A stretch of DNA of 64,000 nucleotides from an uncultured delta proteobacterium (GTDB taxonomy: Bacteria; Desulfobacterota; Desulfobulbia; Desulfobulbales; JAGXFP01): positions 337,763 through 401,762 of the forward strand of contig CAWEAD010000008.1 of the NCBI GenBank assembly GCA_963807225.1, given 5' to 3'. The translations under genes were made by a program, and so were the position numbers. Below the pieces are notes generated by a model that had not been told where the DNA came from, searched no databases, and was given only the letters and a program-made list of their open reading frames with translations. This document shows positions 1 to 64,000 of the stretch, piece by piece; positions within the stretch are counted from its first letter, which is position 1; every line of letters starts with the position of its first letter.

Positions 1-1
1 A

Positions 2-175
2 TTGTTTACAGCCCGAATGAGCAGGGAACACAACGATGCCAATGTCCTCTGTCTGGGCGCCAGAGTTGTGGGACCAGGTTTGGCGCTGGAAATGCTCCGC
101 ACCTGGATGACCACCGAATTCGCCGGAGGCCGTCACCTTGAACGGGTGGCCATGTTCTCCGACTGTTCCTGTTAA
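2..175 (+). CDS. rpiB: ribose-5-phosphate isomerase B, C-terminal fragment (gene starts upstream of the window)
   Basis: Frame 2 reads LFTARMSREHNDANVLCLGARVVGPGLALEMLRTWMTTEFAGGRHLERVAMF..., stop TAA 173-175. Resembles the RpiB/LacAB C-terminal pattern (NDxNxLxLGxRxxG...F.GGRH..R). Not in the ORF track because it has no start in the window. Confidence 0.8.
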   Translation: MFTARMSREHNDANVLCLGARVVGPGLALEMLRTWMTTEFAGGRHLERVAMFSDCSC

Positions 176-240
176 GATCTTTGGGCCTGGTGGGCAATCA
201 CCCTCCCGGTATGTTTCATATTAAAGTCAGGTAAAAATCA

Positions 241-1497
241 GTGTCCCACCTTAAATCCGTAGACCCCGAGATTTACCAGACCATTCGTCGAGAGTTGGAG
301 CGCCAGGCCTTTCAACTGGAACTCATTGCTTCCGAGAACATTGTCAGCGAAGCGGTTCTAGAGGCGCAAGGGTCTATTTTTACTAATAAATATGCCGAAG
401 GCTACCCGCACAAGCGCTATTACGGCGGCTGCGAATTCGCCGACGAGATCGAGTCCCTGGCCATCTCCAGGGCCTTGGAGATTTTCGGGGCCGAATATGC
501 CAACGTTCAGGCTCATTCAGGCAGTCAGGCCAACATGGCCGTTTATTTCTCGGTCCTGCAACCGGGTGACAAGGTACTGGGCATGGATCTGGCCCATGGT
601 GGCCACCTGACCCATGGTAGCGCCGTCAATTTCTCGGGGCAGCTTTATAATTTTGTCTCTTACGGGGTTGACCGGCAAGACGAAAGAATCGACATGGCCG
701 AGGTGGAACGATTGGCCCACGAGCATCGGCCCAAGATGATCGTGGCCGGGGCCAGCGCCTACCCGAGGCATATAGATTTCGAGGGTTTTCGCCGCATCGC
801 CGACCAGATCGACGCCCTGTTCATGGTCGATATGGCCCACATTGCCGGGCTGGTGGCGGCGGGAGTCCATCCCTCGCCGGTACCCTATGCCGATTTTGTC
901 ACCACCACTACCCACAAGACCATGCGTGGACCCCGCGGCGGCCTGATCCTGGCCCGGGAGGAGTTCGGCAAGGCTTTGAACAGCAAGATTTTCCCCGGCA
1001 TTCAGGGCGGCCCCCTGGTGCATGTCATCGCCGCCAAGGCCGTGAGTTTTAAAGAGGCGTTGACTCCGGAGTTCCATACCTACCAGCAGCAGGTGGTGAT
1101 CAATGCCCGGGTTCTGGGAGAACATCTAACTCAATCCGGCTTCCGGCTGGTTTCCGGCGGGACCGACAATCATCTCCTGTTGGTTGATTTGAGCAGCAAG
1201 ATGATTACCGGTAAAGAAGCTGAAGAGGCCCTGGAAAAAGCCGGATTGACCGCCAATAAGAATGCCATCCCCTTTGATACCCAGCCCAGATTCGTTACCA
1301 GCGGCATCCGGATCGGCACCCCGGCGATTACCACTCGCGGCCTAAAGGAAGCAGAAATGAAGCAGGTGGCCGAGTGGATCGATCGTTCGGTAATCAGCCG
1401 GCATGACGAGCAGGCTCTGGCCACCATCCGGGCCGAGGTGAAAACCCTCTGTCAACGTTTTCCCATCTACCCGGAACTGCAAAGGACGATGATCTGA
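241..1497 (+). CDS. glyA: serine hydroxymethyltransferase
   Basis: 418-aa ORF with a GTG start. Full-length SHMT-like sequence ([31 protein letters not shown] with the PLP lysine). Confidence 0.97.
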
Positions 1498-1499
1498 AG

Positions 1500-1949
1500 A
1501 TGACCGACGCACGACCTTCATGGCATGAATACTTCATGTCGATCACCGAACTGGTGGCGCAGCGGGCCACCTGTACCCGACGCTACGTGGGTGCCATCCT
1601 GGTCCGGGACAAGCATATTATCGCCACCGGCTACAACGGGGCGCCGACCGGCATCAGCCATTGTTTAGAAGTGGGCTGTCTGCGGGAGCAGCAGGGGATT
1701 CCTTCCGGCGAACGACATGAATTGTGCCGGGGGCTGCATGCCGAACAGAACGCCATCATCCAGGCCGCCAAGCACGGTACCAGTATCGTCGGCGCCACGC
1801 TGTACTGTACCAACATGCCTTGCGCCATCTGCAGCAAGATGTTGATCAACGCCAGGATCTCGGAGGTGTATTACCGTGAAGGTTACGCCGACAATCTTAC
1901 CGACGCCTTGATGGCCGAGGCCGGGATCCCCCTCCGTCAGCTGGTTTAG
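1500..1949 (+). CDS. deoxycytidylate (dCMP)/cytidine deaminase family protein
   Basis: 149 aa. Zinc motifs HAEQNA and PCAICSKML. Starts 2 nt after the glyA stop. Confidence 0.9.
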
Positions 1950-2005
1950 TCTCGATTCTTTGGCCATTGGCCCCCTTTTTCTCCTGAGACAGGGAGGATT
2001 TAATC

Positions 2006-2470
2006 ATGAAATGCCCTTATTGCGGACACCTTGAAAATAGGGTGGTTGACTCCCGCCTCAACAAGGAGTACACCATCACCCGTCGCCGCCGTTCCTGCGA
2101 TGCCTGCCAGCAACGTTTCACCACTTACGAGCGCTTGGAAGTGACCATGCCGATGCTGGTCAAGAAGGATGGCCGCCGCGAGGCCTGGGACCGGCACAAA
2201 GTTGTGGCCGGTCTGAAAAAAGCCTGTGAGAAGCGGCCGGTCAGCATGGCCCAGATCGAGGAGTTCGTCGATGCCATGGAGATCGATTTGCAGAGCCTGG
2301 GTGAGCGGGAAATAGCGGTCAAGCTGGTGGGCGAGCGGATCATGGAAGGATTACGGCAGATGGATGAGGTGGCCTATGTCCGTTTTGCCTCGGTTTACCG
2401 CCAGTTCAAGGATCTGAGCGAATTTATGGATGAGTTGAAATCCATGTTGAATCATAAAAGCGAAAATTGA
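2006..2470 (+). CDS. nrdR: transcriptional repressor NrdR
   Basis: 154 aa. N-terminal zinc ribbon MKCPYCG...CDACQQRFTTYE plus an ATP-cone. GGGAGGA RBS upstream. Confidence 0.97.
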   Translation: MKCPYCGHLENRVVDSRLNKEYTITRRRRSCDACQQRFTTYERLEVTMPMLVKKDGRREAWDRHKVVAGLKKACEKRPVSMAQIEEFVDAMEIDLQSLGEREIAVKLVGERIMEGLRQMDEVAYVRFASVYRQFKDLSEFMDELKSMLNHKSEN

Positions 2471-3582
2471 TGGCTGTTCATCTCGACCGCGATCAACATT
2501 TTATGCGGTTGGCCCTGCGCGAGGCCAGAAAAGGAATTGGACGGACTTCACCCAATCCCTATGTCGGTGCGGTGGTGGTCAAAAACGACCAAGTTGTCGC
2601 CAAGGGATATCACCACCGGGCCGGTACTCCCCATGCCGAAGTCCACGCCTTGGAGGCGGCCGGCGCGGAAGCTCTTGGGGCCACACTCTATGTGACCCTG
2701 GAGCCATGCAACCATCAGGGCCGAACCCCGCCCTGTACAGAAAAGATTTTGACTACCGGTGTCCGGAGACTGGTGGTGGGTATGGATGATCCCAACCCCC
2801 TGGTCAAGGGTGGCGGAAATGCCTATCTGCAGAACAGGGGCCTGGAAGTGGTTTCCGGGGTATTGAGCGATGAATGTCGGGCTTTAAACCGGCCCTTTAT
2901 AAAACACATAACCACCGGCCGACCCTGGGTAATAATGAAGTCCGGTCAGAGCCTCGATGGTCGCATTGCCACTCGGACCGGGCACAGCCAATGGATTACC
3001 CAAGCCCAGGCTCGGGGCAGAACCCATCTCTGGCGCGACCGGGTCGATGCTATTCTGGTGGGGATTGAGACGGTCCTGTCCGACGATCCCTCGCTTACGG
3101 CTCGACCCGGGGGGGGCAGAGGGCAGGATCCTCTCCGGGTGGTTTTGGACAGCACACTGCGGTTACCGGTTACGGCCCGTTTGTTGAGTCAGGAGTCGGA
3201 GGCTCAGACCTGGGTCTTCTGTAGCAAGAAGGCCGATGCCGACCGCCGTCGGACTCTAATTGAGGCCGGGGCGGTTGTTGTCGAAGTTAAAGACGACCCG
3301 CGAGGCGGACTTGATCTGGCCGCGGTTCTGGATCTCCTCGGGCAACGGGAGATCAATAGTCTGTTGGTGGAAGGCGGTGGGAGGATCCATGCCGCCTTTC
3401 TGAATGGCGATCTCTACGACCAGGCCTGTATCTTTGTGGCACCGCTTTTTCTCGGTGCCGAAGGGTTGCCGGTGGTCGGCGAGCTGGGACTTGATCGGCT
3501 CGAGCAGGGAAAAAGATTTACGGTGGAAAGGGTGCGGAGACTGGGACCAGATGTCATGATCGAAGGTATATTCGGAGAGTAA
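2470..3582 (+). CDS. ribD: bifunctional riboflavin biosynthesis protein RibD (pyrimidine deaminase / uracil reductase)
   Basis: Deaminase motifs HAEVHAL and PCNHQGRTPPC, then a reductase domain. The ATG at 2470 overlaps the nrdR TGA (TGATG); the ORF track opens 3 nt earlier at a TTG. Confidence 0.95.
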   Translation: MAVHLDRDQHFMRLALREARKGIGRTSPNPYVGAVVVKNDQVVAKGYHHRAGTPHAEVHALEAAGAEALGATLYVTLEPCNHQGRTPPCTEKILTTGVRRLVVGMDDPNPLVKGGGNAYLQNRGLEVVSGVLSDECRALNRPFIKHITTGRPWVIMKSGQSLDGRIATRTGHSQWITQAQARGRTHLWRDRVDAILVGIETVLSDDPSLTARPGGGRGQDPLRVVLDSTLRLPVTARLLSQESEAQTWVFCSKKADADRRRTLIEAGAVVVEVKDDPRGGLDLAAVLDLLGQREINSLLVEGGGRIHAAFLNGDLYDQACIFVAPLFLGAEGLPVVGELGLDRLEQGKRFTVERVRRLGPDVMIEGIFGE

Positions 3583-3589
3583 CGTAATA

Positions 3590-4249
3590 ATGTTTACCGG
3601 TATCATTCAGGGACGCGGAAAGATCGTAGAGAAAAGGGTGGCCGGTGGCGGCCTGCTTTTTGTGATCGATAGCGATTTCGATCTTACTGACCCGTTAGAG
3701 GGCGAGTCCATCGCTGTCAACGGCGTCTGCCTTACTGCTCGCGAAATCCAGGGTAAGCACTTCCTGGTAGATGTTTCACCGGAAAGCCTGGACCGAACAA
3801 ACCTTGGTCAGGTAGCCGTGGGTAGCCTGGTTAACCTGGAACGGGCTTTACGCTTGAGCGACCGGCTTGGCGGTCATCTGGTCAGCGGTCATGTCGATGC
3901 CACGGCCCGAATCCTGGAGCGGCACCCCCTGGGCGATTTCGTACTTTTCACCTTCGAAGTTCCGAAGGGATTGGGGCGTTATATTATCGAGAAAGGTTCG
4001 ATCACGGTGGACGGCATCAGTCTGACGGTGAATCGCTGTGACGATAAGACCTTTGCAGTATCCATTATTCCGCACACCCTGGAGGTGACCACCCTGGGCC
4101 GGCTCAAAAAGGGCGGCCTGGTCAACCTCGAAGTCGACCTGATCGGCAAGTATGTGGAAAAACTTCTGTCGGCGAAGCCGGAGGGCGGGGCTGGCACCCG
4201 TTCCGGGATTAATCCCGCCTTCCTGGCCGAGCACGGCTTTATCAAGTAG
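3590..4249 (+). CDS. ribE: riboflavin synthase (alpha chain)
   Basis: 219 aa. MFTGIIQGRGKI N-terminus and a duplicated lumazine-binding repeat (SIAVNGVCLT / SITVDGISLT). Confidence 0.95.
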   Translation: MFTGIIQGRGKIVEKRVAGGGLLFVIDSDFDLTDPLEGESIAVNGVCLTAREIQGKHFLVDVSPESLDRTNLGQVAVGSLVNLERALRLSDRLGGHLVSGHVDATARILERHPLGDFVLFTFEVPKGLGRYIIEKGSITVDGISLTVNRCDDKTFAVSIIPHTLEVTTLGRLKKGGLVNLEVDLIGKYVEKLLSAKPEGGAGTRSGINPAFLAEHGFIK

Positions 4250-4260
4250 CGGTGAGGTAA

Positions 4261-5466
4261 ATGACCCTAAACACGATTGAAGAGGCAATAGAGGATTACC
4301 GGGCCGGCAAGATGATCATCCTGGTGGATGACGAAGACCGGGAAAACGAGGGCGATCTCTGCATGGCCGCCCAGATGGTGACCCCGGCCGCCGTCAACTT
4401 CATGGCCACCCACGGGCGCGGCCTGATCTGCCTGGCCATGACCGCCGAGCAGATCGACAAATTACAATTGCCGATGATGGTGCGGGAAAACCGGTCTCCG
4501 TTCGAGACCGCCTTCACGGTGAGCATCGAGGCCAGGAGCGGGGTTACCACCGGCATATCGGCGGCCGATCGAGCTCACACCATTCAGACCGCGGTGCGGC
4601 TCGACGTCAAACCGGAAGACATCGTCAGCCCCGGCCATATCTTCCCCCTGCGGGCCAAGCGCGGCGGGGTGCTGGTCCGTACCGGTCAGACCGAGGGTTC
4701 GGTCGACCTGGCCCGACTCTCCGGTCTGCGTCCCTCGGCGGTGATCTGCGAGATCATGAACGAGGACGGCACCATGTCGCGGCTGCCGGACCTCAAGAAG
4801 TTCGCCAAAAAGCATGATCTGAAAGTTGTCACAATCGCCGACCTGATCGCCTACCGGCTGCTCAAGGATACCTTGGTCCACCGCGCCGCCGAGACCCGGC
4901 TGCCGACCTTGTACGGCGGGGAGTTCACCGCCATGGTCTATACCAACGATGTGGATAATTACGAGCACCTGGCCCTGGTCAAAGGTGAGATCAATGCCGA
5001 GGAGGAAGTGATGGTCCGGGTCCACTCCGAGTGTCTGACCGGAGATGTCTTCGGCTCGATGCGCTGCGACTGCGGGCAGCAGCTGAAGGCAGCCATGAAA
5101 ATGGTCGAGAAGGCCGGCCGGGGCATCATTCTCTATATGCACCAGGAGGGCCGCGGCATTGGATTGGTCAACAAGCTCAAGGCCTATGCCTTGCAGGACG
5201 GGGGGCTCGATACCGTAGAGGCCAACCAGAAACTGGGCTTCAAGGCCGATCTGCGCGATTATGGCATCGGCGCCCAGATCCTGCGTGATCTGGGAGTCCG
5301 GCGCATGAAGCTGATTACCAACAACCCCAAGAAAATCGTGGGGTTGGAAGGATACGGGCTTGAGGTGGTGGACCGATTACCCATCGAGATCGAGCCGGAT
5401 CCCGAGAATCTCAAATACCTTCAATGCAAGAAGGACAAACTCGGGCATATGCTCGATCTAATATAA
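4261..5466 (+). CDS. ribBA: bifunctional 3,4-dihydroxy-2-butanone-4-phosphate synthase / GTP cyclohydrolase II
   Basis: 401 aa. DRENEGDL (DHBP synthase half) and ECLTGDVFGSMRCDCGQQL (GCH II zinc site). Confidence 0.95.
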   Translation: MTLNTIEEAIEDYRAGKMIILVDDEDRENEGDLCMAAQMVTPAAVNFMATHGRGLICLAMTAEQIDKLQLPMMVRENRSPFETAFTVSIEARSGVTTGISAADRAHTIQTAVRLDVKPEDIVSPGHIFPLRAKRGGVLVRTGQTEGSVDLARLSGLRPSAVICEIMNEDGTMSRLPDLKKFAKKHDLKVVTIADLIAYRLLKDTLVHRAAETRLPTLYGGEFTAMVYTNDVDNYEHLALVKGEINAEEEVMVRVHSECLTGDVFGSMRCDCGQQLKAAMKMVEKAGRGIILYMHQEGRGIGLVNKLKAYALQDGGLDTVEANQKLGFKADLRDYGIGAQILRDLGVRRMKLITNNPKKIVGLEGYGLEVVDRLPIEIEPDPENLKYLQCKKDKLGHMLDLI

Positions 5467-5590
5467 CCAGCTGAATTGGCTGGCTGACAACCGCTAAATT
5501 TTCTGCTATCTTGGCGGACAAATAAATCATTATCCCCGACCGGTGGATGGGCCCCGATTTTCGCGGGCGGTTAATGCGGAGGAATACCAG

Positions 5591-6055
5591 ATGGCTAAAT
5601 ACATTGACGGTAACCTGAAAGGGGATGGCAGAAAAATCGGGATCATCGTCTCCCGCTTCAATTCTTTCATCGCCGAAAAACTATTGGAAGGCGCCATCGA
5701 TACCCTGGTGCGTTCCGGGGTGGCCGATAAGAATATCGAGGTGGCCCGGGTACCAGGTGCTTACGAAATTCCCCTGGTGGCCCAGAAAATGGCGCGATCC
5801 AAACGCTATGACGCGGTAATCTGTCTGGGTGTGGTGATCCGTGGCGCTACCCCCCATTTCGATTACGTGGCCGGTGAGGCTGCCAAGGGTATTGCCCAGG
5901 TAAGTCTGGAAAGTGGAGTTCCGGTGATGTTCGGGGTGCTGACCACCGAGACCATCGAACAGGCCATCGAGCGGGCCGGTTCCAAGGGTGGCAACAAGGG
6001 CGCGGATTGTGCCCTGGCGGCGCTGGAGATGATCAATCTCCTGGCCCAGCTCTGA
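5591..6055 (+). CDS. ribH: 6,7-dimethyl-8-ribityllumazine synthase
   Basis: [11 protein letters not shown]...[11 protein letters not shown]...PGAYEIP...[11 protein letters not shown] place the start at ATG 5591 (GCGGAGGA RBS) rather than the ORF-track start at 5543. Confidence 0.94.
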
Positions 6056-6063
6056 TCTCCTTT

Positions 6064-6480
6064 ATGCTTACTCCCCTAAGACGCAAAGCCCGGGAACTGG
6101 CTCTGCAGGTACTTTATCAATGCGAGACCACCGGGCAGGATTGCGACCAGGCTTTGATTCTGGTGCTGGAAAACTTCCAGGCTAACAGAAAGGCGGTTGA
6201 TTATGCCCGCGAGCTACTCAAGGGTATCGCGGAGCATCGGAATGAGATCGACAGCCTGATCAGTGAACATTCGGCCCATTGGCGACTGGAGCGGATGAGC
6301 TTGGTGGATGCCGCCATCCTGCGGATCGGGGTGTTCGAACTCAGTATTCGGCAGGATGTACCGGCTACGGTGGTAATCAACGAAGCCTTGGAGGTGGCTG
6401 CCCGGTATTCGTCTGATGACGCCTCCTCTTTCATCAACGGCATCCTGGACGCGGTCAGAAAAAAGCTGGGCCGGAAATAA
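6064..6480 (+). CDS. nusB: transcription antitermination factor NusB
   Basis: RRKARELALQVLYQ... The ATG at 6064 is preferred over the ORF-track 6007, which would overlap ribH. Confidence 0.93.
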   Translation: MLTPLRRKARELALQVLYQCETTGQDCDQALILVLENFQANRKAVDYARELLKGIAEHRNEIDSLISEHSAHWRLERMSLVDAAILRIGVFELSIRQDVPATVVINEALEVAARYSSDDASSFINGILDAVRKKLGRK

Positions 6481-6486
6481 CTCCGG

Positions 6487-8697
6487 TTGTCGCCAATCTT
6501 AGCGCCGGAAGGACAACAAGAGATGGCCAAGGCTGAGAGTCAGAGAGAAAGACCCCCGCTATTGCAGGAACTGGTGGCGGTGCTGGGATTGTTCCTGGCC
6601 CTGTTCGTGTTGGTCTGTCTGGCCGGCTTCACGCTGCCGGTTCAGGATTTTGGTGGTCCACAGCCCTTGCTTTGGGGCGGCAAAATTGGTTACTTCCTGG
6701 CTCAGGTGCTGATGAGCTTTCTGGGCTTCAGCTCTTTCGGGTTGGCCCTGCTGCTCTTCGCCTATTCCTTGTATTTCTTCTCGCCCCACGCCTCATTCCA
6801 GCGCTTACCTCACATTCTGGCCGGAGTTTCCGGCATTCTCATAGCCTCAAGCGGTCTTTTGGCCGCCATCGGTCGGAGAACCTTGGAGTTGCCAGGCCGG
6901 GTCTATCCGGCTGGCGGTCAATTGGGTGACATGCTGGCCAACCTCTTGGGCGAGTATTTCGGTCGTTCCGGCGCGGTGCTCTTTTTCCTTTGCCTGTTGC
7001 TGATGGCCCTGATGTTGGCTGTGAGGCTGTCTCCCTATATCCTGACCTGTAAATTTAAAATGTGGACGAGACTCCTTTGGGAACGCCTCAGACAAAGGGA
7101 GTCCGCCCCAGGCGACGAATCGGTCAAACCGGTTGTTCCTCCGGGCCGGAGAACCATGTCCGAAAAGATATTGCCAGTCCCCGCCGGGAGCTTCGAAAAT
7201 CTGATCACCGTACCCAGTGTCAATGAACCGGTGCGCTTGCTCGCAGACGATGCCGACGATGAAGATTTCCAGCCGGTGGCATTGACCACCAGCGATTACC
7301 GGTTGCCGGGGATCAATCTCCTGGAGAAGTCACCGGGTGGCGATTTTCTGGCCGATCGTGAACATTACCTGGAGGTCAGTGCCAAACTGGAAGAGAAACT
7401 CAGCGATTTCGGGGTTTCCGGAAAGGTTTCCGGGATTTCGCCGGGTCCGGTTATTACCACCTACGAGTATGAACCGGCTCCTGGCGTCAAGATCAACAAG
7501 ATCGTCGCCCTGGCCGACGACCTGGCTCTGGGCCTCAAGGCTGAAAGTGTTCGGATCGTCGGCTCCATTCCCGGCAAGGCTGCGCTGGGCATCGAGATCC
7601 CCAATCGCGAACGGCAAATCGTTTATATCCGGGACATTCTGGCCAGTGAAGAGTTTCAGAAGGCCGCCGCCAAACTGACCATTGGTCTGGGCATGGACGT
7701 GGTCGGCAACCCGGTTATGGCTAATCTGGCCAAGATGCCGCACCTGCTCATCGCCGGAGCCACCGGAGCCGGCAAGAGCGTGGCGGTGAACGGTATCATC
7801 TGCAGCATTCTGATGAAGGCCACTCCGGAAGAGGTGCGGATGCTGATGGTCGACCCCAAACGCATAGAACTTTCCTGCTACGAAGACATCCCGCATCTTC
7901 TGCACCCGGTGGTGGTCGATCCGAAAATGGCCAGTCGCGCCCTGCAATGGGCGGTGCGGGAGATGGAACGGCGCTACCAGATCATGGAGGAAAAGAGGGT
8001 CAAGAACATCCACAGCTACAATGAGCAGGCGGAGGAGGGCGAACCGCGGTTGCCCCTGATTGTCATCATCATCGACGAGTTGGCCGATCTGATGATGGTT
8101 TCCTCCCGGGAGGTGGAAGACTCGGTAGCCCGGTTGGCCCAGATGGCTAGGGCGGCAGGGATGCATCTGATTCTGGCCACCCAGCGCCCCTCGGTCGACG
8201 TATTGACCGGCTTGATCAAGGCCAACTTTCCCACCCGCATGTCCTTCAAGGTTTCCTCCAAGATCGACTCCCGGACCATTCTCGACTCCAGCGGCGCCGA
8301 GCATCTTCTGGGCGCCGGCGACATGCTCTTTCTGCCACCCGGCAGTTCGCGTCTGCAACGCATTCATGGCGCCTATATATCCGAAAAGGAAATTGAACGG
8401 ATCGTCAAGTTTATCAAGGGCCAGCGTTCCGCGGTCTACGACGAATCGGTGGTCAGGGTGGTGGAGACCCCGGCCGACGGTGACGGGTCCGAAGATGAGG
8501 AAGTCGACGAAAAGTACGACGAGGCCGTGGCCTTTGTCTGCGAAACTGGTCAGGCCTCAATCTCCATGGTGCAGAGAAGGTTACGGGTCGGCTATAACCG
8601 GGCGGCCCGAATGATCGAGACCATGGAGAAAGAGGGGATTGTCGGCCCGGCCGATGGCTCCAAGGCCCGTGAAGTCCTGGCCAGAAAATCGTACTGA
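6487..8697 (+). CDS. ftsK: DNA translocase FtsK/SpoIIIE
   Basis: N-terminal TM segments, Walker A GATGAGKS, Walker B IIIDELADLMM, C-terminal gamma wHTH (ASISMVQRRLRVGYNRAARMIETMEKEGIVG). The ORF opens at TTG 6487; ATG 6523 is an alternative start. Confidence 0.93.
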   Translation: MSPILAPEGQQEMAKAESQRERPPLLQELVAVLGLFLALFVLVCLAGFTLPVQDFGGPQPLLWGGKIGYFLAQVLMSFLGFSSFGLALLLFAYSLYFFSPHASFQRLPHILAGVSGILIASSGLLAAIGRRTLELPGRVYPAGGQLGDMLANLLGEYFGRSGAVLFFLCLLLMALMLAVRLSPYILTCKFKMWTRLLWERLRQRESAPGDESVKPVVPPGRRTMSEKILPVPAGSFENLITVPSVNEPVRLLADDADDEDFQPVALTTSDYRLPGINLLEKSPGGDFLADREHYLEVSAKLEEKLSDFGVSGKVSGISPGPVITTYEYEPAPGVKINKIVALADDLALGLKAESVRIVGSIPGKAALGIEIPNRERQIVYIRDILASEEFQKAAAKLTIGLGMDVVGNPVMANLAKMPHLLIAGATGAGKSVAVNGIICSILMKATPEEVRMLMVDPKRIELSCYEDIPHLLHPVVVDPKMASRALQWAVREMERRYQIMEEKRVKNIHSYNEQAEEGEPRLPLIVIIIDELADLMMVSSREVEDSVARLAQMARAAGMHLILATQRPSVDVLTGLIKANFPTRMSFKVSSKIDSRTILDSSGAEHLLGAGDMLFLPPGSSRLQRIHGAYISEKEIERIVKFIKGQRSAVYDESVVRVVETPADGDGSEDEEVDEKYDEAVAFVCETGQASISMVQRRLRVGYNRAARMIETMEKEGIVGPADGSKAREVLARKSY

Positions 8698-8884
8698 TCC
8701 TCTCCTCTCTTCCAGCAACCGGAGCGGAGTCTGCCCCTATATTCGCCATCTTCGTTAATCCCATAATCCTCTGTTTTCGGCCTGGAAATTCTCTAGTGCG
8801 TCCTTATTGTTACTAATAAGAATCGTAATTGAAATCGATTGCCCGGTTACCGGGTGGGAAGTTGTGTAACCATGAGGTGAGTCC

Positions 8885-9136
8885 ATGCACGACAGAACAG
8901 AGATATGCCGGAAAATTATCGAAATTCTGCCGGCACTTGGGAATTGCGGAGTGGATCTGAATGTTTCCTTTGACGACCGGTTACAAGTATGGCGGGTCAG
9001 TTACGATAAGGAAGGGCGGCATGCCGTGGCCTTTCTGGAAGAGGAGGATGTCGAACGCTGCTTGAGTGGGCGTGAATGCCTCTCCCTGGGCATCATGGCG
9101 CACCAGTTGCGGGAGTGGTCATGCACTTTCAGATAG
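8885..9136 (+). CDS. hypothetical small protein (83 aa)
   Basis: ORF only. I recognise no family. Preceded by GTAACCATGAGGTGAG (possible RBS). Confidence 0.35.
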   Translation: MHDRTEICRKIIEILPALGNCGVDLNVSFDDRLQVWRVSYDKEGRHAVAFLEEEDVERCLSGRECLSLGIMAHQLREWSCTFR

Positions 9137-9276
9137 CTTTTAACTTTTGCCCTCTGATCTTCTCCGGGGTTGCTGGTGGTGATGCACGGCGGGAAAGTTC
9201 GTCAGGAAGCAATGCCTAGCAGTAAATTGACCGGTATGCCAAAGAGGGGGAGTCTTTTTCCCAGGAGTGGATCTCA

Positions 9277-10068
9277 ATGCTTGATCTGACCACCGATGGT
9301 CATGTCCATACCAGTCTCTGTCGTCACGCCGTCGGCAGCATGGACGATTATGCCCGGATGGCCGAGGCTCGAGGGATCAAACGTTTGTTTTTTCTGGAGC
9401 ATCTAGAAAAGGGCGTCGATTACTTTGAAAGAACCTGGTTGACCGAGCCTGACTTTGATGAATATTTTCGCCTCGGGCGAGAATTACAGCAGACCTGGGA
9501 AGGGAAGGTAGAGATCGGACTCGGAGTTGAAGTGGGTTACAACCCGGAGCGTCGCCCGGAAATTCTGGCCGCTCTGGCGGCCCGACCCTGGGATCGGATC
9601 GGTATTTCCTACCATTTCATGGAGGTGGCGGGGCGCCACTACAACTTGGTCAGCCGCAAGAGCGATAATCTGGAGCCCCTCGGGCGACTGGGAGTGAACA
9701 GGGTCTTAAGCGATTATTTCGCCACCTTGCTGGAGGCTATCGAAACTCTGCCAGGCCAGGTAGTCTGCCACTTGGATGCGGCCATGCGCTACCATCCGGG
9801 AATTCGCCTGGAGAGCCAACATTACCGCCAGATCGACGAGATCTTTACAGTCATGAGTAAGCGGGGGTTGGCCTTGGAAGTAAATGCCTCCGGCTGCCGG
9901 ATGCGGGGTGAACCCTTCCCGAACCGGGAACTGATCGCCGAGGCGTTGCGGCGCGGGATCGCCCTGGCGGCCGGCTCCGATGCCCATCGTCCCGAGGACG
10001 TGGGGCAGTTCGCCGGCTTGCGGGATTTTATGGTGGAACAGGGTTTCCCGGTCTTCACCGGAGAGTAA
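9277..10068 (+). CDS. PHP-domain phosphatase, histidinol-phosphatase (HisJ/HisK) family
   Basis: 263 aa. DGHVHTSLCRHA N-terminal metal motif and C-terminal GSDAHRPEDVG, typical of the PHP/HisJ family. Confidence 0.8.
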   Translation: MLDLTTDGHVHTSLCRHAVGSMDDYARMAEARGIKRLFFLEHLEKGVDYFERTWLTEPDFDEYFRLGRELQQTWEGKVEIGLGVEVGYNPERRPEILAALAARPWDRIGISYHFMEVAGRHYNLVSRKSDNLEPLGRLGVNRVLSDYFATLLEAIETLPGQVVCHLDAAMRYHPGIRLESQHYRQIDEIFTVMSKRGLALEVNASGCRMRGEPFPNRELIAEALRRGIALAAGSDAHRPEDVGQFAGLRDFMVEQGFPVFTGE

Positions 10069-10453
10069 TGGTCAACGGAACCCCGTAGATCTTGCGGGAA
10101 ATGGTTCGGGTCGGCTCCAGACGCCAATCACCGCAATCGGCCAGATCGCCCAGGCGTTGGTTGATCTCCTTGACCAGCTCGGCGACACCGATAAGCGGAT
10201 GGCGGGCAAAGACCTCCGGTAGACCGTAGGTTAGGTGGCAGGCCAGACATTTGCCGGGCCTTTCGGTGAGCTTGAAGAGAAAATGCAGCGCTTGGTCTTG
10301 GGGCGAATACCCTTCATATTCCAGACTGATGTCGTAGACGCCTTCCTCGATGTCTCCATAAAGTGCTTCGAAGAACTGGTTGCTGCGGTCGGTCGGAAAC
10401 ATTTCCAGCAGGAGCGGAGGGGTGAAAAGATGTTTAAATTTATCGGAGTCCAT
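10055..10453 (-). CDS. conserved hypothetical protein (132 aa)
   Basis: Clean ORF with good codon usage. Its 3' end overlaps the convergent PHP gene by 14 nt. Function unknown. Confidence 0.55.
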   Translation of the reverse strand: MDSDKFKHLFTPPLLLEMFPTDRSNQFFEALYGDIEEGVYDISLEYEGYSPQDQALHFLFKLTERPGKCLACHLTYGLPEVFARHPLIGVAELVKEINQRLGDLADCGDWRLEPTRTISRKIYGVPLTITLR

Positions 10454-10680
10454 TTGGTCGCTTGCTTGATGAAGATTGATCGGCTGAGAATTTGTTAACC
10501 TATAAAAATACCGACCCCGGACCGGAGCGTCAACGGCAAAGATGCCCGGCTCCGCCGGTTGATTGCGGCTCCAGCGCCACTATGGTAGATTGTCGACCCG
10601 GCAAAGGGCCGGAAGTTAATCGTAACCCGGCTTGATACGAATCAGCTTCGTCAGCCTCTTCGTCCTTCGCCGAGATAAAG

Positions 10681-12903
10681 TTGTCCGGACGCTATCGGAA
10701 AGATATGCAACATTCCCTATTTATAAATGAAAAGAATCCTTCCGGTCCAGGGGCGGAAAAATTTCGGCGGGGTGATCTCAACGCGGCTCAATTGGAGGCG
10801 GCGACCGCCATGGGTGGCCCTCTTCTGGTAATCGCCGGGGCCGGCACCGGCAAAACCCGCACCCTGGTCTACCGCATGGCCTACCTGATCGAGCAGGGAG
10901 TACCGGCCGAGAATATTCTGCTTCTGACCTTTACCCGCAAGGCCGCCCAGGAGATGATCGAACGGGCCGCGCTCCTGATAAAAGACCCGGGACAACGCGT
11001 CACCGGCGGGACTTTCCACGCCATGGCCAACGTGCTGTTGCGCCGGCACGGGCATCATCTGGGCTATCCCCCCAACTTCACCATCCTAGACCGGGCCGAT
11101 TCCGAGGGCATCATCAACCTGCTCAAATCTTCACTGGAACTGGGCGGCACCGGCAAGCGCTTCCCCTCAAAGCGGATGGTCTGCAACATCTTCTCCCGGG
11201 CGGTCAATAAAGGACTGGGCTTGGAGGAGATCATCGACGAGCAGTATGGCCACCTGGCCGACTACGGCGAAGATCTGGCCCTGATCCAGGAGCATTACCG
11301 ACGCTTCAAGCTGGAGCACGGGCTGATGGATTACGACGACCTGCTGGTCAAGTTGCGGCAGGTGTTGAGTGAGTTCCCCCAGGTGCGAAGCGAGATCGCC
11401 GCCCGTTTCCAGCATATCCTGGTCGATGAGTACCAGGATACCAACCACATCCAGGCCGAGATTGTTCGTCTGATGGCCGGCGACCGGGGCAACGTCATGG
11501 TGGTGGGTGATGACTCCCAGTCGATTTACAGTTTCAGGGGCGCCGACTTCCGGAACATCATGGAGTTCCAACAGCTCTTTCCCGGAGCCCGTCTGATTCG
11601 GCTGGAGGAAAACTACCGTTCCACCCAGGCCATTCTGGCCTTGACCAACGCCATCATTGCGCAGGCCCGGGAGAAGTACGAGAAGAAACTGTTCAGCAAT
11701 ATCACCGGCGGCCAACGACCGGTGATTTATGGGGCCTGGGACGAAAAAGCCCAGGCCCGCTGGGTGGCTGAGCGTATCGCCGCCCTGCGGGAAGAGGGGG
11801 TGGTGCTGGAAGAGATTGCCGTGCTCTTCCGCTCCGGTTTCCATTCCTACAAGCTGGAGCTGGAATTGAACAACCGTCAGATCGGCTTCGAAAAACGCGG
11901 CGGCCAGAAACTGACCGAATCGGCCCATATCAAGGATATGCTCTCCTACCTCAGGGTGATCAACAACCCCCGCGATAATCTTTCCTGGAACCGGATTCTT
12001 CTCTTACTCGACAAGGTTGGTCCGAAGACTGCCCGGCAGATCCTGGCCGCCGTTCGTGAGGCCGAGGAACCCCTGGCGGCGCTACGGGCTTATCCGGCCG
12101 GCCGCAGCTGGCGGGGCGGTTTGCATGGTTTGGTGGCCCTGCTGGAGAAGGTTAGTGGCGAAGGTTGGTCGCCGGTAGAGATCTTCGACGAGGTAATGGA
12201 GTATTACCGGGAGCTCTTCGAGCGGATTTACCATGATGATTATCCCACCCGCAGCCGCGATCTGGAGCAGATGCGGCAGCTGGTCGCCGGCTATGCCGAT
12301 CTGCAGGGAATAATTGACGATACGGCCCTGGATCCGCCCGAGGCCAGTGACGAGTCGCTGGGCGGCCGCCTGGGTAAACCTGCCGGCCTGGTTCTTTCCA
12401 CCATTCATTCGGCCAAGGGGCTGGAGTGGGACCATGTCTTCGTTATCCATCTGACTGCCGGCCGTTTTCCCTCCAGCCAGCCTTTCATGAAAGATGAATG
12501 GGAGGAGGAGCGGCGGATGTTCTATGTCGCCGCCACCCGAGCCCGCCAGATGCTTTATCTCAGTTATCCCCGTGAGGTTCAGTCTTTCGACCAGCAGGCG
12601 GTGGCGGGGGGGATTTCCCCCTTCCTGGCCGAGGTACCGTCTGCGCTGCTGCAGAACTGGGATAGCCGGGCGAGCAGTCTGCCGGGCGTGGTTGATGCCG
12701 TTTCTCTTCGAAGTAGTAAATCTGGGGTAGCGTGTCGAGCGGTGCAGCCCCCCCCGACCGTTGGCGCCCGGGTCCGCCACCCATTTTTCGGCGAAGGCAA
12801 GGTAGAGAATATTTCCGGCAATCGGAGCGTGGATGTCTTTTTCCCCCGACACGGCCGCAAAACCCTGCATCTTGATTATGCCCGCTTAGAGGTGTTGGAA
12901 TGA
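10681..12903 (+). CDS. ATP-dependent DNA helicase, UvrD/Rep/PcrA family
   Basis: Walker A AGAGTGKT, VDEYQDTN, VVGDDSQSIYSFRGA, TIHSAKGLEWD. The ORF opens at TTG 10681; ATG 10705 is an alternative start. Confidence 0.9.
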   Translation: MSGRYRKDMQHSLFINEKNPSGPGAEKFRRGDLNAAQLEAATAMGGPLLVIAGAGTGKTRTLVYRMAYLIEQGVPAENILLLTFTRKAAQEMIERAALLIKDPGQRVTGGTFHAMANVLLRRHGHHLGYPPNFTILDRADSEGIINLLKSSLELGGTGKRFPSKRMVCNIFSRAVNKGLGLEEIIDEQYGHLADYGEDLALIQEHYRRFKLEHGLMDYDDLLVKLRQVLSEFPQVRSEIAARFQHILVDEYQDTNHIQAEIVRLMAGDRGNVMVVGDDSQSIYSFRGADFRNIMEFQQLFPGARLIRLEENYRSTQAILALTNAIIAQAREKYEKKLFSNITGGQRPVIYGAWDEKAQARWVAERIAALREEGVVLEEIAVLFRSGFHSYKLELELNNRQIGFEKRGGQKLTESAHIKDMLSYLRVINNPRDNLSWNRILLLLDKVGPKTARQILAAVREAEEPLAALRAYPAGRSWRGGLHGLVALLEKVSGEGWSPVEIFDEVMEYYRELFERIYHDDYPTRSRDLEQMRQLVAGYADLQGIIDDTALDPPEASDESLGGRLGKPAGLVLSTIHSAKGLEWDHVFVIHLTAGRFPSSQPFMKDEWEEERRMFYVAATRARQMLYLSYPREVQSFDQQAVAGGISPFLAEVPSALLQNWDSRASSLPGVVDAVSLRSSKSGVACRAVQPPPTVGARVRHPFFGEGKVENISGNRSVDVFFPRHGRKTLHLDYARLEVLE

Positions 12904-13114
12904 TGGCGTTTGCAGCGCACTGTAGCCGCTCGGAGTCTCACTTCGTTCGCTTACCGGTTATTGGCCTGTTTTCATACCCAAGTAAAGTGAACAGACCTCT
13001 GCCTCGCACCCCAAGAGCACTTCCTGCGGGGCGCATCTGCGGCACCCTGCAAAGGCCATCGATTTCCAAGTTGGCTATACTTTTGGGGATTTCCCCATTT
13101 GAGGGTTTGGATTG

Positions 13115-14455
13115 ATGAATTACCAAGAGGCCTGGGATTTTCTCAACGATCTGCAGTTTTTTAAGATCAAGCTGGGGCTCGAGTCCATGGGGGCCTTCCT
13201 GGACAGCCTCGGCAATCCGCAGCAACAGTTGAAGTTCGTCCATGTGGCCGGTACCAACGGTAAAGGTTCGGTCTGCACCAGCCTGTCGGCAATTTTGGGC
13301 CGGTCCGGATACCGGGTCGGGGTTTACACCTCGCCGCATCTCACTTCGGTACGAGAACGGTTCAGGATCAACGATGAGTATATCTCCGAGGAGGAGTTTG
13401 CCGAAGAGGCCACCGCCATCCGGCAGATCCTGGCCGGCCGGCAGATCACCTACTTTGAGTTTACCACCGCCCTGGCTCTGCTCTGGTTTGCCCGGCGCCG
13501 GGTCGATCTGGTTATCCTGGAAGTGGGGTTGGGAGGCAGGTTGGATGCCACCAACGTGGTGACGCCGCTGGTCGGCGTGGTCACCAATGTGGCCATGGAC
13601 CATGAGGCCTACCTGGGCAGCACTCTGGCCGAAATTGCCGCCGAGAAGGCCGGAATCGTCAAGTCCGGAGTTCCCCTGGTCTCGGCCATCGCGCCGGACG
13701 AAGGACGTGAGGTGTTGAGCCGTACCTGCAGTGAAAAAGGGGCACCACTCTACCTTCTGGGTCGGGATTTTCAAGTTACGACCCGGTCGGATGGTTCTTG
13801 GACCTATCGGGGGATTAACCCGGAGATGCTGCTTGACAACTTGCGGACCAATTTACTTGGTGACTACCAGCTGGATAACAGCGCGGTTGCTCTGGCGGTG
13901 AGCGAACTCTTGGGCCGGCAGGGCTTTTCGGTCAACCAGACACTGATCGGACCGGCGTTGAGCCAGGTCCGGTGGCCGGGCCGGTTGGAAAAATTCTGCC
14001 TTTCCGAACCGGGCCGAGAGAAAATCGTCTGTCCTGCCGGGCAGGCGAATTTGCCGGCCACCGGCTTTCGCCGCTATCTGCTGGACGGAGCCCATAATCC
14101 GGCCGGAGTCGAAAGTCTGGCTCGTTTTCTGGAAGATCGGAGAGAATATCGGGATCTGGTCATGGTCTGGTCCAGCATGTCGGACAAAGACTTTACCTCT
14201 TCTCTGGCCAGGATTATCCCGCTATGCCGGAAGATCATCTTCACCCGGCCGGAAGCGGAACGCTCCGCTACCCAGAATCAGTTGCGGGAATGCCTGCCGC
14301 CATCCTTTCGTGACCGGGCGCTGGCGGCCGCCGATATTGCCGAGGCACTGGCACAAGCCCGGCTCTTGACGGACGGACGCGATCTGATCGGTGTGGCCGG
14401 TTCTCTTTATCTGGTCGGGGCGGCTCGCAGGCAGCTCTTGGGAGAGATTGCCTGA
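13115..14455 (+). CDS. folC: bifunctional folylpolyglutamate synthase / dihydrofolate synthase
   Basis: VAGTNGKGS P-loop and Mur-ligase-like layout. ATG 13115 with a GAGGG RBS. Confidence 0.9.
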   Translation: MNYQEAWDFLNDLQFFKIKLGLESMGAFLDSLGNPQQQLKFVHVAGTNGKGSVCTSLSAILGRSGYRVGVYTSPHLTSVRERFRINDEYISEEEFAEEATAIRQILAGRQITYFEFTTALALLWFARRRVDLVILEVGLGGRLDATNVVTPLVGVVTNVAMDHEAYLGSTLAEIAAEKAGIVKSGVPLVSAIAPDEGREVLSRTCSEKGAPLYLLGRDFQVTTRSDGSWTYRGINPEMLLDNLRTNLLGDYQLDNSAVALAVSELLGRQGFSVNQTLIGPALSQVRWPGRLEKFCLSEPGREKIVCPAGQANLPATGFRRYLLDGAHNPAGVESLARFLEDRREYRDLVMVWSSMSDKDFTSSLARIIPLCRKIIFTRPEAERSATQNQLRECLPPSFRDRALAAADIAEALAQARLLTDGRDLIGVAGSLYLVGAARRQLLGEIA

Positions 14456-14763
14456 TGGGCTGGGATGAGGACAACTTCTTTGCCGGGGTCGACGAAGAGA
14501 TCATCAGGCAGGAAAAAGCCAAGGCGCGTGATCTCCGGAAAAGCCGCTGGTGGCAAGGCAAGCTGGCCGAAGGGCGGTGCCATTATTGTGGCCGGGCCAC
14601 GCCCAGGGCGGAATTGACCATGGACCATGTCGTGCCGCTGACCCGTGGGGGACGCAGCGTCAAGAGTAACCTGGTGGCCTGCTGCAAGGAGTGCAATAAC
14701 CGAAAGAAGAACCTGCTGCCGCAGGAGTGGGAAGAGTACCTGGAAAAATGCGGGGCCGGGTAA
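14455..14763 (+). CDS. HNH endonuclease (102 aa)
   Basis: CHYCG...MDHVVPLTRGG...NLVACCKECNNRKKN (HNH/CxxC zinc motif). The ATG overlaps the folC TGA (CTGATGG). Confidence 0.85.
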   Translation: MGWDEDNFFAGVDEEIIRQEKAKARDLRKSRWWQGKLAEGRCHYCGRATPRAELTMDHVVPLTRGGRSVKSNLVACCKECNNRKKNLLPQEWEEYLEKCGAG

Positions 14764-14774
14764 TTTCGGCCGGA

Positions 14775-15197
14775 TCAGTTGCTTTTCCGACTTCCCTGGC
14801 AATCGGGGCAGATGCCGTTGAAAGAGACATGATGCCCGGTAATTTGGTAGCCGGTAACCTCCTCAGCTTCGTTGTCCAGCAGTTGCTTCAGGGGAATGAA
14901 GACATCACTGACCCGGCCACATTTGTTGCAGTTGACATGATAGTGCGGTGAGGCGTTGCCGTCGAAGCGTTTATGGGGTTCACCGAAATCGAGCTTTTGA
15001 ATGGTGCCGCATTCATTGAGCAGTTCCAGATTCCGGTACACCGTGCCCAAACTGATCCGCGGCAGTTTTTTGCGCACCATCTCGTAGACATCGGCCGCCG
15101 TCGGATGCGAAGTTACCTTGCAGAGTTCCTCGAGGATGACCTTACGCTGACTGGTTTGCCGGATAATCTTGCCGAATTCTTTGGGATCGGTACTCAT
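14775..15197 (-). CDS. Fur-family metalloregulator (Fur/Zur/PerR type)
   Basis: 140 aa. wHTH N-terminus; HYHVNCNKCG...CPDCQG metal-binding cysteines. Confidence 0.9.
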   Translation of the reverse strand: MSTDPKEFGKIIRQTSQRKVILEELCKVTSHPTAADVYEMVRKKLPRISLGTVYRNLELLNECGTIQKLDFGEPHKRFDGNASPHYHVNCNKCGRVSDVFIPLKQLLDNEAEEVTGYQITGHHVSFNGICPDCQGSRKSN

Positions 15198-15293
15198 GAC
15201 GGTTTCCCCCTATGCAAAAATATAGTTAACAAATTCTATTAGTTCTTTTTTCAGGAAAAATCATTAAAAAATAATTTCCCCTATACTTGCCTT

Positions 15294-16394
15294 TCAGATT
15301 TCATCGCCCAGGCAAATCCCGATTTCCCTGGCGGTAAGGATCTTGTCGCTGTCCATGGGCACCTTTTTGCGCTGCTTGATCGCTTCCGCCAAGGGAATCG
15401 CTTCCATCTCGCCATTGACCAGGGCGACCATCTGATCAAACTGTTCCATTTCGGCCATGCGGACTGCCGCCGCGCCAAAACGCAAGGCCAGCAGGCGATC
15501 GAATGTGGTGGGTGAACCGCCCCTCTGCAAGTGGCCCAGGACCATGGAGCGGGTGTCCTTGCCGGCGCTTTGCCTGATCTGGTTGGCCACCCACTCGCCG
15601 ATTCCCCCCAGCAGCATTTCCTGGCGACCGATTTCCTGCGGGCTGCGGTCCTTCTGGAATACGCAACCTTCCTTGGCACAGGCCCCTTCGGCCACCACGA
15701 CGATGGCGTATTGTTTGCCGTGTAGTTCGTTGTCGGAAATCTTGCGACAGATGGCCTCGATGCTGAAGGGGATTTCCGGCAGCAAAATAACGTCGGCGCC
15801 GCCGGAGATCCCTGAACTAAGAGCGATCCATCCGGAATCTCGGCCCATTACCTCGACCACCATGACCCGGTCATGGGACTTGGCGGTGGAATGGAGTTTG
15901 TCGATGGCTTCGGTGGCGGTAGAGACGGCGGTATCGAAACCGAAGGTCATCTGGGTGGCTTCCAGGTCGTTATCGATGGTTTTGGGCACTCCGATTACCG
16001 GCATGCCTTTCTCGGTGGCGAAGCGATGGGCGATCTCCAGGCTGCCGTCGCCGCCCACGGCGATGTGACAGGAGAATCCCATTCTGGTGAAGTTTTTCAT
16101 CACCCGGTCCGAAACATCGCGGATCTGGTATTCTCCGGCCAGGTTCTCCACCGGCATGGCGAAAGGATTGCCCTTGTTGGTTGAGCCCAAGATTGTCCCG
16201 CCGGTGGGAGTGATGTCCTCGACCTTGTCGGCAGTGAGACGTACCAGTTCGTCCGGGTCCAGCAGGCCCTTATAGCCGGTGCGACTGCCGTATACTTCCC
16301 AATCCCGAAAAAGCGAGGCCTTGACCACCGAATAAATTACCGCGTTCAGGCCCGGGGCGTCACCGCCGCCGGTGGAGATTACGATTCTCTTCAT
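15294..16394 (-). CDS. pfk: 6-phosphofructokinase
   Basis: MKRIVISTGGGDAPGLN, GGDGS, TIDNDL, MGR motifs. Start placed at ATG 16394 rather than the ORF-track 16466. Confidence 0.93.
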   Translation of the reverse strand: MKRIVISTGGGDAPGLNAVIYSVVKASLFRDWEVYGSRTGYKGLLDPDELVRLTADKVEDITPTGGTILGSTNKGNPFAMPVENLAGEYQIRDVSDRVMKNFTRMGFSCHIAVGGDGSLEIAHRFATEKGMPVIGVPKTIDNDLEATQMTFGFDTAVSTATEAIDKLHSTAKSHDRVMVVEVMGRDSGWIALSSGISGGADVILLPEIPFSIEAICRKISDNELHGKQYAIVVVAEGACAKEGCVFQKDRSPQEIGRQEMLLGGIGEWVANQIRQSAGKDTRSMVLGHLQRGGSPTTFDRLLALRFGAAAVRMAEMEQFDQMVALVNGEMEAIPLAEAIKQRKKVPMDSDKILTAREIGICLGDEI

Positions 16395-16532
16395 GAATTT
16401 CCTCGAGTTATAATCTTGCCAGACTTTAGAATACCGATAGTTTATCAAATTTGGCAGAAATAACATGGGGTCTTCTGAAATTCCGTCCTATCCATAATCA
16501 TGAAAGTATTTAAATTATTTCTTAACGGTTGT

Positions 16533-16561
16533 TTGACATTTACCAATTGGAAACATATATG
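16533..16561 (+). promoter_or_regulatory. candidate sigma-70 promoter for the HesB-like gene
   Basis: TTGACA (16533-16538), a 17-nt spacer, then TATATG, in an AT-rich intergenic region. Pattern match only. Confidence 0.3.
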
Positions 16562-16687
16562 ATATATTACTAGTCAATAAGCTTTACTGATTTGAAGCAT
16601 GTCACTGTTAGGATGTAGTGAAGTTGTTTCGTGAAATCAAACCTTTGAAAGGGTTATTTTTTAATCTAACACATGGAGGATTTGGGT

Positions 16688-17020
16688 ATGTTGGAAGTTA
16701 CCGAACAGGCTCTTACAAACCTGAAGGCCTATCTGGAGCAGAACAGTATCAGTTCTGCCCTGCGAGTGGCCTTGATGCAGGGGGGCTGATCTGGTCCCTC
16801 TCTGGGCTTGGCTCTGGATGAGCCAAAAGACAACGATATGAAGGTAGAGGAAGGTGAACTGACTTTCCTGGTAGACAATGATCTGATGAAAAACTGCGGT
16901 GACATCAAGGTGGATTTCATCGATAGCGGTATGCGTTCGGGTTTCACCATCTCTTCCCGGATTCCGGTCAGTGGTGGCGGCGGTTGCGGCAGCAGCTGCG
17001 GATCCGGTAGCTGCGGCTGA
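16688..17020 (+). CDS. HesB/IscA-like Fe-S assembly protein, selenocysteine-containing (UGA at 16787-16789 read as Sec)
   Basis: ATG 16688 after a GGAGGA RBS. Translation MLEVTEQALTNLKAYLEQNSISSALRVALMQGG-U-SGPSLGLALDEPKDNDMKV...GFTISS...GGGGCGSSCGSGSCG. The TGA falls where IscA/HesB has the GCSG cysteine. The frame stays open and family-like to 17020. The ORF track splits this gene into unrelated pieces. Confidence 0.8.
16808..16826 (+). promoter_or_regulatory. SECIS-like hairpin downstream of the UGA
   Basis: TTGGCTC-TGGAT-GAGCCAA: a 7-bp perfect stem with a G/U-containing apical loop, starting 19 nt after the UGA. Confidence 0.5.
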
Positions 17021-17046
17021 TTGTTTACCAAAGCGAAGAATATAAA

Positions 17047-17075
17047 CCTCCGGCTTCGGCCGGGGGTTTTTTTTT
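17047..17075 (+). terminator. rho-independent terminator
   Basis: CCTCCGGC-TTCG-GCCGGGGG stem-loop followed by T9. Confidence 0.85.
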
Positions 17076-17205
17076 ACCTCAATCATAACCCCCTGCTTGC
17101 CTTATCTGCGATCTTGCTTGTGGTTTTCATCTGAGTTCAAGTTAAAATGATCGGGTAAATATCGGTCTGGCCCTCGGAGAAATTTAGTAATAAAGGAATT
17201 TCGAT

Positions 17206-18708
17206 ATGGGTTTGTCGATGCCGGCTAAATGTATCTTTCCGCTCTCCTGCCTGATCTTGGGGATTCTGGCTATCACGCTCCAGGCGGCGCCGGTGGGTGG
17301 TGGACAGATCCGGGAGCCGGCCTGGGCCGGGGCTTTTTACCCGGCGGATTCTTCCGCCCTGGCTGCCGCCATTGATTCCTACCGGGCCAAGGCGGCAAGC
17401 ACGGTTCTCAAACTTCCCCCGGCGCACTTGCGAGCATTGATCATGCCCCATGCCGGTTACCTATACTCCGGTTTGACGGCGGCTCATGCAGCTAGGGTCA
17501 TTTCCCCCGGGGAATTCTCCAAAGTAGTTCTGCTCGGACCGGACCACCGGGTGGGATTCCGTAATGGAGCCATCAGTTCGGCAGCTTTTTATCGCACCCC
17601 CCTGGGACTGGTCCAGCTGCATCCTGACGTAATTGCTTTGTTGCGACAGGAACAGCTTTTCCGATCCGTGCCCGCCTCGGATCGGGTCGAACACTCACTG
17701 GAAGTGGTTTTGCCATTTCTCCAGCGATTTATGGGAAGTTTTAAGTTGGTGCCGGTGGTTCTGGGACCAACCGATCCGGCCGCCATGGCTGCTGCCGTGG
17801 AGCCGCTTTTAGATACCCGGACCTTGCTGGTGGTCAGTAGCGACCTGTCCCATTATCTGCCCTATGAAGAGGCGGTGGTCCGTGACCGACAAACTATCGG
17901 CCAACTGCTGGACCTTGATGCGTCGGGCCTGGTGGCCGATAACAACCGGGCTTGCGGCCGGGAGGCTTTGTTGACCTTGTTGGAGTTGGCAAACCGGCAT
18001 CATTGGCGTCCGGTGTTGCTCCATTATGCCAACAGCGGCGATGCGACCGGTGAGCGAGACCGGGTGGTGGGCTACGCCGCACTTGCTTTCTATGCAGTGG
18101 AGAAGAACATGACTATGGAAAAATCGAATAAAATCGGCGCCGCCCAGGGTCAGCACCTGGTGCAACTGGCAAGGCAGACCATAAGTGAGCGGCTTCGGCA
18201 GCCGGTGGACCGGCTCCAGGCCGAGAATCTGGCTCAGGCTTTGCGAGCCTCGGTATTCCAGGAGAAGCGCGGGGTCTTCGTGACCTTACATAAACATGGC
18301 CAGTTGCGAGGATGCATCGGCAGTCTCAGTGGTTATCGATCAATTGTCGATGGGGTAAGGGAAAACGCGATCAACGCCGCCTTTAACGACTACCGCTTCG
18401 GGCCGGTGACTGCCGAGGAATTGGCCGATCTGGAGATTGAGGTATCCATCCTTACCGAACCACAGCCTCTGCAGTACGACGGGGCTGAACAACTGCTGAC
18501 CAGTTTGCGGCCCGGAATGGATGGAGTCATCATTCACAGGGGAGGGGCATCGGCTACCTTTCTGCCTCAGGTTTGGGAGCAGTTGCCCGAGCCGGCCGAT
18601 TTTCTGAGCCATCTCTGCCGGAAGGCCGGCTTGTCGCCGCAGGATTGGCGTCAGGGCGGCTTGGAGGTCCAGATCTATCAGGTGCAGTATTTTGCCGAGG
18701 AGAAGTGA
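17206..18708 (+). CDS. AmmeMemoRadiSam system protein B (Memo-like) fused to protein A (AMMECR1-like), with an N-terminal signal-like segment
   Basis: 500 aa. The N-terminal half has MPHAGYLYSG (Memo family); the C-terminal half has LRGCIGSL (AMMECR1). First 30 residues: MGLSMPAKCIFPLSCLILGILAITLQAAPV. Confidence 0.85.
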   Translation: MGLSMPAKCIFPLSCLILGILAITLQAAPVGGGQIREPAWAGAFYPADSSALAAAIDSYRAKAASTVLKLPPAHLRALIMPHAGYLYSGLTAAHAARVISPGEFSKVVLLGPDHRVGFRNGAISSAAFYRTPLGLVQLHPDVIALLRQEQLFRSVPASDRVEHSLEVVLPFLQRFMGSFKLVPVVLGPTDPAAMAAAVEPLLDTRTLLVVSSDLSHYLPYEEAVVRDRQTIGQLLDLDASGLVADNNRACGREALLTLLELANRHHWRPVLLHYANSGDATGERDRVVGYAALAFYAVEKNMTMEKSNKIGAAQGQHLVQLARQTISERLRQPVDRLQAENLAQALRASVFQEKRGVFVTLHKHGQLRGCIGSLSGYRSIVDGVRENAINAAFNDYRFGPVTAEELADLEIEVSILTEPQPLQYDGAEQLLTSLRPGMDGVIIHRGGASATFLPQVWEQLPEPADFLSHLCRKAGLSPQDWRQGGLEVQIYQVQYFAEEK

Positions 18709-20782
18709 GCGGGATATCATCCGTTTGCTGGTCGCCACCGGGATCGCTTCGGTGGTGGCCCAACTCCTGCTGATTCGCGAGTTTCTCGCCCTTTTTCGGG
18801 GCAACGAATACGTCATTGCCCTGATCTTGTTCAACTGGCTGATCCTGGGGGGAATCGGCACCCGGCTGGCCCGTTGGGCGACCGGTCGCACCGCCTCCCG
18901 CTCCACCCTGGCCTGGATTTCCCTGATCCTGGCGTTGCTTGGGGTTCTGCAGATTCCGGCGCTTCGGCAGTTGCGCGATCTGGTCTTCATCCATGGTAGT
19001 TCGGTCGGTTTCTATCCCACCTTTCTCTTTGTCCTGGCCGGGATGGCTCCTTATTGTCTGCTGGTCGGCTTTGCCTTGCCTTACAGTCTCTTCGTCCTCC
19101 GTGATGAAACCCCTGGCTATTCAGGGGTCAGGGTCTACATGGCCGACAACCTGGGCGATGTCTGCGGCGGGGCACTGTTTTCCTTTCTCCTGGTCTGGCT
19201 GGTGACTCCCCTGCAGGCCCTGTTCCTGGCCGGCTTGCCGCTGCTGGTCTGTGCCGTGCTGCTTTCCCCTCCCGGATCAAGAAACCGCCGGCTGTGGCTG
19301 GTCAAGGCCGGACTTTTTCTGATTCCGATGAGCGGTGTTTTGGGTCTGGAGCGCGCTTCGCTATTGAGGCCGGCCGGCGAGTTGGTGCATTATCAGGAAT
19401 CGCGCTATGGCCGACTAGAGGTTTATCGGGACCGGGAGCAGTTCACCCTGTTCCGGGACGGTGTACCTGCCGTCAGCGATCAAAATCGCAGTCGGGCCGA
19501 AGAGGCGGTCCATTATCCCCTGATCCAGTTGGATCGGGTTCGACGAGTACTGCTGATCGCTCCGGAAAGCGGGATGCTCCGGGAAGTGGCCAAATATCAC
19601 CCGGAACAGGTGGACTATGTCGAACTGGACCCGGCCATCACCACCCTGCAGTTCCGCTATGGCATGGTCCGCGAGATCCCAGGACTCAACCTGATCCATC
19701 AGGATGCCCGGGCCTGGCTAAGCGCCACTGACAGGACTTATGACGCCATCATCATGAACCTGCCGGAACCGGAAACTTTTCAGGTAAATCGTTTTTTCAC
19801 CACCGGTTTTTTTGCCATTGTCCAACAACATCTGACACCCGGCGGCATCTTTTCCTTCAGTCTGGAGGGTTATGATAACTTTCTCGGGGAAGCGCAAAGG
19901 CACAAGGTTTCCTCAATATTCAATACGGCTTCCCGCTATTTCTCCCACCTTTTATTGTTGCCGGGCGGCAGCATTTATTTTCTTTGCCGGGATCGCCCTC
20001 TGACCGAAGAAATACCGGCCCGCTTGACGGCTCGGGGGATCACTTCCTGGTATGTGGGCAATTACTTCGCCGGGGAGATGAGCCGGGAACGGATTGCCTA
20101 TCTGCGCGGAGAGCTGGAATCGGCGGCACCGGTCAATACCGACCTGAAACCGCAGTTGATGCAGCTCATGTTTTTACAGTGGTTCGCCAAATTTCAGACC
20201 TCACCGCTCTGGTTTTATGGTTTGCTGGGGCTCCTGCTGGCAACCTACCTCTGGCGAGCCAGAAGGGAGGAGATGGTTCTTTTTTCCACCGGCTTCATGG
20301 TCATGGGCAGCGAGATCCTGGTGATCTTCGCTTTTCAGGTATATTATGGCTACATATATACCCAGATCGGCCTGATCGTCACCGTCTTCCTGGCCGGCCT
20401 GCTGCCCGGGGCCTGGTTGGGCGAGCGCCTGGTCTCCCGGCCGGCCCGGGTCATGGTCTGGACCGATCTTTTTTTGGTTTTGTTGCTGGGCCTGTTCTGG
20501 TTGCTGCTGGTGCGGGTGGGAGAGGGAATGACGGTGCAATTCCTGCTTTTCTTCGGCTTTCTGGTCTCCTTGGGTTGCGGGATGCAATTTGCCCCGGCGC
20601 TAAGGATGGGCGGTAGCGACAACCCGGCCGCCACCCGGGTTTTCTCCGCCGACCTGATCGGGGCGGCGGCCGGAGCCCTGCTGACCAGTGTGGTGCTGAT
20701 TCCTTTCCTGGGGATTGCCATGACCACCCTGGCCCTGGCCCTAATCAAAACAACCAGCCTGATCCTGGTGAGTCGCGCATGA
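18692..20782 (+). CDS. polytopic membrane protein with a central spermidine-synthase-like domain (fused MFS-like/spermidine synthase type)
   Basis: 696 aa. Many hydrophobic helices at both ends. Central soluble domain ...YGRLEVYRD...VLLIAPESGMLREV...YVELDP...DAIIMNLPEPETF...GGIFSF. TTG start 17 nt inside the preceding ORF; the true start is uncertain. Confidence 0.8.
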   Translation: MPRRSERDIIRLLVATGIASVVAQLLLIREFLALFRGNEYVIALILFNWLILGGIGTRLARWATGRTASRSTLAWISLILALLGVLQIPALRQLRDLVFIHGSSVGFYPTFLFVLAGMAPYCLLVGFALPYSLFVLRDETPGYSGVRVYMADNLGDVCGGALFSFLLVWLVTPLQALFLAGLPLLVCAVLLSPPGSRNRRLWLVKAGLFLIPMSGVLGLERASLLRPAGELVHYQESRYGRLEVYRDREQFTLFRDGVPAVSDQNRSRAEEAVHYPLIQLDRVRRVLLIAPESGMLREVAKYHPEQVDYVELDPAITTLQFRYGMVREIPGLNLIHQDARAWLSATDRTYDAIIMNLPEPETFQVNRFFTTGFFAIVQQHLTPGGIFSFSLEGYDNFLGEAQRHKVSSIFNTASRYFSHLLLLPGGSIYFLCRDRPLTEEIPARLTARGITSWYVGNYFAGEMSRERIAYLRGELESAAPVNTDLKPQLMQLMFLQWFAKFQTSPLWFYGLLGLLLATYLWRARREEMVLFSTGFMVMGSEILVIFAFQVYYGYIYTQIGLIVTVFLAGLLPGAWLGERLVSRPARVMVWTDLFLVLLLGLFWLLLVRVGEGMTVQFLLFFGFLVSLGCGMQFAPALRMGGSDNPAATRVFSADLIGAAAGALLTSVVLIPFLGIAMTTLALALIKTTSLILVSRA

Positions 20783-21960
20783 AAAAGATTGATCGTCGCC
20801 ATCTGCTCCTGGGCAGCGCCGCCGCGGCCGCAACCTGCGCCTTGTCGGCCGGTGCCTTCTGGCCCCGGACCAGAGGCTGGCAAAGTTCCGGCCCGGCCGA
20901 TATTACCGGCCGGATTTTTCATCACGACGCCCCTGCCCAACCCTGGAAGTGGTCCAAGGAGGCCTTTCTTTACGTTAAACTCGACAACTCCCGGGTCATG
21001 TGCTCGATCTGCCCCAACGCTTGCGTTCTGGCCCCCGGCGACCGCAGTGTCTGCCGTTCCAAGGTCAATATCGATGGGGTGCTTTACAGCCTGGCCTACG
21101 GCAATCCCAGCTCGGTCCATATCGATCCGATCGAGAAAAAACCGTTGTTCCACTATCTCCCCCGGAGCAAGGTCTTTTCCATCGCCACCGCCGGATGCAA
21201 CTTTCGCTGCCTGAACTGCCAGAACTGGGAAATCTCCCAGATGCGGCCGGAGGATCTGCGCAACTATGAGATGTTTCCGGACCAGGTGGTGCAAAATGGG
21301 GTCGAGGCGGATTGTCGGGCCGTTGCCTATACCTACTCCGAAGCGGTAACCTTTTTCGAGTACATGCTCGACACCGCCAGGCTGGCCCGGCAACGGGGCT
21401 TGAAGAACCTGTTGATTTCCAACGGATACATCAACCGGGAGCCGCTGCTCGAACTCTGCAAGGTTCTGGACGCAGCCAACATCAACCTTAAATCCCTGGA
21501 CGACGCGATTTACCGAAAACTTAACGGTGGCCGATTGGAACCGGTTTTGCAAACCTTCAAAACCCTGCACGAGCAAGGGGTGCACTTCGAGATCACCAAC
21601 CTGGTGGTGCCGGGTTATGTAGATGATCCGGAGATGGTCAAGCGGATGTGCAATTGGATCCTGACCAACCTGGGGCCCGATCATCCCTTGCATTTCCTCA
21701 AGTTTTTCCCTAAATACAAGCTGGACCGGTTACCGCCGACCCCGACCTCGACCCTGACTGAGTTCCGACAACTGGCCCTGCGCGAGGGGCTGAGATACGT
21801 ATATGTCGGCAATCTGGCCGACCATGAGGGTAACCATACCTACTGTCATCAATGCGGTAAACTGTTGGTGGAGAGGCAGGGGTATTTTCTGCCGGTCTTT
21901 AATCTCGAGGATGGTCGCTGCAAATTCTGCGGGACCAAGATCCCCGGGGTCTGGAATTGA
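20779..21960 (+). CDS. AmmeMemoRadiSam system radical SAM enzyme with a twin-arginine-type N-terminus
   Basis: 393 aa. CNFRCLNCQNW cluster motif, an upstream CSICPNACVL...CRS cysteine set, and N-terminus MKKIDRRHLLLGSAAAAATCALSAGAFW. The ATG overlaps the preceding TGA. Confidence 0.9.
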   Translation: MKKIDRRHLLLGSAAAAATCALSAGAFWPRTRGWQSSGPADITGRIFHHDAPAQPWKWSKEAFLYVKLDNSRVMCSICPNACVLAPGDRSVCRSKVNIDGVLYSLAYGNPSSVHIDPIEKKPLFHYLPRSKVFSIATAGCNFRCLNCQNWEISQMRPEDLRNYEMFPDQVVQNGVEADCRAVAYTYSEAVTFFEYMLDTARLARQRGLKNLLISNGYINREPLLELCKVLDAANINLKSLDDAIYRKLNGGRLEPVLQTFKTLHEQGVHFEITNLVVPGYVDDPEMVKRMCNWILTNLGPDHPLHFLKFFPKYKLDRLPPTPTSTLTEFRQLALREGLRYVYVGNLADHEGNHTYCHQCGKLLVERQGYFLPVFNLEDGRCKFCGTKIPGVWN

Positions 21961-21995
21961 CTCATGGAACTTTTTTGCCTTTTTCCTGTCTGCCG

Positions 21996-22883
21996 ATGAG
22001 CCAATATCACAATCAAAAAGCCGGCAATGCCCGTTTGCTGAACCTTGCCACCCTGGCCTCGGTCAGTGTGGCGCTACTGTTGATCATGGTCAAGACCACG
22101 GTCTGGCAGCTTACCGATTCCCTGAGTGTCCTGGCCTCATTGGCCGATTCCGTCCTCGATGCCGCCGCGTCCCTGCTCAATCTGGTGGCGGTCCGCTATT
22201 CCCTGCGGGCGGCCGACCGGGACCATCCCTTCGGGCACGGCAAAGCCGAATACCTGGCCGGACTGGGCCAGGCCCTGTTCGTCGGTTGTTCGGCCCTGTT
22301 CGTCATCTACCAGGCGATCCAGCGTTTTTCCGAGCCGCGGCCTTTGTCCGCTGCCAGCACCGGTATCCTGGTGATGAGCTTTGCGATCCTGGTTACCGGG
22401 GCTCTGGTCCTCTTCCAGCGGCGGGTGATCAAGCAGACCGGCTGTGCCGCGATCAAGGCCGATTCCCTGCATTACTCGGCCGATATTTTCACCAACCTGG
22501 GTACCATTCTGGCCCTGGTTCTGGCCTGGCTGGGCTGGCCCGGATTCGATCCGTTCATTGCCATGCTCATCGCCCTTTTCGTCATCTACAGCGCCTGGCA
22601 GATTGCCTATGAAGCAGGCCAGATGCTCATGGATCATCAATTACCGGCCGAAACTGAGGCGGAGATTGCCGGATTGGCCCTGGCCCATCCCAAGGTCCTT
22701 GGCGTGCACGACATTCGAACCCGGCGTTCAGGACAGACCAGGATTATCCAGCTGCATCTGGAACTGGCGGCCGACCTCCTTCTGCACGAGGCCCACCAGG
22801 TGGCCAAGGACGTGGAACTCAAAATCCAGGCTGTAATGCCCGAGGCCGACATCATCATTCATGAGGATCCGGTCAAACCATGA
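21996..22883 (+). CDS. cation diffusion facilitator (CDF) family metal efflux transporter
   Basis: FieF-like: six TM helices, SLADSVLDAAAS and DSLHYSADIFTN motifs, cytoplasmic C-terminal domain. The ORF opens at TTG 21957, overlapping the upstream stop; first ATG at 21996. Confidence 0.9.
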   Translation: MSQYHNQKAGNARLLNLATLASVSVALLLIMVKTTVWQLTDSLSVLASLADSVLDAAASLLNLVAVRYSLRAADRDHPFGHGKAEYLAGLGQALFVGCSALFVIYQAIQRFSEPRPLSAASTGILVMSFAILVTGALVLFQRRVIKQTGCAAIKADSLHYSADIFTNLGTILALVLAWLGWPGFDPFIAMLIALFVIYSAWQIAYEAGQMLMDHQLPAETEAEIAGLALAHPKVLGVHDIRTRRSGQTRIIQLHLELAADLLLHEAHQVAKDVELKIQAVMPEADIIIHEDPVKP

Positions 22884-23089
22884 AAAGTCGCATTGAAGAG
22901 GAAAGTCGGAGAGATCGACATTTGGCCCACCTGGTACTGGGTCTGGCCGGCTTCAGCCTGGCTGTTGTTCTGGCTCGAGCGCTTAGGCTGGGAATGGTTA
23001 TCGGCTGGCAGGGTTATAAGGTGATCCGGGGCACGGACGTAGACCGCGCGAGAACTGATCCCAGTCCACCACGGTTTGATGAAGTATAA
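22880..23089 (+). CDS. hypothetical small membrane protein (69 aa)
   Basis: ATGA start/stop overlap with the CDF gene. One hydrophobic helix (LAHLVLGLAGFSLAVVLARAL). Confidence 0.4.
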   Translation: MKSRIEEESRRDRHLAHLVLGLAGFSLAVVLARALRLGMVIGWQGYKVIRGTDVDRARTDPSPPRFDEV

Positions 23090-23102
23090 GGATATTCTAT
23101 TG

Positions 23103-23130
23103 TCGCCGAAGACGGTGGCGATTTCTTCTT
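23103..23130 (+). terminator. possible weak terminator after the CDF operon
   Basis: TCGCC-(9 nt)-GGCGA hairpin followed by the T-rich run TTTCTTCTT. Confidence 0.3.
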
Positions 23131-23258
23131 ACCTCAGGCCGAAATGCCGGTCATTCAGGTTGAAAAGGTAAATTTCCGGCATAAGAACTTCGCGCAAACT
23201 GCCCCTTGTTGAAGATTCTCAGGGTCGGCCGGATCGGAGCCGTTACCTGGCCGAATAA

Positions 23259-25031
23259 TCAGCGATCCAGAATTTGTCTGACCTTTTTTAATAACTGATG
23301 GGGGAGAATAGGTTTAGTGAGAAAATCCAGCTCTTTGTCAAGTATGCCCTTACTGTGAATGATTTCATCGGTATAGCCGCTGATCAGTAGAATCCTGGCG
23401 TCCGGGTCAAGCTTCTGCACATGGTCCATAACTTCTTTGCCGCTCTTGTTCGGCATGATCACGTCGAGGATGAGCAGGGCAATCTGCCGGCGGGCCGAAT
23501 TGTATTCAGCGATTGCTTGATTGCCGTCCACCGTCTGGATCACCTCATAGCCTGCTTCCTCCAGAATGGTGGTCAGCAATCGCCGTACCGCTTCTTCATC
23601 CTCGGCCAGCAGGATGATTTCGTTTCCGTTGCTTTCCTGTAAGGCCTCGGTTAAGGGTGGCGTCTGGCCGATTCTCTTCTCAACTAAGTTCGGCAGGCAG
23701 GGCAGGAGCACTCTGAAGGTGCTGCCTCGTCCGATTTCACTGGTTAAACTGATAAATCCTTCGTGCTGCTTAACGATGCCATGCACGATCGACATTCCCA
23801 GGCCGGTACCTTTGCCTTTTTCCTTGGTGGTGTAGAACGGCTCGAAGATCTTTTCGCTGGTCCTGCTGTCCATGCCGGTTCCCGAATCGGCGAATTTGAT
23901 CTCACCGTATGGGCCGGGTTTGCCGTAACCATGGTGATCGATGTATTCCTGATCAATGGTCAGCGAGGTTACCTCGATCAAGAAATCGCCGCCGTTGGCC
24001 ATGGCGTCTTTCGCATTGGCGGCCATATTCATGATGACTTGTTCGAGCTGACCCTGGTCGGCTTTGACGATAATTTTTCCCGGGGCCGGCTTGAAACGCA
24101 GGTTGATCTCCTCCCCCAGCAGTCGGGTAATGATTTTACCTATTCTTTCAATGACTTCGTTCAGATCGACCGGGCGTGGATCCATTACCTGCTTGCGGCT
24201 GAAGGCCAGAAGACTGCGGGTCAGGGCCGAAGCCTTATCCGCCGCGCCCAGAATCTCATCGAGGTTGGACCGGTTCGGATGTTTTTCCGGAAAGTTCATG
24301 AGTAACAATTCGCCAAAACCCATAATCGTCATCAGGTAATTGTTGAAGTCATGGGCGATGCCCCCGGCCAGTTGGCCGATGGCCTCCATCTTTTGCGCCT
24401 GCCGCAACTGGGATTCAAGTTTCTGTTTTTCCAGTTCGACATCTTTGAACTTGGTGATATCGAAGAAGAAACCTCTCATCATCGAGGGCTGGTCGTTTTC
24501 ACTGGAGACAAAGGCTATGTCTCTGATCCAGATTATTCCCCCATCCGCTTTGATCAGGCGATAGTTGAACTCATGGTTCTCGCCGCGACTGCTGGCGGTC
24601 TGGCGGTAGTTTACCGCAGTTTCCCGGTCATTGGGGTGAACCCTGGCGGCCCAGAACTCAGAATTGATCCACTGCTCGGGCGGGTAGCCCGAGAGTTCTT
24701 CCACCCGGGGGCCGATATAGGTAAAGCGCAAGGACTTGAGGTCGATCTCCCAGGGAATGGCGGCGGTGGATTCTATCAGTGAACGGTAGAGATCGTCACT
24801 TGTTCTTCCGGCCTTCAGGGAGTCGGTCAAGCGGATGGTGAAAAGGCCGAAGAGAATAGTTAAGACCACGAGATAGCCGCGGGTGAATAATTCCGCCGGG
24901 GGAACCTTTAGGAAAAGAAGATTGGCCAGGCTTTCGTGATAGAAAAATTTGTAGTCGATCAGCGCGTCCACCAGGCAGAGTAAAATGGCGACGGTAACCG
25001 AGACGGCAATGATGGATTTACGATATGACAT
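23259..25031 (-). CDS. PAS-domain hybrid sensor histidine kinase with a C-terminal receiver
   Basis: 590 aa. Two N-terminal TM helices, PAS, H-box IAHDFNNYL, GTGLGMSIVHGIV, receiver ILLAEDEE...LDVIMPNKSG. Confidence 0.9.
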   Translation of the reverse strand: MSYRKSIIAVSVTVAILLCLVDALIDYKFFYHESLANLLFLKVPPAELFTRGYLVVLTILFGLFTIRLTDSLKAGRTSDDLYRSLIESTAAIPWEIDLKSLRFTYIGPRVEELSGYPPEQWINSEFWAARVHPNDRETAVNYRQTASSRGENHEFNYRLIKADGGIIWIRDIAFVSSENDQPSMMRGFFFDITKFKDVELEKQKLESQLRQAQKMEAIGQLAGGIAHDFNNYLMTIMGFGELLLMNFPEKHPNRSNLDEILGAADKASALTRSLLAFSRKQVMDPRPVDLNEVIERIGKIITRLLGEEINLRFKPAPGKIIVKADQGQLEQVIMNMAANAKDAMANGGDFLIEVTSLTIDQEYIDHHGYGKPGPYGEIKFADSGTGMDSRTSEKIFEPFYTTKEKGKGTGLGMSIVHGIVKQHEGFISLTSEIGRGSTFRVLLPCLPNLVEKRIGQTPPLTEALQESNGNEIILLAEDEEAVRRLLTTILEEAGYEVIQTVDGNQAIAEYNSARRQIALLILDVIMPNKSGKEVMDHVQKLDPDARILLISGYTDEIIHSKGILDKELDFLTKPILPHQLLKKVRQILDR

Positions 25032-25296
25032 TACCTCTCCTACTGATTAGAGGGTTCAGGGCTGTGCCGCTTGGTTTTTCGCTCAGTCTAAGCCCGGAAC
25101 GATTCCGGCCAGGCTGTCGATCTTAGATATCTTATAGCCTTGCGTAAAAGTTTCGTCGACAAGATCCTTGATCTTATTGTCATCAAGTGATTTGAACTCC
25201 ACCATCAGGGCGGCCATCAGGATGGATAACAACCGGCTTGAACTCCGAACGACCCCGTGTTATAAAACCTCTGTTTTCCAGCGAGGCAGGATCATG

Positions 25297-25383
25297 GCCT
25301 GGGTGGCGGAACTGGTAGACGCAAGGGACTTAAAATCCCTCGGGGTTCGCCCCGTGCGAGTTCGATTCTCGCCCTAGGCACCA
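25297..25383 (+). tRNA. tRNA-Leu (anticodon TAA)
   Basis: Hand-folded. Acceptor GCCTGGG/CCTAGGC (one G-U pair), anticodon arm AGGGA-CTTAAAA-TCCCT, long variable arm CGGGG-TTCG-CCCCG, T-arm GCGAG-TTCGATT-CTCGC, encoded CCA. Confidence 0.9.
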
Positions 25384-25474
25384 TTTTTTACCTAGTAAAG
25401 TTAGTAAGTTTTGAAGAAGTAAGGGTCTAAAAAGTTATGACTAAAGTCTGACTGAAAGCCTAGCAACTCGCGGA

Positions 25475-25520
25475 CAAAAAAATCCGGCCAGGGAGATACT
25501 CCCGAGCCGGATTTTTTTTC
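25475..25520. terminator. bidirectional rho-independent terminator
   Basis: A7-ATCCGGC-CA-GGGAG-ATA-CTCCC-GA-GCCGGAT-T9: a long interrupted hairpin flanked by an A-run and a T-run. Confidence 0.8.
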
Positions 25521-25598
25521 TGATAGGCAATACCGGTTTATGGGAAATGGGTGCCGAAAATATGATGCCCTCCCCGCAAACCCTTGTGGGGTAGGCAA

Positions 25599-25616
25599 TG
25601 CGAGTTCGATTCTCGC
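25599..25616 (+). repeat. 18-nt direct repeat of the tRNA-Leu T-arm (copy of 25355-25372)
   Basis: TGCGAGTTCGATTCTCGC is identical at both sites, 244 bp apart. The flanks do not fold into a tRNA. Confidence 0.85.
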
Positions 25617-26083
25617 TCCAGACAGTAAAGGTTAAGGGGGTCTGGTTTATGGGCCCCTCTACCTTTGTGATGTTTTTACACTTTGCAACACCCTTTCAGG
25701 GCGGTAAAAAAATACCCCGGCGGAGAAAATCCCGCCGAGGCTTGGAGAGAGGATAAAGAGCGGAAGCCGGTCAGGGGCTTTGCTCGACTTCCCGTTGGTA
25801 ATCAATGCACCTGGTGCAGCCCGGTAAGGCTTAACGGCGGGGGTTGGGAAGGGGGTCACCGTATTCGAGTCAATGGCTAGTCTAGGAGGATATCGGCCGG
25901 GAGAAGTTTTGGCCCGATGTGCCGCCAGCGACTGCGCCAGGTGCAACTCGTTGTGGTATGGGTTCGGTCTATCTAGTCCGCATTACCAAAAACTCCGGGG
26001 CGCTGTTCCGGATCATCCTCGGCCCGGACCTCTTCGGCTTCAACTTAGCAAAGAGGAGATTCATCTCGGCATGATCCAGCGGC

Positions 26084-26422
26084 CTAATCGTTATGACCGT
26101 GTCTTCTGCCGTTGTCCCGATGATGTTTCCGTTTATTTTTGCGATGTTTGGCCGGTTTTTCCTTTTCGATATAAACGCGGCGTTCCCTTTCAATATAGTA
26201 AGGGCGGCCGGAATCGATCAGGACGTGGACCCCTGGCGGTGGTGGCAGGTAGCCATCGATGTGAACTTCCACCGTTGGCGGTGGAGGCACGATGGCATTA
26301 ATACTGACATTCACCCCTGGAAGTCCGGGCGGTAAGGGAAATCCCGCCTTGGCTTCATTCGGGCTGAGTGTCATGGCTACTGCTGTCATCAGCAGTAGCA
26401 AGAGAACGGATTTTGTACGCAT
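26084..26422 (-). CDS. hypothetical secreted proline-rich/basic small protein (112 aa)
   Basis: Signal-peptide-like MRTKSVLLLLLMTAVAMTLSPNEAKA, PPPP tracts, highly basic C-terminus. Confidence 0.5.
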   Translation of the reverse strand: MRTKSVLLLLLMTAVAMTLSPNEAKAGFPLPPGLPGVNVSINAIVPPPPTVEVHIDGYLPPPPGVHVLIDSGRPYYIERERRVYIEKEKPAKHRKNKRKHHRDNGRRHGHND

Positions 26423-26645
26423 TACGGTTCCTCTGTTGACTGGTAGTTGTTTCCGGCCCAGAATGGGTAGTTTCCATCCTGGCTGTCTGCAAAACTCGCA
26501 GTAGGGTTAAATGACCAGAATCATCCAGTAGTAAAGCAATTAACCTGCCAATGGATGATGAAAGAGCGAAAGATTTTATTCATCCATAAAGACAAGGACT
26601 TAGGCTGGAAATAAATTTACTGCTCAGAAAAATTCAAGGCATTAT

Positions 26646-26676
26646 GCCACAATATAAGGCGTTAAGCCACAATATA
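26646..26676. promoter_or_regulatory. direct repeat GCCACAATATA x2 with 20-nt period (candidate regulator binding site)
   Basis: GCCACAATATA at 26646-26656 and at 26666-26676, about 225-250 nt upstream of the 26422 start on the - strand. Confidence 0.3.
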
Positions 26677-26727
26677 TGGAGGGCGATCCGTACCATTGCT
26701 TATTCTTACTTCCGGAAAGGATCGGAC

Positions 26728-27798
26728 CTAAAGATTTTCCGTGTATGCATCGTAGATATCGCTAAACGCCTGCTGGTCTTGGATGAAGGCGATCAGAATA
26801 TCCGGGTCAAAATGCTCCGGTTTGGTACGGCCATCGCCATTCGTCATGATGCTCATGGTTTTCAGATGGTCAAATGCGGGCTTGTAGGCGCGCTTGCATC
26901 GTTGGGCGTCGTAGGTGTCGCAGACGCTCATAATTCGCGCGGCCAGAGGGATATCCTTGCCGGAGATGCCATGCGGGTACCCCCCGCCGCCCCAGCGCTC
27001 ATGATGATTGAGTGCTATATCGGCGCCCATTTTCAGATAAGGTGACTTGCCTTGGCCGAGGATTTCAGCGCCGATCACGGTATGCTCTTTCATGATCTCC
27101 CATTCATCAGGGGATAAGCATCCGGGTTTATGCAGGATATGGTCGGGGATGCCAATTTTACCGATATCGTGCATCGGGCTCGCGAAATATATCCTGTCGA
27201 TGAACTCTTCACCCAGATCGAGGGTTATGGCCAGCCTGCGACAGTAACTGCTGATGCGCTGCACGTGAGTACCGGTGGCTTCATCTTTGTGGTCCGCCGC
27301 CCGGGTCATGGTCAAAATCGTTTCCAGGTAGCTTTCCTGAAGTTCAGCGGTCTTATCTCCTACTCGTTTGTCGAGTATGTTGTTGTAGTTTTGCAATTCC
27401 TTGTGCAGCAGGCTCATTTCCAGCATATTATGTATTCGCGCCATGACCTCGGCCCGCTCAAAAGGTTTGCTGATAAAATCCCTGGCCCCTTCGTTCAAAG
27501 CCCGAAACTTGTGAGCCGGTTGGGCGGTGATGGCAATGATCGGCAGATAGTCGCCGTTTTCAAGCTTCTTCAGGTTTTCCATGACCTGAAATCCGTCCAT
27601 GATGGGCATTTGGATATCGAGCAGGATCAGGTCGTATCCGTTCAGGCGGTGCAGGTCGCAAACCTTAAGCGGATCCATGGTGGTCGTGATGTTGTTATAA
27701 CCGCCATTTCGCAGCATCTGCTCGAGCAGCAGGATGTTGACTGCCAGATCATCGACGATCAGGATGGCGCCATTGAGAATTTCGCTTGAACTTATCAT
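26728..27798 (-). CDS. response regulator with an HD-GYP phosphodiesterase output domain
   Basis: 356 aa. Receiver ILIVDDLAVN...LLDIQMPIMDG; HD-GYP motifs HDIGKIGIPD and HHERWGGGGYP. 4-nt overlap with the upstream kinase. Confidence 0.9.
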   Translation of the reverse strand: MISSSEILNGAILIVDDLAVNILLLEQMLRNGGYNNITTTMDPLKVCDLHRLNGYDLILLDIQMPIMDGFQVMENLKKLENGDYLPIIAITAQPAHKFRALNEGARDFISKPFERAEVMARIHNMLEMSLLHKELQNYNNILDKRVGDKTAELQESYLETILTMTRAADHKDEATGTHVQRISSYCRRLAITLDLGEEFIDRIYFASPMHDIGKIGIPDHILHKPGCLSPDEWEIMKEHTVIGAEILGQGKSPYLKMGADIALNHHERWGGGGYPHGISGKDIPLAARIMSVCDTYDAQRCKRAYKPAFDHLKTMSIMTNGDGRTKPEHFDPDILIAFIQDQQAFSDIYDAYTENL

Positions 27799-30401
27799 CG
27801 GGATCTCAGCTCCTTAATTTGCGGTTTGCAAAAGATCTTTTCGGTGAATTCTCGCGAGCGTATAACTTTTCCAGTATTTTCTTCCGCAAAACCCAGGGCC
27901 ATATCCAGTGCTTCCATGAACTCATTAACCACGATGGGCTTGGTTAAATAGCGGAAGAATCCTGCTTCCAAGCCATTTTTTATATCGAGCGGCATGGCAT
28001 TGGCGCTGATGGCGATGACCGGGATGTTCGCCGTGAGAGGGTCCGAACCCAGAAGTATCAGGGCTTCGAAACCGCTGATGTCGGGCAGGTTGATGTCCAT
28101 CAGGATCACATCCGGCAGCGAAAGGTGCGCCAGCTCGACCCCGCTTTTCCCGGTCACCGCGGTCAGCAGGCAAATATCCGGGTGACGGGCGATGATTTGT
28201 TCGACCAGCTTCATGTTCGCCGGGTTGTCCTCTACGTAGAGCACGTTGTATGGCTTAGCCTCACGACCCGTTCGCTTTTGGGCCGATGGCCTCGTTTCCA
28301 CTTCGTCCAAGAAGAGGCGAGGCTCGGCAACCGAAACGAATTCAAACCAGAACACGCTTCCCTCGCCGACGGTGCTTTCCACGCCGATTATCCCCCCCAT
28401 CAGTTCGACAAGTCGCTTGGCGACCACAAGACCGATGCCGGTGCCTTCCTCTTCGCCCCCCTCCTGTTGGAGACGATTAAAGGACTGGAAGAGCTGGTCC
28501 AACTGTTCCGGAGACAACCCCTTGCCGGTGTCTCTAATACTCACGCGAATGCGTCCAGACGTTTTCTCGGTGCAGTTGATTTCGATATTCCCCCCCTTGC
28601 TGTTGTATTTGATCGCGTTGGAGAGCAGGTTGAGGACCACCTGCTTCACTCGGGTCAGATCAGCCAGGATAAATAATGGGGTGTCTAGCTGGGGAAAGAT
28701 AACTTTGATGCCCCGCAGTTTCGCCTGCGGTTCGATCATCTCCAGACATTCCTGCATGACCTCGGCCAGCGCTATCGGCTCCTGCGAAAGCTCCACCTGT
28801 CTGGACTCGACTTTGGCGAGATCAAGGATTTCATCAATCAACTTCAGCAGATGCCATCCCGCCCGAAGAATCTGATCGATGCTTTCCTGCTGTGAGTTGG
28901 TTGGCGGTGGGGATTCGGCCTCCATCAGCTGGGCGAAACCGAGAATGGCGTTGAGCGGGCTGCGCAGCTCATGGCTCATGCTGGAGAGGAATTCAGATTT
29001 CGCCAGGTTGGCTTTTTCCGCCACGAACCGGGCGCTTTCCAGCTCAAGGTTTTTTTCCTGCACCAGCTGATCCATGAGTTTTCGTTCGGTAACGTCACGG
29101 GCGGCAGCGATCACGCCCTGTAATACTTTGTCTCGGTCATAGAATGTGGTGGCATTGAAGGAGACCACCGTTTCCCGGTTGTCTCTGGCCCGCGCCGTCA
29201 ATTCGTAGTCGGTGACCTTTTTCTCGTTCAAAACCAGTTTGATACCCGCTTCGGCTCGATTTTGATCGGTGAAGTAGTTCTTGAATGGAGTGCCGATCAA
29301 TTCGGAATGCATACAACCGGTGAGCACCTCCATCTGCTTGTTGACATCGGTGATGATGCCGGCCGGATCGGTGGTTATGATGGCGTCGATGTTGGACTCG
29401 AACAGGGAGCGGGTATAGAATTGATGATCGCGCAGAAGTTGACTGAGCACTTCTTGCTCTGCTTCGACCATTTTACGGGCGGTGTTGTCGGTGCCGATCA
29501 GCAGATAGCCGATGATGGCGTCCTGGGCGTCACGCAGGGCGGTGACCGAGACGACCGCCGGAAAGCGGCTGCCGTCTTTGCGGATATAGGTCAGTTCATA
29601 GATATCCTCGATCCCGCGTGAGGCTTTGAAAGCCAAGGCTTCGAAGCCCGGGGTGATCGGGGTTTCGAGTTCATTGCTGAGTGCCTTGGCGCGGATGATC
29701 AACTCCCGGGGATCGGAGATGTCGGCCGGGGTGATCTTGTTGATCATCTCGGCGGCGGTGTAGCCCAGCATCCGTTCGGCGCCGACGTTGAAGATCTGGA
29801 TGACGCCCTGGGCGTCGGTGGCGATGCTCGAGAAGTTGGCGCTGTTGAATATCGCCCTCTGCAGCGCCCCGGCCTTGAGTAGTTCCTCTTCCGCCTCTTT
29901 GCGGGCGGTGTTATCGGTGCCGATCAGCAGATAGCCGATGATGGCGTCCTGGGCGTCCCGTAGGGCGGTGACCGAGACGACCGCCGGAAAGCGGCTGCCG
30001 TCTTTGCGGATATAGGTCAGTTCATAGATATCCTCGATCCCGCGTGAGGCTTTGAACGCCAAGGCCTCGAAGCCCGGGGTGATCGGGGTTTCGAGTTCAT
30101 TGCTGAGTGCCTTGGCGCGGATGATCAACTCCCGGGGATCGGAGATATCGGCCGGGGTGATCTTGTTGATCACCTCGGCGGCGGTGTAGCCCAGCATCCG
30201 TTCGGCGCCGACGTTGAAGATCTGAATGACGCCCATCTCGTCGGTGGCGATGCTCGAAAAGTTGGCGCTATTCAAAATTGCATTCTGCAGGGCTCCGGTT
30301 TTCAGCAATGTTTCCTGGCGTCGGATCTCGCGGATACCCTCGACTGTGCCTGGGGCGAGGTTGAGAACGGCAGAGCGGGCGATTTTGTCGGGCATGTTCA
30401 T
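27795..30401 (-). CDS. multi-PAS hybrid sensor histidine kinase with a receiver
   Basis: 868 aa. Three PAS units (the first two nearly identical), H-box SHELRSPLNAILGF, GTGIGLVVAKRLV, receiver YVEDNPANM...MDINLPDISG. Confidence 0.9.
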   Translation of the reverse strand: MNMPDKIARSAVLNLAPGTVEGIREIRRQETLLKTGALQNAILNSANFSSIATDEMGVIQIFNVGAERMLGYTAAEVINKITPADISDPRELIIRAKALSNELETPITPGFEALAFKASRGIEDIYELTYIRKDGSRFPAVVSVTALRDAQDAIIGYLLIGTDNTARKEAEEELLKAGALQRAIFNSANFSSIATDAQGVIQIFNVGAERMLGYTAAEMINKITPADISDPRELIIRAKALSNELETPITPGFEALAFKASRGIEDIYELTYIRKDGSRFPAVVSVTALRDAQDAIIGYLLIGTDNTARKMVEAEQEVLSQLLRDHQFYTRSLFESNIDAIITTDPAGIITDVNKQMEVLTGCMHSELIGTPFKNYFTDQNRAEAGIKLVLNEKKVTDYELTARARDNRETVVSFNATTFYDRDKVLQGVIAAARDVTERKLMDQLVQEKNLELESARFVAEKANLAKSEFLSSMSHELRSPLNAILGFAQLMEAESPPPTNSQQESIDQILRAGWHLLKLIDEILDLAKVESRQVELSQEPIALAEVMQECLEMIEPQAKLRGIKVIFPQLDTPLFILADLTRVKQVVLNLLSNAIKYNSKGGNIEINCTEKTSGRIRVSIRDTGKGLSPEQLDQLFQSFNRLQQEGGEEEGTGIGLVVAKRLVELMGGIIGVESTVGEGSVFWFEFVSVAEPRLFLDEVETRPSAQKRTGREAKPYNVLYVEDNPANMKLVEQIIARHPDICLLTAVTGKSGVELAHLSLPDVILMDINLPDISGFEALILLGSDPLTANIPVIAISANAMPLDIKNGLEAGFFRYLTKPIVVNEFMEALDMALGFAEENTGKVIRSREFTEKIFCKPQIKELRSR
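29476..30256 (-). repeat. tandem duplication (426-bp period) inside the kinase gene encoding two near-identical PAS units
   Basis: Manual alignment of 29476-29830 against 29902-30256 gives about 8 mismatches in the first ~330 nt; the copies diverge after that. Confidence 0.85.
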
Positions 30402-31018
30402 TTCTCTAATTAAGCGGGCATTGATCAGGTGGCTCCTGCGACCAGAGATACGAAGCGCGATGAAGCCGATAATTTAAAATAGACGGTAAGGAATTCTTGT
30501 TATTGGAATACACCCTGTGCGGCATTTTGGAGTACTCCGCCAATCTCTTGCAAGGGACCAAGGGGTTTGTTCTGTACTTCTTCCGAATCCTGCCTGGGCG
30601 AGACGACGGTCAACTTGCTCGATGGCAGGAGACTTGTGCGGCCAACCCAGTGGAAAAGTAAAATGAGGCCGGATAAAAAAATGATAGTTTTCTCATAAAA
30701 TCAGTGCCCTCAGGCGGAATCGAAAGCATTTGTCGATGCCGCCGGGCGACCATGTTGCAGCTATGGTTGGAATCAAACCAAACTTCAGTTTACCGGGTGT
30801 CGCAAAAATTCCGGTCGGGAGTAGCACAGAGAGCCCGCAGTCAGGATTCTGGCTGCGGGCTTCTCACTTTTGTCCGAGTTGGTTGTGCCATCTACCCCAA
30901 GAGTTTTGCTCCAGGGGTTGATTAGAGCTGCTGCAGGGTTGATGAATCCACTTAATGGTAGGTGTCCCAATTTCATCCGGCAAGCTCTGGAAGGCATTTT
31001 CAACCCTTACCCAAGGCT

Positions 31019-32122
31019 TTACTTCACGACTAATTCAAAGAGTACGCGCATGTTTGATTTGGCGGCCGCTGTGTTAAGCTTTTTGGGCGCCAATTCAAAT
31101 CTTTCCGGATCCTCCTCCCCGTAACCTGATGGTCGAAAGCCTGCTCGGTGCGATGTGGCCTTCCTCGATCAGATAGGTTATCGACGGCCTTGGCCCTTCT
31201 AACGCTCAACTGCCGGTTGTATTCATCGGTGCCGGCGGCCGAGGTATAGCCGGCAATACGAATCTGGGCCTTGGGGTTGTCTTTCATTTGTTCGAAGTTA
31301 CTTTTCAGGATCTCCTTGGCCTCAGGTTTGAGGGTCGACTTATCAAAATCGAAATGAACATCCTCTAAATCGAGGACCACAATCTTCGGTTCGACTGATC
31401 GCCGCCTTGACTTTCTTCTCAGCCTTCGGTTCTGCAGCCAGGATAACGACCGGCGCCTCAGCTACCGGGGCAGGGGTTGCTTCCGGTTTCGGTTTTGGTT
31501 CATAACTGGCGACAGCTACCGGCTTTTTCGCGGATTTGCCGCCGAAGGCGAAGACTATTCCGAAAGTAGCTTCAACATTATGGATGTTTTCATCGTAGAG
31601 CAGGTTGTCCCGGAGATCGACGCGCAGGGCAATATCGTCGGCCAGCCAATATTTCGCACCCACGCCATAATCAACAATAGCCATGTCCCGGCTGTTAATT
31701 TCCGGATTATAGTGGGCGAAGCCGTAGCCGGCGGCCAGGAAGGGGTTGAAATTGCTCTCCGGCATAAAGTGGTAAAGGAGATCGAGGTGATACATGGTGA
31801 TCTTGACATCATCGATCGGGCTGGTGAACTGTCCTTCCTCGGTCCAAGGCGCGGAACTGTCATCAACTTTACTTTTGATGAATTCTCCGACTCCTTCAAT
31901 GCCGAAATGATTGGTGAAGTTATAGCCAACTCGGCCGCCGTAGACAAAGCTGTCTTTGAGGTTCTGTTGGCTTTCGAAAAAATTGTAGCCAATGAACGGG
32001 CTCAGTTCGATGCTGCCTTCCCTGATCTCGGCGCTGGCCGAGGCGGGGGCGAAGGCAACCGAGGCGAGCATCAACGCCGCCATGGTTTTTATGACCGGAA
32101 CTTTTGCAAATATTTTTTTCAT
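31019..32122 (-). pseudogene. OmpA-family outer membrane protein gene interrupted by about 3 frameshifts
   Basis: Signal peptide plus beta-barrel ORF (31343-32122). The OmpA-C domain (LEDVHFDFDKSTLKPEA...IAGYTSAAGTDEYNRQLSVRRAKAV) continues in a second frame. YLIEEGHIAPSRLSTI and GYGEEDPERFELAPKKLNTAAAKSNMRVLFELVVK* continue in further frames. Shifts lie near 31390, 31176 and 31127. Confidence 0.7.
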
Positions 32123-32279
32123 CTGAAATCTCCTTGTTGCGCTTGGGTATTCTTGTTTTCTATCTTCAGGTTATTCCGATATTTAACCGTTATCTTTCGG
32201 GCTTCAAGGAGAGACGGTTTGACTTAGCCGTCTCCCCTAACTGTGCCCCGGCTTTCACGCCGACTTCCGCCTGCCTTAT

Positions 32280-34252
32280 TTACTGGCAGCTGGGGGGTGA
32301 ATTCGGATCCCCCGGAACGGAAACGCGGTTTTCGTCAAAGGTAAAGGCGCCATCTGTAAACGCCCCGGCAAAGAATCTGCCGCAGGAGGTGGCGCCGGTT
32401 TTCATCGTGACATCTCTATAGGCCAGGATGTTGCCCTGCCAGATAGAGTTCGTGTCCACGGTCGCATCGGATCCCGCCTGCCACCAGACGTTGGAAGCCT
32501 TGGCATTGCCGGCCAGGAGTATCGTAGTGCCGGGTCCCGTGCCGATTGTTGAGGCCGACTGGAAGACGAAACTGGCATTGGGGTCGCCCTGGGCGTCGAG
32601 GGTCAGTTCGCCGGAAATCAGGATCGAGGTGATCGACTGGTAAACACCGGGATAGAACAGGTTGACTCCTTCAACGAGGGCTGCGGGCGGGGGTGAGCCT
32701 CCCAGTGTAGTGGGGGCGGCGATCGGGGTCGCACCCGGCATATTCGCCGGAGTGAGGTCGAGGTAGGCGGCCCTCAAGTCATCCGTGATCTTCTGGGCGG
32801 TTACTGTGTCCGGGTAGAGGGGGGTGATTACTGTCCCCGCTGATGATTGGTGCGCCCGCCATTGCAAAGGCCAAAACTGCCGGCGTCAAGAAATGTAATG
32901 GGCACGCCATTACACTCAGCCGTGGGATTCAGCACCACATCGCCATCGATCCGAGTAACAATAGGGACGGTGAGGGTATTGGTCACTCCGGCGGTGGCCG
33001 CCATCCCGAAGGAAGAGGCCAGGCCAAGGTTTACGCTTGGCACCAAAACGGTACCGGGGGTAAAGGTCCAGACATAGTCACTGGCAGCGGCGGCAGCGGC
33101 AGGGGGTCGCCTGCCAGTTGATTGCCGGCCAGATCAGTGGCATCGGTGGTGATCGTGGCGGTATAGGTGACGTTGGCAGTCAGATTGTTGGTCGGGATTA
33201 AAGGTCGCAACGCTGGTCAAAGGGTCATAAGAGACCAATCCTCCCGGTACCGGGAAGCCTGCCCCGGTCACCGTAAAGGTAAGATTGGTGATCGTAGGGG
33301 AGTCCATCTCCTCACTCAAGGTAACGGTGATGTTCTGATTGCGAGGCACATTGGAGGCAAGTATCGTTCGGGTTGGTATTAAGTCACCGTGGGCCGGATC
33401 AGTGTCCGGTAGAATTCCGGTGGTCCAAGTCCAGACGTAATCCGCCAGCATGGTGTTGCCGGCCAGATCCTTGACCGCCGTGATGATAGTTGAGGTATAG
33501 AGGGTATTAGGCAGCAGGTCGGCGTCAGGGTTGAAGGTCGCGGTCTTGCTGGCGACCGCATAGGTAACTACACCTGCCACTGCCACCGCCGGTGCACCGT
33601 GGGTCAAGGTAAAGGCGGGCGGGGTGGTAATGGACAACGGATCCATCGGTTCATTGAAGATTGCGGTAGTGGAGCGGTTAAGGGGCTGATCGATGGCGCC
33701 ACTGGTATTGCCGGTAATACCGTAGACCCCGGTGGCGGTTATCGTGGGCCGGGTAGTATCGACAACCGAAATCGTGGCGGTGCTGAAGGTCCAGACAAAA
33801 TTAGCGGCCAATGCCACGCCGGTCGCATCCTTGGCCGCCGTGGTAACGGTTACGGTATAAACGGTAAGAGGCAGCAGATCGGCGGCCGGCAGGGTCAGCG
33901 TGGCCACATTGCTGGAGGCCACATAGGTAACGGCGCCTCCGGCCACAGCGACGGCCGGGTTGCCATGGGTCAGCTTAAAGCTGGCCGGGGTCAGCGTGGT
34001 CTGATCCATCGCTTTGCTGAAGGCGACGGAAATTATTTTGGTGTTGACCGGTACACTGGTGGCATTGGCCAGAGGCGCCACGGCAGTAACTGTGGGTGCG
34101 GTTGAGGTTGGGTTGGGGTTGGGGTTGGCGGTGCTGACTGGCTGGTCCCACTCACCGCCGCCACCTTCGCTTCCGCATCCCGGCAGTATAATGAATACGC
34201 TCAGGATTAAGGCGAACAGCAGATAAGCTTTCCGTATCTCTAATCTTTTCAT
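32280..34252 (-). pseudogene. lipoprotein with tandem Ig-like (SbsA_Ig-type) domains and a C-terminal DUF3494 ice-binding-like domain, interrupted by about 3 frameshifts
   Basis: Lipobox IILPGC after ATG 34252. Repeated ...TFNPDADLLPNTLYTSTI... Ig-like units. The reading frame breaks near 33190, 33100 and 32850. The DUF3494 region (LGLASSFGMAATAGVTNT... / ...LTLDAQGDPNASFVFQSASTIGTG...) is split over two frames. Confidence 0.7.
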
Positions 34253-34820
34253 AATTTTCCCTTTGTCTGTTGTTGATTGCACTCTATCGTGTGATGCTGG
34301 TTTTCTTGTGCGCATATCTTCTCCTTTCCCTCTCAGCAGTTTCAAAATTCAAAACCATTAAAGAGATTGTGCTCACCTTTCCCCGAAGAGAGCGCCTTTG
34401 GTTGGGATGAGCGGAATCTTGTACGGTAGGTATGCAATTAGCCAGCCAACGGCGCCACGATAAGTAGCGTCTTTTATATAATGATGTAATTACGGTTGTT
34501 TATGCTTCGGTGGGCGGGGTTTGAAACACAGTGGCTAAAACCTTTGCCTTAATATTTGATGGCGTCGCCAAAAGTCTGATCTGCCGCATCGTGGCAGGTT
34601 CATGAAAGGCTCGACAAACCTCACGTATGTCTCCGCTTACACGACACTATCACTCATGTATGCCGAGCTCTAAGTTTAGCCATCTCAACCGGTAGGACGG
34701 ACCTTTCGGAGTCTCGCAGGCTCGCTTACCTGCAAGTCCGTTATATTTGGCGGAGCCGCGATATCTTGAGGGATGTTTTGCCGGGAACCCGGTTCGAACC
34801 CGCCCAGCTGAGACCGAAAG

Positions 34821-34989
34821 AGGAGGACCTGAACATGCATAGCGAGACGCATTCCCCGCAGCTCGAAGTCGCATTTCGTTTGCTTATCCGCGGTGGGATT
34901 AGTGAGCGAATTTGATGAAAACATCCTTCCATACGGAGATACCACGTGGCTCGAAGTCCATCGCTTATCTGCCGCGGGGCGCTTCAATC
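34821..34989 (-). repeat. two tandem copies of a ~85-nt noncoding unit also found at 62727-62800
   Basis: Read on the - strand: GATTGAAGCGCCCCGCGGCAGATAAGCGATGGACTTCGAGCCACGTGGTAT... then ...GCGGATAAGCAAACGAAATGCGACTTCGAGCTGCGGGGAATGC...CATGTTCAGG. The GACTTCGAG cores are 88 nt apart. Confidence 0.7.
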
Positions 34990-35047
34990 CCGGAGAAAAA
35001 ACAATACGGTTGAATATGACGGATTCTGTTACAATGACAAATAAATT

Positions 35048-37690
35048 ATGGAAAAACAGATAAAAAAGGTCGGTAGTCCCAAAAGGCTAAAACCGCCTGT
35101 CCCCCGAAACTCCCTGAAAGATAAAGGTAAGTTGCTGTTTCCTATCGTCGGCATCGGCGCCTCCGCCGGAGGTTTGGAAGCACTGGAGCAATTCCTGCGG
35201 CAGGTTCCGGCAGGGAGCGGCATGGCCTTCGTCATCGTCCAGCACCTGGATCCTACCCACAAAGGGATCATGGACGAACTACTCCAGCGTAACACCGGGA
35301 TGAAGGTTTCGCAGGTGCGTGATCGGATGCGGGTAAAACCTGACTGTGTCTATGTGATCCCCCCCAACAAGGACATGTCCATTCTGCACGGGGTGCTGCA
35401 TCTGTTTGAGCCTACGGCGCCTCGCGGCCTGCGCCTGCCGATTGACTTTTTTCTCCGCTCCCTGGCCGAGGACCGCCAGGCGGCAAGCATCGGAGTCATC
35501 CTCTCCGGGATGGGTTCGGACGGGACCATCGGCTTGCGGGCCATCAAGGAAAAGGCTGGAGTGGTGCTGGTTCAAGATCCCGCCTCGGCCAAATTCGACA
35601 GTATGCCCAGGAGCGCCATTGCGGCCGGGCTCGCCGATATGGTGGCCCCGGCGGCTGATCTGCCCGCCAAGATCATCGACTATCTCCGCCACGCCAGAGT
35701 TGTTTCCAGAACTGAGTACATCCTGGAGGAGAAGGAAGTAAGCGGCCTGGAGAAAGTCCTCATTCTCTTGCGGAATCGGACCGGCCAGGATTTTTCGTTG
35801 TACAAGAAGAACACCGTCTATCGCCGAATCGAGCGGCGCATGAGCATTCACCAGATTGACACCATCGCCGCCTACGTCCGTTTTCTGCAGGAGAATCCCC
35901 AGGAGCTGGAGTTGCTTTTCAAGGAACTGCTGATCGGCGTCACCAACTTTTTTCGCGATCCGGCCGCCTGGGAGCAACTGCAGAAAGTGGTCATCCCCGA
36001 GCTCCTGACCGCCCGCCCGGGCGACAGGGTGCTGCGGGCCTGGTCGGTCGGCTGCTCGACCGGGGAAGAGGCCTATTCCCTGGCCATGGTCTTCAAGGAG
36101 GTGCTGGAGGAAGTCCAGCCCTCAGCATCATTCACCCTGCAGATCTTTGCCACCGATCTGGATGCGGACGCCATCGATAAGGCGCGCCAGGGTTTCTACC
36201 CCGACAACATCGCCGTGGATGTTTCCGCCAGCCGGCTGCGACGATTTTTTGTCCGGGAAGAAACCGGATACCGGGTCGGCAAGGAGATTCGGGAGATGGT
36301 GACCTTCGCCACCCAAAACCTGATCATGGACCCACCTTTTACCAAGCTGGATATCCTGATCTGCCGCAACTTGCTGATCTACCTGGCCCCGGAGCTGCAA
36401 AAAAAGCTTCTGCCACTTTTCCATTACAGTCTGAACCCCGGTGGCGTTTTGTTTCTAGGCAGTGCGGAGACCGCCAACGACTTCACGGATATTTTCAGCT
36501 CGCTGCACCTCAAGTCGAGACTCTATCGGCGACGCGAATCGATCTTGGCGGTTGAACCGCCAACCTTTCCCTACTCTTATGTCCCCAGCCGGTCGGGAGT
36601 CCCCAAGGAGTTAATAATGTCAAAACCTGCCGTCAATCTGCAGTCGCTGGCCGACCAGGTGCTGCTGCAGCACTTTTCTCCACCGGCCGTGCTGGTCAAC
36701 GATAAGGGGGATATCATTTATATCAGCGGCCGCACCGGCAAATATCTGGAGCCGGCGGCCGGCAAGGCCAACTGGAATATTTTTGCCATGATCCGGGAAG
36801 GGCTCAGTTTTGATCTGAGCAGTGCCTTTCAGAAAGCGCTGCGGAGCAAAAAACCGGTAATTGCCAGTGGGCAAAGGATCGGAGAAGGCGGCGTCACCCA
36901 GGATGTTGATATCACGGTCGAGGTGATTAATGAACCGGAGGCTCTGCGGGGGATGGTGATGATCGTATTTAACGACGTTGCGCATATCTCGGCAAAGAAA
37001 ACCTCAGGCCGTGCCAAGAAATCTACGTCCGGGAAGGACAGGAGCCTAGAATTAGAGCATGAACTCCAACAGGTCAAAGATTCACTGCATACCACCCGTG
37101 AGGAGATGCAATCTTCCCAGGAAGAGCTTAAATCCACCAATGAGGAGTTACAGTCAACCAACGAGGAGCTGCAGTCCGCCAACGAGGAGCTGACTACTTC
37201 AAGAGAGGAGATGCAGTCCATGAATGAGGAGCTGCAGACCTTGAACGCCGAGCAGCAATTCAAGATGGAAGAGTTGTCGCGGGTCAACGATGACATGCGA
37301 AATCTGCTTAACAGCACCGGCATAGTTACCATTTTTCTGGATAACCAGCTCCATGTCCTGCGTTTCACCAGCGGAGCGAATAAGCTTTTCAAGTTGATCC
37401 CGGCAGACGTGGGACGTCCCCTTTCCGATATTACCAGCGATCTGGTCTATCCCGGTTTGGCCGCAGAGGCGCGTGAGGTGCTGCGGACCCTGGTTTTTTC
37501 GGAAAAACAGGTCTCCACCATCGACGGCCGCTGGTTTTCGGTGCGGATCATGCCTTATCGCACCATGAATGATATGATCGCCGGGGTGGTGATCACCTTT
37601 TCCGATATCACCGAGACCAAGAAGTTGGAGGAGGAACTGCGCCGGGAGAATGCCGAACTGAAGAGCCAGCTAAAGGAAGTTGCCAAGTAA
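35048..37690 (+). CDS. CheB methylesterase - CheR methyltransferase - coiled coil - PAS fusion protein
   Basis: 880 aa. CheB-like IVGIGASAGGLEAL, CheR-like FFRD...VWSVGCSTGEEAYSLAM, heptad run EELKSTNEELQSTNEELQSANEEL, C-terminal PAS. Confidence 0.9.
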   Translation: MEKQIKKVGSPKRLKPPVPRNSLKDKGKLLFPIVGIGASAGGLEALEQFLRQVPAGSGMAFVIVQHLDPTHKGIMDELLQRNTGMKVSQVRDRMRVKPDCVYVIPPNKDMSILHGVLHLFEPTAPRGLRLPIDFFLRSLAEDRQAASIGVILSGMGSDGTIGLRAIKEKAGVVLVQDPASAKFDSMPRSAIAAGLADMVAPAADLPAKIIDYLRHARVVSRTEYILEEKEVSGLEKVLILLRNRTGQDFSLYKKNTVYRRIERRMSIHQIDTIAAYVRFLQENPQELELLFKELLIGVTNFFRDPAAWEQLQKVVIPELLTARPGDRVLRAWSVGCSTGEEAYSLAMVFKEVLEEVQPSASFTLQIFATDLDADAIDKARQGFYPDNIAVDVSASRLRRFFVREETGYRVGKEIREMVTFATQNLIMDPPFTKLDILICRNLLIYLAPELQKKLLPLFHYSLNPGGVLFLGSAETANDFTDIFSSLHLKSRLYRRRESILAVEPPTFPYSYVPSRSGVPKELIMSKPAVNLQSLADQVLLQHFSPPAVLVNDKGDIIYISGRTGKYLEPAAGKANWNIFAMIREGLSFDLSSAFQKALRSKKPVIASGQRIGEGGVTQDVDITVEVINEPEALRGMVMIVFNDVAHISAKKTSGRAKKSTSGKDRSLELEHELQQVKDSLHTTREEMQSSQEELKSTNEELQSTNEELQSANEELTTSREEMQSMNEELQTLNAEQQFKMEELSRVNDDMRNLLNSTGIVTIFLDNQLHVLRFTSGANKLFKLIPADVGRPLSDITSDLVYPGLAAEAREVLRTLVFSEKQVSTIDGRWFSVRIMPYRTMNDMIAGVVITFSDITETKKLEEELRRENAELKSQLKEVAK

Positions 37691-37760
37691 GTGAGGGCGG
37701 GGATTAAAACCACTAAAGACTGAAAAGCGACAGAGGCGGCCGAACTTCGCCGGCCCGCTT

Positions 37761-37890
37761 AACATCCTGATGGTGTTTGGAGAAACTGGTGGCTGAATCG
37801 AGGGAAAAAACGGAGCGGCAGTGCTCCTGGGTTTCAAGCTCCAACATCCTTCATGCCCGGATGTGCAAACTCGGCATCCGCCGGCAATAA
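37761..37890 (+). pseudogene. remnant of the C-terminal Fis-type HTH of a sigma-54 activator paralog
   Basis: Reads NILMVFGETGG*IEGKNGAAVLLGFK then, after a frameshift, SSNILHARMCKLGIRRQ*. Compare HILVVLGETGGRIEGKNGAAILLGLNPSTLRARMRKLGIQRN at the end of the 40085-41632 gene. In-frame TGA at 37794-37796; no upstream AAA+ domain. Confidence 0.55.
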
Positions 37891-38112
37891 GCGCCTCGCT
37901 GCCGACCTCGTATAAATGATTACATCTCTTCGGAAGATTTGTCGGCTCCGGTTTCGGCTCCCAGGGTCCCAAGTGGGGATAAATTAAAAGTATCTTGAGT
38001 TGCGCCGATCAACTGATCGCCAAAGATTCATAATCTGTGGGCCGTCTCCGGTAATCTGCGGAGTTTTGGTATCGGAGGGCCGGCAATCTGAACAATAATA
38101 TCTAGGTGAGTA

Positions 38113-39912
38113 ATGGGTAGTAAAAAAGACAAGAACCTCTCGGCGGCATCCACTATGCGTAGTCAAGCGGAACAGCGGCTGCATGATCGGGCCTTGGAAC
38201 AGCTGCCGCTGAAGACGGAGGATGAGAGGCAAAGGCTTTTTCATGAACTGCAGGTCCACCAGATCGAACTGGAGATGCAAAATGATGAGCTGCGCCGAGC
38301 CCAGGAAGAGTTGGAATTTTCAAGGGATAAGTATCTCGAACTCTATGACTTTGCGCCAGTCGGGTATTTCACTTTTGATGGTGCCGGAGTGATCCGGGAA
38401 GTAAATCTTACCGGGGCGCAACTGCTGGGTATAGAAAGGAGAATGCTGGTCGATAAACCCTTCAGCCGTTTCATTGCCGTGGCGGATGAGAGGGCGATTT
38501 TCGCCGGGCACCTCGAAAGTGTTACACAAAAACAGGGATTGCAGAGGTGCGAACTCAGGCTTCGCGGAAAAGACGGCAGCTTTATCCACGGCCAGCTTCA
38601 GAGCATCGCGGTGGCCAATCCCGAAAGCAATAACGGTTGTATCCTTTCCTCAATCATTGATGCCACGGGGGCCAAGCAGTCGGAAGAGGCGCTGCAGGAG
38701 AAAAACCTTGAGCTGGAGGACGCTTGGCGGGTGGCGGAAAAAGCCAATCATGCCAAATCGGAGTTTCTCTCCGGCGTGAGCCACGAGTTGCGTTCGCCGC
38801 TCAATGCGATCCTCGGTTTCGCTCAATTATTGGAAAAGGGTTTGCCGCCGCCGTCGCCCAAGCAAAAGTCCAGCATCGAGCAGATTATCAAAGCGGGGTG
38901 GTATCTGCTGAAACTGATTAACGAAATTCTCGATCTGGCCCTGATCGACTCGGGCAGGTTGTCTCTCTCGATAGAGCCCATGGCGCTGGACGAAGTTATT
39001 CGCGAATGTCAGGCAATGGTCGAACCACTAGCGCAAAAAAACGGGATCAGCATTAGTTTCCCCCAATTCGAGACCCCATATTTTGTTTACGCCGATCGAA
39101 CCAGGGTTAAACAGGTGCTGATCAACCTGTTTTCCAATGCCATCAAATACAACAGCGCCAACGGCATGGTTGAAGTGACTTGCCGAGCAAATGCTCCGGG
39201 GCGGATACGCATCGGCGTGCAGGATACCGGCGGCGGATTATCTGCCGAGCAAATCGCTCAGCTTTTCCAGCCTTTCAATCGTCTAGGCCGGGAGATTCGC
39301 TTGGAGGAAGGTACCGGTATCGGCCTGGTGGTGACCAAACGACTGGTCGAAATGATGGACGGCATCATCGGCGTGGAAAGTTCGGTCGGGGTGGGCACCG
39401 TGTTCTGGATCGAACTGAATCTGGCGGATGAACCGGAAATTTCCATCGTTGATCCCGAAACCTTGGAGTCATTTGAGGCTGAACAAAACCAGGGGAGAGC
39501 GTTGCGTCTCCTGCTCTATATCGAAGACAATCAGGCCAACATGCAGTTGGTAGAGCAACTGATCGGGCTTCGTTCCGATTTGCGGCTGTTGGGCGCGACG
39601 GATGGTCCGCAAGGTCTGGCGTTGGCAAAGACCCATCTGCCGGAGGTGATCTTGATGGACATCAACCTGCCCGGCATCAGCGGCGACCAGGTGCTGAAAA
39701 TCCTGCGGGAAGATTCCGCTACCTCGCATATCCCGGTAATTGCCATCAGCGCCAATGCCATGCCGCACGATATTGAGAGAAGTTTGGGAGCGGGATTCTT
39801 CCATTATCTCACCAAGCCGATCAAGATCAACGAGTTCATGGAGACTTTGGACGTGGCGCTGAAATACGCCGAAACCCATGCGGCTTTGGTCGCTAAAAAG
39901 ATTAATCACTAG
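38113..39912 (+). CDS. PAS-domain hybrid sensor histidine kinase with a receiver
   Basis: 599 aa. H-box SHELRSPLNAILGF, GTGIGLVVTKRLV, receiver YIEDNQANM...MDINLPGISG. Clear paralog of the 27795-30401 kinase core. Confidence 0.9.
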   Translation: MGSKKDKNLSAASTMRSQAEQRLHDRALEQLPLKTEDERQRLFHELQVHQIELEMQNDELRRAQEELEFSRDKYLELYDFAPVGYFTFDGAGVIREVNLTGAQLLGIERRMLVDKPFSRFIAVADERAIFAGHLESVTQKQGLQRCELRLRGKDGSFIHGQLQSIAVANPESNNGCILSSIIDATGAKQSEEALQEKNLELEDAWRVAEKANHAKSEFLSGVSHELRSPLNAILGFAQLLEKGLPPPSPKQKSSIEQIIKAGWYLLKLINEILDLALIDSGRLSLSIEPMALDEVIRECQAMVEPLAQKNGISISFPQFETPYFVYADRTRVKQVLINLFSNAIKYNSANGMVEVTCRANAPGRIRIGVQDTGGGLSAEQIAQLFQPFNRLGREIRLEEGTGIGLVVTKRLVEMMDGIIGVESSVGVGTVFWIELNLADEPEISIVDPETLESFEAEQNQGRALRLLLYIEDNQANMQLVEQLIGLRSDLRLLGATDGPQGLALAKTHLPEVILMDINLPGISGDQVLKILREDSATSHIPVIAISANAMPHDIERSLGAGFFHYLTKPIKINEFMETLDVALKYAETHAALVAKKINH

Positions 39913-40084
39913 GGCTGCGGGTTGAGGAATGAAGGCTATAGCCAGTTCAGGCACGCCCAGCAAACAGGCCACGGTATCGCCCTGGGCTGACAATTTTTTT
40001 CGGTTGATTTAACTTGATTGAAAACTTGTACTACACCACTAAGCCTGAACAACGTGATTGTTATTTGAAGAGGAAGAAAAAATT

Positions 40085-41632
40085 ATGATTACCGATGCCG
40101 ATATTTTCAAGGCCAGCATCCTGATTGTTGACGACATGGAGGCCAATGTCCTCCTGCTCGAGCAATTGCTGGAAGACGCCGGTTACACCGGAGTAGCCTC
40201 AACGAAGAATCCGCGGGAAGTCGGCGCGCTGCATCGCAAAAACCATTATGATCTGATCTTGCTTGACCTGCAGATGCCAGGCATGGATGGGTTCCAGGTG
40301 ATGGAAGAACTCAAGGCCAACGATATGGACGACTATCTTCCGGTCCTGGTGATCACCGCCCAGCCGGACCACAAGCTGCGTGCCCTGCAGGCCGGCGCCA
40401 AAGACTTCATCGGTAAACCGTTCGATCTGCTCGAGGTCAAGACCCGGATCCACAACCTGCTGGAAGTGCGACTGCTGTATAAACAACTCGGGAATTACAG
40501 CAAGGAGCTGGAAGAGACGGTGCAGAAAAAGACCGGGGATCTGCGCCAGGCGAATATGCAACTCACCCAGGAAGTCGGCGAACGCAAGAAGGCCGAGGAG
40601 TCGCTGCAAAGTAGCTATAAGGAAATAAAACAGCTGAAAGACCGGCTCCAGGCCGAGAACATCTATCTGCAGCAGGAGGTGGCCCGGCAGCACAACTTCG
40701 GTGAGGTCATCGGCCAAAGCAAAGCCCTCTCGCAGGTTTTCATGCAGGTCGAGCAGGTGGCGCCCATGAATGCGACTGTTCTTCTCCTTGGCGAAACCGG
40801 CAGTGGCAAGGGATTGATCGCCCGCGCCATTCATAGTCGCAGTGCCCGGAAAGAGCGGGCAATGATCACCATCAACTGCACCTCGCTACCGGCGAATCTC
40901 ATCGAAAGTGAGCTTTTCGGGCGGGAGAAGGGCGCCTTCACCGGCTCTGACGCCCGGCAGATCGGGCGTTTCGAACTGGCCGACGGCGGCACTATCTTTC
41001 TCGATGAAATCGGCGAGATGCCTTTGGAGCTGCAGGCCAAACTGCTCCGGGTTATTCAGGACGGCGAATTCGAGCGACTGGGCAACCCGCGCACCATTAA
41101 GATCGATGTCCGGATCATCGCGGCCAGCAACCGCAATCTTGAGGAGGAAATCAATAAAGGCAGGTTCCGGGAGGACCTGTTCTATCGGCTCAATGTTTTC
41201 CCCATCACGGTTCCGCCCCTGCGCCAGCGCAAGGACGATATCCCACTGCTGGTCAATCATTTCCTGGCCAAATTCAACAAGAAAATGGACAAGAAGATAG
41301 CGCAGGTCTCAAAAGAGACCATGGATCTTCTGCAGGGGTACGGTTGGCCCGGTAACGTGCGGGAGTTGGAAAATGTCCTGGAGCGGGCTGTAATCATCAG
41401 CCAGGGCAACACCTTGCAGGTATTAGATCGGTTCGAAGGCTGCCGGCAGCAAGTGCAAACGGCGGGACAGAAAGTCAAATCCATCGCCGAGTTGGAGCAT
41501 GACCATATCCTGGTGGTGCTTGGGGAAACCGGGGGTCGAATCGAAGGGAAAAACGGCGCGGCGATCCTACTTGGTCTCAACCCCAGCACCCTTCGCGCCC
41601 GGATGCGCAAACTTGGGATCCAGCGGAACTAA
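40085..41632 (+). CDS. sigma-54-dependent response regulator (receiver - coiled coil - AAA+ - Fis HTH)
   Basis: Receiver ILIVDDMEAN...LLDLQMPGMDG, Walker A GETGSGKG, GAFTGS, ELFGREKGAFTG, C-terminal HTH. ATG 40085 is preferred over the ORF-track 40058. Confidence 0.92.
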   Translation: MITDADIFKASILIVDDMEANVLLLEQLLEDAGYTGVASTKNPREVGALHRKNHYDLILLDLQMPGMDGFQVMEELKANDMDDYLPVLVITAQPDHKLRALQAGAKDFIGKPFDLLEVKTRIHNLLEVRLLYKQLGNYSKELEETVQKKTGDLRQANMQLTQEVGERKKAEESLQSSYKEIKQLKDRLQAENIYLQQEVARQHNFGEVIGQSKALSQVFMQVEQVAPMNATVLLLGETGSGKGLIARAIHSRSARKERAMITINCTSLPANLIESELFGREKGAFTGSDARQIGRFELADGGTIFLDEIGEMPLELQAKLLRVIQDGEFERLGNPRTIKIDVRIIAASNRNLEEEINKGRFREDLFYRLNVFPITVPPLRQRKDDIPLLVNHFLAKFNKKMDKKIAQVSKETMDLLQGYGWPGNVRELENVLERAVIISQGNTLQVLDRFEGCRQQVQTAGQKVKSIAELEHDHILVVLGETGGRIEGKNGAAILLGLNPSTLRARMRKLGIQRN

Positions 41633-42263
41633 TAGGATGGAATTAAGTTATTATTTCACCGGCCAGGCTGAAATAATGTCGCGCTTCAAGCCGGAGTCCG
41701 CACCAAGAAACGCAGCCTTTCTTGGTCTAATGGTGCCACAAAAGGGACCTTCGCCATGTTCCGGTGAAGGGGATGAGATTTCAACCGCCGACTTTATGAA
41801 CTTACTTTAAGGCGTATGCCACCTGGCAAATTCGACCTGGACTATAACCTACTGCTTGAACCTGCCGGTCTGGCCGGACTTTCGATTCACTAAAGAAAAA
41901 CCATAAAGATAAACCATCCGTTCCAACACCGTTGTTGTTTAGTCCGCAGATTTTCTGCTTTGACCTCTGGTATTTACCTGCCGGAATGTTGTAAATTTAA
42001 AATTCCTATATTTTTTCTTGACAGAATTGCGGCGGAGGTTTACCCATACAGTACCACTGTGTGGTATCGGGCTGATTGCAGGTGCCTGTCGTTATCATGA
42101 CGGATGATGAATTTTTTACCCAAGGTAGACTCTGTTGTAGAACGGTTTCAACTGTGCGTTTGGGTGATGAGGATCCGGAGTGAACGATGCAGGCGAAGCA
42201 ACCATAAACGGTAATTTTGGGGAATTACCGGAGTCAAGACCAACAAACAGATCGGAGAGGAAA

Positions 42264-43370
42264 ATGAAGCAGAAAATCAGTAAAATGGCGCTGTCCCTGG
42301 CTGTACTGTCCACAACCATGTTCATCGGTTCGGCGGTCATGGCCGACGAGGCCAAAGTTGCCGCACCTGCGATGGAGAAGTCACCTTCCATAGAAGTCAA
42401 GTTCGGCCCCACCTTTAACGCCGTTGCTTACATCGCCGGCCATGGTGGCCACCTGGCCATCATCGACCTGCGCACCCTTCGGGAGCCGACCGATGCCGAT
42501 AAGGATCGTATCGTGCTGACCGAGGCCGGTTCCGAAATGGAAGGCATCATCGCCGGCATGAGTTTCGAGCAGATCAAAAAGTCCGGTGGTAGCCACGGAC
42601 AGGCCCTGACCAAGGAAGGCGGAAAGAAGTATCTGATTGCCGGCACCCTGGCAGGTGACGTCTATAAGGTCGATCTGGCCACCGGCAAGAAGGAAGGCCC
42701 GATCAAGGTCGGCGAAAAATTCTGCGGCGCCGTCACCGGTCCGGACGGCAATGTCTATTTCGAAGACATGGCCGACGGTAAAGTCTACGTTTTCGACCCG
42801 GTCAAGTTGAAGACCGTCGATGCGATGCCGGTAGGCAATGCCGTCTGCGGCATCCAGTGGACCAAGAACAACAAGAAGGCATATATCACCGACATGCCCA
42901 CCGGCACCGTCTATGTCTATGACTGGATCACCAAGAAGAAGATCAAGGAGATCACCAGCCCCGAGATGACCTTCATCCACCAGGCCCGGATGACTCCGGA
43001 CGGCAAGGAACTGTGGGTCAGCGCGCCCAACGAGTTCGATCCCGGCCTGAAGCCCGGCACCCATCGCAGCCAGGTCGTCATCATCGACACCGCCACAGAT
43101 ACGATCAAGGAGCGGGTCTTAATGCCGAACGATATTCGGCCCCACGATTTCGCTTTCACCGCCGATGGCAAGTACGCTTTTCTTTCCTCCCGTACTTACG
43201 GCGTCGACAGCGAGCTTAACATCATGGAGCGCGCCAGCTTCACCATCGTTCATTCCGTTTCGGCCTGCTATAGCTGCCACAGGGCCAACGACATTGAGGT
43301 CGAAATGGACAACGCTTCACCGCTGCTCTGCGGTATCGAGGTCGATTGGAACCCCAATCCCCGCATGTAA
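42264..43370 (+). CDS. secreted beta-propeller (YVTN/cytochrome-d1-like repeat) protein with a C-terminal CXXCH motif
   Basis: Signal peptide MKQKISKMALSLAVLSTTMFIGSAVMA after a GGAGAGG RBS. Repeated ...DG.VYV.D... blades. CYSCH near the C-terminus. The ORF-track start at 42180 is probably too early. Confidence 0.75.
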   Translation: MKQKISKMALSLAVLSTTMFIGSAVMADEAKVAAPAMEKSPSIEVKFGPTFNAVAYIAGHGGHLAIIDLRTLREPTDADKDRIVLTEAGSEMEGIIAGMSFEQIKKSGGSHGQALTKEGGKKYLIAGTLAGDVYKVDLATGKKEGPIKVGEKFCGAVTGPDGNVYFEDMADGKVYVFDPVKLKTVDAMPVGNAVCGIQWTKNNKKAYITDMPTGTVYVYDWITKKKIKEITSPEMTFIHQARMTPDGKELWVSAPNEFDPGLKPGTHRSQVVIIDTATDTIKERVLMPNDIRPHDFAFTADGKYAFLSSRTYGVDSELNIMERASFTIVHSVSACYSCHRANDIEVEMDNASPLLCGIEVDWNPNPRM

Positions 43371-43402
43371 CGGTGTTTGATTAGTCCCAGAAATGTCTTA
43401 CA

Positions 43403-43433
43403 GGGGCCGGGGAAACCCGGCCCCTTCTTTTTT
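43403..43433 (+). terminator. rho-independent terminator
   Basis: GGGGCCGGG-GAAA-CCCGGCCCC (9 bp) followed by TTCTTTTTT. Confidence 0.85.
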
Positions 43434-43606
43434 GGGGTTGAGCCTACCGCCGGACCGACGCTTGCATTCCCGTGACAATTGTCGTAGGTTATTTTTTTTA
43501 TCCTTGGATCGGCCGCGGCCTGGCAGTTGAGTCTCAAGCCGCTGCCAGGTAAGTCTTTTGCTTGACGAATGGGCCGGGTTCTTCCGGTCGGGAAAAACCG
43601 GATACT

Positions 43607-44812
43607 ATGAAACGATTGAATCTCTTTAAACTGGCGATCAGTAATCTGCGGCGCAAACTGATCAGGACGGTTTTGTTACTGCTGGTTGCGGCCCTGGTTT
43701 CCGGGACCCTGCTCAGCGCCACGGTTTTTATCTTCGGGATGCAGAATGCTCTGAAGATCGGTACCTATCGCCTGGGCGCCGATGTGCTGGTAGTCCCGGC
43801 CGCCAATGAGGAACAGGCCCGCACCGCACTGCTGGCCGGCAAGCCGACCAGCTTTTACATGAACCGCTCGGTTCTGGATAAGATCAAAAAGGTTGAAGGG
43901 GTGCAGGTCGCCTCGCCTCAACTCTTCATCCAGCCCTCTTCCTTTACCTGCTGCTACAGTGTCGATGTCTTTCTGGTTGCCATCGATCCGGCCACCGACT
44001 TCACCGTCATGCCCTGGATCAGAAAAAGCGACCGCCAGTCCCTGACCGGCAATCAGGTAATCTCCGGTCGGCTGTTGCCGATCATGCCGGGTTCGGTGCT
44101 GCCCTTCTTCGGCACTCTTTTCAAGGTTGTGGGCGTCATGGATCCCACCGGCATGAAGTTTTTCGACCAATCGATCTTCATGACCATGGATGCCGCCTAC
44201 AAGATGGCCGATGATTCGGCTACCAAGGCGATCGAGCCCATTCACATCGATCGTGACAAGATTTCGGCGGTAATGGTCAAGACCGACGGGACGATCTCTC
44301 CGGACCGGGTGGCGTTGCGGATCATGCATGCGGTCGACGGCGTGACGGCGATTGCCTCGGACGAAGTGGTCAATACCGTGCGGAACCAGCTCTCCGGCCT
44401 CTTGACCGGCATTGTCGCTGTCAGCGGGGTGTTGTGGGCCATGTGTCTGTTCATGATCGGATTCGCCTTTTATATGATCGTCAACGAGAGACAGCGGGAA
44501 CTGGGAATGCTCCGGGCCATGGGCGCCAAGAAAAAGCAAGTCTTCCGCCTGATCGTTCTGGAGGCGGTGATCATTACCCTGGTCGGTGGCCTGATCGGAA
44601 TCGGCTTCGGCTTCGGACTGCTTTTCTCCCTGGCCGACGTGATCCGCGCCAGTCTGCAGTTGCCATACCTAATGCCCTCGGCTTCGGTGGTGCAGGAACT
44701 GGTGGCGGCCTCGGTGCTCTTCTCGGTCTTTACCGGCCTGGTTTCGGCGCTTTTGCCGGCCTTCCTGGCCAGCCGTCTGGAACCGTACGAGGCAATTCGT
44801 AAAGGGGAATGA
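43607..44812 (+). CDS. ABC transporter permease, FtsX/MacB/LolC type
   Basis: TM1, a large periplasmic domain, then three C-terminal TM helices (FtsX-like). The ORF opens at TTG 43562; ATG 43607 (MKRLNLFKLAISNLRRK) fits the family N-terminus. Confidence 0.85.
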   Translation: MKRLNLFKLAISNLRRKLIRTVLLLLVAALVSGTLLSATVFIFGMQNALKIGTYRLGADVLVVPAANEEQARTALLAGKPTSFYMNRSVLDKIKKVEGVQVASPQLFIQPSSFTCCYSVDVFLVAIDPATDFTVMPWIRKSDRQSLTGNQVISGRLLPIMPGSVLPFFGTLFKVVGVMDPTGMKFFDQSIFMTMDAAYKMADDSATKAIEPIHIDRDKISAVMVKTDGTISPDRVALRIMHAVDGVTAIASDEVVNTVRNQLSGLLTGIVAVSGVLWAMCLFMIGFAFYMIVNERQRELGMLRAMGAKKKQVFRLIVLEAVIITLVGGLIGIGFGFGLLFSLADVIRASLQLPYLMPSASVVQELVAASVLFSVFTGLVSALLPAFLASRLEPYEAIRKGE

Positions 44813-44848
44813 GTGGTGTCCGTTTTCCTTTTCATCCTGGGTGACTAA

Positions 44849-45487
44849 ATGACCAAACAGCTTGCAAAAATATCGTCCGTTTTTCTCCTGCTGACCATGA
44901 TTGCGGTTCTTTTACTGCCCGGCTGCGGAAAAAAGCAGGAAGAAGAGAAGCCGGTCGTATCCGAGCAGGCGCTCAACGAATATTCCAGCGATAACGTCTT
45001 CATCCAGGTTTACCGGAAGGTCCAGGCTGAGCCGAACAATGTCGACGCCCTATACCATCTGGCCGATCTTTACGACCGCCAGGGTCAATACCAGAAGGCT
45101 GTCGATACCTTTAAAAAGGTGCTCGAACTGGATCCGGAGAGAAACTTTGCCTATTTCAAGCTGGGGACGGCATACAGTCGTCTCAATCAGCCTGAAAAAG
45201 CGGTTGAGGTGCTTAAGGAAGCGGCCCAACATCTGCCGCATAATCCGATTGTCCTGAATAATCTCGGGATTGCCTACGGCAAGTTGGACCGGCTGGACGA
45301 CGAGATCGCCGCTTTCAAGAAAGCCTTGGAAATCCGGCCTCGCTACTCCGCTGCCCGCTTTAACCTGGCGCTGATTTATCTCAAGAAAGGCGACCGGCAG
45401 AGCGCCATGGAGCAGTATGTGGAGTTGAAAAAGTTTGACATAACGATGGCCGAAGAACTGATGAAAAGAATCGGGGCCGATAAATAA
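44849..45487 (+). CDS. TPR-repeat lipoprotein
   Basis: Lipobox LLLPGC. TPR units (ALYHLADLYDRQGQYQKAVDTFKKVLELDP...). Confidence 0.8.
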   Translation: MTKQLAKISSVFLLLTMIAVLLLPGCGKKQEEEKPVVSEQALNEYSSDNVFIQVYRKVQAEPNNVDALYHLADLYDRQGQYQKAVDTFKKVLELDPERNFAYFKLGTAYSRLNQPEKAVEVLKEAAQHLPHNPIVLNNLGIAYGKLDRLDDEIAAFKKALEIRPRYSAARFNLALIYLKKGDRQSAMEQYVELKKFDITMAEELMKRIGADK

Positions 45488-45510
45488 GTTTATTCCGAGG
45501 TGGCTGGGAA

Positions 45511-46185
45511 ATGATCGAGGCGATAAATCTGGCAAAATCCTATCGGGTTGGAGGGCAGACCCTGTCTGCGGCCAATGGGGTGAACCTGGCGGTCGACAAA
45601 GGCGAAATGGTGGCGGTAATCGGTCACTCCGGCAGCGGTAAGACCACGCTGCTCAGCCTGCTGGGTGGTTTGACCCGTCCCGACTCCGGTCAGGTGAAAA
45701 TCGGGAAAACGAACATTTGGTCCCTTTCCGATAACGATCTTTCCGAATTGCGTAATCGCGAACTCGGGTTCATCTACCAATTTTCCAGTTTGATTCCCAC
45801 CCTTTCGGTGCAGGAGAACGTCTTTCTGCCCAGCGCTTTCGGGCTCGGCCTGGATAATCTGGTCGGTCGAACTCTGGGGCTTCTGGAACAAGTAGGTTTG
45901 GCCGACAAGGCCCATTTTTATCCGGCCCAGCTTTCCGGGGGCCAGCAAAGGCGGGTGGCCATCGCCCGCGCCTTCATAAATTCCCCATCGATCATCCTGG
46001 CCGACGAACCTACCGGTGATCTGGATGAGGAAACCGAAGGTGATATCATCAAATTCTTCAAGCAGGTCAACAGGGATTTTGGGACTACTTTCGTTATCGT
46101 GACTCACAACAAGACCATCGCCGCCCAATCACATCGCCAATTGGTTATGAAAAATGGAGTTCTGAGCGAAAGGGCGGACAACTGA
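45511..46185 (+). CDS. ABC transporter ATP-binding protein (MacB/LolD-like)
   Basis: Walker [10 protein letters not shown], signature [14 protein letters not shown], Walker [12 protein letters not shown]. Confidence 0.92.
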
Positions 46186-46236
46186 CAAACTGTTTGTTAA
46201 GCCGCCTGGTCAGCCAGAAGGCTTGTTAACCAGGCC

Positions 46237-47163
46237 TTAATTTGCCGGGCTGCAGGCTTGCCGGTAATCGGGTATTTCCTCTTTGAATGTGGCACGCAAT
46301 TTCGCCAGCAAGCCGATTTCAATTTGCCTGATCCTCTCCTTGGAAACCTGGAACTGTTCGGCAATAACTTGCAGCGTCTGACCATCCGGATTGAGCAGTC
46401 GCTGATTCAGGATGGCCTTCTCCCGTTGGCTGAAGGTATCCTGGTTACGGTCCAGAATATCCCGCACCAGGCTCTTTATTTCCCGGAATGAGACGATTTC
46501 TTCCGCCGAGGGGCCGGTCTGTTGTAAGAATTCCTTGCGGGTGGTTTCCGAATCGGGACCAAGCGGGGCGTCGATGGAGATTTCGGAACCGTTCAGGCGC
46601 TGCTTCATCTCGATGATATCCTTTTCCCTGACCTGCAGATTGGCGGCCAAATTTTTCGGTTCAGCTTTGATCCCCAGCGCTTCCAGGCGGCGGCTTTCCT
46701 TTTTCAAATTGAAGAAGAGCTTGCGCTGGTTCTGGGTGGTGCCGATTTTCACCAGCCGTTTGTTATCCATCAGGTGTTTCATAATGTGAGCCCGGATCCA
46801 GAAAGAGGCGTAGTAAGAAAATTTGATACCGCGCTCCGGTTCAAATTTTTTTACCGCCTTGGCCAGGCCTACATTGCCTTCCTGGACCAGATCAAGAAAA
46901 TCCGGCATCCAGTATTTCTTGAAATCCAAGGCGATTTTGACCACCAGCCGCAAGTTGGCGGTGATCAGCCGGTTCCTGGTCGCCGGGTCGTTATTTTCCT
47001 GGAATAACCTGGCCAGGCTGTTTGTTTCCTGCTCCGATAGGAGGGGGTAGCGGCCAACTTCCCGGAGATATGTGCGAAGCCCGTCTTCATTGGCAGACTG
47101 TTTGTCGTGATTGATCGGCTGGGTAGCGGTGGATGTCACTCTGGGTAAGACTGAAGTTTTCAT
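46237..47163 (-). CDS. rpoH: RNA polymerase sigma-32 factor
   Basis: Sigma-70 family regions 2-4 with the RpoH-box-like QNQRKLFFNLKK. ATG 47163 with an AGGAG RBS is preferred over the ORF-track 47283. Confidence 0.85.
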   Translation of the reverse strand: MKTSVLPRVTSTATQPINHDKQSANEDGLRTYLREVGRYPLLSEQETNSLARLFQENNDPATRNRLITANLRLVVKIALDFKKYWMPDFLDLVQEGNVGLAKAVKKFEPERGIKFSYYASFWIRAHIMKHLMDNKRLVKIGTTQNQRKLFFNLKKESRRLEALGIKAEPKNLAANLQVREKDIIEMKQRLNGSEISIDAPLGPDSETTRKEFLQQTGPSAEEIVSFREIKSLVRDILDRNQDTFSQREKAILNQRLLNPDGQTLQVIAEQFQVSKERIRQIEIGLLAKLRATFKEEIPDYRQACSPAN

Positions 47164-47328
47164 TGTCGCGTAACTCCTGAATCTATCGGCACTTTGTCCT
47201 TGCGGCCGGGCCGCCGGTTTGAGCCGATCGGATATGTTACTTCCGGGTCGGAAGTAACTTTTATTCTTGTTGATACTCAGCAACTCAGACCCGATAGGTC
47301 GGGTGGGGAGTTACCGATTACAAGAATT

Positions 47329-47365
47329 CGGCAGAGGCCGGCCGGTTGTCGTCCGGCCTCTGCCG
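47329..47365. other. strong 13-bp perfect hairpin in the rpoH upstream region
   Basis: CGGCAGAGGCCGG-(11 nt)-CCGGCCTCTGCCG. No clear U-tract on either strand. Confidence 0.6.
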
Positions 47366-47757
47366 CTTATAAGTATTCAATGATCATGCCAGAATGGGTT
47401 GAGGAGCTGTCGTCTGCCTGGAAACCATGTAAATACAGGAAGATGGCTGGTCAAAAAACTCCGGAGGTTGACTTTCCAGCAACCCTGGACGCTTAATACT
47501 TGGTTAAATTCTTAAACTTCTGAACAATATTCTGTACAGGAAGGCCGGCGCCACGGTTTAGCATTCAGAACCTTAATCAGCTGGTATTGATGCCGGCAGA
47601 AGATTGATCGTCGGATCGGCAACCAATATTCATGGAAATTCTTCCCAAGCGACGTCATTCATGAGATGATGTGCGCCAGAGCGGCAGTAATTCAAGTCGG
47701 GATGCGAGGCGACTAATATCCGGCTTCATTCATAACCCATCAAGCAAAGGTGAAAAG

Positions 47758-47907
47758 TTGGCGAAACCCAATTATTCCTACGAAAAGCGACAAAGGGACC
47801 TGGCCAAAAAAAAGAAAAAGGAAGAAAAAAAGGCACGCAAACTGGTCAAGAATTCTTCGGAATCCGGTGAGCAGGAAAATCAGGTGGAGGAGGGTGCCGG
47901 CAGTTGA
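47758..47907 (+). CDS. possible small lysine-rich protein (49 aa, TTG start)
   Basis: (L/M)AKPNYSYEKRQRDLAKKKKKEEKKARK... after AAGGTG. The start codon is uncertain. Confidence 0.3.
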   Translation: MAKPNYSYEKRQRDLAKKKKKEEKKARKLVKNSSESGEQENQVEEGAGS

Positions 47908-48053
47908 TGCCTTCCGGCGGCTGTTCTGTCGATTCAGTTAACTTTGCTATCGGCTTTTTTTAGACGAATGGTTTTTGTAATTCCCATCGCTTGGTTGGCC
48001 GGGAAGCGGGATGAACCGGAAGGTCGGGATGCGGACACTGGCAAGGTAATTAA

Positions 48054-48485
48054 ATGATTTTGCTCGGCATCCATCCCCTGCTGCAAGCGCTGGCCCTTTC
48101 CCTGGCCGTATACGCCGCTGGTCTGGGTTGGCGTCGTGCCGCCTCCTTGCATTTCGGCCGCGTGGACAAATTTGAAAAGGACCGCCACGTGCTGGTTGGT
48201 TCCCTGGCCTTGATGATGATGCTGGGCGGCATCGCCGGGGGGTTGATCATGGTTTCACGCTACCTGCATCGGCCAGTGTTAAAAGGGCTGCATGGTCAGG
48301 TGGCTATGATTGCCTTGCCGTTTCTGCTTTTCGGACTTTTCACCGGTTTCTATCTTTATCTTAATCCGGCCAGACGTAAGGTCCTGCCTGCGATTCATGG
48401 GGGCAATAACCTGGTGATCCTCTTCTTCGTGCTTCTGCAACTCTATACCGGGATCAAATTCTATTTGGCGTTGGTGGCCGGATGA
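48054..48485 (+). CDS. DUF4079-like four-helix membrane protein
   Basis: 143 aa with four hydrophobic helices. The family assignment is from memory of DUF4079 architecture. Confidence 0.55.
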   Translation: MILLGIHPLLQALALSLAVYAAGLGWRRAASLHFGRVDKFEKDRHVLVGSLALMMMLGGIAGGLIMVSRYLHRPVLKGLHGQVAMIALPFLLFGLFTGFYLYLNPARRKVLPAIHGGNNLVILFFVLLQLYTGIKFYLALVAG

Positions 48486-48584
48486 ACGAACAAGATAAGT
48501 GGTTTTCCTTGGCTGAATGGTGCCGTAGAACCAGCCATAGCGGTGCTTATCCGGTTTATCCGTCGTGCCGGGTTGAGTAAGCGG

Positions 48585-49154
48585 ATGGTAAGATGCGATT
48601 GGGTTACAACCGATCCACTCTATCTGGCCTATCACGACCAGGAGTGGGGGGTGCCGGTCCATGACGATCACCGCCTCTTTGAGATGTTGATTCTCGAGGG
48701 ATCACAGGCGGGGCTGAGCTGGCTCACCATCCTGAAGCGTCGCGGGAACTACCGGATCGCCTATGACGATTTCGAACCGGAAGTGATGGCGGTCTGGAGC
48801 GATGACCGACTGGCGGAACTGGCCCTGGACTCGGGGATCATCCGCAACCGCTTGAAAATTGCAGCGGCCCGGACCAATGCCCGGTCCTTTTTGCGCCTGG
48901 TCGAGGAATTCGGCAGTTTCGACCGTTTTATCTGGTCCTTTGTCGAAGGCCGACCGATTCGCAATTGTTGGCGGGAGATGCTTGAGGTGCCAGCCTCGTC
49001 AAAGGAATCCGACCGGATGAGCCGGGAACTCAAGCGCTTAGGCTTTAAGTTTGTCGGTTCGACCATCTGCTATGCCTTCATGCAAGCGGTGGGGCTGGTC
49101 AACGATCATCTGATCGATTGCTTTCGCTACGAAGCCATTAATAAGCTCAGCTGA
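48585..49154 (+). CDS. tag: DNA-3-methyladenine glycosylase I
   Basis: MVRCDWVTTDPLYLAYHDQEWGVPVHDD...EGSQAGLSW... matches the Tag family. ATG 48585 preferred. Confidence 0.9.
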   Translation: MVRCDWVTTDPLYLAYHDQEWGVPVHDDHRLFEMLILEGSQAGLSWLTILKRRGNYRIAYDDFEPEVMAVWSDDRLAELALDSGIIRNRLKIAAARTNARSFLRLVEEFGSFDRFIWSFVEGRPIRNCWREMLEVPASSKESDRMSRELKRLGFKFVGSTICYAFMQAVGLVNDHLIDCFRYEAINKLS

Positions 49155-49201
49155 TTACCCTCTCCGCGTCGATATTTTGACAACGTTATAGTTTCCCTGC
49201 C

Positions 49202-49520
49202 ATGAAAGAGGTATCCATGGATCTTCTTGTGAGAAAAAACAACAGCCTCATTCAGCCGGGCCATCGGAACCCATCCCACCGTAGAGAACTACCTTTGGCG
49301 CAGCCGGGCATACCGGACACTAAGGAAATCCAACCTCGCCCTGGCCGATTTGGAAATGGTGCTGGAACTGAAGCCTGAGCTGGCCGAGGCCTATTTTCTC
49401 AGGGGGTTGATTCGGCGAGAGAGTGGGGAAAAACAGGAGGGGTTGACCGATATCCGTAAGGCCTCCAGTCTGGGAAACGGCAAGGCCAAACTTTGGTTGA
49501 AGGCCAAAAGCAAGCGGTAA
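49202..49520 (+). pseudogene. small TPR-like gene, apparently frameshifted
   Basis: The C-terminal frame reads ...ENYLWRSRAYRTLRKSNLALADLEMVLELKPELAEAYFLRGLIRRESGEKQEGLTDIRKASSLGNGKAKLWLK* but has no start codon. A 59-codon ATG ORF from 49202 lies in another frame. Confidence 0.35.
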
Positions 49521-49550
49521 AGGGAAACTAAGGCAACTGTTCTCTGCAGC

Positions 49551-50006
49551 CTATTTGATTTTGCCGACCCGGTTGAGCATGGAGGCGGTGGCTAACTGGC
49601 CGATCAGCTCGGCATCGTCCTGGCGCAAATCGGAGAATTCCAACCCCGCATCGCAGAATTTTTCCTTGACTTTGACCCAGCGGGTAGTGGCCCTGGCCAT
49701 GACGGTGCGCTTGTTCAAGATGAAACCGACTTTGACCAGTTCGTCCTTGTTCAGGGCCTTGGGAATTCTGATTCGTACCCCGCTTTCGCTGAGGTCGAGG
49801 ATCAGGCCGTCGAACACACCCTTGGCGACGGTGCCGACCCGGACCGGCAGTCGTGAAAGATTCCCGGGCAGGATGGACTTTAGTGAAGCTACCTCGGTTC
49901 GTTCATGTCTTCGACCCTGCTTGGTCTTGAGACGGTCTTCATAATCGGAGTCCATCTCCAGCTTCAAGGTGGGGATTTCATTCCAAGTTTTATCGTGTTC
50001 GGACAT
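49551..50006 (-). CDS. PilZ domain protein
   Basis: GRRHERTEV...DLSESGVRIRI (RxxxR ... DxSxxG). ATG 50006 with a GAGGAG RBS. Confidence 0.8.
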   Translation of the reverse strand: MSEHDKTWNEIPTLKLEMDSDYEDRLKTKQGRRHERTEVASLKSILPGNLSRLPVRVGTVAKGVFDGLILDLSESGVRIRIPKALNKDELVKVGFILNKRTVMARATTRWVKVKEKFCDAGLEFSDLRQDDAELIGQLATASMLNRVGKIK

Positions 50007-50228
50007 GCGGAGTCTCCTCACGGTAACACCAACTGCGGACGTGCATAACAGTTTATATTGGTATAACCAGCGGATATGGACTTTTCAACTATTATTGACG
50101 ATTATTTCAGTAATTTCAATGCAATAACTAATAATATCAGTCTTTCCGTGCCGTGGAGTAGAATGACGTGATCCAGTGGTGATGTCGGTGCATCGGCAAT
50201 GTCGGTTGAATAATCAACTTCTGTAAAT

Positions 50229-51674
50229 TCAACAGGCACGGCCATTGTACTTGAAGAGGAGCCGCAGGATTTTTCTAACTTTGTCCGAAAATATTTTCTC
50301 ACTGTAGATGCTGCCGACCACCTTCTTATTGATCTCTGCCAGGGTTGGGTAGGGATGGATAGCACCGGCCAGGCGGGAAAGTTTCACCCCGCCGTTTAAC
50401 GCAGCTACCCATTCGCCCAGCAAATCACCGGCGTGTTGACCGAGGATCTGCACCCCTAGCGGACGATCATGGCGGTCGAGCAGCAACTTGATCCGACCGG
50501 ACTTCTCGCCTTCGGCCAACGCCCGGTCATTGGTCTGGAACTCCTCGGTCCGGACCCGGAATTCCAGACCGGCCCGTCTGGCCGACTTTTCGTTGTGGCC
50601 GATACTGGCCAGTTCCGGTGCCGTGTAGGTGCACCAGGGCATCCAGGTGTAGTCCGTTTTTCTGGGCAGGTGAAAAACCGCGTTGCTGACTACGATGCCG
50701 CCCTCGTATCCGGCGGCGTGGGTGAACTGGTAGCCGCCGATCACGTCTCCGGCGGCGAAGATGTGTTTTTGACCGGTACGCAGGCGCTGGTCGACTTTGA
50801 TCCCTTTCCGGTCACAAATGATCCCGATATTTTCCAGATTCAAACCTTCAATATTCACCGACCTTCCCAGAGCCACCAGCAAGTCGGTGCCGGTAATGAC
50901 CATGATGTCGCCGTCGGCGGTTTCGATGGTAACCTCTCGCCGCTCACCTTGGCTGGCGACCCTCTTCAGGTTGCAATCCAGATGGAATTCCACCCCCTCT
51001 CCGGTCAGAACCCGCCGGACCGTTTCAGCCAGATCCCGGTCTTCCTTGCTGAGAATCTGGTCGCTGCGCTGGATTACCTTAACCCGACTGCCCAAACGTT
51101 GAAAAGCCTGGGCCATTTCGATGGCGATGGGCCCGCCGCCCAGGATGATCAACTCCTCGGGTAATTTCTCCAGTGAAAAGATTTCCCGATTGGTCAGATA
51201 TGGAGTCTGATCCAGCCCCTCAACTGGAGGTATGGCCGGAGAAGAACCGGTGGCGATCACCCAGATTTTGGCGGTGATTGCCTGGCCGTCCAGATCGATA
51301 GTATGTTCATCGGTGAAACTGGGTAACCCGAAGAGCACTTTGACTCCCAGGTCGCAAAAGCGTTTAACCGAGTCGTGTCGCTGGATGGTATCGATCACCT
51401 CTTTGATGCGATTGGAGACGTCGGTGAAGTTTACCGGCGCCACCATCGGTTGCGGCAGACCATAGCGGTGGGCGTTTTTCATCTGATGATGGATCCGGGC
51501 GGTCTTGATCAGGGTCTTGCTGGGTACGCAGCCGTAATGGAGACAATCGCCGCCCAGGTTCGAATCCCTCTCCACCAGCAGGGTTTTGGCGCCCAGCTGG
51601 GCGGCGCCGCTGGCCACGGTTAAGCCGGCGGCGCCACCGCCCAGAATGCCCAGATCGTAGTCGAACTTCTTCAT
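50229..51674 (-). CDS. pyridine nucleotide-disulfide oxidoreductase (dihydrolipoyl dehydrogenase / mercuric-reductase-like)
   Basis: GGGAAG FAD motif, redox-active GGDCLHYGCVPSK, C-terminal dimerisation domain. Confidence 0.9.
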   Translation of the reverse strand: MKKFDYDLGILGGGAAGLTVASGAAQLGAKTLLVERDSNLGGDCLHYGCVPSKTLIKTARIHHQMKNAHRYGLPQPMVAPVNFTDVSNRIKEVIDTIQRHDSVKRFCDLGVKVLFGLPSFTDEHTIDLDGQAITAKIWVIATGSSPAIPPVEGLDQTPYLTNREIFSLEKLPEELIILGGGPIAIEMAQAFQRLGSRVKVIQRSDQILSKEDRDLAETVRRVLTGEGVEFHLDCNLKRVASQGERREVTIETADGDIMVITGTDLLVALGRSVNIEGLNLENIGIICDRKGIKVDQRLRTGQKHIFAAGDVIGGYQFTHAAGYEGGIVVSNAVFHLPRKTDYTWMPWCTYTAPELASIGHNEKSARRAGLEFRVRTEEFQTNDRALAEGEKSGRIKLLLDRHDRPLGVQILGQHAGDLLGEWVAALNGGVKLSRLAGAIHPYPTLAEINKKVVGSIYSEKIFSDKVRKILRLLFKYNGRAC

Positions 51675-52387
51675 TTACTTTGCTCCTCCAACGAGGTCGG
51701 TCGGAACTTACGGCGGTAGAGTGTCAGGAGTTTTTTGGCGGCCAGGGGGAAAAGACCCAGCAGGCTGAAGGAGATGAGCAGGCCAGGTGAAAGGATGTCG
51801 GCAGGGGAATCGATCTGTCCCAATTCCCGGCCGGCGTTAACATAAACCATGGTGGCCGGCAGCATTCCCAGTTGGGATACCAGGTAGTAGGTGGAAAGCC
51901 GGATCCGGGTAAGGCCCATGGCCAGATTAATGATAAAAAAGGGAAAGACCGGGATCAGCCGCAGGGTGAAGAGATAGAAAGCGCCCTCCGCCTCAATGCC
52001 CCGGTTGATCTTATCCAGCTTGTCGGCGAAGCGGCTCTGGACCCAGTCACGCAGCAGGAAACGGGCGACGGCACAAGCCAGGGTAGCCCCAATGGTGCTG
52101 GCAAAGGAAACTGCGATGCTACCGGTCCAGAAACCGAACAGCGCGCCGCCGGCCAGGGTCATAACGGCCGCACCGGGTAAGGACAAGGCGGTTACCACGA
52201 TGTAGAGCAGGACGTACCCGGCCAGAACCAGGAAACGGTTCGAGGCATATAGGAGCTGGAAATGTTCCCGGGATTCTTTCAGGTAGGATAGGGTTAGGTA
52301 ATGCCCCAGGTCCAGGGCTCGAAAAGTGAAGGCGGCCAGTAAAAATGCCACCAACAGTCCCAGCCGGATAAGATTCTTGCGTTGCAT
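51671..52387 (-). CDS. TVP38/TMEM64 (DedA-related) family membrane protein
   Basis: 238 aa polytopic protein. 4-nt overlap with the downstream oxidoreductase. Confidence 0.8.
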   Translation of the reverse strand: MQRKNLIRLGLLVAFLLAAFTFRALDLGHYLTLSYLKESREHFQLLYASNRFLVLAGYVLLYIVVTALSLPGAAVMTLAGGALFGFWTGSIAVSFASTIGATLACAVARFLLRDWVQSRFADKLDKINRGIEAEGAFYLFTLRLIPVFPFFIINLAMGLTRIRLSTYYLVSQLGMLPATMVYVNAGRELGQIDSPADILSPGLLISFSLLGLFPLAAKKLLTLYRRKFRPTSLEEQSK

Positions 52388-52565
52388 CGAGTACTCTCGC
52401 GGGGATGGAATGGTGTTCCGGCCAGATAGCTATGTAGAACCGGAATTTACCTAAGCTTAAACAAATGTATCGGCCCTGTCCACTCCTGACCTGTTCACCT
52501 TCTGGGTTCCTGAACCATGGCGGCTGGAAAAGTCGGTTGGCCGACAGGGGAAGTTATGTTATCAA

Positions 52566-54548
52566 ATGGGAACAAAAGTACCCTGGATGAACCCCTGCAT
52601 GTCGCTGAAGAAAGAGATCGCCCTGATTCTGCTCGTGGTAATCGGCCTGTTCACGGCCCTTGATTACACGGTCCAGCGCTTCGTGATTTATCCCAGCTAT
52701 CGGAAACTGGACCGGAGCCGTGCCCGGGAAGATCTCCAGCGCGGTCTCGCCGTCCTGCAACGTGAAATTCTGCATCTGGATAAGCAGGTGCAGAACTGGT
52801 CGGCCAGGGACGACCTCCTGCGTTTCATGCGGGAACGTAACACCGGTTTCATTGAAACAAACCTGAGTCCCAAGACCTTCCTTGACAACCATCTCAACGC
52901 CATCTTTCTGCTGGATCAGAATGGCCGGGCCGTCTGGGGCCGGTCCCGCAAACTGGACGATTTAACGCAATTGCCCCTGGCTGAATTACCCGGCGATGCT
53001 CTCCCGCCTGGAAGTCCCTTGCGCAAACAGCGGACGGCGGAGGATTCAGTTAGCGGGATTCTGCTGACCGGAGCGGGACCGATGCTGATCGCCACCCGCC
53101 CGATCATTGATTCCGGCAAAACCGGGGAGCCGCTTGGAACCCTGTTGATGGGACGCCTGATGGATCAGGAAGAGCTGGCAGCCATCGCGACTCAGACTGG
53201 TGTCTGGTTGACGGTCTGGTCCTGTAGGGCTGATGCCGGGAAGGAAAACCTCCTTACCCCGGTTTCCGACAGTTCCGATTGTGACTGGCAGGGGCCGGAT
53301 ATTCCCGGCGCTGAAGACTTGCGGGCCATCTCCACCATCGACGCGGAAAAACCGGTGGTCCTGCGGGAGGAGAAAGGTGGAAAATTATGCGCCTACTCAC
53401 TCTTTCCCAAGGTGGTTGGCGCCGGCTTCATGGTCCTGAAGAGTCATAGCGAGATGCCGATTTCGGCGATGGGCAGCGATGTCCTGCACGGCGCCATGTT
53501 ATCGCTGCTCTGTGTGGGCTTGTTGATCCTGCTCGTACTACTGGAGGCCTTGAATCTTTCAGTATTGAAGCCGCTTGGCCTGTTGACTAAGCAGGTGGTG
53601 GCCTTACGCCGGAACGAGGGAAACGGCAGTCATATTACCGGAGTAATCAACTCGCAAAATGAGATCGGCGTGTTGGCCCGCGAATTCGATACGATGGTGG
53701 CTCAGTTGCTTCAGGCCCGCCGGCAACTGGCCGAACGTTCTTATCACTCCGGAATGACCGAGATGGCTTCCGGGGTGATCCATAACCTGCGTAATGCCCT
53801 GACCCCGGTCACCGCCAACCTAGATCTGCTCAAGGAAGAATTTCATGATCTGCCTCTGGCCCAGATGAAAATGGCCGGGGGCGAATTGGCTGATCCCGCT
53901 GTAAGCGGCGAGCGGCGAGAGATGCTGGTGCGATACCTGCGGGAATCGCTTGGTTATCTCTCCGAAATGATCTCCGATATCAGGGTCCGCCTAAAGAACC
54001 TGGATGCCGGAGTAGTTCAGGTTGAAAAGATCCTGGGCAACCAGGAAAAATTTATCGGCTTCAATCGGGGGGGCGAAGTAATCGAACTGGCTCAACTGAT
54101 TCGTGAAGCATCCGTTCTGGTAAATCTGAACTTTCACAAGGGGCTGGATTTGCGGATTGATCCCACTCTGGAGGAGGTCGGCGTGGTGGTGGGCCAACGA
54201 AACGCCCTGCTGCACGTCTTCGCCAATCTGATCAATAATGCCAGCGAGGCCATTTCCCGAGCCGAGCGGCGGCAAGGGTTAATCGAAATCGTGGCGGTAT
54301 CGGAAGCTGACGTTGAGCCGGAACTGGTACATATCATGATCAGGGATAACGGTTGTGGAATCTTGCCCGACGATCTGTCGCATCTTTTTGAAAGAGGGTA
54401 TACTACAAAAAATAACTCCGGTTCAGGGATCGGGCTACATTGGTGCGCCAATACTGTGGCCGCTATGCACGGCAGGCTCTGGGCCGAGAGCGGCGGCCCC
54501 GACCGGGGCGCCACTCTGCATCTGATGTTGCCGAAAAGTCTGCCGTAG
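52566..54548 (+). CDS. sensor histidine kinase with a CHASE4-like N-terminal sensor domain
   Basis: TM helix, extracytoplasmic domain, TM helix, HAMP-like linker, H-box VIHNLRNALTP, ATPase NLINNASEA...GSGIGLHWC. Confidence 0.85.
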   Translation: MGTKVPWMNPCMSLKKEIALILLVVIGLFTALDYTVQRFVIYPSYRKLDRSRAREDLQRGLAVLQREILHLDKQVQNWSARDDLLRFMRERNTGFIETNLSPKTFLDNHLNAIFLLDQNGRAVWGRSRKLDDLTQLPLAELPGDALPPGSPLRKQRTAEDSVSGILLTGAGPMLIATRPIIDSGKTGEPLGTLLMGRLMDQEELAAIATQTGVWLTVWSCRADAGKENLLTPVSDSSDCDWQGPDIPGAEDLRAISTIDAEKPVVLREEKGGKLCAYSLFPKVVGAGFMVLKSHSEMPISAMGSDVLHGAMLSLLCVGLLILLVLLEALNLSVLKPLGLLTKQVVALRRNEGNGSHITGVINSQNEIGVLAREFDTMVAQLLQARRQLAERSYHSGMTEMASGVIHNLRNALTPVTANLDLLKEEFHDLPLAQMKMAGGELADPAVSGERREMLVRYLRESLGYLSEMISDIRVRLKNLDAGVVQVEKILGNQEKFIGFNRGGEVIELAQLIREASVLVNLNFHKGLDLRIDPTLEEVGVVVGQRNALLHVFANLINNASEAISRAERRQGLIEIVAVSEADVEPELVHIMIRDNGCGILPDDLSHLFERGYTTKNNSGSGIGLHWCANTVAAMHGRLWAESGGPDRGATLHLMLPKSLP

Positions 54549-54568
54549 GACAAGGGGAAGAGGTGAAC

Positions 54569-55678
54569 ATGAGCGGCGGTATTCCCGCAAAAAAACGGAC
54601 CCCCAGGATACTGGTGGTGGACGACGAAGAAAATATTCATCAGGCGATCCGCCAGGTGTTGGCTCCGGAAAACCGGCACCATTCGGCTCGCCGGGAACTG
54701 GCCGACCTGGCCGCTACTCTGTTTGAAACCACCAGCCGACAGGATGAAACGGCTCTCTACGATCTAGTTTTCTGTCGCCAGGGAGACGATGCGCTGGTGG
54801 CTGTGGCACGGGCTTTGGAAATCGATGCTCCCTTTGCCATGGTTTTCCTCGACATGCGGATGCCGCCGGGTAAGGACGGTTTGTGGACGGCGGCTCGGAT
54901 CAGAGAGCTGGATGACATGGTCAACATCCTGATCATGACCGCCTATTCCGATATCGATCCGGCCGAAATCTCGGCCACCGTCAAGCCGGCCGACAAACTG
55001 CTCTATCTTCAGAAACCCTTGCGCCCCGCAGAAATACGCCAGTTCGCCGCAGCCCTGTCCACCAAGTGGCGGACCGAGATAGAGTTGCGTACCGCCAATC
55101 TGCAATTGGCTGCCGCTCGCAACCGTCTGCAGCAGTTGTTGGACGAACGGACCGCAGCATTGAAGCATACCGAGCACCATCTGGACCGGGTTCAGACCGA
55201 TCTGCAGCAGAAGGATGAACTGCTCGACCGGCAATCGACCGAACTCTATGAATCGAACGTGGCCATGAAGGTGTTGCTGAAGAACGTATCCGGCGGTGAA
55301 TTCGGACCGCAGCCGCAGGAGAGGGAACTGGACCAGATGCTGGTCATGAACATCAAGGAACTCACCGGACCTTATCTGGACCGGCTGGCGGCCAGCGAAC
55401 TGACCGCGACGCAACGAGATTATCTGGAAGTTCTTCGGTACAATCTGGAAAACATCGCTTCCCCGGCCATGTATCGCCTTTTTTCGGGTGAAACCGATTT
55501 GACCCCGGCCGAGCTCCAAGTCGCCAATCTGGTCAGGCAGGGCAGGTCGACCAAGGAAATCGCCGGTTTTTTATACCTGTCTCCGCGAACGGTGGAGTTT
55601 CACCGCGACAACATCAGAAAAAAACTTGGCATCGGCGATCGGCGCACCAGTCTGCGTTCGGTCCTCCAGACGTTATGA
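54569..55678 (+). CDS. response regulator: receiver - coiled coil - LuxR-type HTH
   Basis: ILVVDDEENI...FLDMRMPPGKDG. C-terminal LTPAELQVANLVRQGRSTKEIAGFLYLSPRTVEFHRDNIRKKLGI. ATG 54569 preferred. Confidence 0.85.
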   Translation: MSGGIPAKKRTPRILVVDDEENIHQAIRQVLAPENRHHSARRELADLAATLFETTSRQDETALYDLVFCRQGDDALVAVARALEIDAPFAMVFLDMRMPPGKDGLWTAARIRELDDMVNILIMTAYSDIDPAEISATVKPADKLLYLQKPLRPAEIRQFAAALSTKWRTEIELRTANLQLAAARNRLQQLLDERTAALKHTEHHLDRVQTDLQQKDELLDRQSTELYESNVAMKVLLKNVSGGEFGPQPQERELDQMLVMNIKELTGPYLDRLAASELTATQRDYLEVLRYNLENIASPAMYRLFSGETDLTPAELQVANLVRQGRSTKEIAGFLYLSPRTVEFHRDNIRKKLGIGDRRTSLRSVLQTL

Positions 55679-55715
55679 AGGGTGATGGAATCTCAGCCGG
55701 GCGTGGTTTAGATCG

Positions 55716-56894
55716 TTACCTGCTCTTCACTCCGATATTTGCCGATCGTTCCGGAGTTGAGCAAATTTGCTTCGCCGCGGTTCCGGGTAGGGGGAGGGGA
55801 GTTCCATTTGGAGATTTCTGCTCTAGTCCGGCGTGCAGTTCCAGCCGGCGCCCCTGTTTCTTGCCCGCCCTATATTGATCGGTATCGATCCGGACTGCCC
55901 GACGTCGGCTCCTACGCAAACGGGGATAGCGCAGGGCCAGGAAATGCTCCCGGTCCGGGTCCGGCCCCGGAACCGGCCAATGTGCAATCTCCTCGGTTCG
56001 GTTGGCTCCGTTCGGAGCCGTTTGCTGCCGGTTTCCGTCGGCCAATTTCTCCTGAAAACCCTTCAGGACTCCCAGATAAAAGGAATTCCTCCCGGTTACT
56101 CCAGAGGTTTTAAACTCCCGTCGATGTTGTCGCCAGAGGGTGGCCAGACGGCCGATCAGAAAAACGAAGACATATTCGGCCACCTTGACCTGACCTGGTC
56201 TTCCGATGAGATCGAAACATTTAAACTCCCGGCAGGCAGATGAATCGAAAGTAGTTGCCAGGATTACTTCCACTTGGAAAAAATCAATGAGAATGGTGGC
56301 CAGCAGGCGGTGATGGCCAGCCAGTCGCTGCAGTTTTAGATTGATGACTCTGGAGCAATATAATGTCGAGCCGGTCCCGCCTGGTAAACGGTGGCGGGCC
56401 AGTAATTCCCGGGCCTTGCGCATGGCCAGTAAGGCCTCGTTCTCGTTGGCTGACTCGGACAAGGCCAGGAGTTTGCGCACTTTTTCCAGTAGAGCCCGAG
56501 TGTGATCGTGGGCCAGGGGATCGGGCAGGGGGCTGGTCAGGGGCAGGGCTCCAGCGGCGCAACGGTACTCCTCCGGTACCCCCAGTCGTTCGCAGGCCCG
56601 ATGGAAAGCTACGCCATGGGCCTTTTCGTCACCCTTTTCGGAAGAGACCAGCTGGTGAGCCATTTCGTGCCGGAAGACATTCAAAACTACTTCCCAGGGA
56701 TGGCGGCGAATTAATTGTTCGGCCAGGCAGATGGACCGAAAGGCTGGTTGCCATTGCCCCCAATAACCGGTGGCCGAACTGATTTCGATCAGGGGAGAGG
56801 GTAGATCCACCTTGTGTTGCCAGCAGATCCGGCGATGTTCTCGGACCAGTTGCATCGCCCAGATTTTCAAGAAATCGCCACTTATGTTTGACAT
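55716..56894 (-). CDS. SprT-like zinc-metallopeptidase domain plus DUF2786-like domain protein
   Basis: HEMAHQL (HExxH). LLEKVRKLLALSESANENEALLAMRKARELL resembles DUF2786. Arg-rich C-terminal third. Confidence 0.6.
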   Translation of the reverse strand: MSNISGDFLKIWAMQLVREHRRICWQHKVDLPSPLIEISSATGYWGQWQPAFRSICLAEQLIRRHPWEVVLNVFRHEMAHQLVSSEKGDEKAHGVAFHRACERLGVPEEYRCAAGALPLTSPLPDPLAHDHTRALLEKVRKLLALSESANENEALLAMRKARELLARHRLPGGTGSTLYCSRVINLKLQRLAGHHRLLATILIDFFQVEVILATTFDSSACREFKCFDLIGRPGQVKVAEYVFVFLIGRLATLWRQHRREFKTSGVTGRNSFYLGVLKGFQEKLADGNRQQTAPNGANRTEEIAHWPVPGPDPDREHFLALRYPRLRRSRRRAVRIDTDQYRAGKKQGRRLELHAGLEQKSPNGTPLPLPGTAAKQICSTPERSANIGVKSR

Positions 56895-57199
56895 GGGGCT
56901 AATATAATACCGGCGGACCCAGACGGCGACATGATTGTGAATCGATCCCGTTCAGAAGATTCCAGCTATAATGCAAATGCTGAAAAATACTTTTGATTCT
57001 CGAAGGTTACGTTAGATAAGCCCGTGTTGCCCCGTATTCTCCAAGTATTTTTCCGGCGTTGCCAGATAGGTCGAAAAAAAACATATAAAAAATTCTCAGG
57101 TAGATTGGGGTTAACTAACGTTTGTGCTTGATTTTACGGCCTGGCCTGGCCCCCTGTTTCACCTTATTATTAAATTAACTAAGCTGAAATATTTCTCGG

Positions 57200-58003
57200 A
57201 TGAAAAAAAACAAGATGGTTCCGTTCGAGAAAATGCTTTCCGGCAATCCTCTCTATGATCAGGAACTAAAACTGGCGCCCTGGGAAATCGAGGCTGAGAA
57301 CTTTGCCCGGATCGACGCACCCGAACTGATCGAAAAGACTCTGCAGGTAATCAAGGACGATTACGTGCTACTGGTGCTGGCCTCGATGGAAGGGGGCAGA
57401 TACGGTAACACCATTCTGGTCAAATTCGATCGGGATATCCTATCCATCGACCGCCCCTCCGATTTCGACGAGAAGTCCGTCGAATGGTTTCGTATTTACT
57501 TTCAGGATATCCTCGGCGTTTGGAGTTTCTTCGAGGTCAAGACGATATCCGAATGTCTTTCTTCCCTATGCACCACCTATCCGGAAAGTCTTTATCGCCT
57601 GCAACGCCGCCAATATCACCGGGTGGAGGTACCACGGGGGACCAGGACGGTTTTCTGGGAGAACAACAATCTGTGTGATGGCGGGTATGTCAAGGATCTG
57701 AGCGCCACCGGCATGTTGATCTGCACCGGTCACTCCGAAGTCAAGTTCGAGAACGAGTCGGTTCTAAATGAAATTGCCATCGCCTTGCCGTATCTTCCTT
57801 CGGACTGCTGCAAGGAAACCGAGGAAAGAGCTGTGCTGCCGGTCATTCATAAGGGCCGAATCGTCAGATCTTTCAAAGACAGCGCTAACCTGATCTGTCA
57901 CGGGGTTTCCTTTGAATATGATGAGGAGTCGGAACGGGAATTGGCACGTTTCGTCGAGGCACTTATGGAGCACGGGCAGAAGGTCGATCGAAAGATGTCA
58001 TGA
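57200..58003 (+). CDS. YcgR-like PilZ domain protein
   Basis: LQRRQYHRVEV...VKDLSATGMLICTG (RxxxR / DxSxxG) preceded by a PilZN-like domain. Confidence 0.75.
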   Translation: MKKNKMVPFEKMLSGNPLYDQELKLAPWEIEAENFARIDAPELIEKTLQVIKDDYVLLVLASMEGGRYGNTILVKFDRDILSIDRPSDFDEKSVEWFRIYFQDILGVWSFFEVKTISECLSSLCTTYPESLYRLQRRQYHRVEVPRGTRTVFWENNNLCDGGYVKDLSATGMLICTGHSEVKFENESVLNEIAIALPYLPSDCCKETEERAVLPVIHKGRIVRSFKDSANLICHGVSFEYDEESERELARFVEALMEHGQKVDRKMS

Positions 58004-58783
58004 AACTGCATCGGAACCAGGAAATAAACCATTCCGGACCATGCCCCTGGGTGAGCTCCGAATCGTCGTTTGCCACTTTACGGGACGGGAAACGGATCAA
58101 GACGATTCAGGGCGAAGTCAGGGGGCAGCACTTCTTTTTTACGCCGGTAGCCGCGATGGCAGGATTTTTGCGCCGAATTTACTGATCGCTTTGAAAACAA
58201 GGGTTTTGCAGGTTGACAAACCCCTGGACTGGGACGAAAAGCTAACCGATTTTCGACTCTTTTTCCGGAGAAATAACGATCTCTGGTTTGGTTTCCGGGT
58301 CCAGGATTTTGACATTCATCCCTTTACCCTCTCTTTTCCCCCTGCCGATGAAATTTGCTTTCTCCAGAGACGGCAATCTCCAGGAATTACCGTACCGTGC
58401 GGCACCAGGGCTATGCTCCGGAAAATAGGCAAGTTCATAAGTGCTTTATTTGTCCGGGATACCAGTAACGACGGCATGTTGATCTGCTCCGGCTCCAAGG
58501 CTTTCGGGATTGATTTCGGCGCAAATTTACAGGGCATATAATTTCCATTCCCGAGCATGGTTTGAACCCGAGCCAGACTCTGCCACCCATCGATAACGGC
58601 CAGGTCGTGCGGTGTTTTTTCGATGGGAAAACAAGGCTTATTGCCATGAAGTGGACTTTCGTTATGAGAGCCCATATGTCCGGGAGGCCCTGCAAAGCCT
58701 GGTCCGGGGCGCCGATTGACCACATTTTCCCGCTGCCAGATCGCTCCACCCCACCATCCGTTTTCGCCTTCACCCCAGAATAA
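58000..58783 (+). pseudogene. decayed tandem paralog of the PilZ gene
   Basis: ATGA overlap with the upstream gene. Homologous segments lie in three frames: 58000-58185; then ...LQRRQSPGITVPCGTRAM...VRDTSNDGMLICSG... to 58541; then LPPIDNGQVVRCFFDGKTRLIAMKWTFV in 58562-58783. Confidence 0.5.
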
Positions 58784-58975
58784 ATCTCTTGAGCCCAGTG
58801 GCCAACGGCTTTAGTGTTTCAACACGGAGAAGAATATAAACCCACTTCATCAGGAGAGGGTTTCGTTCGGGAATTGAATCTCCTCAAGGGTACTATAAAC
58901 GCCTCTGACTTGAAGCTATCGACTTCAACCGATAGCTTATTGACTTACTGAACCTCTATGAAACACGGGACGATA

Positions 58976-59632
58976 ATGTTCGACTACACATTGACCGAGG
59001 CCGAGGCCAGGGTGCTTGGCTCCTTATTGGAAAAGGAAATGAGCACTCCGGAATACTATCCGCTTACTCTCAAGGCCCTGACTGCCGCCTGCAATCAGAA
59101 ATCGAATCGAGAGCCGGTGGTGAACTATGACGAGACTACGGTGGTTCGGACTCTGGATGCCCTCAAAGAAAAAAGATTGGTGCGACAGAGCGATGCCAGC
59201 CGGGTACCCCGATACGAAGAGATATTCATCCGCAACGGCAATCTGGTCGACCGGGAGGCCGCCCTCGTCTGTCTGCTGCTATTGCGGGGCGGTCAGACCT
59301 TGGGCGAGCTTCGGGGGCGCAGCGAGAGGCTTTATTCATTTTCCTCCATGGAGGAAGTGGAGGAGGTTTTGCAAAACCTGATTGATTTGGAGGTGGTCAA
59401 GAAAATGGAAAGGTTGCCGGGGCAGAAAGAGAGCCGCTTTGTCCACCTCCTTTGTGGTGAAGTGTCGGAGTTACCGGCTGGAAAATCTGGAGCCAGGGCG
59501 GAAGAAGCCACTCGGTTGGTCAGGGCGGAGAACGAGCGGTTGGCGGCTCTGGAAGATGAGGTCCGCGCTCTGCGGGACGAGCTGGAGGAAACACGGCAGG
59601 CTCTGCGGGATTTTCAGGCCCAGTTCGAGTGA
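58976..59632 (+). CDS. YceH/DUF480 family protein
   Basis: MFDYTLTEAEARVLGSLLEKEMSTPEYYPLTLKALTAACNQKSNREPV... is collinear with E. coli YceH. C-terminal coiled coil. Confidence 0.8.
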   Translation: MFDYTLTEAEARVLGSLLEKEMSTPEYYPLTLKALTAACNQKSNREPVVNYDETTVVRTLDALKEKRLVRQSDASRVPRYEEIFIRNGNLVDREAALVCLLLLRGGQTLGELRGRSERLYSFSSMEEVEEVLQNLIDLEVVKKMERLPGQKESRFVHLLCGEVSELPAGKSGARAEEATRLVRAENERLAALEDEVRALRDELEETRQALRDFQAQFE

Positions 59633-59754
59633 TTTCAAATTGCCGTATTGACTCTGGCGTCAACCGTCCGACTGTAAACCTTCCTAACAAGACAACGGCG
59701 GGCAAGGCCTATTGTCGGGCTACCAGCCGTTATCTTGCCGTCAGGCGGCCGGTT

Positions 59755-60180
59755 TTACTCTACAGTGAAATCCGTGGCGGCCAGGATGTTAGAGTTGCTG
59801 TCCTGGACCTCAACCCGCCAGGATCCGGCGCGACCGGACAGTTTCTTGCTGGAGTACGTACGCCAGCGATTACCTTGTCGGATCGGCAGGATCACTCGGG
59901 CAACTTCTTGGCCATCGTACAGCCAGACAAAGCTAACTTCGACATCGCGGCTGATGCTGGTTGCTTCCAGAAAGGCATAAGCCATTTCGGTGCCGGCCGG
60001 GAAGGTGCTGACGTTATCGACAGGCTCTCGGTTCTCGATGCCGCTGCAAATGACCAGCCGGTTGATGGTCAGGCTGGCGGTGTTATCCGCAGCCCGGCAG
60101 GGGGAGGCAGGCCAGAGCAAGGTGGTCAACATGGCGGTCAGCAACAGGACAAGGGATAATGAGGTGGGATTTCTGGTCAT
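59755..60180 (-). CDS. secreted DUF2914-like protein
   Basis: Signal peptide. ...ICSGIENREPV...VSFVWLYDGQEV...WRTYSSK...GSWRVEV pattern. Confidence 0.55.
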   Translation of the reverse strand: MTRNPTSLSLVLLLTAMLTTLLWPASPCRAADNTASLTINRLVICSGIENREPVDNVSTFPAGTEMAYAFLEATSISRDVEVSFVWLYDGQEVARVILPIRQGNRWRTYSSKKLSGRAGSWRVEVQDSNSNILAATDFTVE

Positions 60181-60328
60181 GTGGTGGTCTCCTCACAGCT
60201 TGGAATTTTTTGGTAAGGGAAGCTTGCGGACGCCATTAGATAACAATCTTTTCCAGTATTTTGAAAGGGGCTTGAGCAAATTAAATTCAAAATTCATAAT
60301 GGAAAAACTTTGATAGCCCTGGTCGGAC

Positions 60329-61330
60329 CTACCAGTTGCCCGAATCCCTGGTTTCCCGGATCCGCTGGAGTTGATCCTCAAGGTCGGCCAGCTCCTGGCG
60401 CCAGTACTGGTCGCTACCCCAGTCACGGGTAGGTGGACCGTTGAGATCGTCGGCCTGGCGGGCGCACCAGGCCTGGAAGTGGATGAAGCGCATGGCCCGC
60501 AGGGGTTCGATTAACCCCAACTCGCGCCGGTCGAAAGCCCTGAAGGTCTCATAGCCCTCCAGAAAGAGGTCGATTTCATAGAGAGATCGTTCCGGCAGAT
60601 CCGGAAGCAGCAACCAGAAATCCTGTACCGCCGGTCCTCGGGCGCAGTCGTCGAAATCGATCAGGTAGAACGATTCCCCCGGCCGGTATATGATGTTGGA
60701 GGCGTGGCAGTCACCATGGATGCGGAGCAGTCTCCGCCCTTCGAAAAGCGGGGTGATTTCCGCCAGCAACTCCTCGGCGGTTCGGAAAAAGTCTGGCGCC
60801 AGTTCCGGCGGCAGGAACTTGCCCCGTTGCAGAAAATCCAGATGTTCCCTGGTCGAGTGGGTCGGGTGGATGGTCGGCCGTTCCCGGTAATCGCGCAAGG
60901 TCCCGATGGCGTGGACTCGACCCAGCAAACGCCCCAGGGAGAGCCATTGTTCCTCGCTGAACTCATTGCTGAAGCGCCCGCCTTTCTTGGGGAAAAGGGC
61001 GAAGCTCACCTGATCGAAAGAGCCGAGGGTGTCTCCGTCCTTCAACCGGCAGGGTGCGATGACCGGCACCTCTTCCGCAGCCAGTTCCAGGAGAAAGTCG
61101 TGTTCATCTTGCAAGCCCTGGCGCGACCAACGGCCGGGCCGATAGAACTTGGCGATAAAGCCCAGTCCAGCCCGGCTTTGCAGCTCATAAACCCGGTTGA
61201 TATAGCTGTTCATGGGCCGGCAGATGTTGGTGAACGGCTCACCCAACTCCCGCTCGGCCAGGGTGATGACCTGGTCTGGATTGAGCCGGTGAAAAGGGGA
61301 GAGTTCGGTGCCGTTCTTTTTCATACTCAT
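60329..61330 (-). CDS. SrkA/RdoA (YihE)-like serine/threonine kinase, aminoglycoside-phosphotransferase fold
   Basis: ...NRVYEL...FYRPGRWS...HGDCHASNII...LIDFDD... Confidence 0.8.
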   Translation of the reverse strand: MSMKKNGTELSPFHRLNPDQVITLAERELGEPFTNICRPMNSYINRVYELQSRAGLGFIAKFYRPGRWSRQGLQDEHDFLLELAAEEVPVIAPCRLKDGDTLGSFDQVSFALFPKKGGRFSNEFSEEQWLSLGRLLGRVHAIGTLRDYRERPTIHPTHSTREHLDFLQRGKFLPPELAPDFFRTAEELLAEITPLFEGRRLLRIHGDCHASNIIYRPGESFYLIDFDDCARGPAVQDFWLLLPDLPERSLYEIDLFLEGYETFRAFDRRELGLIEPLRAMRFIHFQAWCARQADDLNGPPTRDWGSDQYWRQELADLEDQLQRIRETRDSGNW

Positions 61331-61475
61331 CTCTTTTTGCCTTGTGGCTGACCGGTTAATCGCTCCCGGTCATTACGTCGGTTCTCGATTTTTGTGGCAG
61401 AATATCGTATTGACGGTAAAATTGCTTGAGATATCCGGAGCATTCCCTAATGGAAAACCCGGGCGGAAAACTGCA

Positions 61476-62357
61476 ATGACGAGTCGCGGAAAAAAAATAA
61501 ATAACCTGGTCATCGTCTCCGGTCTGGCCCTCAATCTGGTGATGCTCTGGGGGGTTTTGCAACTCTGGCCGCGAGGTTCTAAAGCCTTGCCATTGCCGGA
61601 CCGGACGCATCCGGCATCACTCCAAGAGGCTCAACCAGCTGTTCCTCTTGCGGCGGCTCAAGCGAAAAAGCCAGTATTCAGGTCTACTTTGCAGCCGTTA
61701 CTGCCTCCGGCGCGATCGGTTGCCGAGGACACAGACTCGAGCCCGGAACCACGGATGATCGACGGGCCTCGTAAGATCATCCGGTCGGCCGGTCCCGGGC
61801 AGGAGCTGGTCGCCATCGACGGTGAGTATTTTACAGTGACGCCGCCCTGGCTGGGACACAGTCTGCACCAGGTAATCGATCCCCGTCATCCCGGTCTGGT
61901 CATGCTGCCCCGGGAGATGACCTTCGAGGAAAGAAAAATTTACGTTACCGCCGATACCCGCCAGGCCTTTCTGAAGATGGCCGATGCGGCCGACCGGGAC
62001 GGGGTGCACCTCAAAGTCGATTCAGGTTACCGCAGCGCCGGCTATCAGCGCGCCATTTACCGCAAGCGGTTGGCTGAGGGAATCGAATTTGCCGAGATCT
62101 CCAAATCGGTGGCGCCGCCCGGCTACTCCGAGCACATGCTGGGTTGCACCCTCGATCTGGTTCCCAGCAACTGGTCCTTCAAGGACACCCCTGCCGACCG
62201 GTGGCTGCGCGCCAACGCCGGTCGATTTTCCTTCGTGCAAAGCTACCCGGCCAACAACCCCAAGGGCTTTTCCTGGGAACCCTGGCACTGGAAGTATGTA
62301 GGTAATGTCGCCGATGCTTCACGACAGGTCTCCTTGCTGAATAAGCAAAACAGCTGA
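61476..62357 (+). CDS. M15-family D-alanyl-D-alanine carboxypeptidase (VanY-like), membrane anchored
   Basis: N-terminal TM helix. SGYRSAGYQ...PGYSEHMLGCTLDL...WEPWHWKY. ATG 61476 preferred. Confidence 0.85.
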   Translation: MTSRGKKINNLVIVSGLALNLVMLWGVLQLWPRGSKALPLPDRTHPASLQEAQPAVPLAAAQAKKPVFRSTLQPLLPPARSVAEDTDSSPEPRMIDGPRKIIRSAGPGQELVAIDGEYFTVTPPWLGHSLHQVIDPRHPGLVMLPREMTFEERKIYVTADTRQAFLKMADAADRDGVHLKVDSGYRSAGYQRAIYRKRLAEGIEFAEISKSVAPPGYSEHMLGCTLDLVPSNWSFKDTPADRWLRANAGRFSFVQSYPANNPKGFSWEPWHWKYVGNVADASRQVSLLNKQNS

Positions 62358-62374
62358 CTGATCGCCCACAAATC

Positions 62375-62566
62375 TTATTGAACAGGGTTCGGACGGCCTA
62401 TACCCGCTAATTCAACTCGTAATTGTACCGGGTGACTCACCGAATATTCTTCGTTTCGGGTTTGGTCGCAGATCTTTAGGAAATACTGGTGAATATGATC
62501 AGTTACCAGCTTCACTGCCTCTTCCCGGATATCTTTCGTGTACCTCCCGTTGGGAATTCTTTCCAT
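62375..62566 (-). mobile_element. possible remnant of an IS3-family transposase orfA
   Basis: The N-terminus MERIPNGRYTKDIREEAVKLV resembles the IS3 OrfA start (R.ysxEFKxEAVxLV). The rest has diverged, and there is no orfB or inverted repeats. Confidence 0.25.
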
Positions 62567-62726
62567 TCTAACACCTCCATCTTCCGTTTAAATAACCGGC
62601 GCTTGGTGTCCACTATTTTCATCCGACCTAAGGGAATCAGGGTTCCCCGATTATAGATTTCTTCTTAGGGTTTACCGAAAACACTTGGTTTGTATGCTAA
62701 ACTGAGAATGAAGGTAAATTAACGGA

Positions 62727-62800
62727 GATTGAAGCTCCCCGCCGCAGATAAGCGCAGACTTCGAGTTGAGGGGTATGCACTCACTGTTCATGTTCAAGCA
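62727..62800 (+). repeat. single copy of the ~85-nt noncoding unit (see 34821-34989), forming the leader of the thioredoxin gene
   Basis: GATTGAAGCTCCCCGCCGCAGATAAGCGCAGACTTCGAGTTGAGGGGTATGCACTCACTGTTCATGTTCAAG, immediately followed by AGGAGG and ATG 62812. Confidence 0.7.
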
Positions 62801-62811
62801 AGGAGGTGAAT

Positions 62812-63258
62812 ATGGCGGATTATCTGGTGAAGTGTCCGGCCTGTGGAAAAAGCAACCGGATTCCGGCCGCGAAGGAAGGGCTGGTGGGGCGGTGTGGTAA
62901 TTGCCGAGCGCAGTTGCCGCCCCTCTATTATCAGCCGCACGCGCTAACCGAAAGGAAATTCGACGACTTTATCCATTCCTACAACGGTCCGGTTCTGGCC
63001 GAGTTCTGGGCGCCGTGGTGACCACACTGCGTAAACTTCGCACCGGTGGTGCGAGAAGTGGCTAGGAGGATGGCCGGCTGTCTGGCGGTGGTGCAGATCA
63101 ATACCCAGGAAAACCCTAATATCGGCAGTCGTTTCGGGGTCAGTGGAATTCCTTCCCTGTTTCTTCTGCAACAGGGAAGGGTGGTGGATCAGACCTCCGG
63201 GGCCCAGTCCTACGAGGCCTTACTCTCCTGGGTCAGGCGACATGTGACATGCCGATGA
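62812..63258 (+). CDS. Trx2-like thioredoxin, selenocysteine-containing (UGA at 63019-63021; active site W-U-P-H-C)
   Basis: AGGAGG RBS. N-terminal zinc finger CPACG...CGNC, then FWAPW-U-PHC where TrxC has FWAPWCGPC. The downstream frame is open with thioredoxin-fold residues (...VVQINTQENPNIGSRFGVSGIPSLFLLQQGRVV...). The ORF track splits this into 62806-63021 and 63046-63258. Confidence 0.8.
63035..63059 (+). promoter_or_regulatory. SECIS-like hairpin downstream of the thioredoxin UGA
   Basis: ACTTCGCAC-CGGTG-GTGCGA(GA)AGT: a 6-bp plus 3-bp stem with a 2-nt bulge and a GGU-containing apical loop, starting 14 nt after the UGA. Confidence 0.5.
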
Positions 63259-63394
63259 ATTATGCCCGGCCTCGGAACTTTTGGCGATTTTTTTTGACAT
63301 TCCCGGAGTGCCGGTAATAGCCTTAACTTAATCGCCGATCGATTGGAGGTAATTTCCCCTGGATGAAGATCTGGAATTTTAGAGGCAAGTTGAG

Positions 63395-63994
63395 GTGAAC
63401 ATGATGATTGAAAACGAGCGTAAATTTAAGAGGGGGCATAAGGTTCTCTGTCGGAATCTGCTGCTCACCCTCGCGGTTGTCGGCCTGACGACGGCCTGTG
63501 TGCCGGCTCGGTACGCCGAGGTTCCCGTGGAGGCGGAACAACCGCCGCCACCACCCAGCCGGGTTTACTTTTATCCCACTCAAGGTCAGACCACCGAACA
63601 GCAGGATCGCGACAGCTATGAATGCTATCTCTGGGCTAAACAGCAGACCGGTTATGATCCCAGCGCTCCCAATCTGGCGCCACATGCTCGGGTAGCCGTG
63701 ATACCCGAACCGCCGCCCGGCGCCGGTACTGCGGTCGGTGCCGTGACCGGGGCGATTCTGGGCGCCGCCGTCTCCTCGCATGGTAACCGGCCGGAAGGCG
63801 CCCTGGTGGGCGCCCTGGCCGGCGGCGTGCTCGGTACTGCCGCCGATGCGGCACGCCAGGAAGAGGCTGCCAGGCTACAGGAAAATTACGATCGTCGGAG
63901 TGGACAACGTCAAGCAGTTATCGAGCGCCAGGCCATCGAGTATCGCCGCGCCCTGACTGCCTGTCTGGAAGGGCGTGGCTATACCGTGCGCTAA
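63395..63994 (+). CDS. glycine-zipper lipoprotein
   Basis: Lipobox LTTAC. Gly-zipper GAGTAVGAVTGAILGAAV...GALVGALAGGVLGTAA. GTG 63395 or ATG 63401 as the start. Confidence 0.6.
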   Translation: MNMMIENERKFKRGHKVLCRNLLLTLAVVGLTTACVPARYAEVPVEAEQPPPPPSRVYFYPTQGQTTEQQDRDSYECYLWAKQQTGYDPSAPNLAPHARVAVIPEPPPGAGTAVGAVTGAILGAAVSSHGNRPEGALVGALAGGVLGTAADAARQEEAARLQENYDRRSGQRQAVIERQAIEYRRALTACLEGRGYTVR

Positions 63995-64000
63995 AGAGCC

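What the first reader, a model, noticed from the sequence alone, without database searches (positions are those of the whole stretch)
16688..17020. HesB/IscA-like selenoprotein: in-frame UGA at the cluster-ligand cysteine position with a SECIS-like hairpin
Seen: from ATG 16688 (GGAGGA RBS) the frame reads MLEVTEQ...RVALMQGG-TGA-SGPSLGLALDEPKDNDMKV...GFTISS...CGSSCGSGSCG*. The TGA (16787-16789) sits where IscA/HesB proteins have the Cys of the G-C-S-G motif, and the frame remains open and family-like for 77 more codons. A 7-bp hairpin (TTGGCTC-TGGAT-GAGCCAA, 16808-16826) lies a few tens of nt downstream, and a strong terminator follows the gene. Established: a HesB-like selenoprotein family with Sec replacing this Cys has been described. 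The ORF track and naive gene callers would miss or truncate the gene.
Basis: partly seen in the sequence, partly recalled or inferred. Interest (0 to 1): 0.55.

Follow-up and report, generated by a model that had tools for sequence, protein, structure and literature searches.

The report
Known HesB/IscA-type selenoprotein gene with SECIS
This is a genuine but already-described selenoprotein gene: a small iron-sulfur-cluster carrier (HesB/IscA family) from a sulfate-reducer-type bacterium, in which a UGA codon followed by a conserved RNA hairpin puts selenocysteine at the first cluster-binding cysteine position.

Summary
The ORF 16688-17020 has an in-frame TGA at 16787-16789, a hairpin at 16808-16826 and a terminator at 17044-17069. 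With the TGA read as Cys/Sec, the 110-aa product passes Pfam PF01521 and the curated NCBIfam model NF038090 "IscA_HesB_Se" (142.6 bits, cut-off 85). The TGA aligns with Cys35 of E. coli IscA. All 80 related Desulfobulbales-type genome loci fetched carry TGA at this codon, and other homologs carry TGC/TGT, so this is a true Sec/Cys pair. The hairpin meets all four published bacterial SECIS criteria: 5-nt loop UGGAU with G at position 2, 6-7 bp stem, 25-nt spacing, and -10 to -11 kcal/mol. Its synonymous sites are frozen in 79 of 79 distinct TGA forms, while flanking synonymous sites vary freely. The stem is intact in only 2 of 13 Cys forms. TGA is otherwise the commonest ordinary stop in the window (15 of 26 genes). 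The deltaproteobacterial "HesB-like" selenoproteins published in 2006 (D. vulgaris, Syntrophobacter, Syntrophus) pass the same NF038090 model. No Sec-decoding genes lie in the window, so that check remains open. Low interest.

The parts
16539..16568 (+). sigma-70-like promoter candidate (TTTACC-18-TATATT with TG) about 120 nt upstream of the start; weak evidence only
   Evidence: 9 of 12 consensus match; 2 such sites found against 1.4 expected in shuffles, so not significant on its own
16675..16680 (+). Shine-Dalgarno GGAGGA, 7 nt before the ATG
   Evidence: read directly from the sequence
16688..17020 (+). selenoprotein CDS: 110 aa (Sec at residue 34) plus stop TGA at 17018-17020; IscA/HesB-family A-type carrier-like protein
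   Evidence: (NF038090 142.6 bits, cut-off 85); the N-terminus M-[LF]-E-V-T is shared by homologs
16787..16789 (+). in-frame UGA = selenocysteine codon (residue 34), aligned to Cys35 of E. coli IscA
   Evidence: alignment to 1s98; TGA in all 80 related genome loci and in L081/L082; TGC/TGT in 13 Cys homologs
16808..16826 (+). bacterial SECIS hairpin inside the coding sequence (codons L-A-L-D-E-P-K): conserved 6-bp stem 16809-16814/16820-16825, optional outer pair 16808/16826, apical loop UGGAU 16815-16819 with invariant G at 16816 and 16817
   Evidence: 100% of cells paired in the 6-bp stem; only G-C to G-U and U-A to U-G changes; synonymous sites frozen in TGA forms; stem intact 79/79 against 2/13 in Cys forms; bSECIS criteria met
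17044..17076 (+). intrinsic terminator (11-bp stem, GC-rich, loop TTCG, then a T-run) 24 nt after the stop codon
   Evidence: sequence

Best explanation
Window 16688-17020 encodes a 110-residue selenoprotein of the IscA/HesB (A-type iron-sulfur carrier) family, NCBIfam subfamily NF038090. During translation the UGA at 16787-16789 is recoded to selenocysteine. The hairpin 16808-26 lies 25 nt downstream within the coding sequence and carries an apical loop U-G-G-A-U. It acts as the bacterial SECIS that recruits SelB.GTP.Sec-tRNA(Sec) to the ribosome (inferred from the general bacterial mechanism). Sec34 occupies the position of the first of the three cluster/iron-ligand cysteines of IscA (Cys35). 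Together with the Gly/Cys-rich C-terminal tail (C100, C104, C109) it most likely ligates or transfers an Fe-S cluster or iron (inferred from family membership, not shown). The second TGA at 17018-20 has no such hairpin after it, is followed by an intrinsic terminator, and is the true stop. Shown here: family membership, the Sec/Cys pair, conservation of the TGA, and nucleotide-level constraint on the hairpin specific to TGA forms. Inferred: actual Sec insertion, SelB binding, and the biochemical role.
For: Family: PF01521 above its gathering score; NF038090 142.6 bits against cut-off 85; PDB hits to Aq_1857/IscA/HI1723 with the TGA aligned to IscA Cys35. Sec/Cys pair: all 80 genome loci plus 2 metagenome contigs carry TGA at the homologous codon. 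D. oligotrophicus and 12 other homologs carry TGC/TGT. Of the 120 best protein hits, 72 show 'W' (TGA called under code 4) and 42 show C. Downstream conservation: 18 invariant columns, most of them after the TGA. SECIS: in 82 TGA sequences, codons +8 GCT, +9 CTG and +11 GAG are 100% one codon, while flanking 4/6-fold codons carry 1.4-2.0 bits of entropy. The stem is 100% paired, with only wobble-preserving changes. The 6-bp stem is intact in 79/79 TGA forms against 2/13 Cys forms, Fisher p = 1.5e-12, and mean MFE is -10.5 against -4.9 kcal/mol. The loop G at position 2 is a synonymous third-codon position and is invariant in TGA forms. All four bSECIS constraints from PMC13188914 are met. TGA is otherwise a normal stop in this genome (15 of 26 supported genes). 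Precedent: published HesB-like selenoproteins of D. vulgaris, S. fumaroxidans and S. aciditrophicus share the GG-U-SGP motif, pass the same NF038090 model and are 39-41% identical. Desulfotalea (order Desulfobulbales) is a documented Sec user.
Against: No selA, selB, selD or tRNA-Sec lies in the 64-kb window, so the Sec-decoding trait of this particular genome is unverified. The hairpin shows no double compensatory substitutions, because the stem is nearly invariant, so classical covariation support is absent. Folding energy is not significant against shuffles. Rfam has no matching model. The Fisher tests treat related sequences as independent. The canonical C-x-C of IscA (C99/C101) is only half conserved: Gly98 aligns to C99. 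The ligand set, and hence the Fe-S role, is therefore an inference.
Confidence: 0.93

Rival explanations
1. Pseudogene or sequencing error: a nonsense mutation (TGC/TGT to TGA) inactivated an ordinary Cys-containing IscA/HesB gene.
For: An in-frame stop at codon 34; no Sec machinery seen in the window.
Against: The same TGA is present in all 80 related species-level genomes and in independent metagenome contigs. The protein sequence after the TGA is highly conserved. A TGA-form-specific hairpin is maintained at synonymous sites.
Confidence: 0.01
2. UGA is read through without selenocysteine: as Trp (genetic code 4, as many metagenome gene calls assumed), or by near-cognate Cys/Trp tRNA stimulated by the hairpin.
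For: 72 of the 120 best database homologs are deposited with W at this column. Sequence alone cannot tell which amino acid is inserted.
Against: Those W calls also read through the terminal TGA into unconserved tails, so they are calling artefacts. TGA ends 15 of 26 well-supported genes in the window. Homologs without TGA have Cys, never Trp. The hairpin fits the SelB-type SECIS consensus. Published family members are accepted selenoproteins.
Confidence: 0.03
3. The conserved hairpin is not a SECIS: its conservation reflects the invariant LALDEPK peptide plus codon bias, or another RNA function such as stability or pausing.
For: The hairpin overlies the most conserved peptide of the family. 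There is no compensatory covariation and no Rfam hit.
Against: Cys-containing homologs keep the same LALDE peptide but use varied codons (Ala GCT 5/13, Leu CTG 6/13, Glu GAG 6/11) and lose the stem in 11 of 13. In the TGA forms the neighbouring Gly/Pro/Ser/Leu codons are saturated at third positions, so codon bias cannot explain the freezing. Geometry and the loop G match the bSECIS model.
Confidence: 0.03
4. Only the downstream fragment is a gene: a 70-aa protein starting at TTG 16808, as an ORF finder lists it.
For: ORF 16808-17020 appears in the mechanical ORF list. A 72-aa homolog call exists (P0078).
Against: There is no RBS before 16808. The 33 codons upstream of the TGA are conserved as protein in all homologs and belong to the same Pfam/NCBIfam domain (profile positions 1-101 matched by residues 1-102). 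A strong RBS precedes ATG 16688.
Confidence: 0.01

Closest known systems
Deltaproteobacterial 'HesB-like' selenoproteins (Desulfovibrio vulgaris, Syntrophobacter fumaroxidans, Syntrophus aciditrophicus; Zhang et al. 2006, PMC1794560, Additional file 4) = NCBIfam NF038090 IscA_HesB_Se
   Same: Same curated model passed (142.6 bits here; 113.9, 114.1 and 106.8 for the published proteins). Same GG-U-SGP motif with Sec at the IscA-Cys35 position, same ~105-110 aa length, same Gly/Cys-rich C-terminal tail; 39-41% identity over the full length.
   Different: This is a distinct Desulfobulbales orthologue group. It has an extra clade-invariant Cys70 that the published proteins lack and a C-x3-C-x4-C-G tail. 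It sits divergently next to a phosphofructokinase gene in 69 of 83 loci.
TIGR01911 HesB_rel_seleno (the model cited for 'HesB-like protein', motif UxGP, in the 2026 review PMC13188914)
   Same: Same superfamily, same UxGP motif (U-S-G-P here), Sec at the same column.
   Different: The score of 40.8 bits is below the 66.35 cut-off, so it is not a member of this narrower model. None of the seven published bacterial HesB-like selenoproteins tested reached that cut-off either.
Canonical A-type Fe-S carriers IscA / SufA / ErpA (E. coli IscA, PDB 1s98/1r94; Aquifex Aq_1857, 1nwb)
   Same: Same Pfam domain PF01521. The full-length alignment places position 34 on IscA Cys35 and C100 on IscA Cys101.
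   Different: Sec replaces the first ligand Cys. The C99 equivalent is Gly, with alternative cysteines (C104, C109) in a glycine-rich tail. Scores are far below the IscA/SufA/ErpA equivalog cut-offs.
Bacterial SECIS consensus (bSECISearch model; Zhang & Gladyshev 2005 as summarised in PMC13188914)
   Same: A stem-loop inside the coding region just 3' of the UGA, with a small apical loop carrying G then G/U at its start, spacing within 16-37 nt, and MFE below -7.5 kcal/mol.
   Different: It is a short, simple hairpin with no obvious lower stem or bulge. The sequence is family-specific and has no Rfam model.

Membership tests
NCBIfam NF038090 IscA_HesB_Se (IscA/HesB family protein, selenoprotein-containing subfamily) | Whole-protein HMM score at or above the curated cut-off (85 bits), full-length match | tested here: met
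   142.6 bits, residues 1-102 on profile 1-101/101 (with TGA replaced by Cys)
NCBIfam NF038090 IscA_HesB_Se (IscA/HesB family protein, selenoprotein-containing subfamily) | Sec or Cys at the G-G-[U/C]-[SA]-G-P motif, with both forms present in the family | tested here: met
   TGA in 83 loci and TGC/TGT in 13 at the same column. Published U-forms from D. vulgaris and others pass the same model.
TIGR01911 HesB_rel_seleno (classic 'HesB-like selenoprotein' model) | HMM score at or above the curated cut-off (66.35 bits) | tested here: not met
   40.8 bits. Related, but not a member of this narrower model.
Pfam PF01521 Fe-S_biosyn / A-type carrier superfamily | Domain score above the gathering threshold | tested here: met
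   32.7 bits against 26.3; PDB homologs 1nwb, 1s98, 2apn and 1r94 with E = 4e-9 to 3e-6
Pfam PF01521 Fe-S_biosyn / A-type carrier superfamily | Three conserved ligand cysteines (E. coli IscA C35, C99, C101; from established knowledge of the family) | tested here: inconclusive
   U34 aligns to C35 and C100 aligns to C101, but G98 aligns to C99. Invariant C104 and C109 in the tail could substitute.
Pfam PF01521 Fe-S_biosyn / A-type carrier superfamily | Binds or transfers an Fe-S cluster or iron | not testable with these tools
   Needs purified protein and spectroscopy.
Bacterial selenoprotein gene (Sec-UGA + bSECIS) | In-frame UGA conserved among orthologs, with Cys in other homologs and conserved sequence on both sides | tested here: met
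Bacterial selenoprotein gene (Sec-UGA + bSECIS) | bSECIS model: 3-9 nt apical loop, 4-16 bp upper stem, G in the first two loop positions, 16-37 nt from UGA to loop, MFE <= -7.5 kcal/mol (PMC13188914, Fig. 2 legend) | tested here: met
   Loop UGGAU (5 nt, G at positions 2 and 3), stem 6-7 bp, spacing 25 nt, MFE -10.2 to -11.1 kcal/mol. The stem is intact in 79/79 TGA forms.
Bacterial selenoprotein gene (Sec-UGA + bSECIS) | Genome encodes SelA, SelB, SelD and tRNA-Sec | not testable with these tools
   None were found in the 64-kb window and the rest of the genome is not available. The order Desulfobulbales includes documented Sec users (Desulfotalea).
Bacterial selenoprotein gene (Sec-UGA + bSECIS) | Selenium actually incorporated at the UGA | not testable with these tools
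   Needs 75Se labelling or mass spectrometry.

The most novel reading that the evidence does not exclude
In this Desulfobulbales clade the protein may not be a plain Fe-S carrier. Sec34 together with the clade-specific invariant Cys70 (absent from the published HesB-like selenoproteins and from IscA) could form a selenenylsulfide redox couple, or a Se-ligated cluster with distinct chemistry. The near-fixation of Sec (80 of 80 related genomes) and the conserved divergent pairing with phosphofructokinase would then point to an essential redox or sensing role not yet assigned to any A-type carrier.
Probability: 0.12. Interest if true: 0.5.

Novelty: already known. Interest (0 to 1): 0.2.

Why it matters
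For annotation, the gene should be called as one 110-aa selenoprotein (with a translation exception at 16787-16789), not as a 70-aa fragment or a Trp-containing read-through product. Scientifically it adds little. HesB-like selenoproteins have been catalogued in Deltaproteobacteria since 2004-2006, and NCBI maintains a model (NF038090) that this protein passes. There are three modest additions. Sec appears essentially fixed at this position across Desulfobulbales-type genomes. The SECIS is embedded in the family's most conserved peptide, with clean TGA-form-specific synonymous freezing, which makes it a tidy textbook example. Large metagenomic protein catalogues systematically mis-translate this gene.

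Tried and rejected
(1) Rfam at gathering score over the whole window and at E<=10 over 16650-17100: no SECIS-type hit, only weak chance hits on the terminator. (2) Covariation analysis of the hairpin: uninformative because the stem is nearly invariant, with 0 double changes and shuffles equal to the observed value. I replaced it with synonymous-site entropy and a Sec-versus-Cys contrast. (3) Single-sequence folding significance: z only -1.1 to -1.4, so not used as evidence. A second predicted 5' hairpin enclosing the UGA is only partly supported across homologs and was not adopted. (4) Search for selA/selB/selD/tRNA-Sec in the window through ARAGORN, Rfam, and NCBIfam/Pfam scans of about 46 ORFs: none found. 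(5) Mechanical scan for other ORF pairs joined by one in-frame TGA: the list consists of normal gene ends and chance same-frame neighbours, no candidate stood out, and none was followed up. (6) Exact-match lookup of the window's riboflavin synthase to find the source record: not on record, so the organism is known only as a relative of the MAG DeMMO2_17 / Desulfobulbales. (7) Submitting the sequence with 'U' to the HMM tool was rejected, so Cys was substituted. (8) Structure prediction was considered and skipped, because sequence-level family evidence was already decisive and the tool returns no coordinates for ligand geometry.

Full report
OBSERVATION. GGAGGA (16675-16680) lies 7 nt before ATG 16688. 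The frame reads MLEVTEQALTNLKAYLEQNSISSALRVALMQGG-TGA(16787-16789)-SGPSLGLALDEPKDNDMKV...GGGGCGSSCGSGSCG and ends at TGA 17018-17020. The inverted repeat TTGGCTC/TGGAT/GAGCCAA occupies 16808-16826. An 11-bp GC-rich stem plus T-run (17044-17076) follows the gene. A mechanical ORF list shows only a 70-aa fragment from TTG 16808 in this frame. As a single sequence the hairpin is not statistically special (z = -1.1 to -1.4 against dinucleotide shuffles), so the case has to rest on comparative evidence.

FAMILY. With the TGA replaced by Cys, the 110-aa product passes Pfam PF01521 Fe-S_biosyn (32.7 bits, cut-off 26.3). It also passes, full length, the curated NCBIfam subfamily NF038090 'IscA_HesB_Se' (142.6 bits, cut-off 85). 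It does not pass TIGR01911 'HesB_rel_seleno' (40.8 bits against 66.35) or any IscA/SufA/ErpA equivalog model. A sequence search of the PDB finds Aquifex Aq_1857, E. coli IscA (YfhF) and HI1723. In the IscA alignment the TGA codon falls on Cys35 (SGCSG) and C100 falls on Cys101, whereas Cys99 aligns to Gly98.

SEC/CYS PAIR AND CONSERVATION OF THE TGA. A protein search returned 534 homologs. In the alignment many metagenomic entries show 'W' at the TGA column and again immediately after the C-terminal ...GCG, continuing into unconserved tails. This is the signature of gene calls made under code 4, meaning the DNA has TGA at both places. Of the 120 best hits, 72 have W and 42 have C. A scan of one genome per species (GTDB) returned 80 loci, essentially all Desulfobulbales, Desulfurivibrionaceae, Desulfocapsaceae-type bacteria or MAGs labelled Deltaproteobacteria/Thermodesulfobacteriota. 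The search pattern that could match these loci did not include the Sec column, so the set is not biased towards TGA. All 80 loci carry TGA at the homologous codon. Two of them were missed only by my first regular expression and are visible in the alignment. True Cys forms exist as well: Desulfobulbus oligotrophicus has TGC, six loci have an adjacent Cys paralog, and six more Cys homologs were retrieved. Protein conservation is strong on both sides of the TGA, with 18 invariant columns, most of them downstream. TGA is the commonest ordinary stop codon among 26 family-supported genes in the window (15 TGA, 7 TAA, 4 TAG), which excludes a TGA-sense genetic code. A pseudogene, a sequencing error and a code-4 reading are therefore all excluded.

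THE HAIRPIN AS SECIS. In 82 TGA-containing sequences, the codons forming the hairpin are frozen at synonymous sites: Ala +8 is GCT in 82/82, Leu +9 is CTG in 82/82, Glu +11 is GAG in 82/82, and Pro +12 is CCA in 70/72. The 4- and 6-fold degenerate codons just upstream (Ser, Gly, Pro, Ser, Leu, Gly at +1 to +6) and downstream carry 1.4-2.0 bits of codon entropy. That is an internal control that does not depend on phylogeny. RNAalifold recovers a 6-bp stem (window 16809-16814 / 16820-16825) with a UGGAY loop. Every cell is paired, and the only substitutions keep pairing (G-C to G-U in 10 sequences, which costs a Pro-to-Ser change, and U-A to U-G in 2). There are no double compensatory changes, so classical covariation is silent. 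The decisive contrast is with 13 Cys-codon homologs that encode the same L-A-L-D-E peptide. Among them the 6-bp stem is intact in 2/13, against 79/79 distinct TGA forms (Fisher p = 1.5e-12). Mean 30-nt MFE is -4.9 against -10.5 kcal/mol. Codon use is relaxed: GCT 5/13, CTG 6/13, GAG 6/11. The G at loop position 2 is the third base of the Leu codon and is invariant only in TGA forms. These p-values ignore shared ancestry and should be read as descriptive. The published bacterial SECIS model requires a 3-9 nt loop, a 4-16 bp upper stem, a G in the first two loop positions (usually followed by G or U), 16-37 nt between the UGA and the loop, and MFE <= -7.5 kcal/mol (PMC13188914). The window has a 5-nt loop UGGAU, a 6-7 bp stem, 25-nt spacing, and -10.2 to -11.1 kcal/mol. 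All four constraints are met. Rfam has no model that matches.

RELATION TO WHAT IS KNOWN. 'HesB-like' is a catalogued prokaryotic selenoprotein family: 11 bacterial members in Zhang et al. 2006 (PMC1794560), and listed with motif UxGP in the 2026 review (PMC13188914). The 2006 supplementary sequences fall into a GFG-U-GGP type and a GG-U-SGP type with a Gly/Cys-rich tail. The latter type (Desulfovibrio vulgaris, Syntrophobacter fumaroxidans, Syntrophus aciditrophicus) passes NF038090 at 107-114 bits. None of the seven published proteins tested reaches the TIGR01911 cut-off. The window protein is 39-41% identical to these three over its full length and shares the GG-U-SGP motif. It is thus an orthologue-group-level new instance of a family that is already described and already has a curated annotation model. 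The identifier NF038090 itself does not occur in the searchable literature. One clade-specific feature is an invariant Cys70 that the published members and IscA lack.

CONTEXT. The gene is monocistronic, with its own promoter-like site (weak evidence), RBS and terminator. It lies divergent from a phosphofructokinase gene (15294-16466, minus strand), an arrangement conserved in 69 of 83 loci and also in the Cys-form D. oligotrophicus. Downstream is an AmmeMemoRadiSam cluster, shared with only about 10 loci. No selA, selB, selD or tRNA-Sec was found in the window, and the exact-match index does not contain the source genome. The closest genome locus is the MAG DeMMO2_17 (85% identity for this protein, 91% for PFK). 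Desulfotalea psychrophila, a member of the same order, is a documented Sec user with 12 selenoproteins.

MECHANISM (what is shown and what is inferred). Shown: the UGA and the hairpin co-occur and are co-conserved, the hairpin decays when the codon becomes Cys, and the protein is an IscA/HesB-family member with the recoded residue at the first ligand position. Inferred from the established bacterial Sec pathway: SelB bound to Sec-tRNA(Sec) recognises the apical loop (G16816/G16817) as the ribosome approaches the UGA 25 nt upstream and delivers Sec. The terminal TGA lacks such a structure and terminates. Inferred from family: Sec34, with C100 and further tail cysteines, ligates or hands over an Fe-S cluster or iron. 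Selenolate is a stronger nucleophile with a lower pKa than thiolate and could speed up cluster transfer. No experiment on any HesB-like selenoprotein's function turned up in the papers read, and the 2026 review treats the function as unknown.

VERDICT. This is a correct identification of a known selenoprotein family, so novelty is 'already known' and interest is low (0.2). The residual open item is confirmation of the Sec machinery in the rest of the genome. The most novel reading still allowed is a clade-specific Sec34-Cys70 redox function (probability about 0.12).

Noticed in passing
database homologs P0001-P0120 (e.g. P0001, P0005, P0009, P0017, P0105); loci L081:694, L082:352: 72 of the 120 best protein-database homologs are metagenome gene calls that translate TGA as Trp (code 4). 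They show W at the Sec column and read through the terminal TGA into junk tails of up to 193 aa, so this selenoprotein is systematically mis-translated in public protein catalogues.
   Followed up: partly
L044:3798, L045:2676, L055:3100, L061:1434, L065:2510, L076:3564: Six related genomes carry a Cys-containing paralog 0.4-0.7 kb from the Sec gene (a tandem Sec/Cys pair, possibly a selenium-independent backup). The window has no such paralog.
   Followed up: partly
L076:3564-3610 and L088:406-450: Two Cys-codon homologs still have a fully paired hairpin at the SECIS position. It may be a fossil SECIS after a Sec-to-Cys conversion, as proposed for D. hafniense HesB-like in PMC1794560, or a pre-adapted structure.
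   Followed up: no
window 16895-16897 (residue Cys70): A cysteine is invariant in the Desulfobulbales clade of this family but absent from the published HesB-like selenoproteins and from IscA/Aq_1857. It is a possible partner for Sec34.
   Followed up: partly
window 15294-16466 (-): A phosphofructokinase gene lies divergently adjacent to the selenoprotein gene. This arrangement is conserved in 69 of 83 related loci, including a Cys-form species, with no obvious functional link.
   Followed up: partly
window 14455-14763 (+): A 102-aa HNH-only ORF lies immediately after folC, with weak similarity to the HNH domains of Cas9d/IscB (56 bits, far below their cut-offs). It is conserved next to folC in 19 related loci.
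   Followed up: partly
window 17206-21960 (+): An AmmeMemoRadiSam cluster has the B and A proteins fused into one 500-aa ORF, and a 696-aa membrane SpeE-like (polyamine aminopropyltransferase-like) gene inserted before the radical SAM enzyme, with overlapping starts and stops.
   Followed up: no
window 16780-16800: In the window sequence a second predicted hairpin (GGGGGGCU-GAUCU-GGUCCCUC) encloses the UGA itself. Across homologs it is only partly maintained (Gly GGN / Pro CCN codons), so it was not adopted as a functional element.
   Followed up: partly
window 44849-45487 (+), 21957-22883 (+), 32280-32867 (-): There is a TPR protein with a sub-threshold MamA match (91 bits against 200), a FieF-type CDF transporter with secondary MamB/MamM matches, and an ice-binding-like domain protein next to a Big_5 protein and an OmpA-like barrel. 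None relates to the finding.
   Followed up: no
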